Shown: positions 1 to 32,000 of the stretch, piece after piece
Numbering within the stretch: position 1 is the stretch's first letter
Layout: the number at the start of each line of letters is the position of its first letter
Assembly (NCBI GenBank): GCA_016933055.1
Contig: JAFGBS010000031.1
Span: 60,001-92,000, forward strand
Length of the DNA: 32,000 bases
Reading direction: 5' to 3'
Source: Promethearchaeota archaeon
GTDB lineage: Archaea > Asgardarchaeota > Lokiarchaeia > Sigyniarchaeales > Promethearchaeaceae
Program-made: the position numbers and the translations under genes
Notes under the pieces: model-generated
The model's database searches: none
The model's input: the letters and a program-made list of their open reading frames with translations, nothing else
Told to the model about the DNA's origin: nothing

Positions 1-43
1 CACTAGAGAAGATGACGGATTAATTAATAGATCCATTTTTCTT

Positions 44-946
44 TTACTCGTTAATTGGGATTACCAGATCCTTCCATTTCTCAAACCGAACAATATAAGA
101 AGGGAAAAATACTTGAATATCTTTCACTTCTTTCAAATTAGATGTTTTTTCAACAAGTTCTTCCATTTCAGCCAAAGTATTTGAATAGATATAGAATGCA
201 ATACCTGGAGGATCTATCAAGATATAATAGGAGAGATAATTTGGTAATTCCTCTCTCAATTTGTCCACCTTTTCTTTGAAATGTTTATCGTCTTTAAAAA
301 GGATAATTAACAGATGAATTACGAAGTTGCGGATCTTACTGGGTTGCAGTCCAATCGTATGAACAATAAGATTTGATTTAGAAAATTTCTGCAGATAACG
401 TGATAAGGTCTTTTTGGACAGATCCAATTTTTCTGATAAATTAATAAGGTCTTTTCGGGAATCTTGACGTAAAAGGCGTATCAATTTCATTTCCATTGGT
501 TTTAACTCTGCATCTCCAGTCGAATACTGAATCTTGTAAACATCAATAATGGGGACATCGGGGATTTTTTCGTGAAATCTTCGCTTAAAATCCTCTATCG
601 TTGCTTTGGAAATTCCTTCGTCCGAACTAAATGGTAATAAAGCGATAATCGCACAACTCTTGCTTAATGAGAAAATTATCTCATAGACTTCTTCAAATTG
701 TTCTACTTTCTTGCAAAAATCCTCCCGCTCCGTTCGTGAAATTTCTGCCATAAATGAGATTCGAGCGTAACCAAATTGTGAGAAAACTGGATTCGTGTGA
801 AATACAAACACTCCTTCTTCTTCTAGCTTGATTGCTCGTTTTTTTAAGATATTTCCCGAAATCCCTAACATATGTCCCAGGGAATTAAAACTCATTCGTG
901 AATCATGCCACAGTTCTTTCAATAATTTCATATCTATTTCATCCAT
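44..946 (-). CDS. Lrp/AsnC-family transcriptional regulator with two tandem HTH+RAM modules
   Basis: Two Lrp-type HTH segments: MDEIDMKLLKELWHDSRMSFNSLGHMLGISGNILKKRAIKLEEEGV and MEMKLIRLLRQDSRKDLINLSEKLDLSKKTLSRYLQKF. Each is followed by a beta-alpha-beta RAM-like region. The start is set at the ATG at 946 (MDEID); the ORF track extends to 976. Confidence 0.8.
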   Translation of the reverse strand: MDEIDMKLLKELWHDSRMSFNSLGHMLGISGNILKKRAIKLEEEGVFVFHTNPVFSQFGYARISFMAEISRTEREDFCKKVEQFEEVYEIIFSLSKSCAIIALLPFSSDEGISKATIEDFKRRFHEKIPDVPIIDVYKIQYSTGDAELKPMEMKLIRLLRQDSRKDLINLSEKLDLSKKTLSRYLQKFSKSNLIVHTIGLQPSKIRNFVIHLLIILFKDDKHFKEKVDKLREELPNYLSYYILIDPPGIAFYIYSNTLAEMEELVEKTSNLKEVKDIQVFFPSYIVRFEKWKDLVIPINE

Positions 947-998
947 ACCCAGACCATCCGTGTGTTGTACTCTCATATACTATTTCGTATATGGGAAT

Positions 999-1613
999 TT
1001 ATTCTTTATGTATTTTTAAGAGATCCCTACTGATATACCCTATTCTATAGACCATTGTCGTGATGACACCAAATGCAAGGAGTATAATACCTATGGAATA
1101 GACAATCTGAAATGGAATTATACAAATTAAGAATAGCAGAAATAGTCGTTCAGATCGTGCAAATACTCCCACATCATAATCAGTATCTGATATGTTTTCT
1201 GCACGAGATCGAACATAACTGATCATCAAAGATCCAAGAAGAATGGATAAAATCATTATTTGATGCAACATATAACCATAAAGAAAATAATGGCTATTCA
1301 AAAACAATCCTAAGAATAGAAAAATTTCAGATAATCTATCCATATTTGAATCGAAAAATGCTCCAAAAGTGGTGGTTTTCCCCGTTAATCTTGCTAAAGC
1401 CCCATCAACCCCATCTAAAATACCAACTATGAAAGTTAAAATTCCAAATACCCAAAAAAAATCAGTAAAAATTATCAAAATACATGCTATTATGGATGTA
1501 ATCAACATTAGTAGAGTAATATGATTAGGAAAAATTCCTCCTTTACTGAAGATTTTCGCTATACCCACTACTAATGGTTTGAATATCCTACGCACTCTAA
1601 ATGGACTTCCCAT
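999..1613 (-). CDS. pgsA: CDP-alcohol phosphatidyltransferase (archaetidylinositol phosphate synthase-like)
   Basis: Family signature DGxDGxxAR...GxxxDxxxD is present as DGVDGALARLTGKTTTFGAFFDSNMDR. Also PNHIT, RSRAE and RSER motifs and multiple TM helices. Confidence 0.85.
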   Translation of the reverse strand: MGSPFRVRRIFKPLVVGIAKIFSKGGIFPNHITLLMLITSIIACILIIFTDFFWVFGILTFIVGILDGVDGALARLTGKTTTFGAFFDSNMDRLSEIFLFLGLFLNSHYFLYGYMLHQIMILSILLGSLMISYVRSRAENISDTDYDVGVFARSERLFLLFLICIIPFQIVYSIGIILLAFGVITTMVYRIGYISRDLLKIHKE

Positions 1614-1623
1614 AATAAACTTG

Positions 1624-1639
1624 ATAATCCAAGGATTAT
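1624..1639. promoter_or_regulatory. Palindrome ATAATCC-aa-GGATTAT in the 45-bp divergent intergenic region; candidate operator
   Basis: Perfect 7-bp arms with a 2-bp spacer, ending 20 bp upstream of the ribK ATG. Confidence 0.35.
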
Positions 1640-1647
1640 ATTTTTTT

Positions 1648-1652
1648 GGTGA
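1648..1652 (+). promoter_or_regulatory. Shine-Dalgarno GGTGA for ribK
   Basis: Archaeal SD core, 6 nt before the ATG at 1659. Confidence 0.6.
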
Positions 1653-1658
1653 TTCGGT

Positions 1659-2348
1659 ATGGTAATTCTCGGAGAAAAAGAATGGTTTTTACTATTTAAT
1701 TTGAGTAGAATGGGTGCGTTGAACGGTATCTCAAAATCCAGTACTGAAATCGCATCGCTCCTATCTACATCTCAACAAACAATCTCCCGTCGATTGAAAA
1801 AATTGAGAGATTCAGGATACATTATGAAATCTCTCGAAGAAGATATTCTTCAAATCAAGATTTCCGAAAAAGGGAAAACTGCCTTGAATTCAGTCTTTCA
1901 AGACCTAAAGAAAATCTTAGTGGAAAAAGGTAAACAGCAGTATTATGGGCAGGTACAAACTGGTTTGGGGGAAGGAAAATTCTATGTACAATTACCGAAA
2001 TATCATGAACAATTTAAAGACATTCTTAATGACTCCCCCTATCCGGGTACCTTAAATATAAGTCTCGCTCCCGAATATTTAGAAGACTTTTATTATACCT
2101 TATCTCAAAAATCCCATCATAAAGTAAGTGGATTTGAATCGGAAGAACGTTCCTACGGAAGTGTAAAATGCTATGATATACTTTTAAATACTAACGGGAA
2201 GTCTAAAAATGAAGTGGAGTGTTTATTGGTCGATATCCGACGTACTTCTCACCAAAAAGGTACTATTGAAATTGTATCTCAATTCAATCTAAGAGATATG
2301 CTTCATTTAATTGATGGGTCATTAGTTAAAATCGAGTTCCGTACTTAG
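1659..2348 (+). CDS. ribK: CTP-dependent riboflavin kinase with N-terminal winged HTH (RbkR-type)
   Basis: N-terminal wHTH (STEIASLLSTSQQTISRRLKKL). Kinase motifs GQVQTGLGEGKFYV and PYPGTLN; C-terminal EIVSQFNLRDMLHLIDG. Confidence 0.92.
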   Translation: MVILGEKEWFLLFNLSRMGALNGISKSSTEIASLLSTSQQTISRRLKKLRDSGYIMKSLEEDILQIKISEKGKTALNSVFQDLKKILVEKGKQQYYGQVQTGLGEGKFYVQLPKYHEQFKDILNDSPYPGTLNISLAPEYLEDFYYTLSQKSHHKVSGFESEERSYGSVKCYDILLNTNGKSKNEVECLLVDIRRTSHQKGTIEIVSQFNLRDMLHLIDGSLVKIEFRT

Positions 2349-2421
2349 AAAATGTTTTTACTTAAACGAATATAATTCGTTTCATACTAACATTAAAGTT
2401 TAAACAGTGAAGATTTAAGAA

Positions 2422-3045
2422 ATGAATTTGGATACAATTTTTGACGACATAAAAAACCATTTAGACAAGCTGGATGAAAAGAGGGAACGCATACTTCCTA
2501 TAACAAGGGAAATTGTGAGAAAATGTAGTGATATTATTAAAAACATTCACCGAAACGAACTAACTGATATAGATAGCAAGATTAAAGAAATTAAAGAGTT
2601 AATCGCATCCACCAAAGAGTATGCCTGGGATACTCTACAAGGGATTGGAAAAAATTATATGGGAATTGTTTACCAAGAATTTACCGAAGCAGTTGCTTTT
2701 TATCACCTCATTACTGAAAAAACTCTTCCAAGTTATGCAGAATTAGAAGTAAATCCATATGAATATCTGCTTGGATTATCTGATTTACTGGGTGAACTTA
2801 AACGCATGATCTTGAACAAGATACGCATTGATGATATTGAAACAGCAGAAATTCTGTACGATTATATGGAAAGTATCCACGAGTATCTATTTGGATTGGA
2901 CTACCCTTCTGGGCTTCTACCGGGATTTCGTAAAAAAATCGATAAAGCAAGAGCATTAATCAACTCAACATTAGAAATCATCGTATCAAGCAAGCAAATT
3001 CGAGATTTAAAGGACACTCTTCACCAGTCTACACAGTTTCAATGA
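2422..3045 (+). CDS. Archaeal translin/TRAX (C3PO)-family protein
   Basis: All-helical protein with YQEFTEA and YLLGLSDLLGELKR, matching the translin/TRAX acidic catalytic motifs; RKKID near the C-terminus. Confidence 0.88.
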   Translation: MNLDTIFDDIKNHLDKLDEKRERILPITREIVRKCSDIIKNIHRNELTDIDSKIKEIKELIASTKEYAWDTLQGIGKNYMGIVYQEFTEAVAFYHLITEKTLPSYAELEVNPYEYLLGLSDLLGELKRMILNKIRIDDIETAEILYDYMESIHEYLFGLDYPSGLLPGFRKKIDKARALINSTLEIIVSSKQIRDLKDTLHQSTQFQ

Positions 3046-3061
3046 TCTAAGTTGAAGTATT

Positions 3062-3556
3062 ATGAATAAGTTTACTAAAGAACTGAAATCCTTATATCCT
3101 GGATTAAACCGTCCGTATAAAGTAATGATTGCAGGAACTTTTGATATTATCCATACTGGCCATACATATTTAATCCAAAAAGCTGCTGAAATTGGAGATT
3201 TATACGTTATTATTGCTCGTGATATATCAGTGGAGAAATTCAAAGGTCAAAAGCCTATTATGCCTGAAGCACAAAGAATGGAGTTAATACGCAATATTAA
3301 GGGAGTTAAATATGTGGAATTGGGCTCGGATACGGAAGATTGGTTAAAAAGGATTATTGAAATTAACCCAGACCTTTTTTTATTGGGTCCAAATCAATGG
3401 GGGGACGAAAATTCCTATGAAAAAGAGGTCAAAAAAAAAGGAGCATATACTATATTCCGAAGGCTACCTACCAAGGATATACGATTTTCACTGAATAGTT
3501 CCACCAAAATCAAGGAGAAGATATTAAAAGTATATAAATCCGTTCGAAAAGATTGA
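3062..3556 (+). CDS. ribL: FAD synthase (cytidylyltransferase-like fold)
   Basis: GTFDIIHTGH (HxGH) motif, IIARD, PIMPEAQR, PDLFLLGPNQ and SSTKIK; downstream of ribK. Confidence 0.85.
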   Translation: MNKFTKELKSLYPGLNRPYKVMIAGTFDIIHTGHTYLIQKAAEIGDLYVIIARDISVEKFKGQKPIMPEAQRMELIRNIKGVKYVELGSDTEDWLKRIIEINPDLFLLGPNQWGDENSYEKEVKKKGAYTIFRRLPTKDIRFSLNSSTKIKEKILKVYKSVRKD

Positions 3557-3557
3557 A

Positions 3558-3935
3558 TTACCTTAATTTTATATTCACTGGAGAGTATTTCGAGATTTTA
3601 TTTAATACTTCTAAATTTTCCACGATCTTACCCAGCTTGGTTACTGCCATACCCACAGATCCAGCTTTTAAACAAATGAATAAAGAATCAGAATTTGCTT
3701 CATAAAAGATGTCTCCTTTTTCCACTGTATCGGTTGGGTGTTCTAATCCCTTTTTTATACCCAAAGGGATCATGAAATAGTCTCTTCCTCCTATATAGAA
3801 CCGACCCGAGGCTTTAAAAGGGATTTTGCGACTTATTCGTTCAATGGTGAGAGGAGCTTTAATTCTTTCCAGAGATCCAAAGCAACTATCTAGTCCAATA
3901 AATTCGAATTCTAATTCATAACTCTCAATCGCCAT
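3558..3935 (-). CDS. Cyclophilin-like fold protein (DUF369/DUF3830-like)
   Basis: APLTIERISRKIPF, VEKGDIFYEANSDSLFI and VTKLGKI match the cyclophilin-like family pattern. The start is placed at the ATG at 3935 to avoid overlap with the divergent gene at 3980. Confidence 0.65.
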   Translation of the reverse strand: MAIESYELEFEFIGLDSCFGSLERIKAPLTIERISRKIPFKASGRFYIGGRDYFMIPLGIKKGLEHPTDTVEKGDIFYEANSDSLFICLKAGSVGMAVTKLGKIVENLEVLNKISKYSPVNIKLR

Positions 3936-3979
3936 ATGGAAGTTTTCACGAGGATTTAAATTAAATCTTTGCCCAACTT

Positions 3980-4624
3980 TTGATGATGAGTGAACATTAC
4001 GCATATACTGATGAAGAAGGGATTTTTCTAGTTCGTCTTGCCAGAATGTCATTAGAGACTTATCTGAAAAACCAGCAAAAGATCCAAGTCCCGTTAGAAA
4101 CTCCCTTGAAGCTTAAGTCTAACTCGGGTGTGTTTGTAACACTTAATATTTATAGACAAAATGTGGAAAGATTTGATCTACGTGGTTGTATTGGAAGGCC
4201 CTATCCTCACCAACCTTTAGCAGAAGCCGTGATTGAAGCGGCTATCGATTCAGGGGTTCATGATCCTCGATTTCCTTCCGTCTCACCTGCAGAACTTGGG
4301 GATATAATTGTGGAAGTTACCGCATTAACTCCTCCAGTCGAAATCAAAGTAAATTCGCCGGAAGGACGTTTGAATGCGATTGAAATTGGAAAAGATGGAA
4401 TCATCATCCAAGATAATAAAGGATCACGAGGTGCATTATTTTTGCCGCAAGTACCAGTTGAATGGAATTGGACCAAAGAAGAATATTTATCTCGCCTATG
4501 TGAAAAAGCCGGATTACCCCAACACATATGGAAAGATGTCCATATTACGCGTCTATCTAAGTTTCAAGGAGAAATTTTCTCGGAAACCTCTCCGAATGGG
4601 GATGTGATACGAAAAATTTTGTAA
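3980..4624 (+). CDS. AMMECR1-domain protein (TIGR00296 / AmmeMemoRadiSam protein A)
   Basis: GVFVTL, LRGCIG, DPRFPSV, EVTALT and LFLPQVPVEWNW...YLSRLCEKAGL motifs. Confidence 0.92.
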   Translation: MMMSEHYAYTDEEGIFLVRLARMSLETYLKNQQKIQVPLETPLKLKSNSGVFVTLNIYRQNVERFDLRGCIGRPYPHQPLAEAVIEAAIDSGVHDPRFPSVSPAELGDIIVEVTALTPPVEIKVNSPEGRLNAIEIGKDGIIIQDNKGSRGALFLPQVPVEWNWTKEEYLSRLCEKAGLPQHIWKDVHITRLSKFQGEIFSETSPNGDVIRKIL

Positions 4625-5536
4625 TTATTTTAAAATGGTATCTGTTAGTAAATCAGCCATACTGACTTGTGCAAATGGATTATTAATTGTGTCTGTTCCG
4701 ATAATTTTATCTGCACCTGCATGCAGTATTTTGGCAATCGCGTCTTGAATTAAAAGTAAATGAGTTCCGACTGCATAAATTTTTCGTGCACCCGATTTTT
4801 TTGCGATTGTTATTGCCGATGCCATGGTCCCACCCGTGGAAATAATATCATCCGCAATAATCACATCCTTTTTATCCACATCTAAAGACGCTGTCATTTT
4901 GATATCTCCAGTTACTACGTCTCTTTCTTTAGAAAATACTTCAACAGGAACGTTTTCTCCAAAAAAATGTGCAAAACTTTTACTTCTTTTACTTGCCCCC
5001 TTATCTGGGGAGATCACAACAGGATCCTTAAGATTTAAGGTGGTCACATAGTCAGCTAATAAACTCATTGGATTAAGATTATGTGAAGGTATAGTAAAGG
5101 AATCCAAAATTTTTTCTGCATGGATATCGATTGTAAAAAATTCATCTGCTCCTGCTTTCTCGATCATCTCACAGATTAAATTTGCAGTAAGAGTTTCTCC
5201 TGGTCGAAATACCTTATCTTGACGGGCATAGGCTAAATAGGGCACAATTACTCTTACTTTTTTTGCTCCCATTCGATGGAGTGAAGAAATTATCATGAGT
5301 AATTCTATTATTCTTTGATTCTGGTCTGCATGATTACTTGCCCCCAATGTCTGAATGATGATCATCTCCTTTCCCTCCACAATTGATTCATCATCTAATT
5401 GAATCCGAATGTAGCACTCTCCATCTGGAAATTTTTTATACTCGGTTTGAACAAAATCCAATTTTGTTTTAATCACAGTACGCATACCTAAGAGCTGAGA
5501 TGCAGGTCCAATCACGATGATTTTTTCCATATGCAA
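4625..5536 (-). CDS. prs: Ribose-phosphate pyrophosphokinase
   Basis: FPDGECYIRI, VPYLAYARQDK, IDIH, SPDKGA and the PRPP loop IADDIISTGGTM. Confidence 0.95.
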   Translation of the reverse strand: MHMEKIIVIGPASQLLGMRTVIKTKLDFVQTEYKKFPDGECYIRIQLDDESIVEGKEMIIIQTLGASNHADQNQRIIELLMIISSLHRMGAKKVRVIVPYLAYARQDKVFRPGETLTANLICEMIEKAGADEFFTIDIHAEKILDSFTIPSHNLNPMSLLADYVTTLNLKDPVVISPDKGASKRSKSFAHFFGENVPVEVFSKERDVVTGDIKMTASLDVDKKDVIIADDIISTGGTMASAITIAKKSGARKIYAVGTHLLLIQDAIAKILHAGADKIIGTDTINNPFAQVSMADLLTDTILK

Positions 5537-5603
5537 TACACCTAATGACAGCTTAGATTATCTTCAAATGTTAATATGCTTTTTTTTAAAATGATCAAGT
5601 TAA

Positions 5604-6701
5604 ATGAAGCACGTATTTTTGTTTGAATATATATCTGGTGGGGGAATTAAGAATTCTTCAGAGTTTGAATTTTTAATCCCTGAAGGATTTAGTATGCTTT
5701 CCTCCCTGATAAAAGACTTTTCCCTATTTGGTATCCATATTCATACATTAATCGATGAAAGAATTGCGCCAAAATTCCTACAAACTCATTCAAACGAAAT
5801 AAAAAATCAAATAATTTCATATGTCATAATCCCAAAGGGAGAAGAAATTCAAAACCATCTGCAAAAAATAGTTACCAAAGTCGATTATGTTTTGTGTATT
5901 GCTCCCGAATTTTCTAATATTCTTTATAATTTAATCGCGTTTTTTGAAACATCCCTAAAATCGCACCAACTTCTTCTAAGTTTACCCTCATCTGCAATTT
6001 TATTATTTACTGATAAATTAATGACTGAATCGTTTTTACATTCATCAGGCTTTTGTGCCCCTCATTCTATAAAATTAGATTTGGAAACAGTTAAAAATAT
6101 TCCAAAATCAAAATCAGAATACATTATTAAACCCTTTGACGGTGTGGGCGCATCCGATACTTATTGTATCCCATCCGATCTAAGAAAAAATATCAGTTCA
6201 GTATTCGATGCAATCCAAAAACGTGCCCCACACCAACATTTTATTATCCAAAAGAAACAATCAGGCATTGCTCTTAGCGCTTTTATCGGTTGTCAAGATG
6301 GACAATTGTCTTTTCTAATCTTCAATACTCAGAACATAAAATACCATGAAATTGATCAACTATATCAAATACACCAATTAGAATATTCTGGTGGGAGCAC
6401 ACCTTATACTGATCTACCACCAGATATGGAAAAAATTATTAGGGATATCGCTACAGCAATAAGTTCTCAGTTCGATTTTACTGGTTTTTTCGGCCTAGAT
6501 TTTGTTTTTGATATATCCACGAATACTTACTCGATCGTCGATATTAATCCCCGCGTTACAACCCCCTACATAGCGATTTCAGAATTATTTCGCGAAAATC
6601 ATTCTAATATACTTGAATGTTTATTCGGAAAATTTAGTGGCAGATTAATTGGAAAAAAAGAATATGTAAAAACCGATCAGAGAGAAATCTCCCTAAATTG
6701 A
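5604..6701 (+). CDS. ATP-grasp ligase, MfnD (tyramine--L-glutamate ligase)-like
   Basis: N-terminal FLFEYISGGG...EGFSMLSSLIKDF, IAPEFSNIL, DKL, IKPFDGVG, YSGGSTP, GFFGLDF and VDINPRVTT; archaeal COG1821-type ATP-grasp pattern. Confidence 0.7.
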   Translation: MKHVFLFEYISGGGIKNSSEFEFLIPEGFSMLSSLIKDFSLFGIHIHTLIDERIAPKFLQTHSNEIKNQIISYVIIPKGEEIQNHLQKIVTKVDYVLCIAPEFSNILYNLIAFFETSLKSHQLLLSLPSSAILLFTDKLMTESFLHSSGFCAPHSIKLDLETVKNIPKSKSEYIIKPFDGVGASDTYCIPSDLRKNISSVFDAIQKRAPHQHFIIQKKQSGIALSAFIGCQDGQLSFLIFNTQNIKYHEIDQLYQIHQLEYSGGSTPYTDLPPDMEKIIRDIATAISSQFDFTGFFGLDFVFDISTNTYSIVDINPRVTTPYIAISELFRENHSNILECLFGKFSGRLIGKKEYVKTDQREISLN

Positions 6702-7580
6702 TGTGAATAATAATATATTAAAAGCAATATAATGAATTAAAAAAGTAATTAGAAGACTACGCTCGATTTTTATAAACTTCGTAACAATTTGAATATAGGA
6801 AATAAGTAAAATTGTCCAAATCTGAAAAACCACCATTATTATCTTTATTACAATTCCCTCCAAAAATATAGGGTTCACAAAGGCTAGAATGGTATGGATA
6901 ACCAAATAGATAATCATAGGGAATAATCCAAGAGAAAATGTTGCAACAAAACGGACAGTATTTTCAGTTTTTTTATACAGAAATCGACACAGTAATTCAG
7001 AAAATCCGATGACGAGTACTAATGAAATTAAAAATTTTGCTCCCAACCACAGGCGTATACCAATTGTTAAGTCGTCGTCGTGATAAGCTAGAAAGAAGAT
7101 ATAAGATGAGTTAATCCCCCCAATTACTATCAAAGTATAAAAAATCACAACAATCGCACTGGAAATAATCCACCCATAATGGATTTTATTATTAATTAAT
7201 TCAATCGCCCGTTTGGGAGCAAGATTGAAAATCTTGTTTAAAAAATTGGATACGGTTTTTTGTTCCTCAACTTTCACAGATTCCATTGAATCATAGTTCT
7301 TAATTAGAAAATCATACGCATGTTTACCAATTGTGGATAATATGTACTTCTTTTTCTGATCTTGAACCACTAAAGTCTTTAATACATCCAGATGATGATA
7401 CAAGGTCCCCGTACTTATATCTAAAGAGCGTTTAAACTGTGTGAAGGAGCCCTTGCCATTTTCCCCTATTAGACGGATAATACTCCTTCGAATTTCATGG
7501 TTTAGGGCATAATAAAAAGATTCCTCAAAATTTGGTGGGGGAGACTTTTCTTCGTTGTGGTTTTTTTTTTCTGGCTCCAT
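6693..7580 (-). CDS. Winged-HTH (ArsR-like) regulator fused to a 5-6 TM membrane domain (possibly Yip1-like)
   Basis: ALNHEIRRSIIRLIGENGKGSFTQFKRSLDISTGTLYHHLDVL is a wHTH; the C-terminal ~160 aa are hydrophobic helices. Confidence 0.7.
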   Translation of the reverse strand: MEPEKKNHNEEKSPPPNFEESFYYALNHEIRRSIIRLIGENGKGSFTQFKRSLDISTGTLYHHLDVLKTLVVQDQKKKYILSTIGKHAYDFLIKNYDSMESVKVEEQKTVSNFLNKIFNLAPKRAIELINNKIHYGWIISSAIVVIFYTLIVIGGINSSYIFFLAYHDDDLTIGIRLWLGAKFLISLVLVIGFSELLCRFLYKKTENTVRFVATFSLGLFPMIIYLVIHTILAFVNPIFLEGIVIKIIMVVFQIWTILLISYIQIVTKFIKIERSLLITFLIHYIAFNILLFTSI

Positions 7581-7597
7581 GGGTTCGTCTCCTTTCT

Positions 7598-8026
7598 TTA
7601 CACACCTTGATTGCTATCCTTACTCTCTTGTATAAGAAGCCAGAATAACGCCCAAAACAATAATGCGTATGCACTTATCCCAAGGAGTACTCCGTAATTA
7701 TAGGAATTTATCTGCACACCATTATTAGTGAACATTTCGATGAGGAATAATGTGTTTAAGCTTTGTGCGATAAATGCGATAATAGAAATAACTGCTCTCT
7801 TTAATTTGATTATCTGGTTGAGTAGAACTAATACAGCTAACACAATAATAATGCTTGAGGAAATTATCGGGAATAAATAGATAAATACTCGTTCTGTATC
7901 AATGCTATACAAATCCCATGGAGAATACATTTGATTGATCCATGGACTAAATTCTGAAATCATCATCACAATGGAACTAATAATGAAGAAGACACTTGTA
8001 GATACATTCTTCCAGAATTTCCTCAT
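7598..8026 (-). CDS. Hypothetical 4-TM membrane protein
   Basis: 142-aa ORF with four hydrophobic segments, co-oriented with and 17 bp upstream of the wHTH-TM gene. Confidence 0.65.
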   Translation of the reverse strand: MRKFWKNVSTSVFFIISSIVMMISEFSPWINQMYSPWDLYSIDTERVFIYLFPIISSSIIIVLAVLVLLNQIIKLKRAVISIIAFIAQSLNTLFLIEMFTNNGVQINSYNYGVLLGISAYALLFWALFWLLIQESKDSNQGV

Positions 8027-8090
8027 ATTGTATTAATGAAGTAAACATCCTTTAAATTTAATCTAACTCATACAAAATGTCATAAAATGC

Positions 8091-8121
8091 ATAAGATAGA
8101 TATACATTTACTCTATCTTAT
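8091..8121. repeat. Inverted repeat ATAAGATAGA-N11-TCTATCTTAT in a divergent intergenic region
   Basis: Perfect 10-bp arms at 8091-8100 and 8112-8121. Confidence 0.6.
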
Positions 8122-8152
8122 ACGTTGCATCTAAAACTAAAACCTGATCAGT

Positions 8153-9109
8153 ATGGAAGCAGAAACTTTTACCATAACTGTCCCTGCCCGTATTTGCATT
8201 CTGGGTGACAAAGCCGATTTACTTGAAAAACCAGTGATTGCAGCTGCTGTAAATTTATTAATGAAAATCAGATTCACCAAAAGAAATGATACTTTCATAA
8301 TATTTCGAAGTGAAAATTTAGATTTCGCGAAACAATTCAGATTAACGGATAAGGCTGACTTTAATCACCCCTTAAAATATTGGAGTGCTATAGTAGAACG
8401 TTTAAAATCGGAGATAAACTCTGGATTTGAAGCTGTTGTAGATTCTCAGATCCCAATCGGTGGGGGATTATCCAGTTCCGCTGCTCTAAGTGTAGGTTTT
8501 CTCCGGGGATTATCAAAATTATTTTCTATCTCGATGAACCAAACCCAAATTGCTGAAATGGCATATATATGCGAGCATGATGATTTAGCAATCAGTTGTG
8601 GTAGAATGGATCAATACGCAATCACATTTGGCGGTGTGACATTTATTGAAACAGGTTCGAAACCCTCAGTGGAACGATTGTCAATCAAGTCACTTCCTTT
8701 AGTGGTGGGAAATTCTCAAGAGGAACGGAGGGCTGTGAATATTTTAAATCGGATTAAAAAAGAAATCCAAAATAACGTTCCAAGAGTAATCCAAACATTT
8801 CAGGAAATTGAACAAATTGTAGAAGTAGGGAAAAAAGCATTACTAAAAGGAGATTACGAAACCATCGGAGGCTTGATGACCCGTCAGCAACAGCTTGAAG
8901 ATATACTCGGAACCACTACACCCAAAATAAATCTTTTATGCCAAGAATCCATCAAAGCTGGTGCTTTCGGTGCAAAACAAATGGGTGCTGGTGGAGGAGG
9001 AGCTTTTGAAGCAGTCTGTCCCGGTAAGCAAGATCAAGTAAAAACTGCAATTGAGAAATATGGAGGTAAAACGTGGATTTGTGACATATATGAGTACAGT
9101 AGCGATTGA
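8153..9109 (+). CDS. GHMP-family kinase (galactokinase/mevalonate kinase superfamily), substrate uncertain
   Basis: PARICILGDKAD (motif I), IPIGGGLSSSAA (ATP loop), CGRMDQY and GAFGAKQMGAGGGG (motif III). Confidence 0.9.
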   Translation: MEAETFTITVPARICILGDKADLLEKPVIAAAVNLLMKIRFTKRNDTFIIFRSENLDFAKQFRLTDKADFNHPLKYWSAIVERLKSEINSGFEAVVDSQIPIGGGLSSSAALSVGFLRGLSKLFSISMNQTQIAEMAYICEHDDLAISCGRMDQYAITFGGVTFIETGSKPSVERLSIKSLPLVVGNSQEERRAVNILNRIKKEIQNNVPRVIQTFQEIEQIVEVGKKALLKGDYETIGGLMTRQQQLEDILGTTTPKINLLCQESIKAGAFGAKQMGAGGGGAFEAVCPGKQDQVKTAIEKYGGKTWICDIYEYSSD

Positions 9110-9206
9110 GGGATCATTCTATGTATTTATTTGTGATGATTATTTTTACGATAATGGGATCGACAAGTCGAATTCTAAATTATTTCAATTTGAAAAGGTC
9201 ATAACA

Positions 9207-9212
9207 AGGTGA
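9207..9212 (+). promoter_or_regulatory. Shine-Dalgarno AGGTGA
   Basis: 7 nt upstream of the ATG at 9220, supporting that start. Confidence 0.65.
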
Positions 9213-9219
9213 CAATACT

Positions 9220-10104
9220 ATGCTGATATTAACATATTTCCATCCTGTTTTAGGTCCAGACATTCTTCTCACAGAACCCGAAGATATTCTTGACAACATA
9301 AATCCCAACCATCTGACTGAGATTAAAAATTTGTTAGATACTGCGGATCCAGGATTTTTCACCCATTTTTTCAGTACAGATTTAAGAACGGTGAATATGG
9401 TTTTCTCATTACCCTCACCTTGGGCGCGTGGTGGAGAAGAAATTGCTATGATATCAAAGATCATCCAAGAATCCGATCCCAATTTGGAATTATATGAAAC
9501 TCAATTCATTGAATTTATTACAAAAATCAAATCCGAAATATCGGATGTTTACATGGTATTTTATTTCCGAAAACCTCCTAAAAAAGCCTTACGGGATGAA
9601 ATAAAACAAAAATTAGAACAAATCAGTTACTTCTTTTCAGATTTATACAAGTCCTTAAAATTGATTCCTGTAGATACCTTTGGGGCTCTTATCCCGTTGA
9701 ACACCATTCTTAAAGAACAAACCATTCACATACCATCCAGATTCATTCATGAATTAGGTAAAGATTTAGACGGTACTGAAAAAAATTTTTTTGTAGTAAA
9801 TCAATATCGAGATAAGAAATTCAAGATTGAATTAATTCCGGTCAAATGTCAGAAGATTATAAAAATAAGTTTAATCTTAGGAAACACATTGAACCTCAAA
9901 GTAGTGCAAAAAATAAGCAATATTTTCTCTCAAAATAAACTCATTATAATATACACCTCTGGCATATGTATTCAATCAGGGGGAAATTGCATTTATGAAG
10001 TATATTTAGACGCGGACGCAATTTCGGATGTTGATCAACTGGTCAATCAGTTAAATCGTATTTCTGAAGTAAATAATATCAAAATTCGGAATATTGAGCT
10101 TTAA
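9220..10104 (+). CDS. uDENN/longin-like domain + AbrB-like hairpin + ACT domain fusion protein
   Basis: N-terminus LTYFHPVLGPDILLTEPED resembles the NPRL2/FLCN first strand. FSLPSPWARGGEEIAMI resembles the FLCN/SMCR8 ARG loop. TIHIPSRFIHELG is AbrB-like. Residues ~212-294 have ACT-type beta-alpha-beta-beta-alpha-beta patterning. Confidence 0.65.
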   Translation: MLILTYFHPVLGPDILLTEPEDILDNINPNHLTEIKNLLDTADPGFFTHFFSTDLRTVNMVFSLPSPWARGGEEIAMISKIIQESDPNLELYETQFIEFITKIKSEISDVYMVFYFRKPPKKALRDEIKQKLEQISYFFSDLYKSLKLIPVDTFGALIPLNTILKEQTIHIPSRFIHELGKDLDGTEKNFFVVNQYRDKKFKIELIPVKCQKIIKISLILGNTLNLKVVQKISNIFSQNKLIIIYTSGICIQSGGNCIYEVYLDADAISDVDQLVNQLNRISEVNNIKIRNIEL

Positions 10105-10176
10105 AATCAACAGAATCCTAATAATATTAAAATAGTAAAGAAACCCATCTATTGCTTAAGGTATCCAAATTCATTT

Positions 10177-10740
10177 TTGGAGGAAGCAACAATTTCTGAA
10201 ACCCAAAATATCTATAAATTTAAAATAACACTGTTTGGAACTTCAAACGTGGGGAAAACTTCTTTGATTTTACGATTTATCAACGATAGTTTTGTTAATG
10301 ATATAAAAAAGACAATAGGCACCAACTTTCTTATAAAGGATCTGCACGTTGATAACAAAAATATAAGATTACTCATCTGGGATATAGGAGGTCAAGCTCA
10401 ATTTTCAAATATGCGTAGTGTTTATTTCAAAGGTAGTAATGCAGCAATTGGTGTTTTTGACATCACCTCAACAGACAGTTTACTTAAAATTCCCAAATGG
10501 GTGATGTCAATTGAAAAATTAGGCTTGAAAATTCCCATGGTGTTGTTGGCAAATAAATATGATCTCGCTCCTGAACAACAAATAGTACAAGAAGAAGATA
10601 TAATAGAGCTTGCAGACCAATTGTCCAGCAAAATGGATAGAAAAATCGATTTTATGTACACGAGTGCCTTAAATGGATTAAATGTGGAAAACGTTTTTTT
10701 TAAAATCGCTCGAATGTGCCTAAGTAATTATTCGAAATAG
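10177..10740 (+). CDS. Rab-like small GTPase (Ras superfamily)
   Basis: G1 GTSNVGKTS, G2 TIGTNF, G3 WDIGGQ, G4 NKYD and G5 TSAL. TTG start. Confidence 0.95.
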   Translation: MEEATISETQNIYKFKITLFGTSNVGKTSLILRFINDSFVNDIKKTIGTNFLIKDLHVDNKNIRLLIWDIGGQAQFSNMRSVYFKGSNAAIGVFDITSTDSLLKIPKWVMSIEKLGLKIPMVLLANKYDLAPEQQIVQEEDIIELADQLSSKMDRKIDFMYTSALNGLNVENVFFKIARMCLSNYSK

Positions 10741-10798
10741 CACATTAATGTGTTGTTAGATTTGTTTATATGAATAACATAATCCATATCCATTTATT

Positions 10799-11782
10799 AT
10801 GGCATCAGTGTTGTTTATTGAAGAAGATGACATAGGATCTGCATGGGTTTCAGCATTGAAGGCTGTCCTATCCGAAGGGGATGATATTCATACTGAATAT
10901 GATACGGAAACCGATATTGCCGCAAAAGATAGTACCGCTCTGATTTCGGTCAAATATCCTTTTTCTAATCCTATCATCAATAAAAGAAGTAAGGAACATA
11001 AATCTCTCAAGGTAAGGTCGAAAGCAGGAAATTCTTATGAGGTGTTTGGACGGATTGAGGATATTTTCTTAATTGGATCCATTCAATCGAACTATATCGA
11101 GGAAGTACTCGAAGGAATTAACGATAAATTCATAGCGGAGTCAGCGAAAAGCTTTCCATATTCTTATCATGATCGAATTTTTTCCTATACACCTTTTGCT
11201 CTCGAAGATTCCCTTTTAAAGGACTATTCAATAACCTTGAGGAAAAATGAAGATGTAATTCATAATAATAAATTACATTTTCGTAAATCCATTCAACTGA
11301 CCGATGGGAACATGGTTTGGAAATTAAAAAACGGTACCGACTTAATTTTGGATAAAGAAATTGCAGAATACTATGGGATACAAGAATTACCTCTTAGCGT
11401 CTTAAATCTCCCAAAAATTAATCAAATTAACCAAATAATTGAAAAACTGCAAGGGAGTCCCAACACAAGAAGAGCTCAAGCAATTACATGGAGACCATAT
11501 TCTGATATCATTTCAGACGATCCTCCTTGCCTTCAACGTTTGTATTTTCGGATTAAAAATAAAAAACTCATGTTACAAACGACTTGGAGGAGTAGAGATT
11601 TATTTAAGGCATGGGAAGCAAATGTGAATGCGATGATTCGTATTCAAAAGTACGTTGCTGATGAATTACATGATGCCTTAGGTTTGGAAATCGGAGAGTA
11701 TGTTGATTTCAGCAATAGTTTGCATATTTATGGTCGTGATATAAAGGATGTAAAAGAAGTATTAGAGCAAATTGCTGGTTAA
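10799..11782 (+). CDS. thyA: Archaeal-type thymidylate synthase with a large insertion
   Basis: TRRAQAITW, catalytic PPCL, WRSRDLFKAWEANV and SNSLHIY motifs. Confidence 0.85.
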   Translation: MASVLFIEEDDIGSAWVSALKAVLSEGDDIHTEYDTETDIAAKDSTALISVKYPFSNPIINKRSKEHKSLKVRSKAGNSYEVFGRIEDIFLIGSIQSNYIEEVLEGINDKFIAESAKSFPYSYHDRIFSYTPFALEDSLLKDYSITLRKNEDVIHNNKLHFRKSIQLTDGNMVWKLKNGTDLILDKEIAEYYGIQELPLSVLNLPKINQINQIIEKLQGSPNTRRAQAITWRPYSDIISDDPPCLQRLYFRIKNKKLMLQTTWRSRDLFKAWEANVNAMIRIQKYVADELHDALGLEIGEYVDFSNSLHIYGRDIKDVKEVLEQIAG

Positions 11783-12429
11783 TCCATATATCCTTCGATC
11801 GGATGAAATCCATCTTTGGTTATTTTCACTATTTGGAAATTAAAACCCGAACCAGAGTCTCGAGTTATTGCGGATTTCAAAGCTCTTTTAACTAGGTCTA
11901 TAGCTTGTTTTTCTGTCAATTCTGGTTTCCATTCAGCTTCAATAACTCCTAAAGCATAAGGAGAACCAGATCCGTAGGATAAAAAGCTATCTTCTTCAAA
12001 TAAGGTTCCAACGAAATCAATTCCATATAGTTTACCCTTACTTTCTTCCTCGGAGAAACCCCCTATTATTAACAGGGCAAGATAATAACCTCGACCACTA
12101 TATACGATATTCCTAACTAAGTTTGCAATGTATTTTACAGAAGGAACCTTTCCTGTATCGATTTCCCGAATATTGGATAAGGCACGAATTTGATTAATAA
12201 CAAACTGGCAATCTGCTACGGAGCCGCTCATAGTAGCTGCTGAATACGTGTTTATTTTAAATAATTTTTGTGCTTGGGTTGATGCTATAAAGGTGCCAGC
12301 CGTAGCTTGACTTTCCGTAGCAATTATCACACCATCCTTATATTTAAGGCCAATAGTGGTTGTACCAGTTTTTATAATTTCAGATGGCATGGAGAGATTT
12401 GCGGAATCCTTTTTCGTTTCCATACTCAT
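11779..12429 (-). CDS. psmB: Proteasome beta subunit
   Basis: Propeptide followed by G|TTTIGLKYKDGVIIATESQATAG; KLFKI, SGSVADCQ, GSGSPYALG and RDSGSG. Confidence 0.97.
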   Translation of the reverse strand: MSMETKKDSANLSMPSEIIKTGTTTIGLKYKDGVIIATESQATAGTFIASTQAQKLFKINTYSAATMSGSVADCQFVINQIRALSNIREIDTGKVPSVKYIANLVRNIVYSGRGYYLALLIIGGFSEEESKGKLYGIDFVGTLFEEDSFLSYGSGSPYALGVIEAEWKPELTEKQAIDLVKRALKSAITRDSGSGFNFQIVKITKDGFHPIEGYMD

Positions 12430-12581
12430 ATCACATAAATGGTGGTTTTAATATTTTTTTGAATATTTTTATTATCTTCCCATTGATATTTCCTTATTTT
12501 TCCTATCAACAACGATCTGGAGCATAAAAGATTTTAATGGGAATTAATTAGAATGCAATATCGTTCTCTGAGAGGATGTTT

Positions 12582-12851
12582 ATGAAATTCCGAGTAGTAA
12601 TGAAAACAAAAACACGTAAAGGGCATGATCTAGTATTAAAATTGAAAGTACCACCTTCAAAACACCAAGGATTAGTGAATTTCTTAAACGCTGCTTTGGA
12701 TTCTGACAACGATGTGACATTTACAATCGAAAAAATTTCATCTGTTCAGGAACATAGTGAGAGTTCGATTTTTGGTAAGTTTAAATTCAAAAAGAAATCC
12801 ACGAAAAAAGAGAAGTCATCGAATCCTTCTCTCTCAACTACAAAAAAATAA
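12582..12851 (+). CDS. Hypothetical small basic protein
   Basis: ~89-aa ORF divergent from psmB. GAGAGG at 12570-12575 is spaced for the ATG at 12582 (the track start is 12576). Confidence 0.6.
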   Translation: MKFRVVMKTKTRKGHDLVLKLKVPPSKHQGLVNFLNAALDSDNDVTFTIEKISSVQEHSESSIFGKFKFKKKSTKKEKSSNPSLSTTKK

Positions 12852-12856
12852 CGAAT

Positions 12857-13081
12857 TCAGTTTTTTCTTAAAAAGGATGGTTTTCGTGTTTCCTTTATTT
12901 CTGTCATATATTTCTTTGGTTTTTCCATCGCTGTATATTTATTACACTCTTTACAACTCACTACAGTGCGTAATCCTCCCTTGTAGTGATATACTTGTTG
13001 ATAAAGGTAAGTTTTGCACAACGCACATTTTTCTTTTAGTTTTTTTTCTTGGATTAATAATCCGTTTTTGTGAATTTCCAT
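12857..13081 (-). CDS. Small zinc-ribbon protein
   Basis: CALC...CKEC cysteine pairs; starts 2 bp after the Alba-like gene stop. Confidence 0.6.
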   Translation of the reverse strand: MEIHKNGLLIQEKKLKEKCALCKTYLYQQVYHYKGGLRTVVSCKECNKYTAMEKPKKYMTEIKETRKPSFLRKN

Positions 13082-13083
13082 AA

Positions 13084-13440
13084 TTATCTCGCGATCGATT
13101 TTGTAAAATAATAACGAATATCACAATAGCTAAGTATATTTAAATTATCCATGGGATTTCGAGAGGATTTCTTTCCCTTATAGTTTTGTGTGAAAAAACG
13201 GCTGTTGATATAGATCTTTCTCTTAAAGGATACCATTTGTCGTTTTAGCCGTCTCTCAATTTCAAGCGCAAGAGGTATACACACATTTATTGCATTTCCT
13301 TGGGATTTTAAAAATAATGAATCTATTCCCTCCATGAAAAGGGACATTGCATCAAATGCATAACTGGTGATAAGTTCCTCTTTTTTGTCTGGATTATTTT
13401 CATTCCGAACCTTAATTACTTCTTCACGCATATTACTCAA
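13084..13440 (-). CDS. Divergent Alba-family nucleic-acid-binding protein
   Basis: ITSYAFDAMSLFMEGIDSLFLKSQGNAINVCIPLALEIERRL aligns by eye with the Alba core (NYV.A.L..L..G..E.VIKARGRAISKAVD..EI.R.RF); terminal strands KIYINS and LSYCDIRY. Confidence 0.65.
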   Translation of the reverse strand: MSNMREEVIKVRNENNPDKKEELITSYAFDAMSLFMEGIDSLFLKSQGNAINVCIPLALEIERRLKRQMVSFKRKIYINSRFFTQNYKGKKSSRNPMDNLNILSYCDIRYYFTKSIAR

Positions 13441-13491
13441 ACTTCAACAGCCACAATAAAAAATAAACCTATCCTATGGATATGGACTCTT

Positions 13492-14307
13492 CTATTTAAC
13501 TTTATACTGTTCTAAAACATTCGCTTTAAGATTATGTACCTTATTATAGATGAGAGAATTGTCGATATCGATAAATGGAGGAAGATCACCCGAATAGGGT
13601 AATTGAATTTCGCGAACAAGGTGGGTTTTTTTATAATAATTCTCCAAATTCGACCATATATTACCTGAAATGCAATTACTCTGATTTTTAATGAATTGGA
13701 GAAATGCTTGAGATAAAATAATCAAGGGAATAACCACTCTATCCTCAGATTCTTGGAAAAATACCGATTCTTTATCAATTTTATGGGGATGAAAATCCAA
13801 CCACTTATCATATTGTCGTTGTTTTTCCTCGTCTATGGATAATGTAAAAATCATACACGAATTTTCCTCAGATGCAATATATTCGGAATATATTTGAGAT
13901 GACAAGGATCTATGAAAAATGGTATCAGAGGGTATCACCATAAATTTGTTATTTGGTAGAGCGGAAAGGTAAGAAAATGCGGACAACAGAGTATAAACGG
14001 GACCATTTAAATAGGTTGCATCAGCACGGATCACAGAGATCGCGATTTTATTCAAGCGATAAAATTCCCGTGTTTTAATATAATGAGCAAATTTCTCATA
14101 TTTATATCCTAAAATTACCCAAAAATCTAATACTCCACAATTGATCAATCCTTCCACAATAAAATCAAAAATTGAATAGTCTTGGTAAAGATTTAACATA
14201 CTTTTATGGATTTGCCGATGTTCAGTATCAAATCTCTCTGATAAACCAGCAGCAAGCATAATTATCGGTAAATTTTTTATTTGCATTGCTAATTCCTTAT
14301 AAATCAT
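13492..14307 (-). CDS. Nucleotidyltransferase (NTP_transferase/MobA/LicC-like, GT-A fold)
   Basis: IIMLAAGLSERF, HKSML, VILGYK, GPVYTL, VIPSDTIF and FIDIDN. Confidence 0.8.
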   Translation of the reverse strand: MIYKELAMQIKNLPIIMLAAGLSERFDTEHRQIHKSMLNLYQDYSIFDFIVEGLINCGVLDFWVILGYKYEKFAHYIKTREFYRLNKIAISVIRADATYLNGPVYTLLSAFSYLSALPNNKFMVIPSDTIFHRSLSSQIYSEYIASEENSCMIFTLSIDEEKQRQYDKWLDFHPHKIDKESVFFQESEDRVVIPLIILSQAFLQFIKNQSNCISGNIWSNLENYYKKTHLVREIQLPYSGDLPPFIDIDNSLIYNKVHNLKANVLEQYKVK

Positions 14308-15220
14308 TATCCAATGTTGTGGTTACATGGACTTTATCATTGAAAACAATGATCGTATGCTCCGTTTGAGCCACCATTCCCCCTGCAATTTCTACTAAAA
14401 TTGGATAACCATTTAAGATACCCTTTCGTCGGAATTTATCGATAACAGAATTAATGTTGCTAGTACCCTCGATGAAATCAACCGCCCGAGGGGAGAATGG
14501 GAGTGAATTGAATTTAGATTTGAATTTCTGGACAAGGGCTCTTTCTTCAATTTTCATATTTTTCTTCTTCGTATTTCCCACTTCAAAGATATTCGTTTCC
14601 TCACCATTTTTTACCTGTCCATATCCATTGGTGGTAAATGGCTCAATTGCATATACATGATCAGCAATCAACTGAGAATTATCGGCGCCCTTCGGCGTAT
14701 TTGGGATAAATGGGGGATCGTGAATTTCAAATTGTCCCAAACCATGGCCTCCCAGATTTGCAATCGGTTTGACATTGTATTTCATTATAGTTTTATATAT
14801 CTCCTTACCAATATCCGTGACTTTTATTCCATCTCTGGCAGTTCTGATAGCTGCATTTAATGCTTCTTCCGAAGCAGTTACCAGATCTTCGTAAATTCCT
14901 TTATCACCCCCAATATTAACCGTAACCGCAGCATCTGCAATATAACCATCGTACTCCGCCCCACAATCAATTTTGAGTAAACCATGCTCTGGTACCTTTG
15001 TTTCATCCTCAAGTATCGGACTATAATGGGCTGCAATTGCATCTAAAGACATATTGGCGGGAAATGCTAAACCACATCCTTGTTTTAAAATTTCTCCTTC
15101 GCATAGAGTTGCTATATCGAAAAATTTAGCCCCCGGTCTGACAATTAGTTTTGCTAAATGAAGAGCTTTCGCTACTGCCTTCCCTGCTTTTAAATAAGAT
15201 TGAATTATTTCATCATTCAT
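14297..15220 (-). CDS. map: Methionine aminopeptidase type II
   Basis: AFPANMS, AAHY, KIDCG...DGYIADAA, NLGGH, YAIEPF and AQTEHT. The start is placed at the ATG at 15220 (track GTG at 15235). Confidence 0.96.
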   Translation of the reverse strand: MNDEIIQSYLKAGKAVAKALHLAKLIVRPGAKFFDIATLCEGEILKQGCGLAFPANMSLDAIAAHYSPILEDETKVPEHGLLKIDCGAEYDGYIADAAVTVNIGGDKGIYEDLVTASEEALNAAIRTARDGIKVTDIGKEIYKTIMKYNVKPIANLGGHGLGQFEIHDPPFIPNTPKGADNSQLIADHVYAIEPFTTNGYGQVKNGEETNIFEVGNTKKKNMKIEERALVQKFKSKFNSLPFSPRAVDFIEGTSNINSVIDKFRRKGILNGYPILVEIAGGMVAQTEHTIIVFNDKVHVTTTLDNDL

Positions 15221-15231
15221 GCACAATACCC

Positions 15232-16557
15232 TCATGGAGTCAATCTATCTGGAGTTCGTGGGTATAATACAGTTTCTTTAATTTGATCCACACCCGTTAT
15301 ACTGGTTAAAAATCTTCCTATTCCGAAGCCAATCCCGGCATGAGGTGGCATTCCATAATCAAAGGTTTGCAGATGACTTTCAAACGAACTCGGATCGAGT
15401 CCTTGTTCCTTTAACCGTTTAATTAGTAGGGATTTTTCATGCACTCGGGTGCCTCCAGAAGCCAACTCAAGCCAACCTTTCTGTAAGTCAAAGGATTCAC
15501 TGATTTTTGGATCTTCCTCAGAAGGTCGAATATAAAATGGTTTTGCTTTTGTGGGCCAATGAGTAATCCAATAATAACCCGGAAGGAATTCATCCAGTTT
15601 TCGATATGCCTCCGTGGAGATATCCTCTCCCCATTCTATATTCATATCCGTTTTATTATTGACAAGTTTGACGATATCAGAATAAGTTCGTTTTTTGAAT
15701 GGTTTTCGAGGTACGTTAAAACTCTCTTGAATTCCTAATATCTCTAAATCCTCAAGGCATCTATTTTTAATATCGCGTAAAGTAACGGTAAGTATTTCTT
15801 CCATTAGTTTAAATATATCTTCCATTGTAACAAATGCCATTTCTATATCCAATGTATATATCTCACAGATATGACGGTTTGTAAAGCTTTTTTCTGCGCG
15901 ATAACAGGAAGCTAATTCAAAAACCCGCTCAAAGGGGATGGTTAATTGTTCTTTATAGAGTTGTGCGCTTTGGGAGAGGTATGCATCTTTATCAAAATAT
16001 TTGAACTTGAAAAGTTCAGTTCCCCCCTCCGTCGCTGTACCAATAATTTTCGGAGTAATTACTTCTATAAACTCATTGCGATTTAGGACGTTCCGGATTG
16101 AATGGAGAAGTTGGTTTTGAATTCGAAATATAGCTAGATTACGAGGTAAACGTAAATCTAATGCACGATGATCGAGTCTTGTGTCAAGATCTGACATAGT
16201 TTTTTCGGTCATATCTAAGGGAAGCTGTTCTGGAGCATGATTGAATACTTTTATCTCAGTTGGAGCGATTTCTACCCCCTTTTTGGCTTGTTTGAACTCC
16301 TTCAACACTCCTGTTACCCCAATAGAAGATTGATGAGGAACTTCACTCTTCTCAAATAAAGAATCAGCAATTTTTCCTTTTTTTAGGGTAATTTGAATTT
16401 CACCCGTGCAATCTTGAAGAATAATAAAACGCAGTGCTCCTAAATTACGAATACGTTTAATCCATCCCGCTACATTTACGGTTTGTCCAATCAGATCTGG
16501 TGTCAAATCTGCCGTAAAATGTGTTTTTCTCCAATCACCTAATTTATCTAACTGCAT
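15232..16557 (-). CDS. aspS: Aspartyl-tRNA synthetase (archaeal type)
   Basis: OB-fold N-terminus, RLDHRALDLR, TEGGTELF, LSQSAQLYKE, YRAEKS, ELASGGTR, GMPPHAG and YPRTPDRLTP. Confidence 0.97.
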   Translation of the reverse strand: MQLDKLGDWRKTHFTADLTPDLIGQTVNVAGWIKRIRNLGALRFIILQDCTGEIQITLKKGKIADSLFEKSEVPHQSSIGVTGVLKEFKQAKKGVEIAPTEIKVFNHAPEQLPLDMTEKTMSDLDTRLDHRALDLRLPRNLAIFRIQNQLLHSIRNVLNRNEFIEVITPKIIGTATEGGTELFKFKYFDKDAYLSQSAQLYKEQLTIPFERVFELASCYRAEKSFTNRHICEIYTLDIEMAFVTMEDIFKLMEEILTVTLRDIKNRCLEDLEILGIQESFNVPRKPFKKRTYSDIVKLVNNKTDMNIEWGEDISTEAYRKLDEFLPGYYWITHWPTKAKPFYIRPSEEDPKISESFDLQKGWLELASGGTRVHEKSLLIKRLKEQGLDPSSFESHLQTFDYGMPPHAGIGFGIGRFLTSITGVDQIKETVLYPRTPDRLTP

Positions 16558-16659
16558 GTATGATCCCTTTCTATTCTTTTACACTAATAAGGAATTTCTC
16601 TTTAATTTTTTCGTTCTTTTCAACAAAATTTATTGACGGTGGTAGCTGATTCAAAGATC

Positions 16660-17025
16660 ATGGATTTGGGGAAATATAAACAAGCAATTGTGATTCGTAC
16701 GGACTTGAAGATGGAAGTGGGGAAAAAATGTGCACAAGCTTGTCATGCATCACTATCAGCGGCTGAAGTATCGAGATCAAAGAACATCAATATTTATCGG
16801 GAATGGAAACGCGTATCGGGTCAGAGGAAAATTGTGTTAAAAATCGGATCGGAAGAAGAAATACGGAAATTATACTATGATATTGTGAATGCGGGAATTG
16901 CAGCCTATTTAGTACAAGATGCTGGATTGACCCAATTAGAACCCGGAACTATAACTGCTTTAGGAATTGGTCCAGATACATCTGAGAAAATCGATAAATT
17001 TTGTGCTGATTTAAAGTTATTATGA
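16660..17025 (+). CDS. pth2: Peptidyl-tRNA hydrolase Pth2
   Basis: KQAIVIRTDLKMEVGKKCAQACHAS, QRKIVLK and VQDAGLTQLEPGTITALGIGP. The start is placed at the ATG at 16660 (track TTG at 16633). Confidence 0.96.
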   Translation: MDLGKYKQAIVIRTDLKMEVGKKCAQACHASLSAAEVSRSKNINIYREWKRVSGQRKIVLKIGSEEEIRKLYYDIVNAGIAAYLVQDAGLTQLEPGTITALGIGPDTSEKIDKFCADLKLL

Positions 17026-18404
17026 CTCAAGGTGTTTTAATGAGAAAAAACCACCAGCCATCCAGTTTATCTGATTTAGAAAAACATGTAGGAATTTCCA
17101 TATTTACCACTACTACTCCTGGAATTTGCGGAGAACTCAAAGTTCAACCCGAGGATTTCTTGGTGTGTGAGATCACTCCTAATGGTCGAGTTCTTTCAAT
17201 TGTAGAAAAACTTGATTTCCATAAAAAACCCAATAAACCCTCACGACATGTTTATACGCAACTTGATGTGGTTAAAAGAAATGAAGATACTATTTTGGTT
17301 GCGGAAAAAATTGCTAGGGCATTAAATATTGAACCTCAACTTGTATCATGGGCCGGATTAAAGGATAATCGGGCTATAACTGCTCAAAGAATGACTATAA
17401 AAGGGGATTGCGTAAATCAACTACTGCATTGCAGGTTCGACACAGTATTTCTAAAAAATTTTCAGTATGTAAAAAAACCCATAAAACTTGGAGATTTATG
17501 GGGCAATAAATTTGATATTATAATGCGTAACATCATAGATATTAACAGAGATAAGCTAGATTCAATTGCATCCAACTTTATGAATCAGATTGCTACATTT
17601 GGATCCCCAAATTATTATGGATTACAAAGATTTGGATCTATACGCCCTAATTCTCATATTGTCGGAAAATATCTATTTTTATCGGATTATCAAAAAGCTG
17701 TTGAGGAATTTTTATATGCTACATATCCCCCCGAGCATGAGATCGTCAAGATCTGCAGGAAAGAATTGAAAGAAACTCAAAATTTTGAACAAGGCTTACG
17801 TAATTTTCCCGAAGGCTTATATTATGAAAGACTCATAATGCAACAATTATTAAGAAAACCTCAAGATTACCTCGGAGCCATAAAACATCTACCACGACCT
17901 CTAGTAAATTTACTAATGTCATCATATCAATCCTATTTATTCAATAGTGCTATTAGTAAAAGAATGATGAAGTTCGGAAATTTAATCGAGCCGAAAACCA
18001 ATGATATTATTAGTCTTTTGCTGGATGATAATGGTCTAACTACCCCCCTTCGATATCGCTATAAAAAATGGAAAAAACCATTTCTGCGTAAAGTTTTGAA
18101 CATGGATCGAGCTCGAATAATGTGTCCTATATTGGGATACGATTCAAAACTATCTGATAGTTATTTTGGTCGGATTTATAAACGGATATTAAAAAAAGAG
18201 AATTTCAAATTAGATTACTTCAAAAATGGTAAGGAATTACGAGCTTATGACTTTCGAGGCTCTTTCCGATCCATAATCGTTAAACCACGAGATCTCCAAG
18301 TTGTTCCTCATTATGAGCAAATCAATCCTATTATTAGGATGAAATTTTCTCTCCCGAAAGGAACCTATGCAACTATGCTGATTCGGGAGTTATCTAAGCA
18401 TTAG
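17022..18404 (+). CDS. truD: tRNA pseudouridine(13) synthase
   Basis: PEDFLVCE, AGLKDNRAITAQ (catalytic Asp), GNKFDI, PNYYGLQRFG, SYQSYLFN and FSLPKGTYAT. Confidence 0.96.
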   Translation: MTQGVLMRKNHQPSSLSDLEKHVGISIFTTTTPGICGELKVQPEDFLVCEITPNGRVLSIVEKLDFHKKPNKPSRHVYTQLDVVKRNEDTILVAEKIARALNIEPQLVSWAGLKDNRAITAQRMTIKGDCVNQLLHCRFDTVFLKNFQYVKKPIKLGDLWGNKFDIIMRNIIDINRDKLDSIASNFMNQIATFGSPNYYGLQRFGSIRPNSHIVGKYLFLSDYQKAVEEFLYATYPPEHEIVKICRKELKETQNFEQGLRNFPEGLYYERLIMQQLLRKPQDYLGAIKHLPRPLVNLLMSSYQSYLFNSAISKRMMKFGNLIEPKTNDIISLLLDDNGLTTPLRYRYKKWKKPFLRKVLNMDRARIMCPILGYDSKLSDSYFGRIYKRILKKENFKLDYFKNGKELRAYDFRGSFRSIIVKPRDLQVVPHYEQINPIIRMKFSLPKGTYATMLIRELSKH

Positions 18405-18414
18405 AAAAAAGAAA

Positions 18415-20670
18415 TTATATTTCAAAAATTTCTTTCAGTAACAGATCATCATTAGCAAATGGGGTGCAATTCCCATCCCATTTTTTAAGAACATTCGTAT
18501 GCCGTTTTTCGAATTCCGTGACAAAAGTTTTCAACTTAGATCGAATTTCTGTTGTTTCGCGATCTGCAAAAATCGCCCCAAATACGTATTCTCCGTATTC
18601 AATTATCACTTTAGTATCTCCGTGATCGATGGTCCGTAGTAGATCTGCACTTTTTGTGGTTTCCTTTATGAACGAGGTTATAGCAGAGAACATTCCTGCA
18701 ACCAGACCGGGGTCTGCAGTAGAACTCTCTTTGAATTTATAGGAAAACACATCCCTTCCATCCTCATACATCGTATACATTGAGTCTAGTTCAGCCCGTT
18801 CGTTCGTAAAGCTGAATTCGGGTTCCCACCATACTAAATTTTTGCGACTTGTCATATATTTCAAGGTTACATACATCCGATCCTTTTCACCTACATCGTC
18901 AGGAAGCAAATCTGTAATTGTTTTTCCGTTTCGACATTCATACATGAGATGTTTTACTTCATCTCGCTCACCTTCTGAAGGACGATAGGTTTTGGGTATC
19001 GAAAGTAAATAATTAGATTGTTGACATTCCTCATACGTCGGTAGATAATTGATTTTTGCAAAGGTAATGTGATCTACAAATTTATCCCGTTTTACGGTTT
19101 TGGTAATAAAATTTTGCTGTACATAATGGAAAGTCAACCCTACAAAAATGAAAGCAAAGAAATAATGTGTATATTGGAATGGAATAGATAGCGCATATAA
19201 AATCATATTTGATTCTAATAAGGATGTTTCTACTAAAGCCGTCCTTGGCATTATCCAAAATCCAAACGCGTCTGTTCTCACTATTTTACTTGTGATCCAA
19301 TACGTGCTGTTGGGATCCCCAAAAAAAGGAAAAATATTGCCCCCTAACATACCTGCAAGAAGTTGGAACACTACTGCTTCCACGACTAAAAATGCCAAAA
19401 TTATTACACTGTTTATTAGTAACTTTTTATTTCGGCTGTAAGAAATCCCCACTATCATTCCAACACCTACAATAACTACCAGAACTCCCAGCGCTTGAAC
19501 TGCAGATAATCCCTCCAGTAATAATACAGTTAGAAATTGTGGTGGAGGACTTGCCTCAAATAAATTGCTAGCAATAATATCTTGAGGAGCTCGAATAGTA
19601 ATCATACCTTGAACAAATGATAAGAAAAATGCGAAAATAAAAATCGCTAATATACTTACTAAACCAAACATTGCTGATTGACCAAAATTTGCAGTATTTG
19701 GTCTTGTTGGCGTCTTTATTTCTTCTTTATGCTTAATCCCATTAATAATTTTGATGAGAATGAGGATTGCAATTGGTTCAAAAATAGCTACCGTTGATAC
19801 AAAGATGAATGCAGCCATGATATAATACGCAAAAAAATACAATACTAATGATAGGGATTGGAATGCCTCGCCTATACTCGCTGATCCTTGAAATGCCTCA
19901 ACAATGAACAGAAGAATACTCAAAATTGAAATGGGGGTTGCAACTGTCATCATGCTTGAATAAGTATCATTTTCTAGCTTTTCCCCAACAAATTTACCCT
20001 GGAATGATGCTTTACTGGCTTTAATTAGCTGAATTGCATACAAAAATGTTGCAATATAAATAAAAAAAATCTCAATGAACCATCCAAGACCACCATCTGC
20101 AGGATCTAATGCAGCAACGCCTGCTATCTTTAGAACTGTGACCAGTAAATATAACGTGATCGGTAAAAGAACTATCAAGGATCGGAATAATCGCATTTCT
20201 TCTCTAAGATTTCCTTTAGTCAAATTTTCAATGATTATCTCCTTAGGGCTTTTGTTATATTCAAAAGTTAACTGAGTTAACTGTATTTTAAATTTAGATT
20301 TATCCTCTTTTTTCAAGCGGAAAAACAGGTAGATTATCGCTATAAATGGTGCAAGCAAAAATATAAACGCTTGATTGATTAAGGGAATTTGGAAAAAATT
20401 GGCAACCACGTTGAATAATCTTGCGAAAAGATAAGCTACTCCTCGAGTAACATCATTCTCAGTGTTTATCACTAAAGTTAGAGGATCTCCAATTTGAAAT
20501 ATAACAGGCATTATAAAATACACTACAAAGAACAATGATATTCCCAATACCAATCGTGTATAAATTTTTTTGAAAATAGGTCGTTTACGAATAAAAAGTA
20601 TGGGTATCCAAATTAATCCAACTGGTAATAAATTGAATACGATTGTTATAAATACTTCTAAGAATGCCAT
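18415..20670 (-). CDS. Polytopic membrane protein with C-terminal longin domain
   Basis: About 12-14 hydrophobic helices over residues 1-520. The C-terminal ~125 aa (MYTMYEDGRDVF...DPGLVAGMFSAITSFIKE...WDGNCTPF) match the Asgard longin pattern. Confidence 0.75.
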   Translation of the reverse strand: MAFLEVFITIVFNLLPVGLIWIPILFIRKRPIFKKIYTRLVLGISLFFVVYFIMPVIFQIGDPLTLVINTENDVTRGVAYLFARLFNVVANFFQIPLINQAFIFLLAPFIAIIYLFFRLKKEDKSKFKIQLTQLTFEYNKSPKEIIIENLTKGNLREEMRLFRSLIVLLPITLYLLVTVLKIAGVAALDPADGGLGWFIEIFFIYIATFLYAIQLIKASKASFQGKFVGEKLENDTYSSMMTVATPISILSILLFIVEAFQGSASIGEAFQSLSLVLYFFAYYIMAAFIFVSTVAIFEPIAILILIKIINGIKHKEEIKTPTRPNTANFGQSAMFGLVSILAIFIFAFFLSFVQGMITIRAPQDIIASNLFEASPPPQFLTVLLLEGLSAVQALGVLVVIVGVGMIVGISYSRNKKLLINSVIILAFLVVEAVVFQLLAGMLGGNIFPFFGDPNSTYWITSKIVRTDAFGFWIMPRTALVETSLLESNMILYALSIPFQYTHYFFAFIFVGLTFHYVQQNFITKTVKRDKFVDHITFAKINYLPTYEECQQSNYLLSIPKTYRPSEGERDEVKHLMYECRNGKTITDLLPDDVGEKDRMYVTLKYMTSRKNLVWWEPEFSFTNERAELDSMYTMYEDGRDVFSYKFKESSTADPGLVAGMFSAITSFIKETTKSADLLRTIDHGDTKVIIEYGEYVFGAIFADRETTEIRSKLKTFVTEFEKRHTNVLKKWDGNCTPFANDDLLLKEIFEI

Positions 20671-20791
20671 GGTTTCTACCTTCTGTGAACTATTGTCTTG
20701 GTACTACAATTATTTTATGCTCTTATTAATTTACGTAACATAGTCAAAATACACCCTATATTTTTAACGAAACGGGAATTCCTAGATTTAA

Positions 20792-21904
20792 ATGTTTGAG
20801 ATTGTATTTCATCCCTTATTTAATGAGCTTCACGAACTTGGTGAGCCGAAACCCGTGTTCGAAACCTATGAGTCTCCTATGCGTACTCGTGTCATATGGG
20901 AGTATTTTACGGCACAAAACTATATTGCTTCTGAATTTCCAGATGAACCATATGTCGAAAATGAGAAGTTGGGATTATCCCTAAGAAAACCTCTTCCCCT
21001 AAACAAATCCGATGTTCTTCGAGTTCATTCTCCTTATTTGTACGAGTTAGTGGAACATTTATCATCAGTGGGATATGGTGAGATCGGAAATATGGTGCAA
21101 GCTACCAATGAATCTCTTGAGATCGCATTATTAAGCGCAGGAGGAGCATATCAAGCTATTAAAGATGTTTATACGGGCGTAGCATCTCAATCTTCTGGCC
21201 TCATACGTCCTCCTGGGCATCATGCTATTCGGGATGAAAGTAATGGATTATGTATATTTAATAATATTGCTTTAGCGATTGAAAAACTTCGAAAAGATAA
21301 TACGTTTCAAGGAAGAATTGCTATTATCGATATTGATACCCATTATGGAGATGGCTTAGCTAAAACCTACTATGAGAATCCAGACATATTATATGCAAGC
21401 ATTCATGAATATGTGCCTGGAGAGGCCGGAATTATTTCGGAAATTGGTGCGGGAGCCGGTAAAGGATATAATATTTGTTACCCTGTTCCCTTAGAAGCAG
21501 ATGATCGGTACTTGCGTGGATTTACTGATCTACTCACAACTTATCTAGAGAAATACCAACCAGAATTACTTGTCGTTGCTTTAGGGTTAGATGGACATTG
21601 GGCTGATCCCATTGGAAATCTTAGATATACCTCAAAAGGATATAATAAATTCGCCAAGTGGCTACACAGGATCGCTGATAAAGTATGCGGGGGAAAAATC
21701 GCATTGATTTTGGAAGGTGGATATAATCTTGCTGTGTTACCCTGTCTTGCTGGAATTTTTCTGTCCGAATTTGCAGTGAACATAGATTTAATTGAGTGTG
21801 ATTCCCATATGTCGACTTTCTTCAAAGCACAACAAACTTCCTCATCAGAGATAAAAAAATATAATGAATTGATCAAAAAACAACTGCGAAAGTATTGGAC
21901 CTAA
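20792..21904 (+). CDS. Zn-dependent histone deacetylase-family (HDAC/AcuC) amidohydrolase
   Basis: RPPGHHA, GLCIFNNIA, DIDTHYGDG, GLDGHWADPIG and LEGGY; catalytic and Zn-binding residues are intact. Confidence 0.95.
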   Translation: MFEIVFHPLFNELHELGEPKPVFETYESPMRTRVIWEYFTAQNYIASEFPDEPYVENEKLGLSLRKPLPLNKSDVLRVHSPYLYELVEHLSSVGYGEIGNMVQATNESLEIALLSAGGAYQAIKDVYTGVASQSSGLIRPPGHHAIRDESNGLCIFNNIALAIEKLRKDNTFQGRIAIIDIDTHYGDGLAKTYYENPDILYASIHEYVPGEAGIISEIGAGAGKGYNICYPVPLEADDRYLRGFTDLLTTYLEKYQPELLVVALGLDGHWADPIGNLRYTSKGYNKFAKWLHRIADKVCGGKIALILEGGYNLAVLPCLAGIFLSEFAVNIDLIECDSHMSTFFKAQQTSSSEIKKYNELIKKQLRKYWT

Positions 21905-22269
21905 ACTTTGTTTAATTTTAAGGCGGCATTTTGCACATGGAACAGCACATCTCGGGGCCCTACCTCGGGCAGAATATAGGTTACTAATACTCCCTTCTCA
22001 AACGGGGCTAAAATCACATGGCCTTTTCCTGTAACATTCGTGCCGATGATCCTTTCGGGGGTGTGTTCTACAATCATGTATTTCACCCCAAATAACGAGA
22101 TCGAACCTGTATTTTTTTGGATGATATCTAGGATTTCTGATACATGAGGAGTCAAATCCCAGTTTTCTGTCTGATACAAAATCTTTCCTTCAGAAGAAAA
22201 TATTCCTACTCCTCCTACTTTCATATTCGTTTCTGCAAATAAATCATCTATAATCTGATCGATACTCAT
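21901..22269 (-). CDS. Asgard (Loki-type) profilin
   Basis: GKILYQTENWD, GVKYMIVEHTPERIIGTNVTGKGHVIL and GPRDVLFHVQ match recalled Lokiarchaeal profilin sequences; 122 aa. Confidence 0.88.
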   Translation of the reverse strand: MSIDQIIDDLFAETNMKVGGVGIFSSEGKILYQTENWDLTPHVSEILDIIQKNTGSISLFGVKYMIVEHTPERIIGTNVTGKGHVILAPFEKGVLVTYILPEVGPRDVLFHVQNAALKLNKV

Positions 22270-22278
22270 GTCTTAACT

Positions 22279-22286
22279 TCACTCCT
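22279..22286 (-). promoter_or_regulatory. Shine-Dalgarno AGGAGTGA for profilin
   Basis: On the minus strand, 9 nt upstream of the ATG at 22269. Confidence 0.6.
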
Positions 22287-22447
22287 TTTTTGGATAGCTT
22301 TCAAAAAGTATTACATTCCAAAATACTTTCTTAAATCCTACCATATTAGTCTCACATAATATTAAAAGAAATAAACCTAATAGTAAACTAAATAACATAA
22401 ACCATTAGGTGATTTAGATTACTCTCAGATTATTTAAAAAAGCCATA

Positions 22448-22993
22448 ATGCTATCTATGCGTAGTAAAAAGCGTTTCACCGTGTTCACTTTTATGTATAC
22501 GGCTATCATCATTTGGATGTCATTTTCGTTGCAAATGCTGTTTTCCACGGTGGGAACAGATCCCAAACCTTGGATTATCGAAGTCAATCGCAATGTTGCA
22601 ATTATCTCATTGGTATTATCTGCAGTGATTAGTATTTCTTTGTCAGTTTTTTATGCATGGATCATTACAAACTATCGAAGAACCGAAATTGCCACATTGA
22701 AGTGTATTGGGTACACCAATAATAATGTACGGGTCATTATAGTAGGAGAACTCATATGGGTAACTATGTTTTCCTTTCTTATCGTATTTGAACTACTAAT
22801 TCATGTCGTTGCTTTCAGTGCCTACTTTTATTATACAGCGGATCGTTTGTCAGATTTTTCACCCTTTATCCGATTCGGACCTCTATTAATTACTATCGCA
22901 TTGTTCTTAGTTGCTCAAATAGGCGGAATATTAATCGCATATCGTCGTGTACTACGGCTGAGACCAATAATTGCATTAAGGATTCAAAAATAG
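22448..22993 (+). CDS. Small FtsX/MacB-family ABC permease
   Basis: Four TM segments; RRTEIATLKCIG is the family coupling motif; C-terminal RLRPIIALR. Confidence 0.85.
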   Translation: MLSMRSKKRFTVFTFMYTAIIIWMSFSLQMLFSTVGTDPKPWIIEVNRNVAIISLVLSAVISISLSVFYAWIITNYRRTEIATLKCIGYTNNNVRVIIVGELIWVTMFSFLIVFELLIHVVAFSAYFYYTADRLSDFSPFIRFGPLLITIALFLVAQIGGILIAYRRVLRLRPIIALRIQK

Positions 22994-22997
22994 GAGG
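22992..22997 (+). promoter_or_regulatory. Shine-Dalgarno AGGAGG
   Basis: 7 nt upstream of the ABC ATPase ATG at 23005, overlapping the permease stop codon. Confidence 0.7.
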
Positions 22998-23004
22998 AAT
23001 AAAA

Positions 23005-23682
23005 ATGAAAGAAATCATGATAAAATGTGAGGGTGTACATAAAGAATTCCGTCTTCGAGGAAATATTATCCGAGCCTTGATTAATGTCAACGTTGAAATA
23101 GAAGCCGGAGAGTTTATAATGATTCAAGGTCCAACCGGATGCGGAAAAACTACCCTTCTAAATGTAATGAGTGGATTGGATCTCCCAGATGAGGGATCAG
23201 TCATTTTAGATGGAGAGGATATTGCCCGAGCGAATGAAGATCGTCTAAGTAACATACGAAGACAAAAAATTGGTTTTGTATTCCAAGACTTTAACTTAGT
23301 TGAACACTTAACTGCGATCGAAAATGTGGAAGCCTTGTTATGGCCTACTGTATTGCGAACAAAAGAAATTGAAGATCGTGCTATTGCTGCACTACGCGCC
23401 GTTGATGTATTGGAACGGAAGGATCACTACCCCTCAGATCTTTCTGGGGGTGAAAGACAAAGAGTAGGGATGGCAAGAGCTATAATTCACCAACCTCGAG
23501 TACTTTTTGCCGATGAGCCTACTGGAAATCTAGATCCTACTTCAGGAAAGAATGTTCTGGAACTTTTGAAAAAATTAAATAAAGATCTCGGCACTACTAT
23601 GGTTGTGGTAACCCATGACTCTAGTCTAGTTCAATACGGAGATCGAGTTATCAAAATGGATAGGGGTCGAATAGTTCGATAA
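23005..23682 (+). CDS. ABC transporter ATP-binding protein (LolD/MacB/FtsE-like)
   Basis: Walker A GPTGCGKTT, GFVFQDFNL, signature LSGGERQR, Walker B LFADEPTGNLD and H-loop VTHD. Confidence 0.96.
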   Translation: MKEIMIKCEGVHKEFRLRGNIIRALINVNVEIEAGEFIMIQGPTGCGKTTLLNVMSGLDLPDEGSVILDGEDIARANEDRLSNIRRQKIGFVFQDFNLVEHLTAIENVEALLWPTVLRTKEIEDRAIAALRAVDVLERKDHYPSDLSGGERQRVGMARAIIHQPRVLFADEPTGNLDPTSGKNVLELLKKLNKDLGTTMVVVTHDSSLVQYGDRVIKMDRGRIVR

Positions 23683-23692
23683 TCCCTCTTTT

Positions 23693-24319
23693 TTATTTTT
23701 TTAATTTTAAGATATTGATGCCAAATTTCTTTAGTTGTTGATATACAAAACTCATTGGAAGACCGATCACATTAGAAGGGGACCCTGAAATGGATTCGAT
23801 AAATACACTTGCTCTGTCAAACATCGAATAACTACCGGCCCTCCATTTGTATTCATCACTGTAAGTCACATAATTTTCGATTTCTTCATCCGATAATTCA
23901 GCAAATTTTACATCTGTTTTGTCTATATACTCAACGGTGGTATCGGATTCGCTATCATAGATCACCACACCGGTCATAAGAACATGTGTATTTCCCATGA
24001 GTTTTTGCAGTATTTCTTTCGCACACGAAATATTTTCTGCTTTACCTATCAATTCTCCACGGAAATCTACGATAGTATCTGCTGCAATTATCACATACTG
24101 AGGTGTTTGAATCAATATCGGATTTTTTTCCAACATCAATCGCACTGAATATGCTTTTCCCTTTGCATGGAGTATGCATAATTGTGTGGAAGATAAATCC
24201 ATAGTATTCCTTTCTTTGTAATCACTTACTATCACGATATGAGGAATATTTGCATTCGAAAGAAGTCGTTTTCTGTCTCGTGATTGACTGGCAAGAATAA
24301 TGGTTTTCTTAGGTTCCAT
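23693..24319 (-). CDS. maf: Maf-family nucleoside triphosphate pyrophosphatase
   Basis: IILASQSRDRKRLL, KA, IIAADTIVDFRGELIGK, AGSY and SNVIGLP. Confidence 0.92.
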   Translation of the reverse strand: MEPKKTIILASQSRDRKRLLSNANIPHIVIVSDYKERNTMDLSSTQLCILHAKGKAYSVRLMLEKNPILIQTPQYVIIAADTIVDFRGELIGKAENISCAKEILQKLMGNTHVLMTGVVIYDSESDTTVEYIDKTDVKFAELSDEEIENYVTYSDEYKWRAGSYSMFDRASVFIESISGSPSNVIGLPMSFVYQQLKKFGINILKLKK

Positions 24320-24331
24320 TCTAAACTATAA

Positions 24332-25039
24332 CTAATCCAATTGTTTCTTAAACAATACTAATCCCATTTTTATAAAAGACTTGCATAGGCTGTAGACTCG
24401 GGTGAGGGGTACGTCAGTTTCATCTGCGATAGTTCCCAAATCTTTCACTCCATCAATTGCTTGGAACACTAATTTGGAATCATTACTGGAAAACAAGTCG
24501 TATATACCTCGTTCATATATCTTCTTAATTCTTTTATAGGGAACTAAACTCGCATCGAACTTGGAAATATTACCTCCGCTAAATTCTTGAGGATTTTCTA
24601 GACTATCTTTATGATGGATTATATTTTCTAAAATTGTTTCAAAATCCTTGAATATCTCGGTTTCTCCATCCCATTTGTTTTCCGTAATGAATGGAAATCG
24701 GCGGATAAACGCGGAACTAATTTTTTTTAACATAGCTTCAACCATAGTCCCTTCGATATCCTTTCCCTTGGATGCTCCTACAAATAACAGATTATGATCA
24801 TTTGGCGGTTTAAAAAACAAGAAACTTACATCTTCCATCTTCATTTCCTTCATATTTCCAAGGGCATCAACATTTTTTGCGAACGAGTTGATAGCTGATA
24901 AAAATCCTGATATCATCGTAATCTGGTCTTCATTTGGACGGCTATTGTCATATAAACATTCATTTCTAGTAAATATGGGAAGCCCGTTTTTTAAAATGAA
25001 CAAATCGTTTAACATCGGAGACACATTAGCTTTAGCCAT
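24332..25039 (-). CDS. Longin domain + C-terminal winged-helix protein
   Basis: Longin pattern LFILKNGLPIF...MISGFLSAINSFA...WDGETEIFKDF. The C-terminal IDGVKDLGTIADETDVPLTRVYSLCKSFIKMGLV is a wHTH. The start is placed at the ATG at 25039 (alternative 25015; track 25108). Confidence 0.75.
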   Translation of the reverse strand: MAKANVSPMLNDLFILKNGLPIFTRNECLYDNSRPNEDQITMISGFLSAINSFAKNVDALGNMKEMKMEDVSFLFFKPPNDHNLLFVGASKGKDIEGTMVEAMLKKISSAFIRRFPFITENKWDGETEIFKDFETILENIIHHKDSLENPQEFSGGNISKFDASLVPYKRIKKIYERGIYDLFSSNDSKLVFQAIDGVKDLGTIADETDVPLTRVYSLCKSFIKMGLVLFKKQLD

Positions 25040-25156
25040 CTCTTGTCGAATAATGAACACCTTAGAATCTAAATAAGTGAGTGTACTATCTTCATAACAC
25101 AGCTTCAAGAAAAAAAAGGTTAAGAAAAAGAAAATTAGAATTTCACAATTTGAGAA

Positions 25157-25954
25157 TTACAATTTTGTTCCACAATTCGGACAGAAGGGGTCTCCCAGAA
25201 CCACTTTGGAATGGCAATTTGGGCATAATAGACCCTTTGTGCTAGTAGAAACTGAGGAATCAGTGACTGTAGCTATTTTTGGCTCAGCTTTTTTCTTTTT
25301 TGCCTTTTTGACTTTAGTGGTCTCTAAATCTCCTCCTGGTTTGTACTTAAGACTGCCAATTAGAGCACCAAATACACCTGCAATCAACCCACCTTCAACA
25401 CAAGCGGTTAATACTGCTGCAATATATGGCAAATCGGTCATCCCAGAAAATAAACCATTCAATACCGCCATGAGATCAAAAATACCTGGTAAACCAGCAC
25501 CACCTAATGCGGCATTCACAATCGCCTGAATTGCAATCGGAAACACTCCGATTGCTAGTGCATATCCTAAGCCAATAGCTAAACCCGTATCAAATCCTTG
25601 TCGCGCTTTCTTGCAAAATAATGCAGCTGTTATCGTTCCCACTAATAACCATGGTAACACAATTGCTAATGCCATACCTATATCGTCTGGTCTGTAATAT
25701 AATGCCCAATGAAGCGGGAAGAACCAGAGCATCATAATTCCCAAAATACCTTGAATTATAAACGGAATAAAACCAGCAAGAAATCCTGGTAGGGGAACTA
25801 AACTAAATGCAGTATCTATTGCATCTCCGATTCCAATAAATAGACTTCCGGTGATTGCAGCACCCAAATCTAATACATTAAAGGAAAACCATGCCAGAGG
25901 TATCAAGCACAACATCCCAAGGCAACCTGTCCAAATTACACGCCATAATCCCAT
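25157..25954 (-). CDS. Gly-rich multi-TM membrane protein with C-terminal zinc ribbon
   Basis: 5-6 hydrophobic segments, a Lys-rich linker and CPNCHSKVVLGDPFCPNCGTKL. Confidence 0.75.
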   Translation of the reverse strand: MGLWRVIWTGCLGMLCLIPLAWFSFNVLDLGAAITGSLFIGIGDAIDTAFSLVPLPGFLAGFIPFIIQGILGIMMLWFFPLHWALYYRPDDIGMALAIVLPWLLVGTITAALFCKKARQGFDTGLAIGLGYALAIGVFPIAIQAIVNAALGGAGLPGIFDLMAVLNGLFSGMTDLPYIAAVLTACVEGGLIAGVFGALIGSLKYKPGGDLETTKVKKAKKKKAEPKIATVTDSSVSTSTKGLLCPNCHSKVVLGDPFCPNCGTKL

Positions 25955-26166
25955 TTTTTAATCATTTCCTTTGTTTTCGTTGTTTCTTTGTAGGTTTCTT
26001 ATAGATCAAGAAAATTTGTAAACATAAATGCTTGGGTCTTATAACAAAAATCCTCACCTTTATATCTTATTCGATTTGAATTTTGATGCGCTTTCGAATG
26101 CAAGTTTTGATTTGACGATTCTTCTAGTACTATTACAATCAAGTAACAAAAAGAAAAAATAGGAAA

Positions 26167-27135
26167 TTATAAAATTAGAGATTGATGGAAATTTTTTTGA
26201 AATCTTTGGTGAATATCTGTAATTGTGAATTGTTGGGATTGAGGTCCAAGAGACTCTACCACAAAGGAACCTACAACACTCCCTAATTTACATGCATTTT
26301 CAAATAGAAGTCCACCGGCTAACCCAAATAATAAACCCGCTCGAAATCCATCCCCTGCACCGGTAGGATCCATTATTTTTTCAGGACGGCAACTTGGAAT
26401 TTGGTAAATGTTCCCTTGATAATGGCATTCCGAACCCTTCGCTCCTTGAGTGATAATCAAGTTTGAATTTAAAGAGAGCAACTCTTTCAAGGTGTAATTC
26501 ATTATCTTGAGTATCATATTAATTTCATATTCATTTCCTATTAGTAAATACGATTTTGGGATGAGATCAAGTAAGGATTCTCTAGAAAATTCTGGAGTAA
26601 CTTGCCCTGGGTCGAAAATATATGGAATTTTCATGTCAACTAATTCATGGGCCCATTTTATCATCGCTGGTGAATAATCTGGACTTAATGAAGCTATTTT
26701 AAAGGTGTTCGGTTCCGGATATTTCTCTTTTAAATTGATTGATGTTCCTCTGTTCATTGCCCCCCTGTGAAAAATGATTAACTGATTTTTTGCATAGTCA
26801 TTAACAATGTAACATGTCGCAGAATAGGAATCTGGGTGAATTTCTCCCTCGAAATTGACATTTGGAAAGTATTCTATTCGGTCCTTATATCCCAAATCAA
26901 TAAAATCTTTACCTACGGAGGTTACCAATGCTGCATGGGCTCCCAATAAAGATAGGTTATAGCCAATATTTCCGGCGGTACCTCCAAATAATTTTTCTTT
27001 AGTTTCCGGCATCACAGCAAGATTGAATAGGTGATTTATGGGATCCATGGAAATGGTTTGGTTCATATCCCCACTAAAACTCATAATAAAATCATACGCT
27101 ATGGAACCCAGAACGAGTATCTTACGGTTATCCAT
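26167..27135 (-). CDS. PfkB-family carbohydrate/nucleoside kinase
   Basis: GSIAYD, FGGTAGNIGY, FDPGQ, GNEYE, TQGAKGS and DPTGAGDGFRAG. The start is placed at the ATG at 27135 (track 27159). Confidence 0.93.
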   Translation of the reverse strand: MDNRKILVLGSIAYDFIMSFSGDMNQTISMDPINHLFNLAVMPETKEKLFGGTAGNIGYNLSLLGAHAALVTSVGKDFIDLGYKDRIEYFPNVNFEGEIHPDSYSATCYIVNDYAKNQLIIFHRGAMNRGTSINLKEKYPEPNTFKIASLSPDYSPAMIKWAHELVDMKIPYIFDPGQVTPEFSRESLLDLIPKSYLLIGNEYEINMILKIMNYTLKELLSLNSNLIITQGAKGSECHYQGNIYQIPSCRPEKIMDPTGAGDGFRAGLLFGLAGGLLFENACKLGSVVGSFVVESLGPQSQQFTITDIHQRFQKNFHQSLIL

Positions 27136-27228
27136 GCAAAAACCAACATTGCATCTCAATTAAAATTATAGATTGATTACAACTAACTTTTTGAAAATGG
27201 ATTTTAAGGACGGATAATTTAGAGACTC

Positions 27229-28242
27229 ATGGGAACACCCAATCAGAATGAAGTTCGATTTGATCCCATCCTTCGCGAATGGGTTATAGTTGCTCAAAAT
27301 CGTACAGTTCGACCCGTTTTAGGTAAGACTTTTACGGATGAAAAACCATCTTATACATGTCCATTTTGTCCCGATTCACCAGAAGGCGCAGGGGATTGGG
27401 TAGTTAAAGCTCTTCCTAATAGATTCCCGGCATTAAGTAACGAAATAGAAGGCAATTTTGCAGACGAGACTCAATTATTCGATTTTTATCGCACTCGACC
27501 GGGAAAAGGTAATTGTGAAGTTCTCCTATATTCTCAAGATCATGAAAAAACACTTGCCGAATTGTCTATTTCGAATATAATTGCATTAATTGAACTTTGG
27601 AAAGAACGATTTCTATTCAATATGAATAATGAAGAGATGAGATATTCCTTTATATTTGAGAACCGAGGAGAAATAATTGGAGTTACTTTGCATCATCCTC
27701 ATGGTCAAATGTATTCCTTTCCATTTATACCTCCTCGTATTGAGCGTGCCGTAAATTCTTCTCAAGAATTTTGGATGGAAAATGGAACATGTTTATTTTG
27801 TAAAGTCATTGAAACCGAAAAAAAAGACCAAAGTCGAATTATCGAAGAAAATGATGATTTCTTAGCTTTTATTCCATATTTTGCTAAATGGCCGTTCGAG
27901 ATCCACATCTATCCAAAGAATCATTTTTCCTATATTTCACAAATCCCTCCAAATCAGTCGTATAACTTTGCTACAATAATTAAGCACACAGTGCAGCGTT
28001 TAGATCAATTATATGGCTTTGTTATGCCCTATGTTTTTTCTCATCATAATGCTCCTTATAATTTCGGTCCTCTTCACGCCTATGATCATTTTCATTACCA
28101 TATTGAAATATATCCCCCTTATCGTGCGAAAGACCGGATAAAATATATAGCAGGAGTGGAAATGGCAACACATACATTTATTAATCCTACAAATCCACAA
28201 GAAAATGCAAAAATGCTTCGGGATATCGAGTTGAACTTGTGA
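27229..28242 (+). CDS. galT: Galactose-1-phosphate uridylyltransferase
   Basis: CPFCP, PNRFPAL, FENRG...GVTLHHPHGQ (catalytic HxH), CLFC and KYIAGVE. Confidence 0.93.
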   Translation: MGTPNQNEVRFDPILREWVIVAQNRTVRPVLGKTFTDEKPSYTCPFCPDSPEGAGDWVVKALPNRFPALSNEIEGNFADETQLFDFYRTRPGKGNCEVLLYSQDHEKTLAELSISNIIALIELWKERFLFNMNNEEMRYSFIFENRGEIIGVTLHHPHGQMYSFPFIPPRIERAVNSSQEFWMENGTCLFCKVIETEKKDQSRIIEENDDFLAFIPYFAKWPFEIHIYPKNHFSYISQIPPNQSYNFATIIKHTVQRLDQLYGFVMPYVFSHHNAPYNFGPLHAYDHFHYHIEIYPPYRAKDRIKYIAGVEMATHTFINPTNPQENAKMLRDIELNL

Positions 28243-28252
28243 AGGGATTGTT

Positions 28253-28798
28253 ATGGCTTCAAAATCATTGATTGCGATTGTTGGTTTACCAGCTTCGGGT
28301 AAAACTAGTGCTATAGAAGGAATTAAAGACATTGGTACGATTGTTACGATGGGGGATATAATCCGAGAAGAAGCCTTACATCAAGGTTTAGAACCTACTT
28401 CAGAGAATATTGGGAAGTTAGCTAAATCTCTCCGTAATGATCATGGAGAAGACATCATTGCACAACGATGTATTGATAAAATCCAAAACCTCACAGATAA
28501 AATCATTTTAATTGATGGAATTCGCTCCACAGCCGAAGTTGAACGGTTTCGGGAGAGATGGAAATTATATGTGATTGCAATTACTACTCCTGAAGAAATT
28601 CGTTTCAATCGTATACTTAAAAGGGGACGATCCGATGATCCTACAAATATTGACCAAATTCTTGAACGGGATCGACGGGAACTGCAATTTGGATTAAGAG
28701 AAGTTATTGACAATGCGGAGTTTGTTATAATTAATAATCAAGATGTATCTAGTCTACAAAAAAAAATTAAAAAATTGGTGGAAGAACTTTTAGCATGA
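28253..28798 (+). CDS. P-loop kinase, UPF0200 / archaeal dephospho-CoA kinase-like
   Basis: GLPASGKTS, TMGDIIRE, IDGIRSTAE, RGRSDD and RDRRELQFG. Confidence 0.8.
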   Translation: MASKSLIAIVGLPASGKTSAIEGIKDIGTIVTMGDIIREEALHQGLEPTSENIGKLAKSLRNDHGEDIIAQRCIDKIQNLTDKIILIDGIRSTAEVERFRERWKLYVIAITTPEEIRFNRILKRGRSDDPTNIDQILERDRRELQFGLREVIDNAEFVIINNQDVSSLQKKIKKLVEELLA

Positions 28799-29235
28799 TA
28801 ACCGTCGAAATTAAGGTGGAATTGAATCCAACTGAGGAAGTACATAAAATTTTAGAATTGATCAATAATTTTACACAAATCAATGAAGAACAGATCACTA
28901 TAGAGCAAATTTCTGAGGGATACTTCCTCTATAGTGCGAAAATAGAGGGGAGAAAAACCCTTGACTCTATGTTTAACGGTCTACGTAGTCAAAGAACTGT
29001 CGAATCCGCACGAAAATATCTTATGGGAAAAAGAAAAGAACATAGTGTCTCATTCATGTTAAATAAACAAGCTCTCCTTATGAACAAATATCATTTCTGT
29101 CATTCACCAGAGGAGAGTCCTATGGGACCCGTGTGGATAAAAATATCTTCTGATGACATAACAAGAGTTTTGAACTATTTAGTACCTCACACTATTAAAG
29201 GACAACCCCAAGAGGTGTCATATCTCCCTGACTAG
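28795..29235 (+). CDS. UPF0201/DUF54 putative RNA-binding protein
   Basis: VELNPTEEVHKI...LRSQRTVESAR...LNKQA...ESPMGPV; overlaps the upstream kinase stop by 4 bp. Confidence 0.8.
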   Translation: MITVEIKVELNPTEEVHKILELINNFTQINEEQITIEQISEGYFLYSAKIEGRKTLDSMFNGLRSQRTVESARKYLMGKRKEHSVSFMLNKQALLMNKYHFCHSPEESPMGPVWIKISSDDITRVLNYLVPHTIKGQPQEVSYLPD

Positions 29236-29312
29236 TTTATCTAAACATACTCTAGTAATTTGTTGTTTTCATAAGCTTAATAGAATCTAAGACATATAGG
29301 TTCCATGAAACT

Positions 29313-29837
29313 ATGGAAAAAGATAATAATTTGTTCAAGGATAATCTTCACGCTGTCGGGAAACTTAAATATGTACAAGATTTAAAGAGTTCAGATATTA
29401 ATTGCATATTATGCGAAATTTTGGCAGATTCTGAGAAAGTCGAAGTCTTAAAAATATATCAAGATGATACAATGGCAATCTCCCTTAACCTTTATCCTTT
29501 CAATCCCGGACATTTAATGATCTTTCCTGTTCGTCACATAGTGGATTTCCGAGAATTAACTGAGCCAGAGATAATACGTCTTTCATATTTGATCGCTAAA
29601 TGTCAAGACATGCTAACCGAGATGTATAATCCCCTCGGGTATAATGTCGGTTTTAATCAAGGAAAGGCAGCAGGGGCTAGTATAGAGCATCTTCATCTAC
29701 ATATTGTACCCAGATTCAAGAGGGAGTTAGGTTATATTGATATTATTGGGAAGACGAGAGTCCTTGTAGAAGATGTGCATTCAGTCTATAAAAAAATGAA
29801 AACACTAACTCCAAAATATTTTGATAAAAACGAATAA
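29313..29837 (+). CDS. HIT-family hydrolase (Ap4A hydrolase/phosphorylase-like)
   Basis: CILC, NLYPFNPGHLMIFP, GYNVGFNQGKAAGASIEHLHLHIVPR (HxHxH triad). Confidence 0.93.
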   Translation: MEKDNNLFKDNLHAVGKLKYVQDLKSSDINCILCEILADSEKVEVLKIYQDDTMAISLNLYPFNPGHLMIFPVRHIVDFRELTEPEIIRLSYLIAKCQDMLTEMYNPLGYNVGFNQGKAAGASIEHLHLHIVPRFKRELGYIDIIGKTRVLVEDVHSVYKKMKTLTPKYFDKNE

Positions 29838-29842
29838 ATTCA

Positions 29843-31312
29843 TTATTTTTTACCAAGATCTCTTCGAAGAATCTTTATTCGCTTTTTATGTTCGGTTATT
29901 TCTTTTTGTAGCATGTCTAATTCTTTTTCATGACTTTCCTTCATCTCTTTCAGACGACGATTAAGTTTGCCTTCTATTTTTTCCTTATTTTCGATTTTCT
30001 GTTGCAAATCCTGTATCTGTTCCTCTAATGTTCCTTGTTCGTTCCGTAGGCTTTCTAATTCCAGATTTTCTTTTATTGTTGAGCTACGCAATTGTTCCAC
30101 TTGAGTTTCTAATCGGGATATGATCGCTGCATCACCTGTATTTTGCTCTTTTAATTTCTTGACTTGATCATATAATACTTGTTTTTGGCGTTCTTGTTCA
30201 ACCACTCGTTCGTTTAATGCGTTGATCTCTTGAGCTAGATTTTCAGCTTCTAAAGCATTATCCCGTTTCTGTTCCACCTGCTGGGTTAGTTCTGCGATTA
30301 TTGTGGTATTCTCAAAAGTGGTCTTTTGTAAATCTTCAATTTGTTTTTCTAATTCAAAAATTAGTTTTTCTTTGGTGGTAATTACTTGATCTTTGTTCGC
30401 AAGAATTTTTTTCAATTCCTCATAATCCGATCGTTTTACAGTATCTGCTTCCATATACTGAATTTGTTCATTGTATCCACTAATTTCTTTCTGTAAATCC
30501 TTAATGATAGCGTCTTTGTTCGCTAATTGCTCCTTATAAGAGGTGATTACACTAGAATCCTCCGCTATTTGGAATTGGCTTTGAGAGAGTTTCTCATTTA
30601 TGGCTTGATTTTCCTTTTCCAGTTCTATGATCGTGCTCTTGAGATTTACTAACTCGGTTTTATATCCCTCGAGTTCATGAACTAAATCCTTAAATTTTGA
30701 AGAGATTTCTGTTGATTCCGTTTTATAATGTACCAATTCGGCTTGTTGTTGATTGTTTAACCTCTCCAAATCCTTAATTTTTGATAAATTAATCGTGTTT
30801 TGCTCTCGCAAGCGAGTATTTTCTCTTATGAACTCTTGCTTTTCAGCTGAAATTACTGCAATTTCATCATCGAATGATTGGTTTAATGCAGTTCTATTTA
30901 GTAATGCTTGATTTTGGGCATTGATTTGTTCAATTTGCAGTTCATAGGAACGTGCAAGTTCCTCTCTTTCTTTTATTGCATCTCCCAACTTAAACATGAA
31001 TTCATCCTTTTCAGCTTTAATTGCATCCAATCGTTTCTGCAATTGTCCGAGTTTCACTGAATACTGTTCTTGAATTTTCTCGGTATTCCTTTTTTGGTCA
31101 TCCCCTTGTATAAGCGCATCCAATTCTTGATTCTTCTTCTGTAACTCAAGGATTTTCTTATTCAATTTTTCAATTAACTGAGCTTGTTCCTGGGTTCGAT
31201 CGACAGAATTTTCTGATTCTTTTTCTTCTACCCATCCTAGTCCGGATAGAGCTTCTTTTATTGCATCATCTTCTTTGATGTCCTTTTCATTTTGATTATT
31301 CAAGATGCTCAC
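29843..31312 (-). CDS. Long coiled-coil protein, function unknown
   Basis: 489 aa rich in E/Q/K/L with no Pro or Cys, continuous heptad character and no NTPase motif. GTG start. Confidence 0.8.
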   Translation of the reverse strand: MSILNNQNEKDIKEDDAIKEALSGLGWVEEKESENSVDRTQEQAQLIEKLNKKILELQKKNQELDALIQGDDQKRNTEKIQEQYSVKLGQLQKRLDAIKAEKDEFMFKLGDAIKEREELARSYELQIEQINAQNQALLNRTALNQSFDDEIAVISAEKQEFIRENTRLREQNTINLSKIKDLERLNNQQQAELVHYKTESTEISSKFKDLVHELEGYKTELVNLKSTIIELEKENQAINEKLSQSQFQIAEDSSVITSYKEQLANKDAIIKDLQKEISGYNEQIQYMEADTVKRSDYEELKKILANKDQVITTKEKLIFELEKQIEDLQKTTFENTTIIAELTQQVEQKRDNALEAENLAQEINALNERVVEQERQKQVLYDQVKKLKEQNTGDAAIISRLETQVEQLRSSTIKENLELESLRNEQGTLEEQIQDLQQKIENKEKIEGKLNRRLKEMKESHEKELDMLQKEITEHKKRIKILRRDLGKK

Positions 31313-31433
31313 GTAGTTGATCTATAATGACACATAAGGTATTGTAACTTTATCTTTTTTTTCCAATAGAATAGAAAAAATTCAACCTATTAATAATTCA
31401 TTCAACATAGGAAATAAAGAAAAAAATGAGTAA

Positions 31434-32000
31434 TTAGTATAGTTTTTTCCAATCTAAATATTTCTGCGCTTGTTCTTTGCACAAATCCGTTTCACCTTGT
31501 TGGATTTGGATGCGCACATTTTGGATATTCATTGCAGTTGTATAAGTATCTGTCGATACAAGGATGATAGGAATTCCTTCTTCTTCTGCTTTAGCCAATG
31601 CTTGTACTTCTGGTTGCAAATTTCCTGTAAGAACTATCAAAGAAACCCCCAATTCGATTGCTGTGAGTATAATATCCGATCGGTCCCCACCTGTGATCAC
31701 ACCTAGATTTTGGGATTTTCGCATGTAGGTAATAGCATCGTTACATTGCATCGCCCCAATAATGAAACGCTCTACCCGATTGTCTTTTACAACATTAATT
31801 TCTTCTGTAAGAAGCTTTCCCCCAGTCGCTTCTAATACTTCACCTACTGTGGGTGAGGATAATAATTTCGATTGAGGAATAACCCCCAACAAAGGTACAT
31901 TTCTTCGTTGGAATATTTGTTCATATTTTTCTTTAATTTTGGTTAGTTGTAGATCGGTCATATTTGTTAAAATAATTCCCTTTAGATCTAATTCATTCCG
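31434..32000 (-). CDS. DRTGG-domain protein (phosphotransacetylase/BioD-like N-terminal family), 5'-truncated by the window edge
   Basis: LLGVIPQSKLLSSPTVGEV, VITGGDRSDI and IPIILVSTDTYTTA. The frame stays open from 31961 to 32000 (RNELDLKGIILTN precedes the track Met). Confidence 0.88.
   Translation of the reverse strand, partial: RNELDLKGIILTNMTDLQLTKIKEKYEQIFQRRNVPLLGVIPQSKLLSSPTVGEVLEATGGKLLTEEINVVKDNRVERFIIGAMQCNDAITYMRKSQNLGVITGGDRSDIILTAIELGVSLIVLTGNLQPEVQALAKAEEEGIPIILVSTDTYTTAMNIQNVRIQIQQGETDLCKEQAQKYLDWKKLY

Follow-up and report, generated by a model that had tools for sequence, protein, structure and literature searches.

In Myxococcus, the small GTPase MglA and its Roadblock-fold GAP MglB are encoded in the same operon, and MglB acts without an arginine finger. 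GAP-type longins carry two hallmarks, a GP motif that is specific to them and a conserved arginine, both of which are missing from non-GAP longins (PMC12290439). The catalytic residue of GATOR1 is Arg78 of NPRL2, and the pocket of the eukaryotic longin GAPs requires two longin domains (PMC8213707). In Asgard archaea, NPRL2-like longins (an asCOG class) are abundant in the Loki and Thor lineages, have the GP and Arg motifs and are found fused to GTPases or to domains of two-component signalling (bioRxiv 10.1101/2020.10.19.343400; PMC12290439). Whether the Asgard GAP-type longins act as GAPs, and on which GTPases, has been asked (PMC12290439), and GTPases are rarely paired with regulators in genome layout (PMC10933270).

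We analyzed a locus in the window (the whole stretch of DNA that was studied, 32,000 nucleotides) in which a longin gene, gene A, and a small GTPase gene lie on the same strand with a gap of 72 bp, as the first-pass annotation had described. The features of the locus are as follows.

9220..10104, + strand: gene A (P0001), a longin-AbrB-ACT-like fusion of 294 aa; an ORF with an ATG start, the architecture of which is shared by about 45 homologous clusters.
9220..9663, + strand: longin domain of the FLCN/NPRL2 type, residues 1-148, with the order b-b-a-b-b-b-a-a (VIA-align).
9253..9258, + strand: Gly12-Pro13, the GP motif, where strand 2 begins (alignments A1 and A5).
9427..9432, + strand: Arg70-Gly71, within SPWARGGEE of the b4-b5 loop; from conservation, a candidate arginine finger.
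9667..9849, + strand: AbrB/MazE (SpoVT)-like half-barrel, residues 150-210, from structure matches; I-P172 and I-P207 are conserved.
9850..10101, + strand: ACT-like (ferredoxin-like, b-a-b-b-a-b) domain, residues 211-294, from structure matches.
9961..10005, + strand: invariant hairpin G248-x-C250...C257-x-x-E260-x-Y262, in which C-x6-C flanks the b2-b3 turn.
10105..10176, no strand: AT-rich spacer of 72 bp from gene A to the GTPase gene, without a terminator-like hairpin on the + strand.
10177..10740, + strand: Rab-like small GTPase (P0002), 187 aa, with a TTG start and complete G1-G5 motifs.

The ORFs, folds and motifs of the locus are far beyond chance, and gene A and the GTPase form a real feature; a role of gene A in GTPase regulation is the candidate function. 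A sigma-70 promoter scan gave a signal no higher than in shuffled sequences, with a model that does not apply to archaea.

The AlphaFold model of gene A (pLDDT 89.7) consisted of three parts, longin, AbrB/MazE-like and ACT-like, and the model and its structure matches support the longin-AbrB-ACT architecture that had been proposed. When gene A, the relatives of its N-domain and the C-module were scanned against Pfam and NCBIfam, no family scored above threshold. Alignment of the model using VIA-align matched the longin domain with FLCN (8dhb_J; Z 13.1, rmsd 3.0, 137 residues aligned), NPRL2 (9o5a_H; Z 11.8, chain residues 9-141) and a Lokiarchaeal longin (8yqg_B; Z 11.7). FLCN and NPRL2 were the top fold matches, ahead of Mon1/Ccz1. 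These results indicate that the N-terminus is a longin fold of the NPRL2/FLCN kind, as first suggested from the letters, with approximately 130 residues aligned to those two proteins. A profile search of the PDB with the whole protein gave the NPRL2 N-terminus as the sole match, and a weak one (38 residues, E 0.14); the N-domain profile gave coiled-coil noise only against PDB sequences, and Pfam NPR2, Folliculin and DENN did not match gene A even at E up to 1. The family-specific C-terminal part (the C-domain of NPRL2, the DENN part of FLCN and SMCR8) is absent from gene A, and the AbrB-ACT-like module stands in its place.

The catalytic arginine finger of this class is R78 in NPRL2, R164 in FLCN and R147 in SMCR8. 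Residues F7, G12, P13 and P20 of gene A are in register with F15, G20, P21 and P28 of NPRL2, and Arg70 would fall at NPRL2 Arg78, assuming no intervening indel. No exception to Arg70 was seen among 36 full-length homologues or among 41 diverse N-domains, some of which are fused to GTPases. In the alignments of the GP motif, G12 was invariant and P13 was conserved in at least 90% of the sequences, and strand 2 begins at residue 12. The earlier proposal that Arg70 is a candidate arginine finger is supported by its conservation, and the residue is accompanied by the motif that marks GAP-type longins. Gene A therefore resembles NPRL2 (GATOR1), FLCN and SMCR8 in its longin fold, its GP motif on strand 2, a conserved Arg in the same loop and an NPRL2-like N-terminal sequence. 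It differs from them in being probably homodimeric through its AbrB-ACT tail, whereas theirs are heterodimers with NPRL3, FNIP or C9orf72, and in having a candidate client that is Rab-like, not Rag or Arf. In comparison with MglA-MglB, the likeness is that of a prokaryotic small GTPase gene beside the gene of a dimeric regulator of the Roadblock/longin superfamily; MglB has neither an arginine finger nor a sensor tail, and MglA is not Rab-like.

In regards to the C-terminal module, residues 167-293 matched NCBIfam NF006352 (PRK08577) with an E value of 3.7e-7 and 30.3 bits, which is below the threshold of that family (cut-off 140). Structure matches from the Atlas were archaeal PF04014+PF01842 proteins (TM 0.65-0.70), and those from AFDB were archaeal MazE/AbrB+ACT proteins and proteins named 'AbrB family transcriptional regulator' or 'SpoVT-AbrB'. 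The archaeal proteins of the NF006352/PRK08577 type (approximately 135 aa) have, by structure, the same two-domain arrangement; in gene A the module is instead the tail of a longin and carries the invariant C-x6-C/E hairpin, and the NF006352 family is itself uncharacterised. No PDB structure match covered the AbrB-like segment (residues 150-210), and no Pfam MazE/AbrB match to it was obtained by sequence. The ACT-like domain aligned with the ACT domains of aspartate kinase, IlvH/IlvN, PGDH and Rel and with the NikR C-domain (Z 10-12 for ACT domains, rmsd 1.5-2.5, 77-82 residues aligned), and ribosomal protein S6 scored equally, so that the match shows the fold only. In 10 C-module members no Pfam ACT match was obtained with E values of up to 10, a PDB sequence search with the C-module profile was uninformative, and a word-index search for short C-module relatives returned fragments only. 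The ACT-like C-terminal domain of the first-pass annotation thus stands as a fold, with no ACT match at the sequence level.

Conservation of the C-terminal module was analyzed in 41 fused and stand-alone modules. G248, C250, C257 and E260 were invariant and Y262 was conserved in 93%. Cys250, Cys257, Glu260 and Tyr262 sit on the β2-β3 hairpin, and the strands of the model end and begin at Cys250 and Cys257. One C-module paralogue lacks the Cys pair. The ligand site of ACT domains is classically the b1-a1 loop at the domain interface; no conserved Gly was seen in that loop in the A1/A4 consensus, which is suggestive only. Amino-acid sensing, which had been proposed for this domain, was a pure analogy and was not borne out, with no sequence-level ACT match and with Cys250, Cys257 and Glu260 on the hairpin as the invariant residues. 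An amino acid is a less likely ligand for these residues than a metal or a redox or thiol-reactive compound, and the module may couple activity to a signal. The metal ligands of NikR lie on the equivalent β-hairpin. NikR (ribbon-helix-helix plus ACT-like nickel domain) likewise has a dimeric fold of the DNA-binding type followed by an ACT-like domain; gene A is AbrB-like and not ribbon-helix-helix, and has Cys/Cys/Glu in contrast to the His/His/Cys of NikR. The likeness to CASTOR1, the ACT arginine sensor upstream of GATOR, is that of an ACT-type fold in a longin-GAP pathway and is an analogy only. CASTOR1 acts on GATOR2 as a polypeptide of its own, no sequence relation between it and gene A was detected, and nothing in gene A points to arginine binding.

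The same module would also suit a protein that is mainly a ligand-responsive transcription factor, with the AbrB-ACT part binding DNA and a metabolite or metal and the longin serving as an input or docking domain. The resemblance of the C-module to stand-alone archaeal AbrB family regulators and MazE+ACT proteins, the presence of NikR (DNA-binding ribbon plus ACT-like metal domain) among the fold matches and a small ribbon-helix-helix gene upstream of gene A at 18 loci of the family f3 are consistent with such a factor. However, the AbrB-like segment has no conserved basic residue, only P172 and P207 being conserved, and conservation is strongest in the catalytic motifs of the longin and in the Cys hairpin. 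A conserved target operon was not seen, and the neighbours of gene A vary between families. We consider a primary role in transcription very unlikely.

The longin could, alternatively, be a non-catalytic platform or a GEF, like the longins of Mon1-Ccz1, TRAPP and DENN proteins, with a C-module that serves for dimerisation only and binds no ligand. Roles of this kind are the commonest among longin domains (PMC12290439), and the lack of a sequence-level ACT signature and the paralogue without the Cys pair agree with a structural module. On the other hand, the GP motif and the invariant Arg at the GAP-longin position are reported missing from non-GAP longins (PMC12290439), FLCN and NPRL2 outrank Mon1/Ccz1 as fold matches, and the invariance of G248, C250, C257 and E260 in the 41 modules suggests that the module does not serve structure alone. 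A platform or GEF is improbable.

The GTPase matched Pfam Ras at 2e-40, and its best 60 sequence matches in the PDB were all Rabs, with Ypt1 first (2e-31) and with Rab1, Rab6 and Rab8A also present. The G1-G5 residues (G21/K27/T28, T46, D69..Q73, N126-K127-x-D129 and S163-A164) were invariant in the orthologues, for which the NCBI name is Rab family GTPase. These results agree with the complete Rab-like GTPase that had been read 72 bp downstream of gene A. It shares the G1-G5 motifs and the catalytic Gln with its best sequence matches, Rab1/Ypt1, Rab6, Rab8A and the Asgard Rabs (Thor-Rab, PMC10933270), and differs from them in two respects. No C-terminal prenylation motif (CC, CXC or CAAX) was found in the GTPase, which ends in ...ARMCLSNYSK, or in its orthologues, and the clade of the window carries a 6-residue insertion. 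An N-terminal L/M-E-x-x-x-I-S is kept in the orthologues. The orthologue is single-copy and occurs in 133 of the 154 genomes of the order. The GTPases linked to gene A form one orthologous clade (support 100/99), to which no other small GTPase in the genome belongs.

The linkage of gene A to the Rab-like GTPase is kept within one Lokiarchaeal family only (f1), which includes Ca. Lokiarchaeum ossiferum. In all 12 f1 genomes with both genes, the GTPase lies downstream of gene A on the same strand within 10 kb; the two are adjacent in 4 genomes, 1.5-1.85 kb apart in 7 and 9.7 kb apart in 1. The pair is also adjacent on two further MAG contigs beyond these 12 genomes. Each of the two subclades of the gene A tree includes adjacent pairs, and the genes stay adjacent even at loci with different neighbours on either side, as in Ca. 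L. ossiferum. In 7 f1 genomes, two genes on the opposite strand stand between gene A and the GTPase, which indicates that co-transcription of the pair is not conserved. In the families f2-f4 (approximately 25 genomes), gene A and the GTPase are unlinked, either on separate contigs or with megabases between them. The two metagenomic relatives closest to the window keep gene A intact (76-80% identical), and 20 kb around it is otherwise collinear, but the GTPase gene has been cleanly removed from the locus. The synteny that the first reading named as a check is thus real within f1, with 12 of 12 linked, and fails in f2-f4 and in the two close relatives without the GTPase at this locus. Of the 154 genomes in the order, only about 40 have the fusion, and none of these is in the two largest genera; in view of the 133 genomes that have the GTPase, gene A cannot be its general GAP. 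In the genus g9, a different GTPase paralogue lies directly downstream of gene A. We considered these g9 GTPases as orthologues of the window GTPase and rejected the assignment, because they form a separate clade and the true orthologue is elsewhere in the g9 genomes.

Among the 162 closest homologue clusters, 21 have the longin fused in one polypeptide to a small GTPase domain that follows it immediately. These direct fusions support a role of this longin type in GTPase regulation; their GTPase domains are Arf-like, not Rab-like, which counts against the Rab-like neighbour as the client. Gene A may be a GAP-type longin regulator of another GTPase, for example an Arf-like or Rag-like one, its proximity to the Rab-like gene being an inherited gene order in one family with no functional tie between the two. 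Every direct longin fusion is to an Arf-like domain, the C9orf72-SMCR8 complex favours ARF approximately tenfold over RAB8A, and in MK-D1 the GTPases are generally outside operons with longin genes (PMC10933270). The absence of linkage outside f1, the GTPase deletion at this locus in close relatives with an intact gene A and the far wider spread of the GTPase fit the same explanation. Yet the f1 linkage has outlasted several local rearrangements, including loci with both flanks different, and in g9 a second GTPase paralogue stands independently at the same place; with small GTPases at about 1-2% of genes, by a rough estimate, two such juxtapositions would be unlikely by chance. We regard a different client as somewhat unlikely, although it is the strongest of the competing explanations.

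The explanation we favour is that gene A regulates small GTPases through a longin domain of the GAP type and that the neighbouring Rab-like GTPase is its most likely client here, to which we give a probability of roughly 40%. The NPRL2/FLCN fold, the GP/Arg motifs, the GTPase fusions, the f1 linkage, the g9 paralogue and a split form of the protein count for it; the unlinked genes in f2-f4, the GTPase deletion at the locus in two close relatives, the wider range of the GTPase, the broken co-transcription and the weak sequence links count against it. Folds of the AbrB and ACT types are established dimerisation modules. Both normally pair, and the half-barrel and the ACT-like domain would make gene A a homodimer, which would unite two longins into the cup that eukaryotic longin GAPs build as heterodimers. 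The GP motif and Arg70 would form the catalytic pocket, with Arg70 entering the nucleotide site of the GTP-bound GTPase, and the most likely client in the lineage of gene A would be the Rab-like GTPase encoded 72 bp downstream. The C-terminal module would possibly gate this activity through a signal at the Cys250/Cys257/Glu260 hairpin. A 1:1 complex prediction of the longin (residues 1-150), GTP, Mg and the GTPase, with alignments, gave no answer (score 0.00) and counts neither way; its stoichiometry was perhaps wrong, as the pocket of the eukaryotic longin GAPs is built from a pair of longins. A fuller version of the mechanism, in which a homodimeric longin GAP senses a metal, redox state or metabolite through its AbrB-ACT-like tail and so gates Arg70-dependent hydrolysis on a pan-Asgard Rab-like GTPase, is unlikely. 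If true, it would make the locus a prokaryotic counterpart of GATOR1/folliculin, with the genes for sensor, GAP and client side by side.

The locus nominates one specific pair, with Arg70 as the residue to mutate and Cys250/Cys257 as a candidate regulatory site. GAP activity, if true, would mean that longin-based GTPase control is older than eukaryotes, and gating by the tail, if also true, that a GAP and a sensor can be coupled within one polypeptide; this would bear on how Rag/Arf/Rab regulation and nutrient signalling arose. Otherwise, gene A is a further member of the known NPRL2-like longin expansion in Lokiarchaeia. It is of the same domain type as those Asgard longins, and their published fusions were recovered here too; the AbrB-ACT-like fusion and the family-level linkage to one Rab-like GTPase were not met with in the literature searched. 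The novelty suspected in the first-pass annotation can thus be kept for the fusion and the pairing, which are apparently undescribed in that literature (the asCOG supplementary tables lay outside the search), but not for Asgard NPRL2-like longins, their sensor and GTPase fusions or their GP/Arg motifs, which are published.

The split form consists of a gene for a 425-aa longin protein and a stand-alone AbrB-ACT gene, adjacent and overlapping, in the source genome and in two relatives. The two genes were not adjacent in 14 sampled genomes of other genera or in the other 11 f1 genomes, and this limited distribution makes it weak Rosetta-stone support. The adjacency of gene A and the Rab-like GTPase is found in a cultivated Lokiarchaeon, Ca. 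Lokiarchaeum ossiferum, as well as in the window.

Both open reading frames were found, on the same strand and separated by a 72-bp gap, exactly where the first-pass annotation had placed them. Homologues come from sources named Lokiarchaeota or Promethearchaeota, which puts the organism in Lokiarchaeia. The window has a GC content of ~0.34, and the genes of this part are as follows.

6693-7580, minus strand: HTH (ArsR-like) and multi-pass membrane protein, upstream of gene A
7598-8026, minus strand: small membrane protein of 142 aa, upstream of gene A
8153-9109, plus strand: GHMP/mevalonate-kinase-like gene
9220-10104, plus strand: gene A (P0001), ATG start, 294 aa
AT-rich spacer of 72 bp between gene A and gene B
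10177-10740, plus strand: gene B (P0002), TTG start, 187 aa
10799-11782, plus strand: thymidylate synthase, methanogen-type, 327 aa
11779-12429, minus strand: proteasome beta subunit

The GHMP kinase scored 153.6 against the mevalonate-kinase model TIGR00549, slightly below the cut-off of 163.05, and its substrate is therefore uncertain. The NCBIfam methanogen-type model of thymidylate synthase (145.8 against an equivalog cut-off of 174.55) stretches its 201 positions over residues 6-317, which indicates an insertion of ~110 residues in the N-terminal half of the enzyme.

No Pfam family matched the N-terminal domain of gene A. An exhaustive search gave 238 relatives, and an AlphaFold model built from a 36-sequence alignment (pLDDT 89.7) showed residues 1-148 in the longin order b-b-a-b-b-b-a-a. 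The best structural matches of this domain were FLCN (8dhb_J; Z 13.1, rmsd 3.0, 137 residues), NPRL2 (9o5a_H, chain 9-141; Z 11.8), yeast Npr2 in SEAC and the solved Lokiarchaeal longin 8yqg (Z 11.7). These results support the FLCN/NPRL2-like longin that had been proposed for the N-terminus. The only match of the gene A family profile among PDB sequences was the NPRL2 N-terminus (E 0.14), and the alignment register equates F7, G12, P13, P20, E21 and D22 of gene A with F15, G20, P21, P28, E29 and D30 of NPRL2. The only invariant columns in 41 diverse N-domains were F7, G12, N59, R70 and G71, and P13 was kept in at least 90%. The GAP longins SMCR8, C9orf72, FLCN and NPRL2 share a signature of a strand-2 GP motif and an arginine finger, which is not present in non-GAP longins and is found in some Asgard longins (PMC12290439). 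The catalytic residue of GATOR1 is NPRL2 Arg78 (PMC8213707), to which R70 of gene A would correspond by an 8-residue offset.

The domain architectures were surveyed in the 162 closest relative clusters. The longin and AbrB-ACT architecture of gene A was present in 45 of them, and in 21 a gene A-type longin leads straight into a small, Arf-like GTPase domain of the same chain; R70 is invariant also in these GTPase-fused longins. In many other clusters the longin precedes PAS, GAF, histidine-kinase or TPR domains, a class reported before for "NPRL2-like longin" proteins (Liu et al., bioRxiv 10.1101/2020.10.19.343400). The longin-GTPase fusions that keep R70 are good domain-fusion evidence that the gene A-type longin works on small GTPases. 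We estimate the probability that the longin domain of gene A binds and regulates a small GTPase at about 0.7.

The C-terminal module was also modelled separately (residues 149-294; pLDDT 93). Residues 211-294 form a predicted b-a-b-b-a-b domain, which matched the ACT domains of aspartate kinase, homoserine and phosphoglycerate dehydrogenases, IlvH/IlvN and Rel, and the NikR C-domain, with Z 10-12; ribosomal protein S6 matched with a score equal to those of the ACT domains. Residues 150-210 show the AbrB/MazE half-barrel pattern "x-I-P-x-x-helix, then two strands". In the structure search, the entire module resembled archaeal proteins of ~135 aa that combine PF04014 (MazE/SpoVT-AbrB) and PF01842 (ACT), with TM 0.65-0.70, and among the AFDB matches were entries that bear the names AbrB family regulator or SpoVT-AbrB. 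The NCBIfam model NF006352 (PRK08577) matched residues 167-293 with E 3.7e-7, far under its cut-off. Pfam ACT and MazE gave no sequence match in any member of the module scanned. For fold and architecture, the matches suggest that the label "AbrB-ACT" is correct.

Across 41 modules, both fused and stand-alone, G248, C250, C257 and E260 were invariant, Y262 was kept in 93%, and P172 and P207 in at least 93%. C250 and C257 are the last residue of one predicted strand and the first of the next, with a six-residue turn between them, and therefore should be cross-strand neighbours. The AbrB-like part of these modules has no conserved basic residue, and a conserved Gly-rich b1-a1 loop was not found in the ACT-like part. 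The conserved pattern of the ACT-like domain does not resemble the classical amino-acid ACT site and gives no support to the ACT-type amino-acid sensing suggested earlier. A metal, redox or thiol-directed site, by analogy with NikR, would fit the C250/C257/E260 pattern at least equally well, and so would a purely structural role. Gating of the tail by a ligand or by redox state is rather unlikely in our estimate, and an amino acid as the specific ligand is very improbable.

A paralogous split version was found in the window's own genome (G000, contig C6). A 425-aa protein with the same GAP-type longin and an unassigned C-terminal part of ~280 aa (L008:1489-2766, plus strand) precedes a stand-alone AbrB-ACT protein of 147 aa (L008:2756-3199, plus strand), the start of which overlaps the stop of the longin gene. 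The stand-alone protein shares the Cys hairpin of gene A. The support from this pair is modest because the two genes are adjacent only in G000, G131 and G143.

Gene B matched Pfam Ras with 2e-40, and its best 60 PDB sequence matches were all Rabs, headed by Ypt1 (2e-31), with Rab1, Rab6 and Rab8A next. The complete Rab-like GTPase noted from the sequence was confirmed, as gene B has G1-G5 as well as the switch-II Gln, all of them (nearly) invariant in 31 orthologues. The C-terminus carries no prenylation motif. The orthologue is single-copy and well conserved (51-64% identity) in 133 of the 154 genomes of the order, and ~57%-identical proteins are labelled Thor-, Odin-, Hermod- and Hodarchaeota. 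The TTG start overlaps GGAGG (window 10177-10183). This start, or one codon nearby, is supported because orthologues keep an N-terminal L/M-E-x-x-x-I-S.

The full-length gene A fusion occurs in ~40 of the 154 species genomes: in 12 of 13 in family f1, in f2 and f4, in part of f3, and in neither g19 (54 genomes) nor g20 (42 genomes), which are the largest genera. Synteny of the pair holds within f1, where the gene B orthologue lies downstream on the same strand in 12/12 genomes with both genes, but not in ~25 genomes beyond f1, where the two are megabases apart or on separate contigs. Within f1, the genes are adjacent in G000, G131, G143 and G137, 9.7 kb apart in G134, and 1.5-1.85 kb apart in G132, G133, G135, G136, G139, G140, G141 and G142, with HTH-membrane and small-membrane genes inserted between them on the opposite strand. 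G137, judged to be Ca. Lokiarchaeum ossiferum from GTPase identity with the NCBI-named P0207, has the adjacent pair although both flanks are unlike the window's. Adjacency was found in both f1 subclades of the gene A tree. The GTPases beside gene A in the window and in L001, L005, G143 and G137 group in a single clade (support 100/99), which leaves out the other 30 small GTPases of the window's genome that were placed in the tree. The gene directly downstream of gene A in genus g9 is a different GTPase paralogue, and in G280 a distant GTPase is convergent to gene A. Small GTPases make up ~1-2% of genes, so that chance would rarely produce 2-3 independent juxtapositions among so few types of neighbourhood (~1e-3 to 1e-2, a rough estimate).

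The HTH and 142-aa membrane genes (6693-8026), which separate gene A from the GTPase in 7 f1 genomes, also lie divergent beside the gene B orthologue elsewhere, in G142 (f1) and G148 (f3) (loci L044, L046 and L019), and may be its more widely conserved neighbours. The gene A neighbourhood in f3 (L023-L042) is wholly unlike the window's, with a ribbon-helix-helix (CopG) gene of ~100 aa before gene A in 18 loci; in 14 loci gene A is followed by a protein of ~430 aa that matches a HIT domain weakly. The G172 orthologue of gene A (L077, G172:C151:1689-2681) is split into two ORFs by in-frame stops and is a pseudogene or an assembly error.

Two close metagenomic relatives, whose gene A proteins are 80% and 76% identical to the window's, keep the gene order of the window over 20 kb, and gene B is precisely missing between gene A and thyA (L002:4883-4941 and L004:4814-4987 against window 10741-10798). 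In L002, the sequence after the gene A stop codon is the one found after the gene B stop codon in the window, and both loci retain the conserved thyA upstream element (..TTAAYRYRTTGTTAG..) despite the loss. The absence of gene B counts against an obligate pair. Contigs begin or end exactly at the gene A/GTPase junction in several assemblies (G131 C94/C89; the contigs with P0174 and P0166), which, together with the loss, suggests a population-level presence/absence polymorphism (indel). We regard gene B as a possible physiological client of gene A in the window's lineage, at slightly less than even odds.

AbrB half-barrels and ACT domains both usually pair between chains. The simplest reading would be a gene A homodimer in which the AbrB-ACT tail joins two longin domains, with a catalytic pocket formed by the GP motif and Arg70; the tail might also relay a signal. 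In eukaryotic longin GAPs, two longin domains cup the GTPase and one of them provides the Arg finger (PMC8213707).

NPRL2-like longins of Asgard archaea, fused to signalling domains and GTPases, have already been published (bioRxiv 10.1101/2020.10.19.343400), as have their enrichment in L. ossiferum and the GP/Arg motifs with suggested GAP activity (PMC12290439). The GTPases of MK-D1 are generally outside operons with longin genes (Tran et al., PMC10933270), which makes partner prediction hard. No paper among those searched describes an Asgard protein that joins a longin to ACT or AbrB. The novelty suspected in the first-pass annotation thus applies to the longin-AbrB-ACT architecture and the candidate regulator-client pair, an apparently new architecture within a known class and not a new kind of system.

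Two other proteins of the window had been assigned longin domains. The GAP-longin profile did not match the 258-aa protein at 24332-25108 (minus strand), which had been flagged as NPRL2-like; its Atlas structure matches suggest a longin of the Fuz/Mon1 type (GEF-type), with a weak TrmB/IclR-like winged helix after it. Neither Pfam nor the gene A N-domain profile matched the 751-aa polytopic membrane protein at 18415-20670 (minus strand), in which a longin domain had been placed at the end. The close relative L080 has its counterpart (747 aa) at the same position.

Follow-up and report, generated by a model that had tools for sequence, protein, structure and literature searches.

The window analysed here is a stretch of 32,000 nucleotides, in which the gene under study, P0001, is followed on the same strand by a gene for a Rab-like small GTPase, P0002. 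The features of the locus are:

9220..10104, + strand: P0001 gene, longin domain plus ACT-like tail, 294 aa, coordinates including the stop codon (ORF list, translation)
9220..9660, + strand: longin domain, residues 1–147 (DSSP on the AF2 models, structure searches)
9253..9258, + strand: Gly12-Pro13 ('GP motif'), opening strand β2 (conservation; profile alignment to NPRL2 G20-P21)
9415..9441, + strand: S66-P-W-A-R70-G-G-E-E74, β4-β5 hairpin loop with the candidate arginine finger (conservation, AF2 models)
9673..10101, + strand: C-terminal module, residues 152–294, with residues 211–294 ACT-like and ferredoxin-like (VIA-align, Foldseek)
10177..10740, + strand: Rab-like small GTPase P0002, 187 aa (Pfam Ras, 2e-40), 72 bp downstream of the P0001 gene

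Translation of ORF 9220-10104(+) bears out the initial annotation, made from the DNA letters, in that Arg70 is encoded at 9427–9429 and both quoted protein strings are present, LTYFHPVLGPDILLTEPED as residues 4–22 and FSLPSPWARGGEEIAMISKII as residues 62–82. The arginine codon is cgt and comes after tgg (W68) and gcg (A69). A 100-aa antisense ORF at 9180–9482 overlaps the gene, and homologues were obtained only for the + strand frame; the full-length homologues share 30–81% identity with P0001 and come from Promethearchaeota/Lokiarchaeota (Asgard archaea). A GHMP-kinase gene lies upstream, and P0002 is followed in order by a thymidylate-synthase-like (ThyA-like) gene and a gene for a proteasome β subunit.

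AF2 models were obtained for the whole of P0001 (pLDDT 93.2, pTM 0.80) and for residues 1–150 (pLDDT 95.5, pTM 0.90). DSSP assigns strands to residues 2–8, 12–19, 45–52, 55–65 and 73–82 of these models and helices to residues 23–41, 89–106, 110–115 and 122–147, and in both of them residues 1–147 follow the longin order β-β-α-β-β-β-α-α with a five-stranded sheet. Gly12-Pro13 opens the modeled strand β2, and Arg70 is placed by both models within the seven-residue loop 66–72, between the strands 55–65 and 73–82, with a block pLDDT of 96–98. The proposal that the domain is a longin is thus upheld by models with pLDDT 93–95 and by structure-search matches at Z 8.4–13.0.

The finger of SMCR8, Arg147, is located in the βL4-βL5 loop of its longin domain and corresponds to Arg164 of FLCN (Tang et al.), and both arginines point at BeF3 in trapped GAP complexes (Su et al.; Jansen et al.); the numbering and catalytic role that the initial annotation gave for these two residues agree with the three papers. 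NPRL2 Arg78 is a third such finger, according to a reference cited in work on the trapped complexes. Because the placement of Arg70 between β4 and β5 in the models matches the loop named by Tang et al., it is topologically equivalent to the published fingers, in agreement with the initial annotation, and the two positions are probably homologous. Furthermore, a paper (Traffic 2025, PMC12290439) describes a GP motif in the loop or at the start of β2 that is reported as specific to GAP longins and as a spatial neighbour of the finger, and Gly12-Pro13 of P0001 falls at this described place. According to the same paper, FNIP2, NPRL3, adaptins, TRAPP and DENND proteins lack this motif and the loop arginine.

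Structural relatives of the whole P0001 model were collected with VIA-align, exhaustively over 48,161 representative PDB chains. The first rank is held by 6nzd_H of the folliculin complex (Z 12.3–12.4, 138 residues aligned, rmsd 2.8) and the second by NPRL2 (8fw5_B; Z 11.7, 128 aligned, rmsd 2.6), while Lst4, AP2 sigma/mu, Sec22, VAMP7 and C9orf72-SMCR8 stand lower, at Z 9.3–9.9. VIA-align also matched a Lokiarchaeial longin (8yqg_B, Z 11.6–12.1) and yeast Npr2 (8adl_S, Z 10.9). A second run put 8dhb_J of the active FLCN GAP complex first (Z 13.0, 137 aligned, rmsd 3.0), ahead of NPRL2 (Z 11.4–11.8), Lst4 (10.9) and AP sigma (10.4–10.6). Going by the entry titles, we take chains 8dhb_J and 6nzd_H to be FLCN itself. 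The longins of exchange factors (DENND1B, Mon1-Ccz1 and TRAPP) were matched at Z 8.4–10.

A Foldseek search with the domain-only model gave a similar ranking. NPRL2/Npr2 and FLCN chains make up ten of the top twelve matches and 8yqg the other two, with E values from 1.8e-5 (NPRL2, 9o5d_D) to 2.7e-3, and ordinary longins follow from about 7e-3; identity to NPRL2/Npr2 amounts to 15–20%. In the ESM Atlas, the structural neighbours are longin clusters of Promethearchaeota, fusions of longin and Arf from Asgard archaea, and eukaryotic clusters of NPR2 and Folliculin (TM 0.66–0.75); some of the Asgard clusters are partly annotated as NPR2 or Folliculin. The methods agree in placing GAP longins nearer to the modeled domain than ordinary longins, by a modest margin of about 2–3 Z units. 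This preference does not extend to SMCR8/C9orf72 (7o2w_A, Z 9.5–9.7), which matches no better than generic longins; of the likeness to FLCN and SMCR8 that had been drawn from sequence, the FLCN part stands, with FLCN among the best structural matches, and the SMCR8 part is weaker.

At the level of sequence, the family profile aligned with only one relevant stretch among PDB sequences, the GP region within NPRL2 residues 9–42, at non-significant E values (0.055–0.12). The alignment pairs F7/H8/P9/L11/G12/P13/P20/E21/D22 of P0001 with F15/H16/P17/L19/G20/P21/P28/E29/D30 of NPRL2, an offset of 8 with which the structural alignments likewise start (model residue 1 on NPRL2 residue 9), and the same offset takes Arg70 to 78, the number of the NPRL2 finger. 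In addition, 56 residues intervene between the motif proline and the arginine both in P0001 (P13-R70) and in human NPRL2 (P21-R78), in an archaeal family whose spacing runs from 51 to 59. The argument from spacing lacks rigour: in that profile alignment NPRL2 has one inserted residue, at I32, so that equal spacing calls for a compensating indel; the equivalence of Arg70 and Arg78 derived from spacing and offset is suggestive. The NPRL2 N-terminus that the initial annotation quoted is present within residues 9–42 of PDB chain 6ces_N, and its comparison holds for the N-terminus; it stopped there, yet the match in sequence and spacing is closest to NPRL2, finger R78 included.

Other searches for sequence relatives gave little. 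With P0001 as query, phmmer returned nothing relevant from the PDB sequences, a profile of the Arg70 region (residues 42–100) had no match in the PDB, and residues 1–66 alone had only an irrelevant one. Pfam and NCBIfam contain no family matching the P0001 longin domain. In particular, neither of the Pfam models NPR2 (PF06218) and Folliculin (PF11704) matches P0001, whole-genome searches with the two did not hit its ORF, and a Pfam scan of 99–108 family members yielded only two weak Folliculin matches (best E 0.15), with NPR2 absent among the families listed. Elsewhere in the genome, at C11:30036-30263, the Folliculin model gave a weak match below its cut-off; the same model also responds in 8 of 14 control genomes, and this candidate was rejected.

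To assess the conservation of the putative finger, HMMER (phmmer) was run in full over a library clustered at 50% identity, with 1.84 billion representatives, and returned 238 matches to P0001 at E <= 0.001. Residues were counted in an alignment of the N-terminal domain for the matches listed from this library, no two of which share more than 50% identity. Arg70 is retained by 151 of 152 and Gly71 by 149 of 152, and for the GP motif the counts among the matches listed are 148/148 (G12) and 142/148 (P13). High values were also found there for F7 (146/147), N59 (144/153), P20 (136/145), S66 (133/152) and A69 (116/152). An orthologue alignment and alignments of 99–108 sequences display the same conservation. 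The genome encodes four members of the family, P0001 and three paralogues, all four with GP and R-G, and none of the paralogues adjoins a GTPase gene. Conservation of Arg70 in homologues, left as a check by the initial annotation, is clear, and it goes beyond chance because it holds among sequences clustered at 50% identity; we regard it as very probable that Arg70 marks a functional site. Close to Arg70 lies the near-invariant Glu74 (136/152 in the same alignment), which could mean a structural salt bridge and was counted against a GAP function.

DENN or NPRL2-type C-terminal domains were not encountered in P0001, whose C-terminal half is ACT-like instead. The tail has the ferredoxin-like β-α-β-β-α-β fold, which fits ACT regulatory domains, and VIA-align superposes residues 211–294 on the ACT domain of an aspartate kinase (3tvi_A; Z 11.5, 77 aligned, rmsd 1.6). 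Further VIA-align matches of the tail are the NikR C-domain, IlvN, AF1403 and the Rel ACT domain (ACT-like folds at Z of about 10–11.5), and Foldseek likewise finds IlvN and NikR. Since the ribosomal S6 fold scores similarly, the ACT match holds at fold level only. NCBIfam PRK08577 aligns with residues 167–293 at E 3.7e-7, below the family cut-off, and neither ACT nor any other Pfam family was matched by residues 150–294 or by stand-alone relatives of the tail.

P0002, whose homologues are named 'Rab family GTPase' in the sources, has the P-loop GTSNVGKT, the switch II motif WDIGGQ and NKYD. The catalytic glutamine of switch II (Gln73) is kept, which makes P0002 the kind of GTPase that an arginine supplied in trans can complete. 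A Rab-like GTPase gene follows the longin-ACT gene directly at six of ten informative loci; loci L005 and L007, on contigs that end too soon, were left out of this count. The order longin-ACT, Rab-like GTPase, ThyA-like is seen in the window and at L001, L002, L004, L009 and L010 (47%, 72%, 47%, 46% and 41% identity, respectively). At L006 (39% identity) the orthologous GTPase gene is 2 kb away, behind two genes on the opposite strand, and it is absent as a neighbour from the distant loci L003 and L008. The closest relative, L011 (80% identity), has no GTPase neighbour either, and there the ThyA-like gene comes directly after the longin-ACT gene. The adjacency is frequent and non-obligatory, and it may in part be inherited synteny, because the GTPase gene travels with the conserved ThyA-like gene. 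Genes for Asgard GTPases rarely adjoin those of their regulators (Tran et al.).

A second link to small GTPases is given by gene fusions in the family. P0044 joins a homologous longin to an Arf GTPase in one chain, P0070 combines a homologous longin with Arf, PAS, GAF and histidine kinase domains in one chain, and many other relatives of the P0001 longin are fused to PAS-histidine-kinase modules. Such fusions of NPRL2-like longins have been described before (Liu et al.; Tran et al.). When a complex of two longin domains with P0002, GTP and Mg was predicted, the score was 0.00 against a mark of 0.32, a result that counts neither for nor against binding.

On the strength of the models and the alignments, we favour the reading that P0001 is an Asgard NPRL2-like or FLCN-SMCR8-type longin that would supply Arg70 as a finger to a small GTPase. 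P0001 might dimerise, either via the longin sheet, as other longin/roadblock platforms do, or via the ACT-like tail, and the dimer could then dock on a small GTPase in its GTP-bound state, at the switch regions. Arg70 would enter the nucleotide pocket in trans and complete catalysis together with the switch II glutamine of the GTPase itself. The first candidate substrate is the co-directional Rab-like P0002, with Arf-like GTPases as the alternative; the assignment to P0002 is tentative and has somewhat less than an even chance of being right. The ACT-like tail could, in addition, make the activity responsive to a small molecule. An extended version, in which P0001 would be a longin GAP complete in itself and gated by a small molecule, its ACT-like tail dimerising it and controlling Arg70 against the neighbouring Rab-like GTPase, goes further than any of these statements and is doubtful.

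GAP activity as such, predicted here from models and alignments, is marginally the better bet. It is favoured because Arg70 and the GP motif are conserved, the fold is that of a longin, FLCN and NPRL2 hold the top ranks, the family includes Arf fusions, and a Rab-like gene is the neighbour. The GAP activity reported in vitro for the C9orf72-SMCR8 longin pair on Rab8a and Rab11a (Tang et al.) was also counted in its favour, and the GP motif and arginine of Asgard longins are read as a possible GAP site in Traffic 2025 (PMC12290439). The prediction is weakened because a match to the NPR2 or Folliculin families is lacking, the structural margin is 2–3 Z units, and the GTPase neighbour is missing at L011, L003 and L008. 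Counted against it, too, is the finding that in eukaryotes the catalytic longin depends on a partner longin of another kind, the SMCR8 longin alone being inactive (Tang et al.).

Three other explanations were weighed. The P0001 longin might be an exchange factor, an effector or a scaffold that binds small GTPases, with Arg70 serving in binding or in reading the nucleotide state. Most longin/roadblock platforms are indeed GEFs or scaffolds (TRAPP, Mon1-Ccz1, DENN, Ragulator; Tran et al.), GEF longins are among the structural matches of P0001 at Z 8.4–10, and the fusions of this type of longin to PAS-histidine kinases (Liu et al.) suit an interaction or sensor domain equally well. However, the top structural matches are catalytic subunits and not their partners, an arginine kept in 151 of 152 sequences in a hairpin loop of the exposed type looks like an arginine finger, and the pairing of GP motif and loop arginine is reported in Traffic 2025 (PMC12290439) as specific to GAP longins. 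We consider such a non-catalytic role unlikely.

Arg70 might instead be structural, held in a salt bridge with Glu74, or bind a ligand at a phosphate or carboxylate site formed with the ACT-like tail, in which case P0001 would be a metabolite-sensing regulator. This explanation would account for the co-conservation of Glu74 (136/152), Ser66 and Asn59 with Arg70, for a loop that appears rigid and not floppy because its block pLDDT is 96–98, for a tail fold typical of small-molecule sensing and for the relatives that have no GTPase neighbour. It is harder to reconcile with the same longin and motifs occurring, free of the ACT tail, in direct fusion to Arf GTPases, and with a GP-arginine pair that matches proven GAP longins, and we hold it to be the less probable of these two. 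That the likeness of WARG to the ARG of FLCN and SMCR8 is a chance tripeptide in an unrelated fold would agree with the lack of significant sequence similarity to eukaryotic GAP longins around Arg70, but it is extremely improbable in view of the longin fold, the FLCN and NPRL2 top matches and the invariance of the residue across a large family.

With the GAP reading of P0001 thus preferred, its place among earlier work can be stated. NPRL2-like longins in Asgard archaea have been published (Liu et al. [quoted passage not shown] The inference that longin-type GAP chemistry predates eukaryotes, put forward in the initial annotation, is in print already and is not new. P0001 is a Lokiarchaeial member of this published class, in which GAP activity is a prediction and the finger reading is plausible. 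Neither the joining of a longin to an ACT-like tail nor the recurrent Rab-like neighbour was found in the main text of Liu et al. 2020/2021 or in that of Traffic 2025, and these two features may be what is particular to the P0001 locus.

If the Asgard NPRL2/FLCN-like longins are true arginine-finger GAPs, the catalytic core of GATOR1, folliculin and C9orf72-SMCR8 predates eukaryotes. If the doubtful gated version were true as well, the locus would represent, in two prokaryotic genes, a forerunner of the logic of GATOR1 and folliculin, leading from a metabolite via a longin GAP to a small GTPase, and would provide the first cognate Asgard longin-GTPase pair fit for direct bench work. The locus is a convenient test case because the protein is small and soluble, the Rab-like neighbour is recurrent, and Gly12-Pro13 and Arg70 can be changed by point mutation; through the ACT-like tail, a link to metabolite sensing could be tested as well.

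Among the eukaryotic systems, NPRL2 and yeast Npr2 are the catalytic longin subunits of GATOR1 and SEACIT, respectively, and act as GAP for RagA/B with Arg78 as finger. P0001 shares with NPRL2 the longin fold, the N-terminal motif FHP-x-LGP...PED and the 56-residue spacing from proline to arginine, and NPRL2 provides top Foldseek matches of its domain (VIA-align Z 11.1–11.8). Compared with NPRL2, P0001 has no Pfam NPR2 match, its ACT-like tail takes the place of the NPRL2-type C-terminal domains, and the adjoining GTPase is Rab-like and not Rag-like. Folliculin (FLCN; Lst7 in yeast) is the GAP for RagC/D together with FNIP and uses Arg164. It shares with P0001 the Arg-Gly in the β4-β5 loop and is the best VIA-align match (Z 12.3–13.0, rmsd 2.8–3.0), but differs by large insertions, with a longin spanning residues 4–268, and by a DENN domain, and P0001 has no Pfam Folliculin match. 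SMCR8, together with C9orf72, is the GAP for Arf1 and, in vitro, for Rab8a/Rab11a, with Arg147 as finger. Its arginine also lies in the β4-β5 loop and its reported Rab GAP activity is relevant to the Rab-like P0002; unlike P0001, it requires C9orf72 and has a DENN domain, and the structural match is at the generic level only.

In prokaryotes, MglB, the GAP of the bacterial Ras-like protein MglA, is a roadblock and not a longin protein, and reportedly supplies no arginine finger. The resemblance is that it, too, is a prokaryotic dimer of the roadblock/longin superfamily that regulates a small GTPase (Tran et al.). PDB entry 8yqg holds the longin domain of a Roadblock-Longin protein from Lokiarchaeota, solved as a dimer, with Z 11.6–12.1 to the P0001 model; in the PDB sequence search it was not detected by the P0001 family profile, and a search for a publication on the entry found none. 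P0001 falls among the Asgard NPRL2-like and FLCN-SMCR8-type longins, since the modeled P0001 structure is nearest to NPRL2 and FLCN and the GP motif and arginine are kept. Fusions to two-component domains and to Arf/Rag GTPases are, moreover, described for these Asgard longins (Liu et al.; Traffic 2025), and fusions of the same kinds recur among the relatives of P0001.

The Rab-like GTPase gene, presumed to encode the partner of the longin-ACT-like protein P0001, is not a constant feature of this neighbourhood, as is seen in the closest relative, L011, the locus around P0003, and in its relation to the ThyA-like (thymidylate-synthase-like) gene:

L011:3001–4919, on the contig of P0003, an orthologue 80% identical to P0001
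Window 10799–11782 (+), ThyA-like protein of 327 residues, Pfam Thymidylat_synt

In L011 no Rab-like GTPase gene lies between the longin-ACT and ThyA-like genes, which are separated by a gap of 60 bp, and the GHMP kinase, ThyA-like and proteasome genes are retained around the longin-ACT gene; the absence of the GTPase gene is a recent loss or relocation. Across the related loci, the ThyA-like gene always comes after the GTPase gene or after the longin gene. The Thymidylat_synt model covers only the C-terminal 140 residues of the window protein (E = 8.6e-15) and leaves its N-terminal half unexplained; the protein seems to be a divergent enzyme of the ThyA-like kind.

Three paralogous longins of the GP/Arg type, i.e., with the Gly-Pro motif and the candidate arginine finger of P0001, are encoded in the same genome (G000):

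G000:C6:268405–269682 (L012:2906–4183), 425 residues, with a long tail that lacks a Pfam match
G000 contig C11 (L013:2917–3390), minus strand, about 160 residues
G000 contig C16 (L014:2990–3478), about 160 residues

All three keep the GP and R-G elements (strings SSWARGQKE, AYVRGG and EPRGF), and a GTPase gene adjoins none of them at L012, L013 or L014.

Other candidates in the window and genome were also considered:

Window 24332–25108 (−), longin/roadblock-like soluble protein of 258 residues
Window 18415–18900 (−), longin/roadblock-like C-terminus of a 751-residue membrane protein
Window 9180–9482 (−), antisense open reading frame of 100 residues overlapping the longin coding region
G000:C11:30036–30263 (+), weak Pfam Folliculin match within a 497-residue open frame

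Inspection of the two longin/roadblock-like sequences revealed no GP...ARG signature, and the profile of the P0001 family does not match either protein. The antisense frame is probably a by-product of the AT-rich sequence rather than a gene. The Folliculin match falls below the cut-off (E = 0.0084, 17.1 bits) and is probably noise, since the same model weakly matches 8 of 14 control genomes.

Among the P0001 homologues from the HMMER scan, fusion proteins (P0044, 323 residues; P0070, 1119 residues; also P0050, P0060, P0076, P0092, P0116 and P0155) are found, and domain reading places the GP/Arg longin at the N-terminus of Arf-family GTPase proteins, with the architectures longin-Arf and longin-Arf-PAS-GAF-histidine kinase. 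Long PAS-histidine-kinase proteins, one of them with 13 PAS repeats, likewise begin with this domain. Longin-Arf and longin-PAS-histidine-kinase fusions are known in general terms from the literature.
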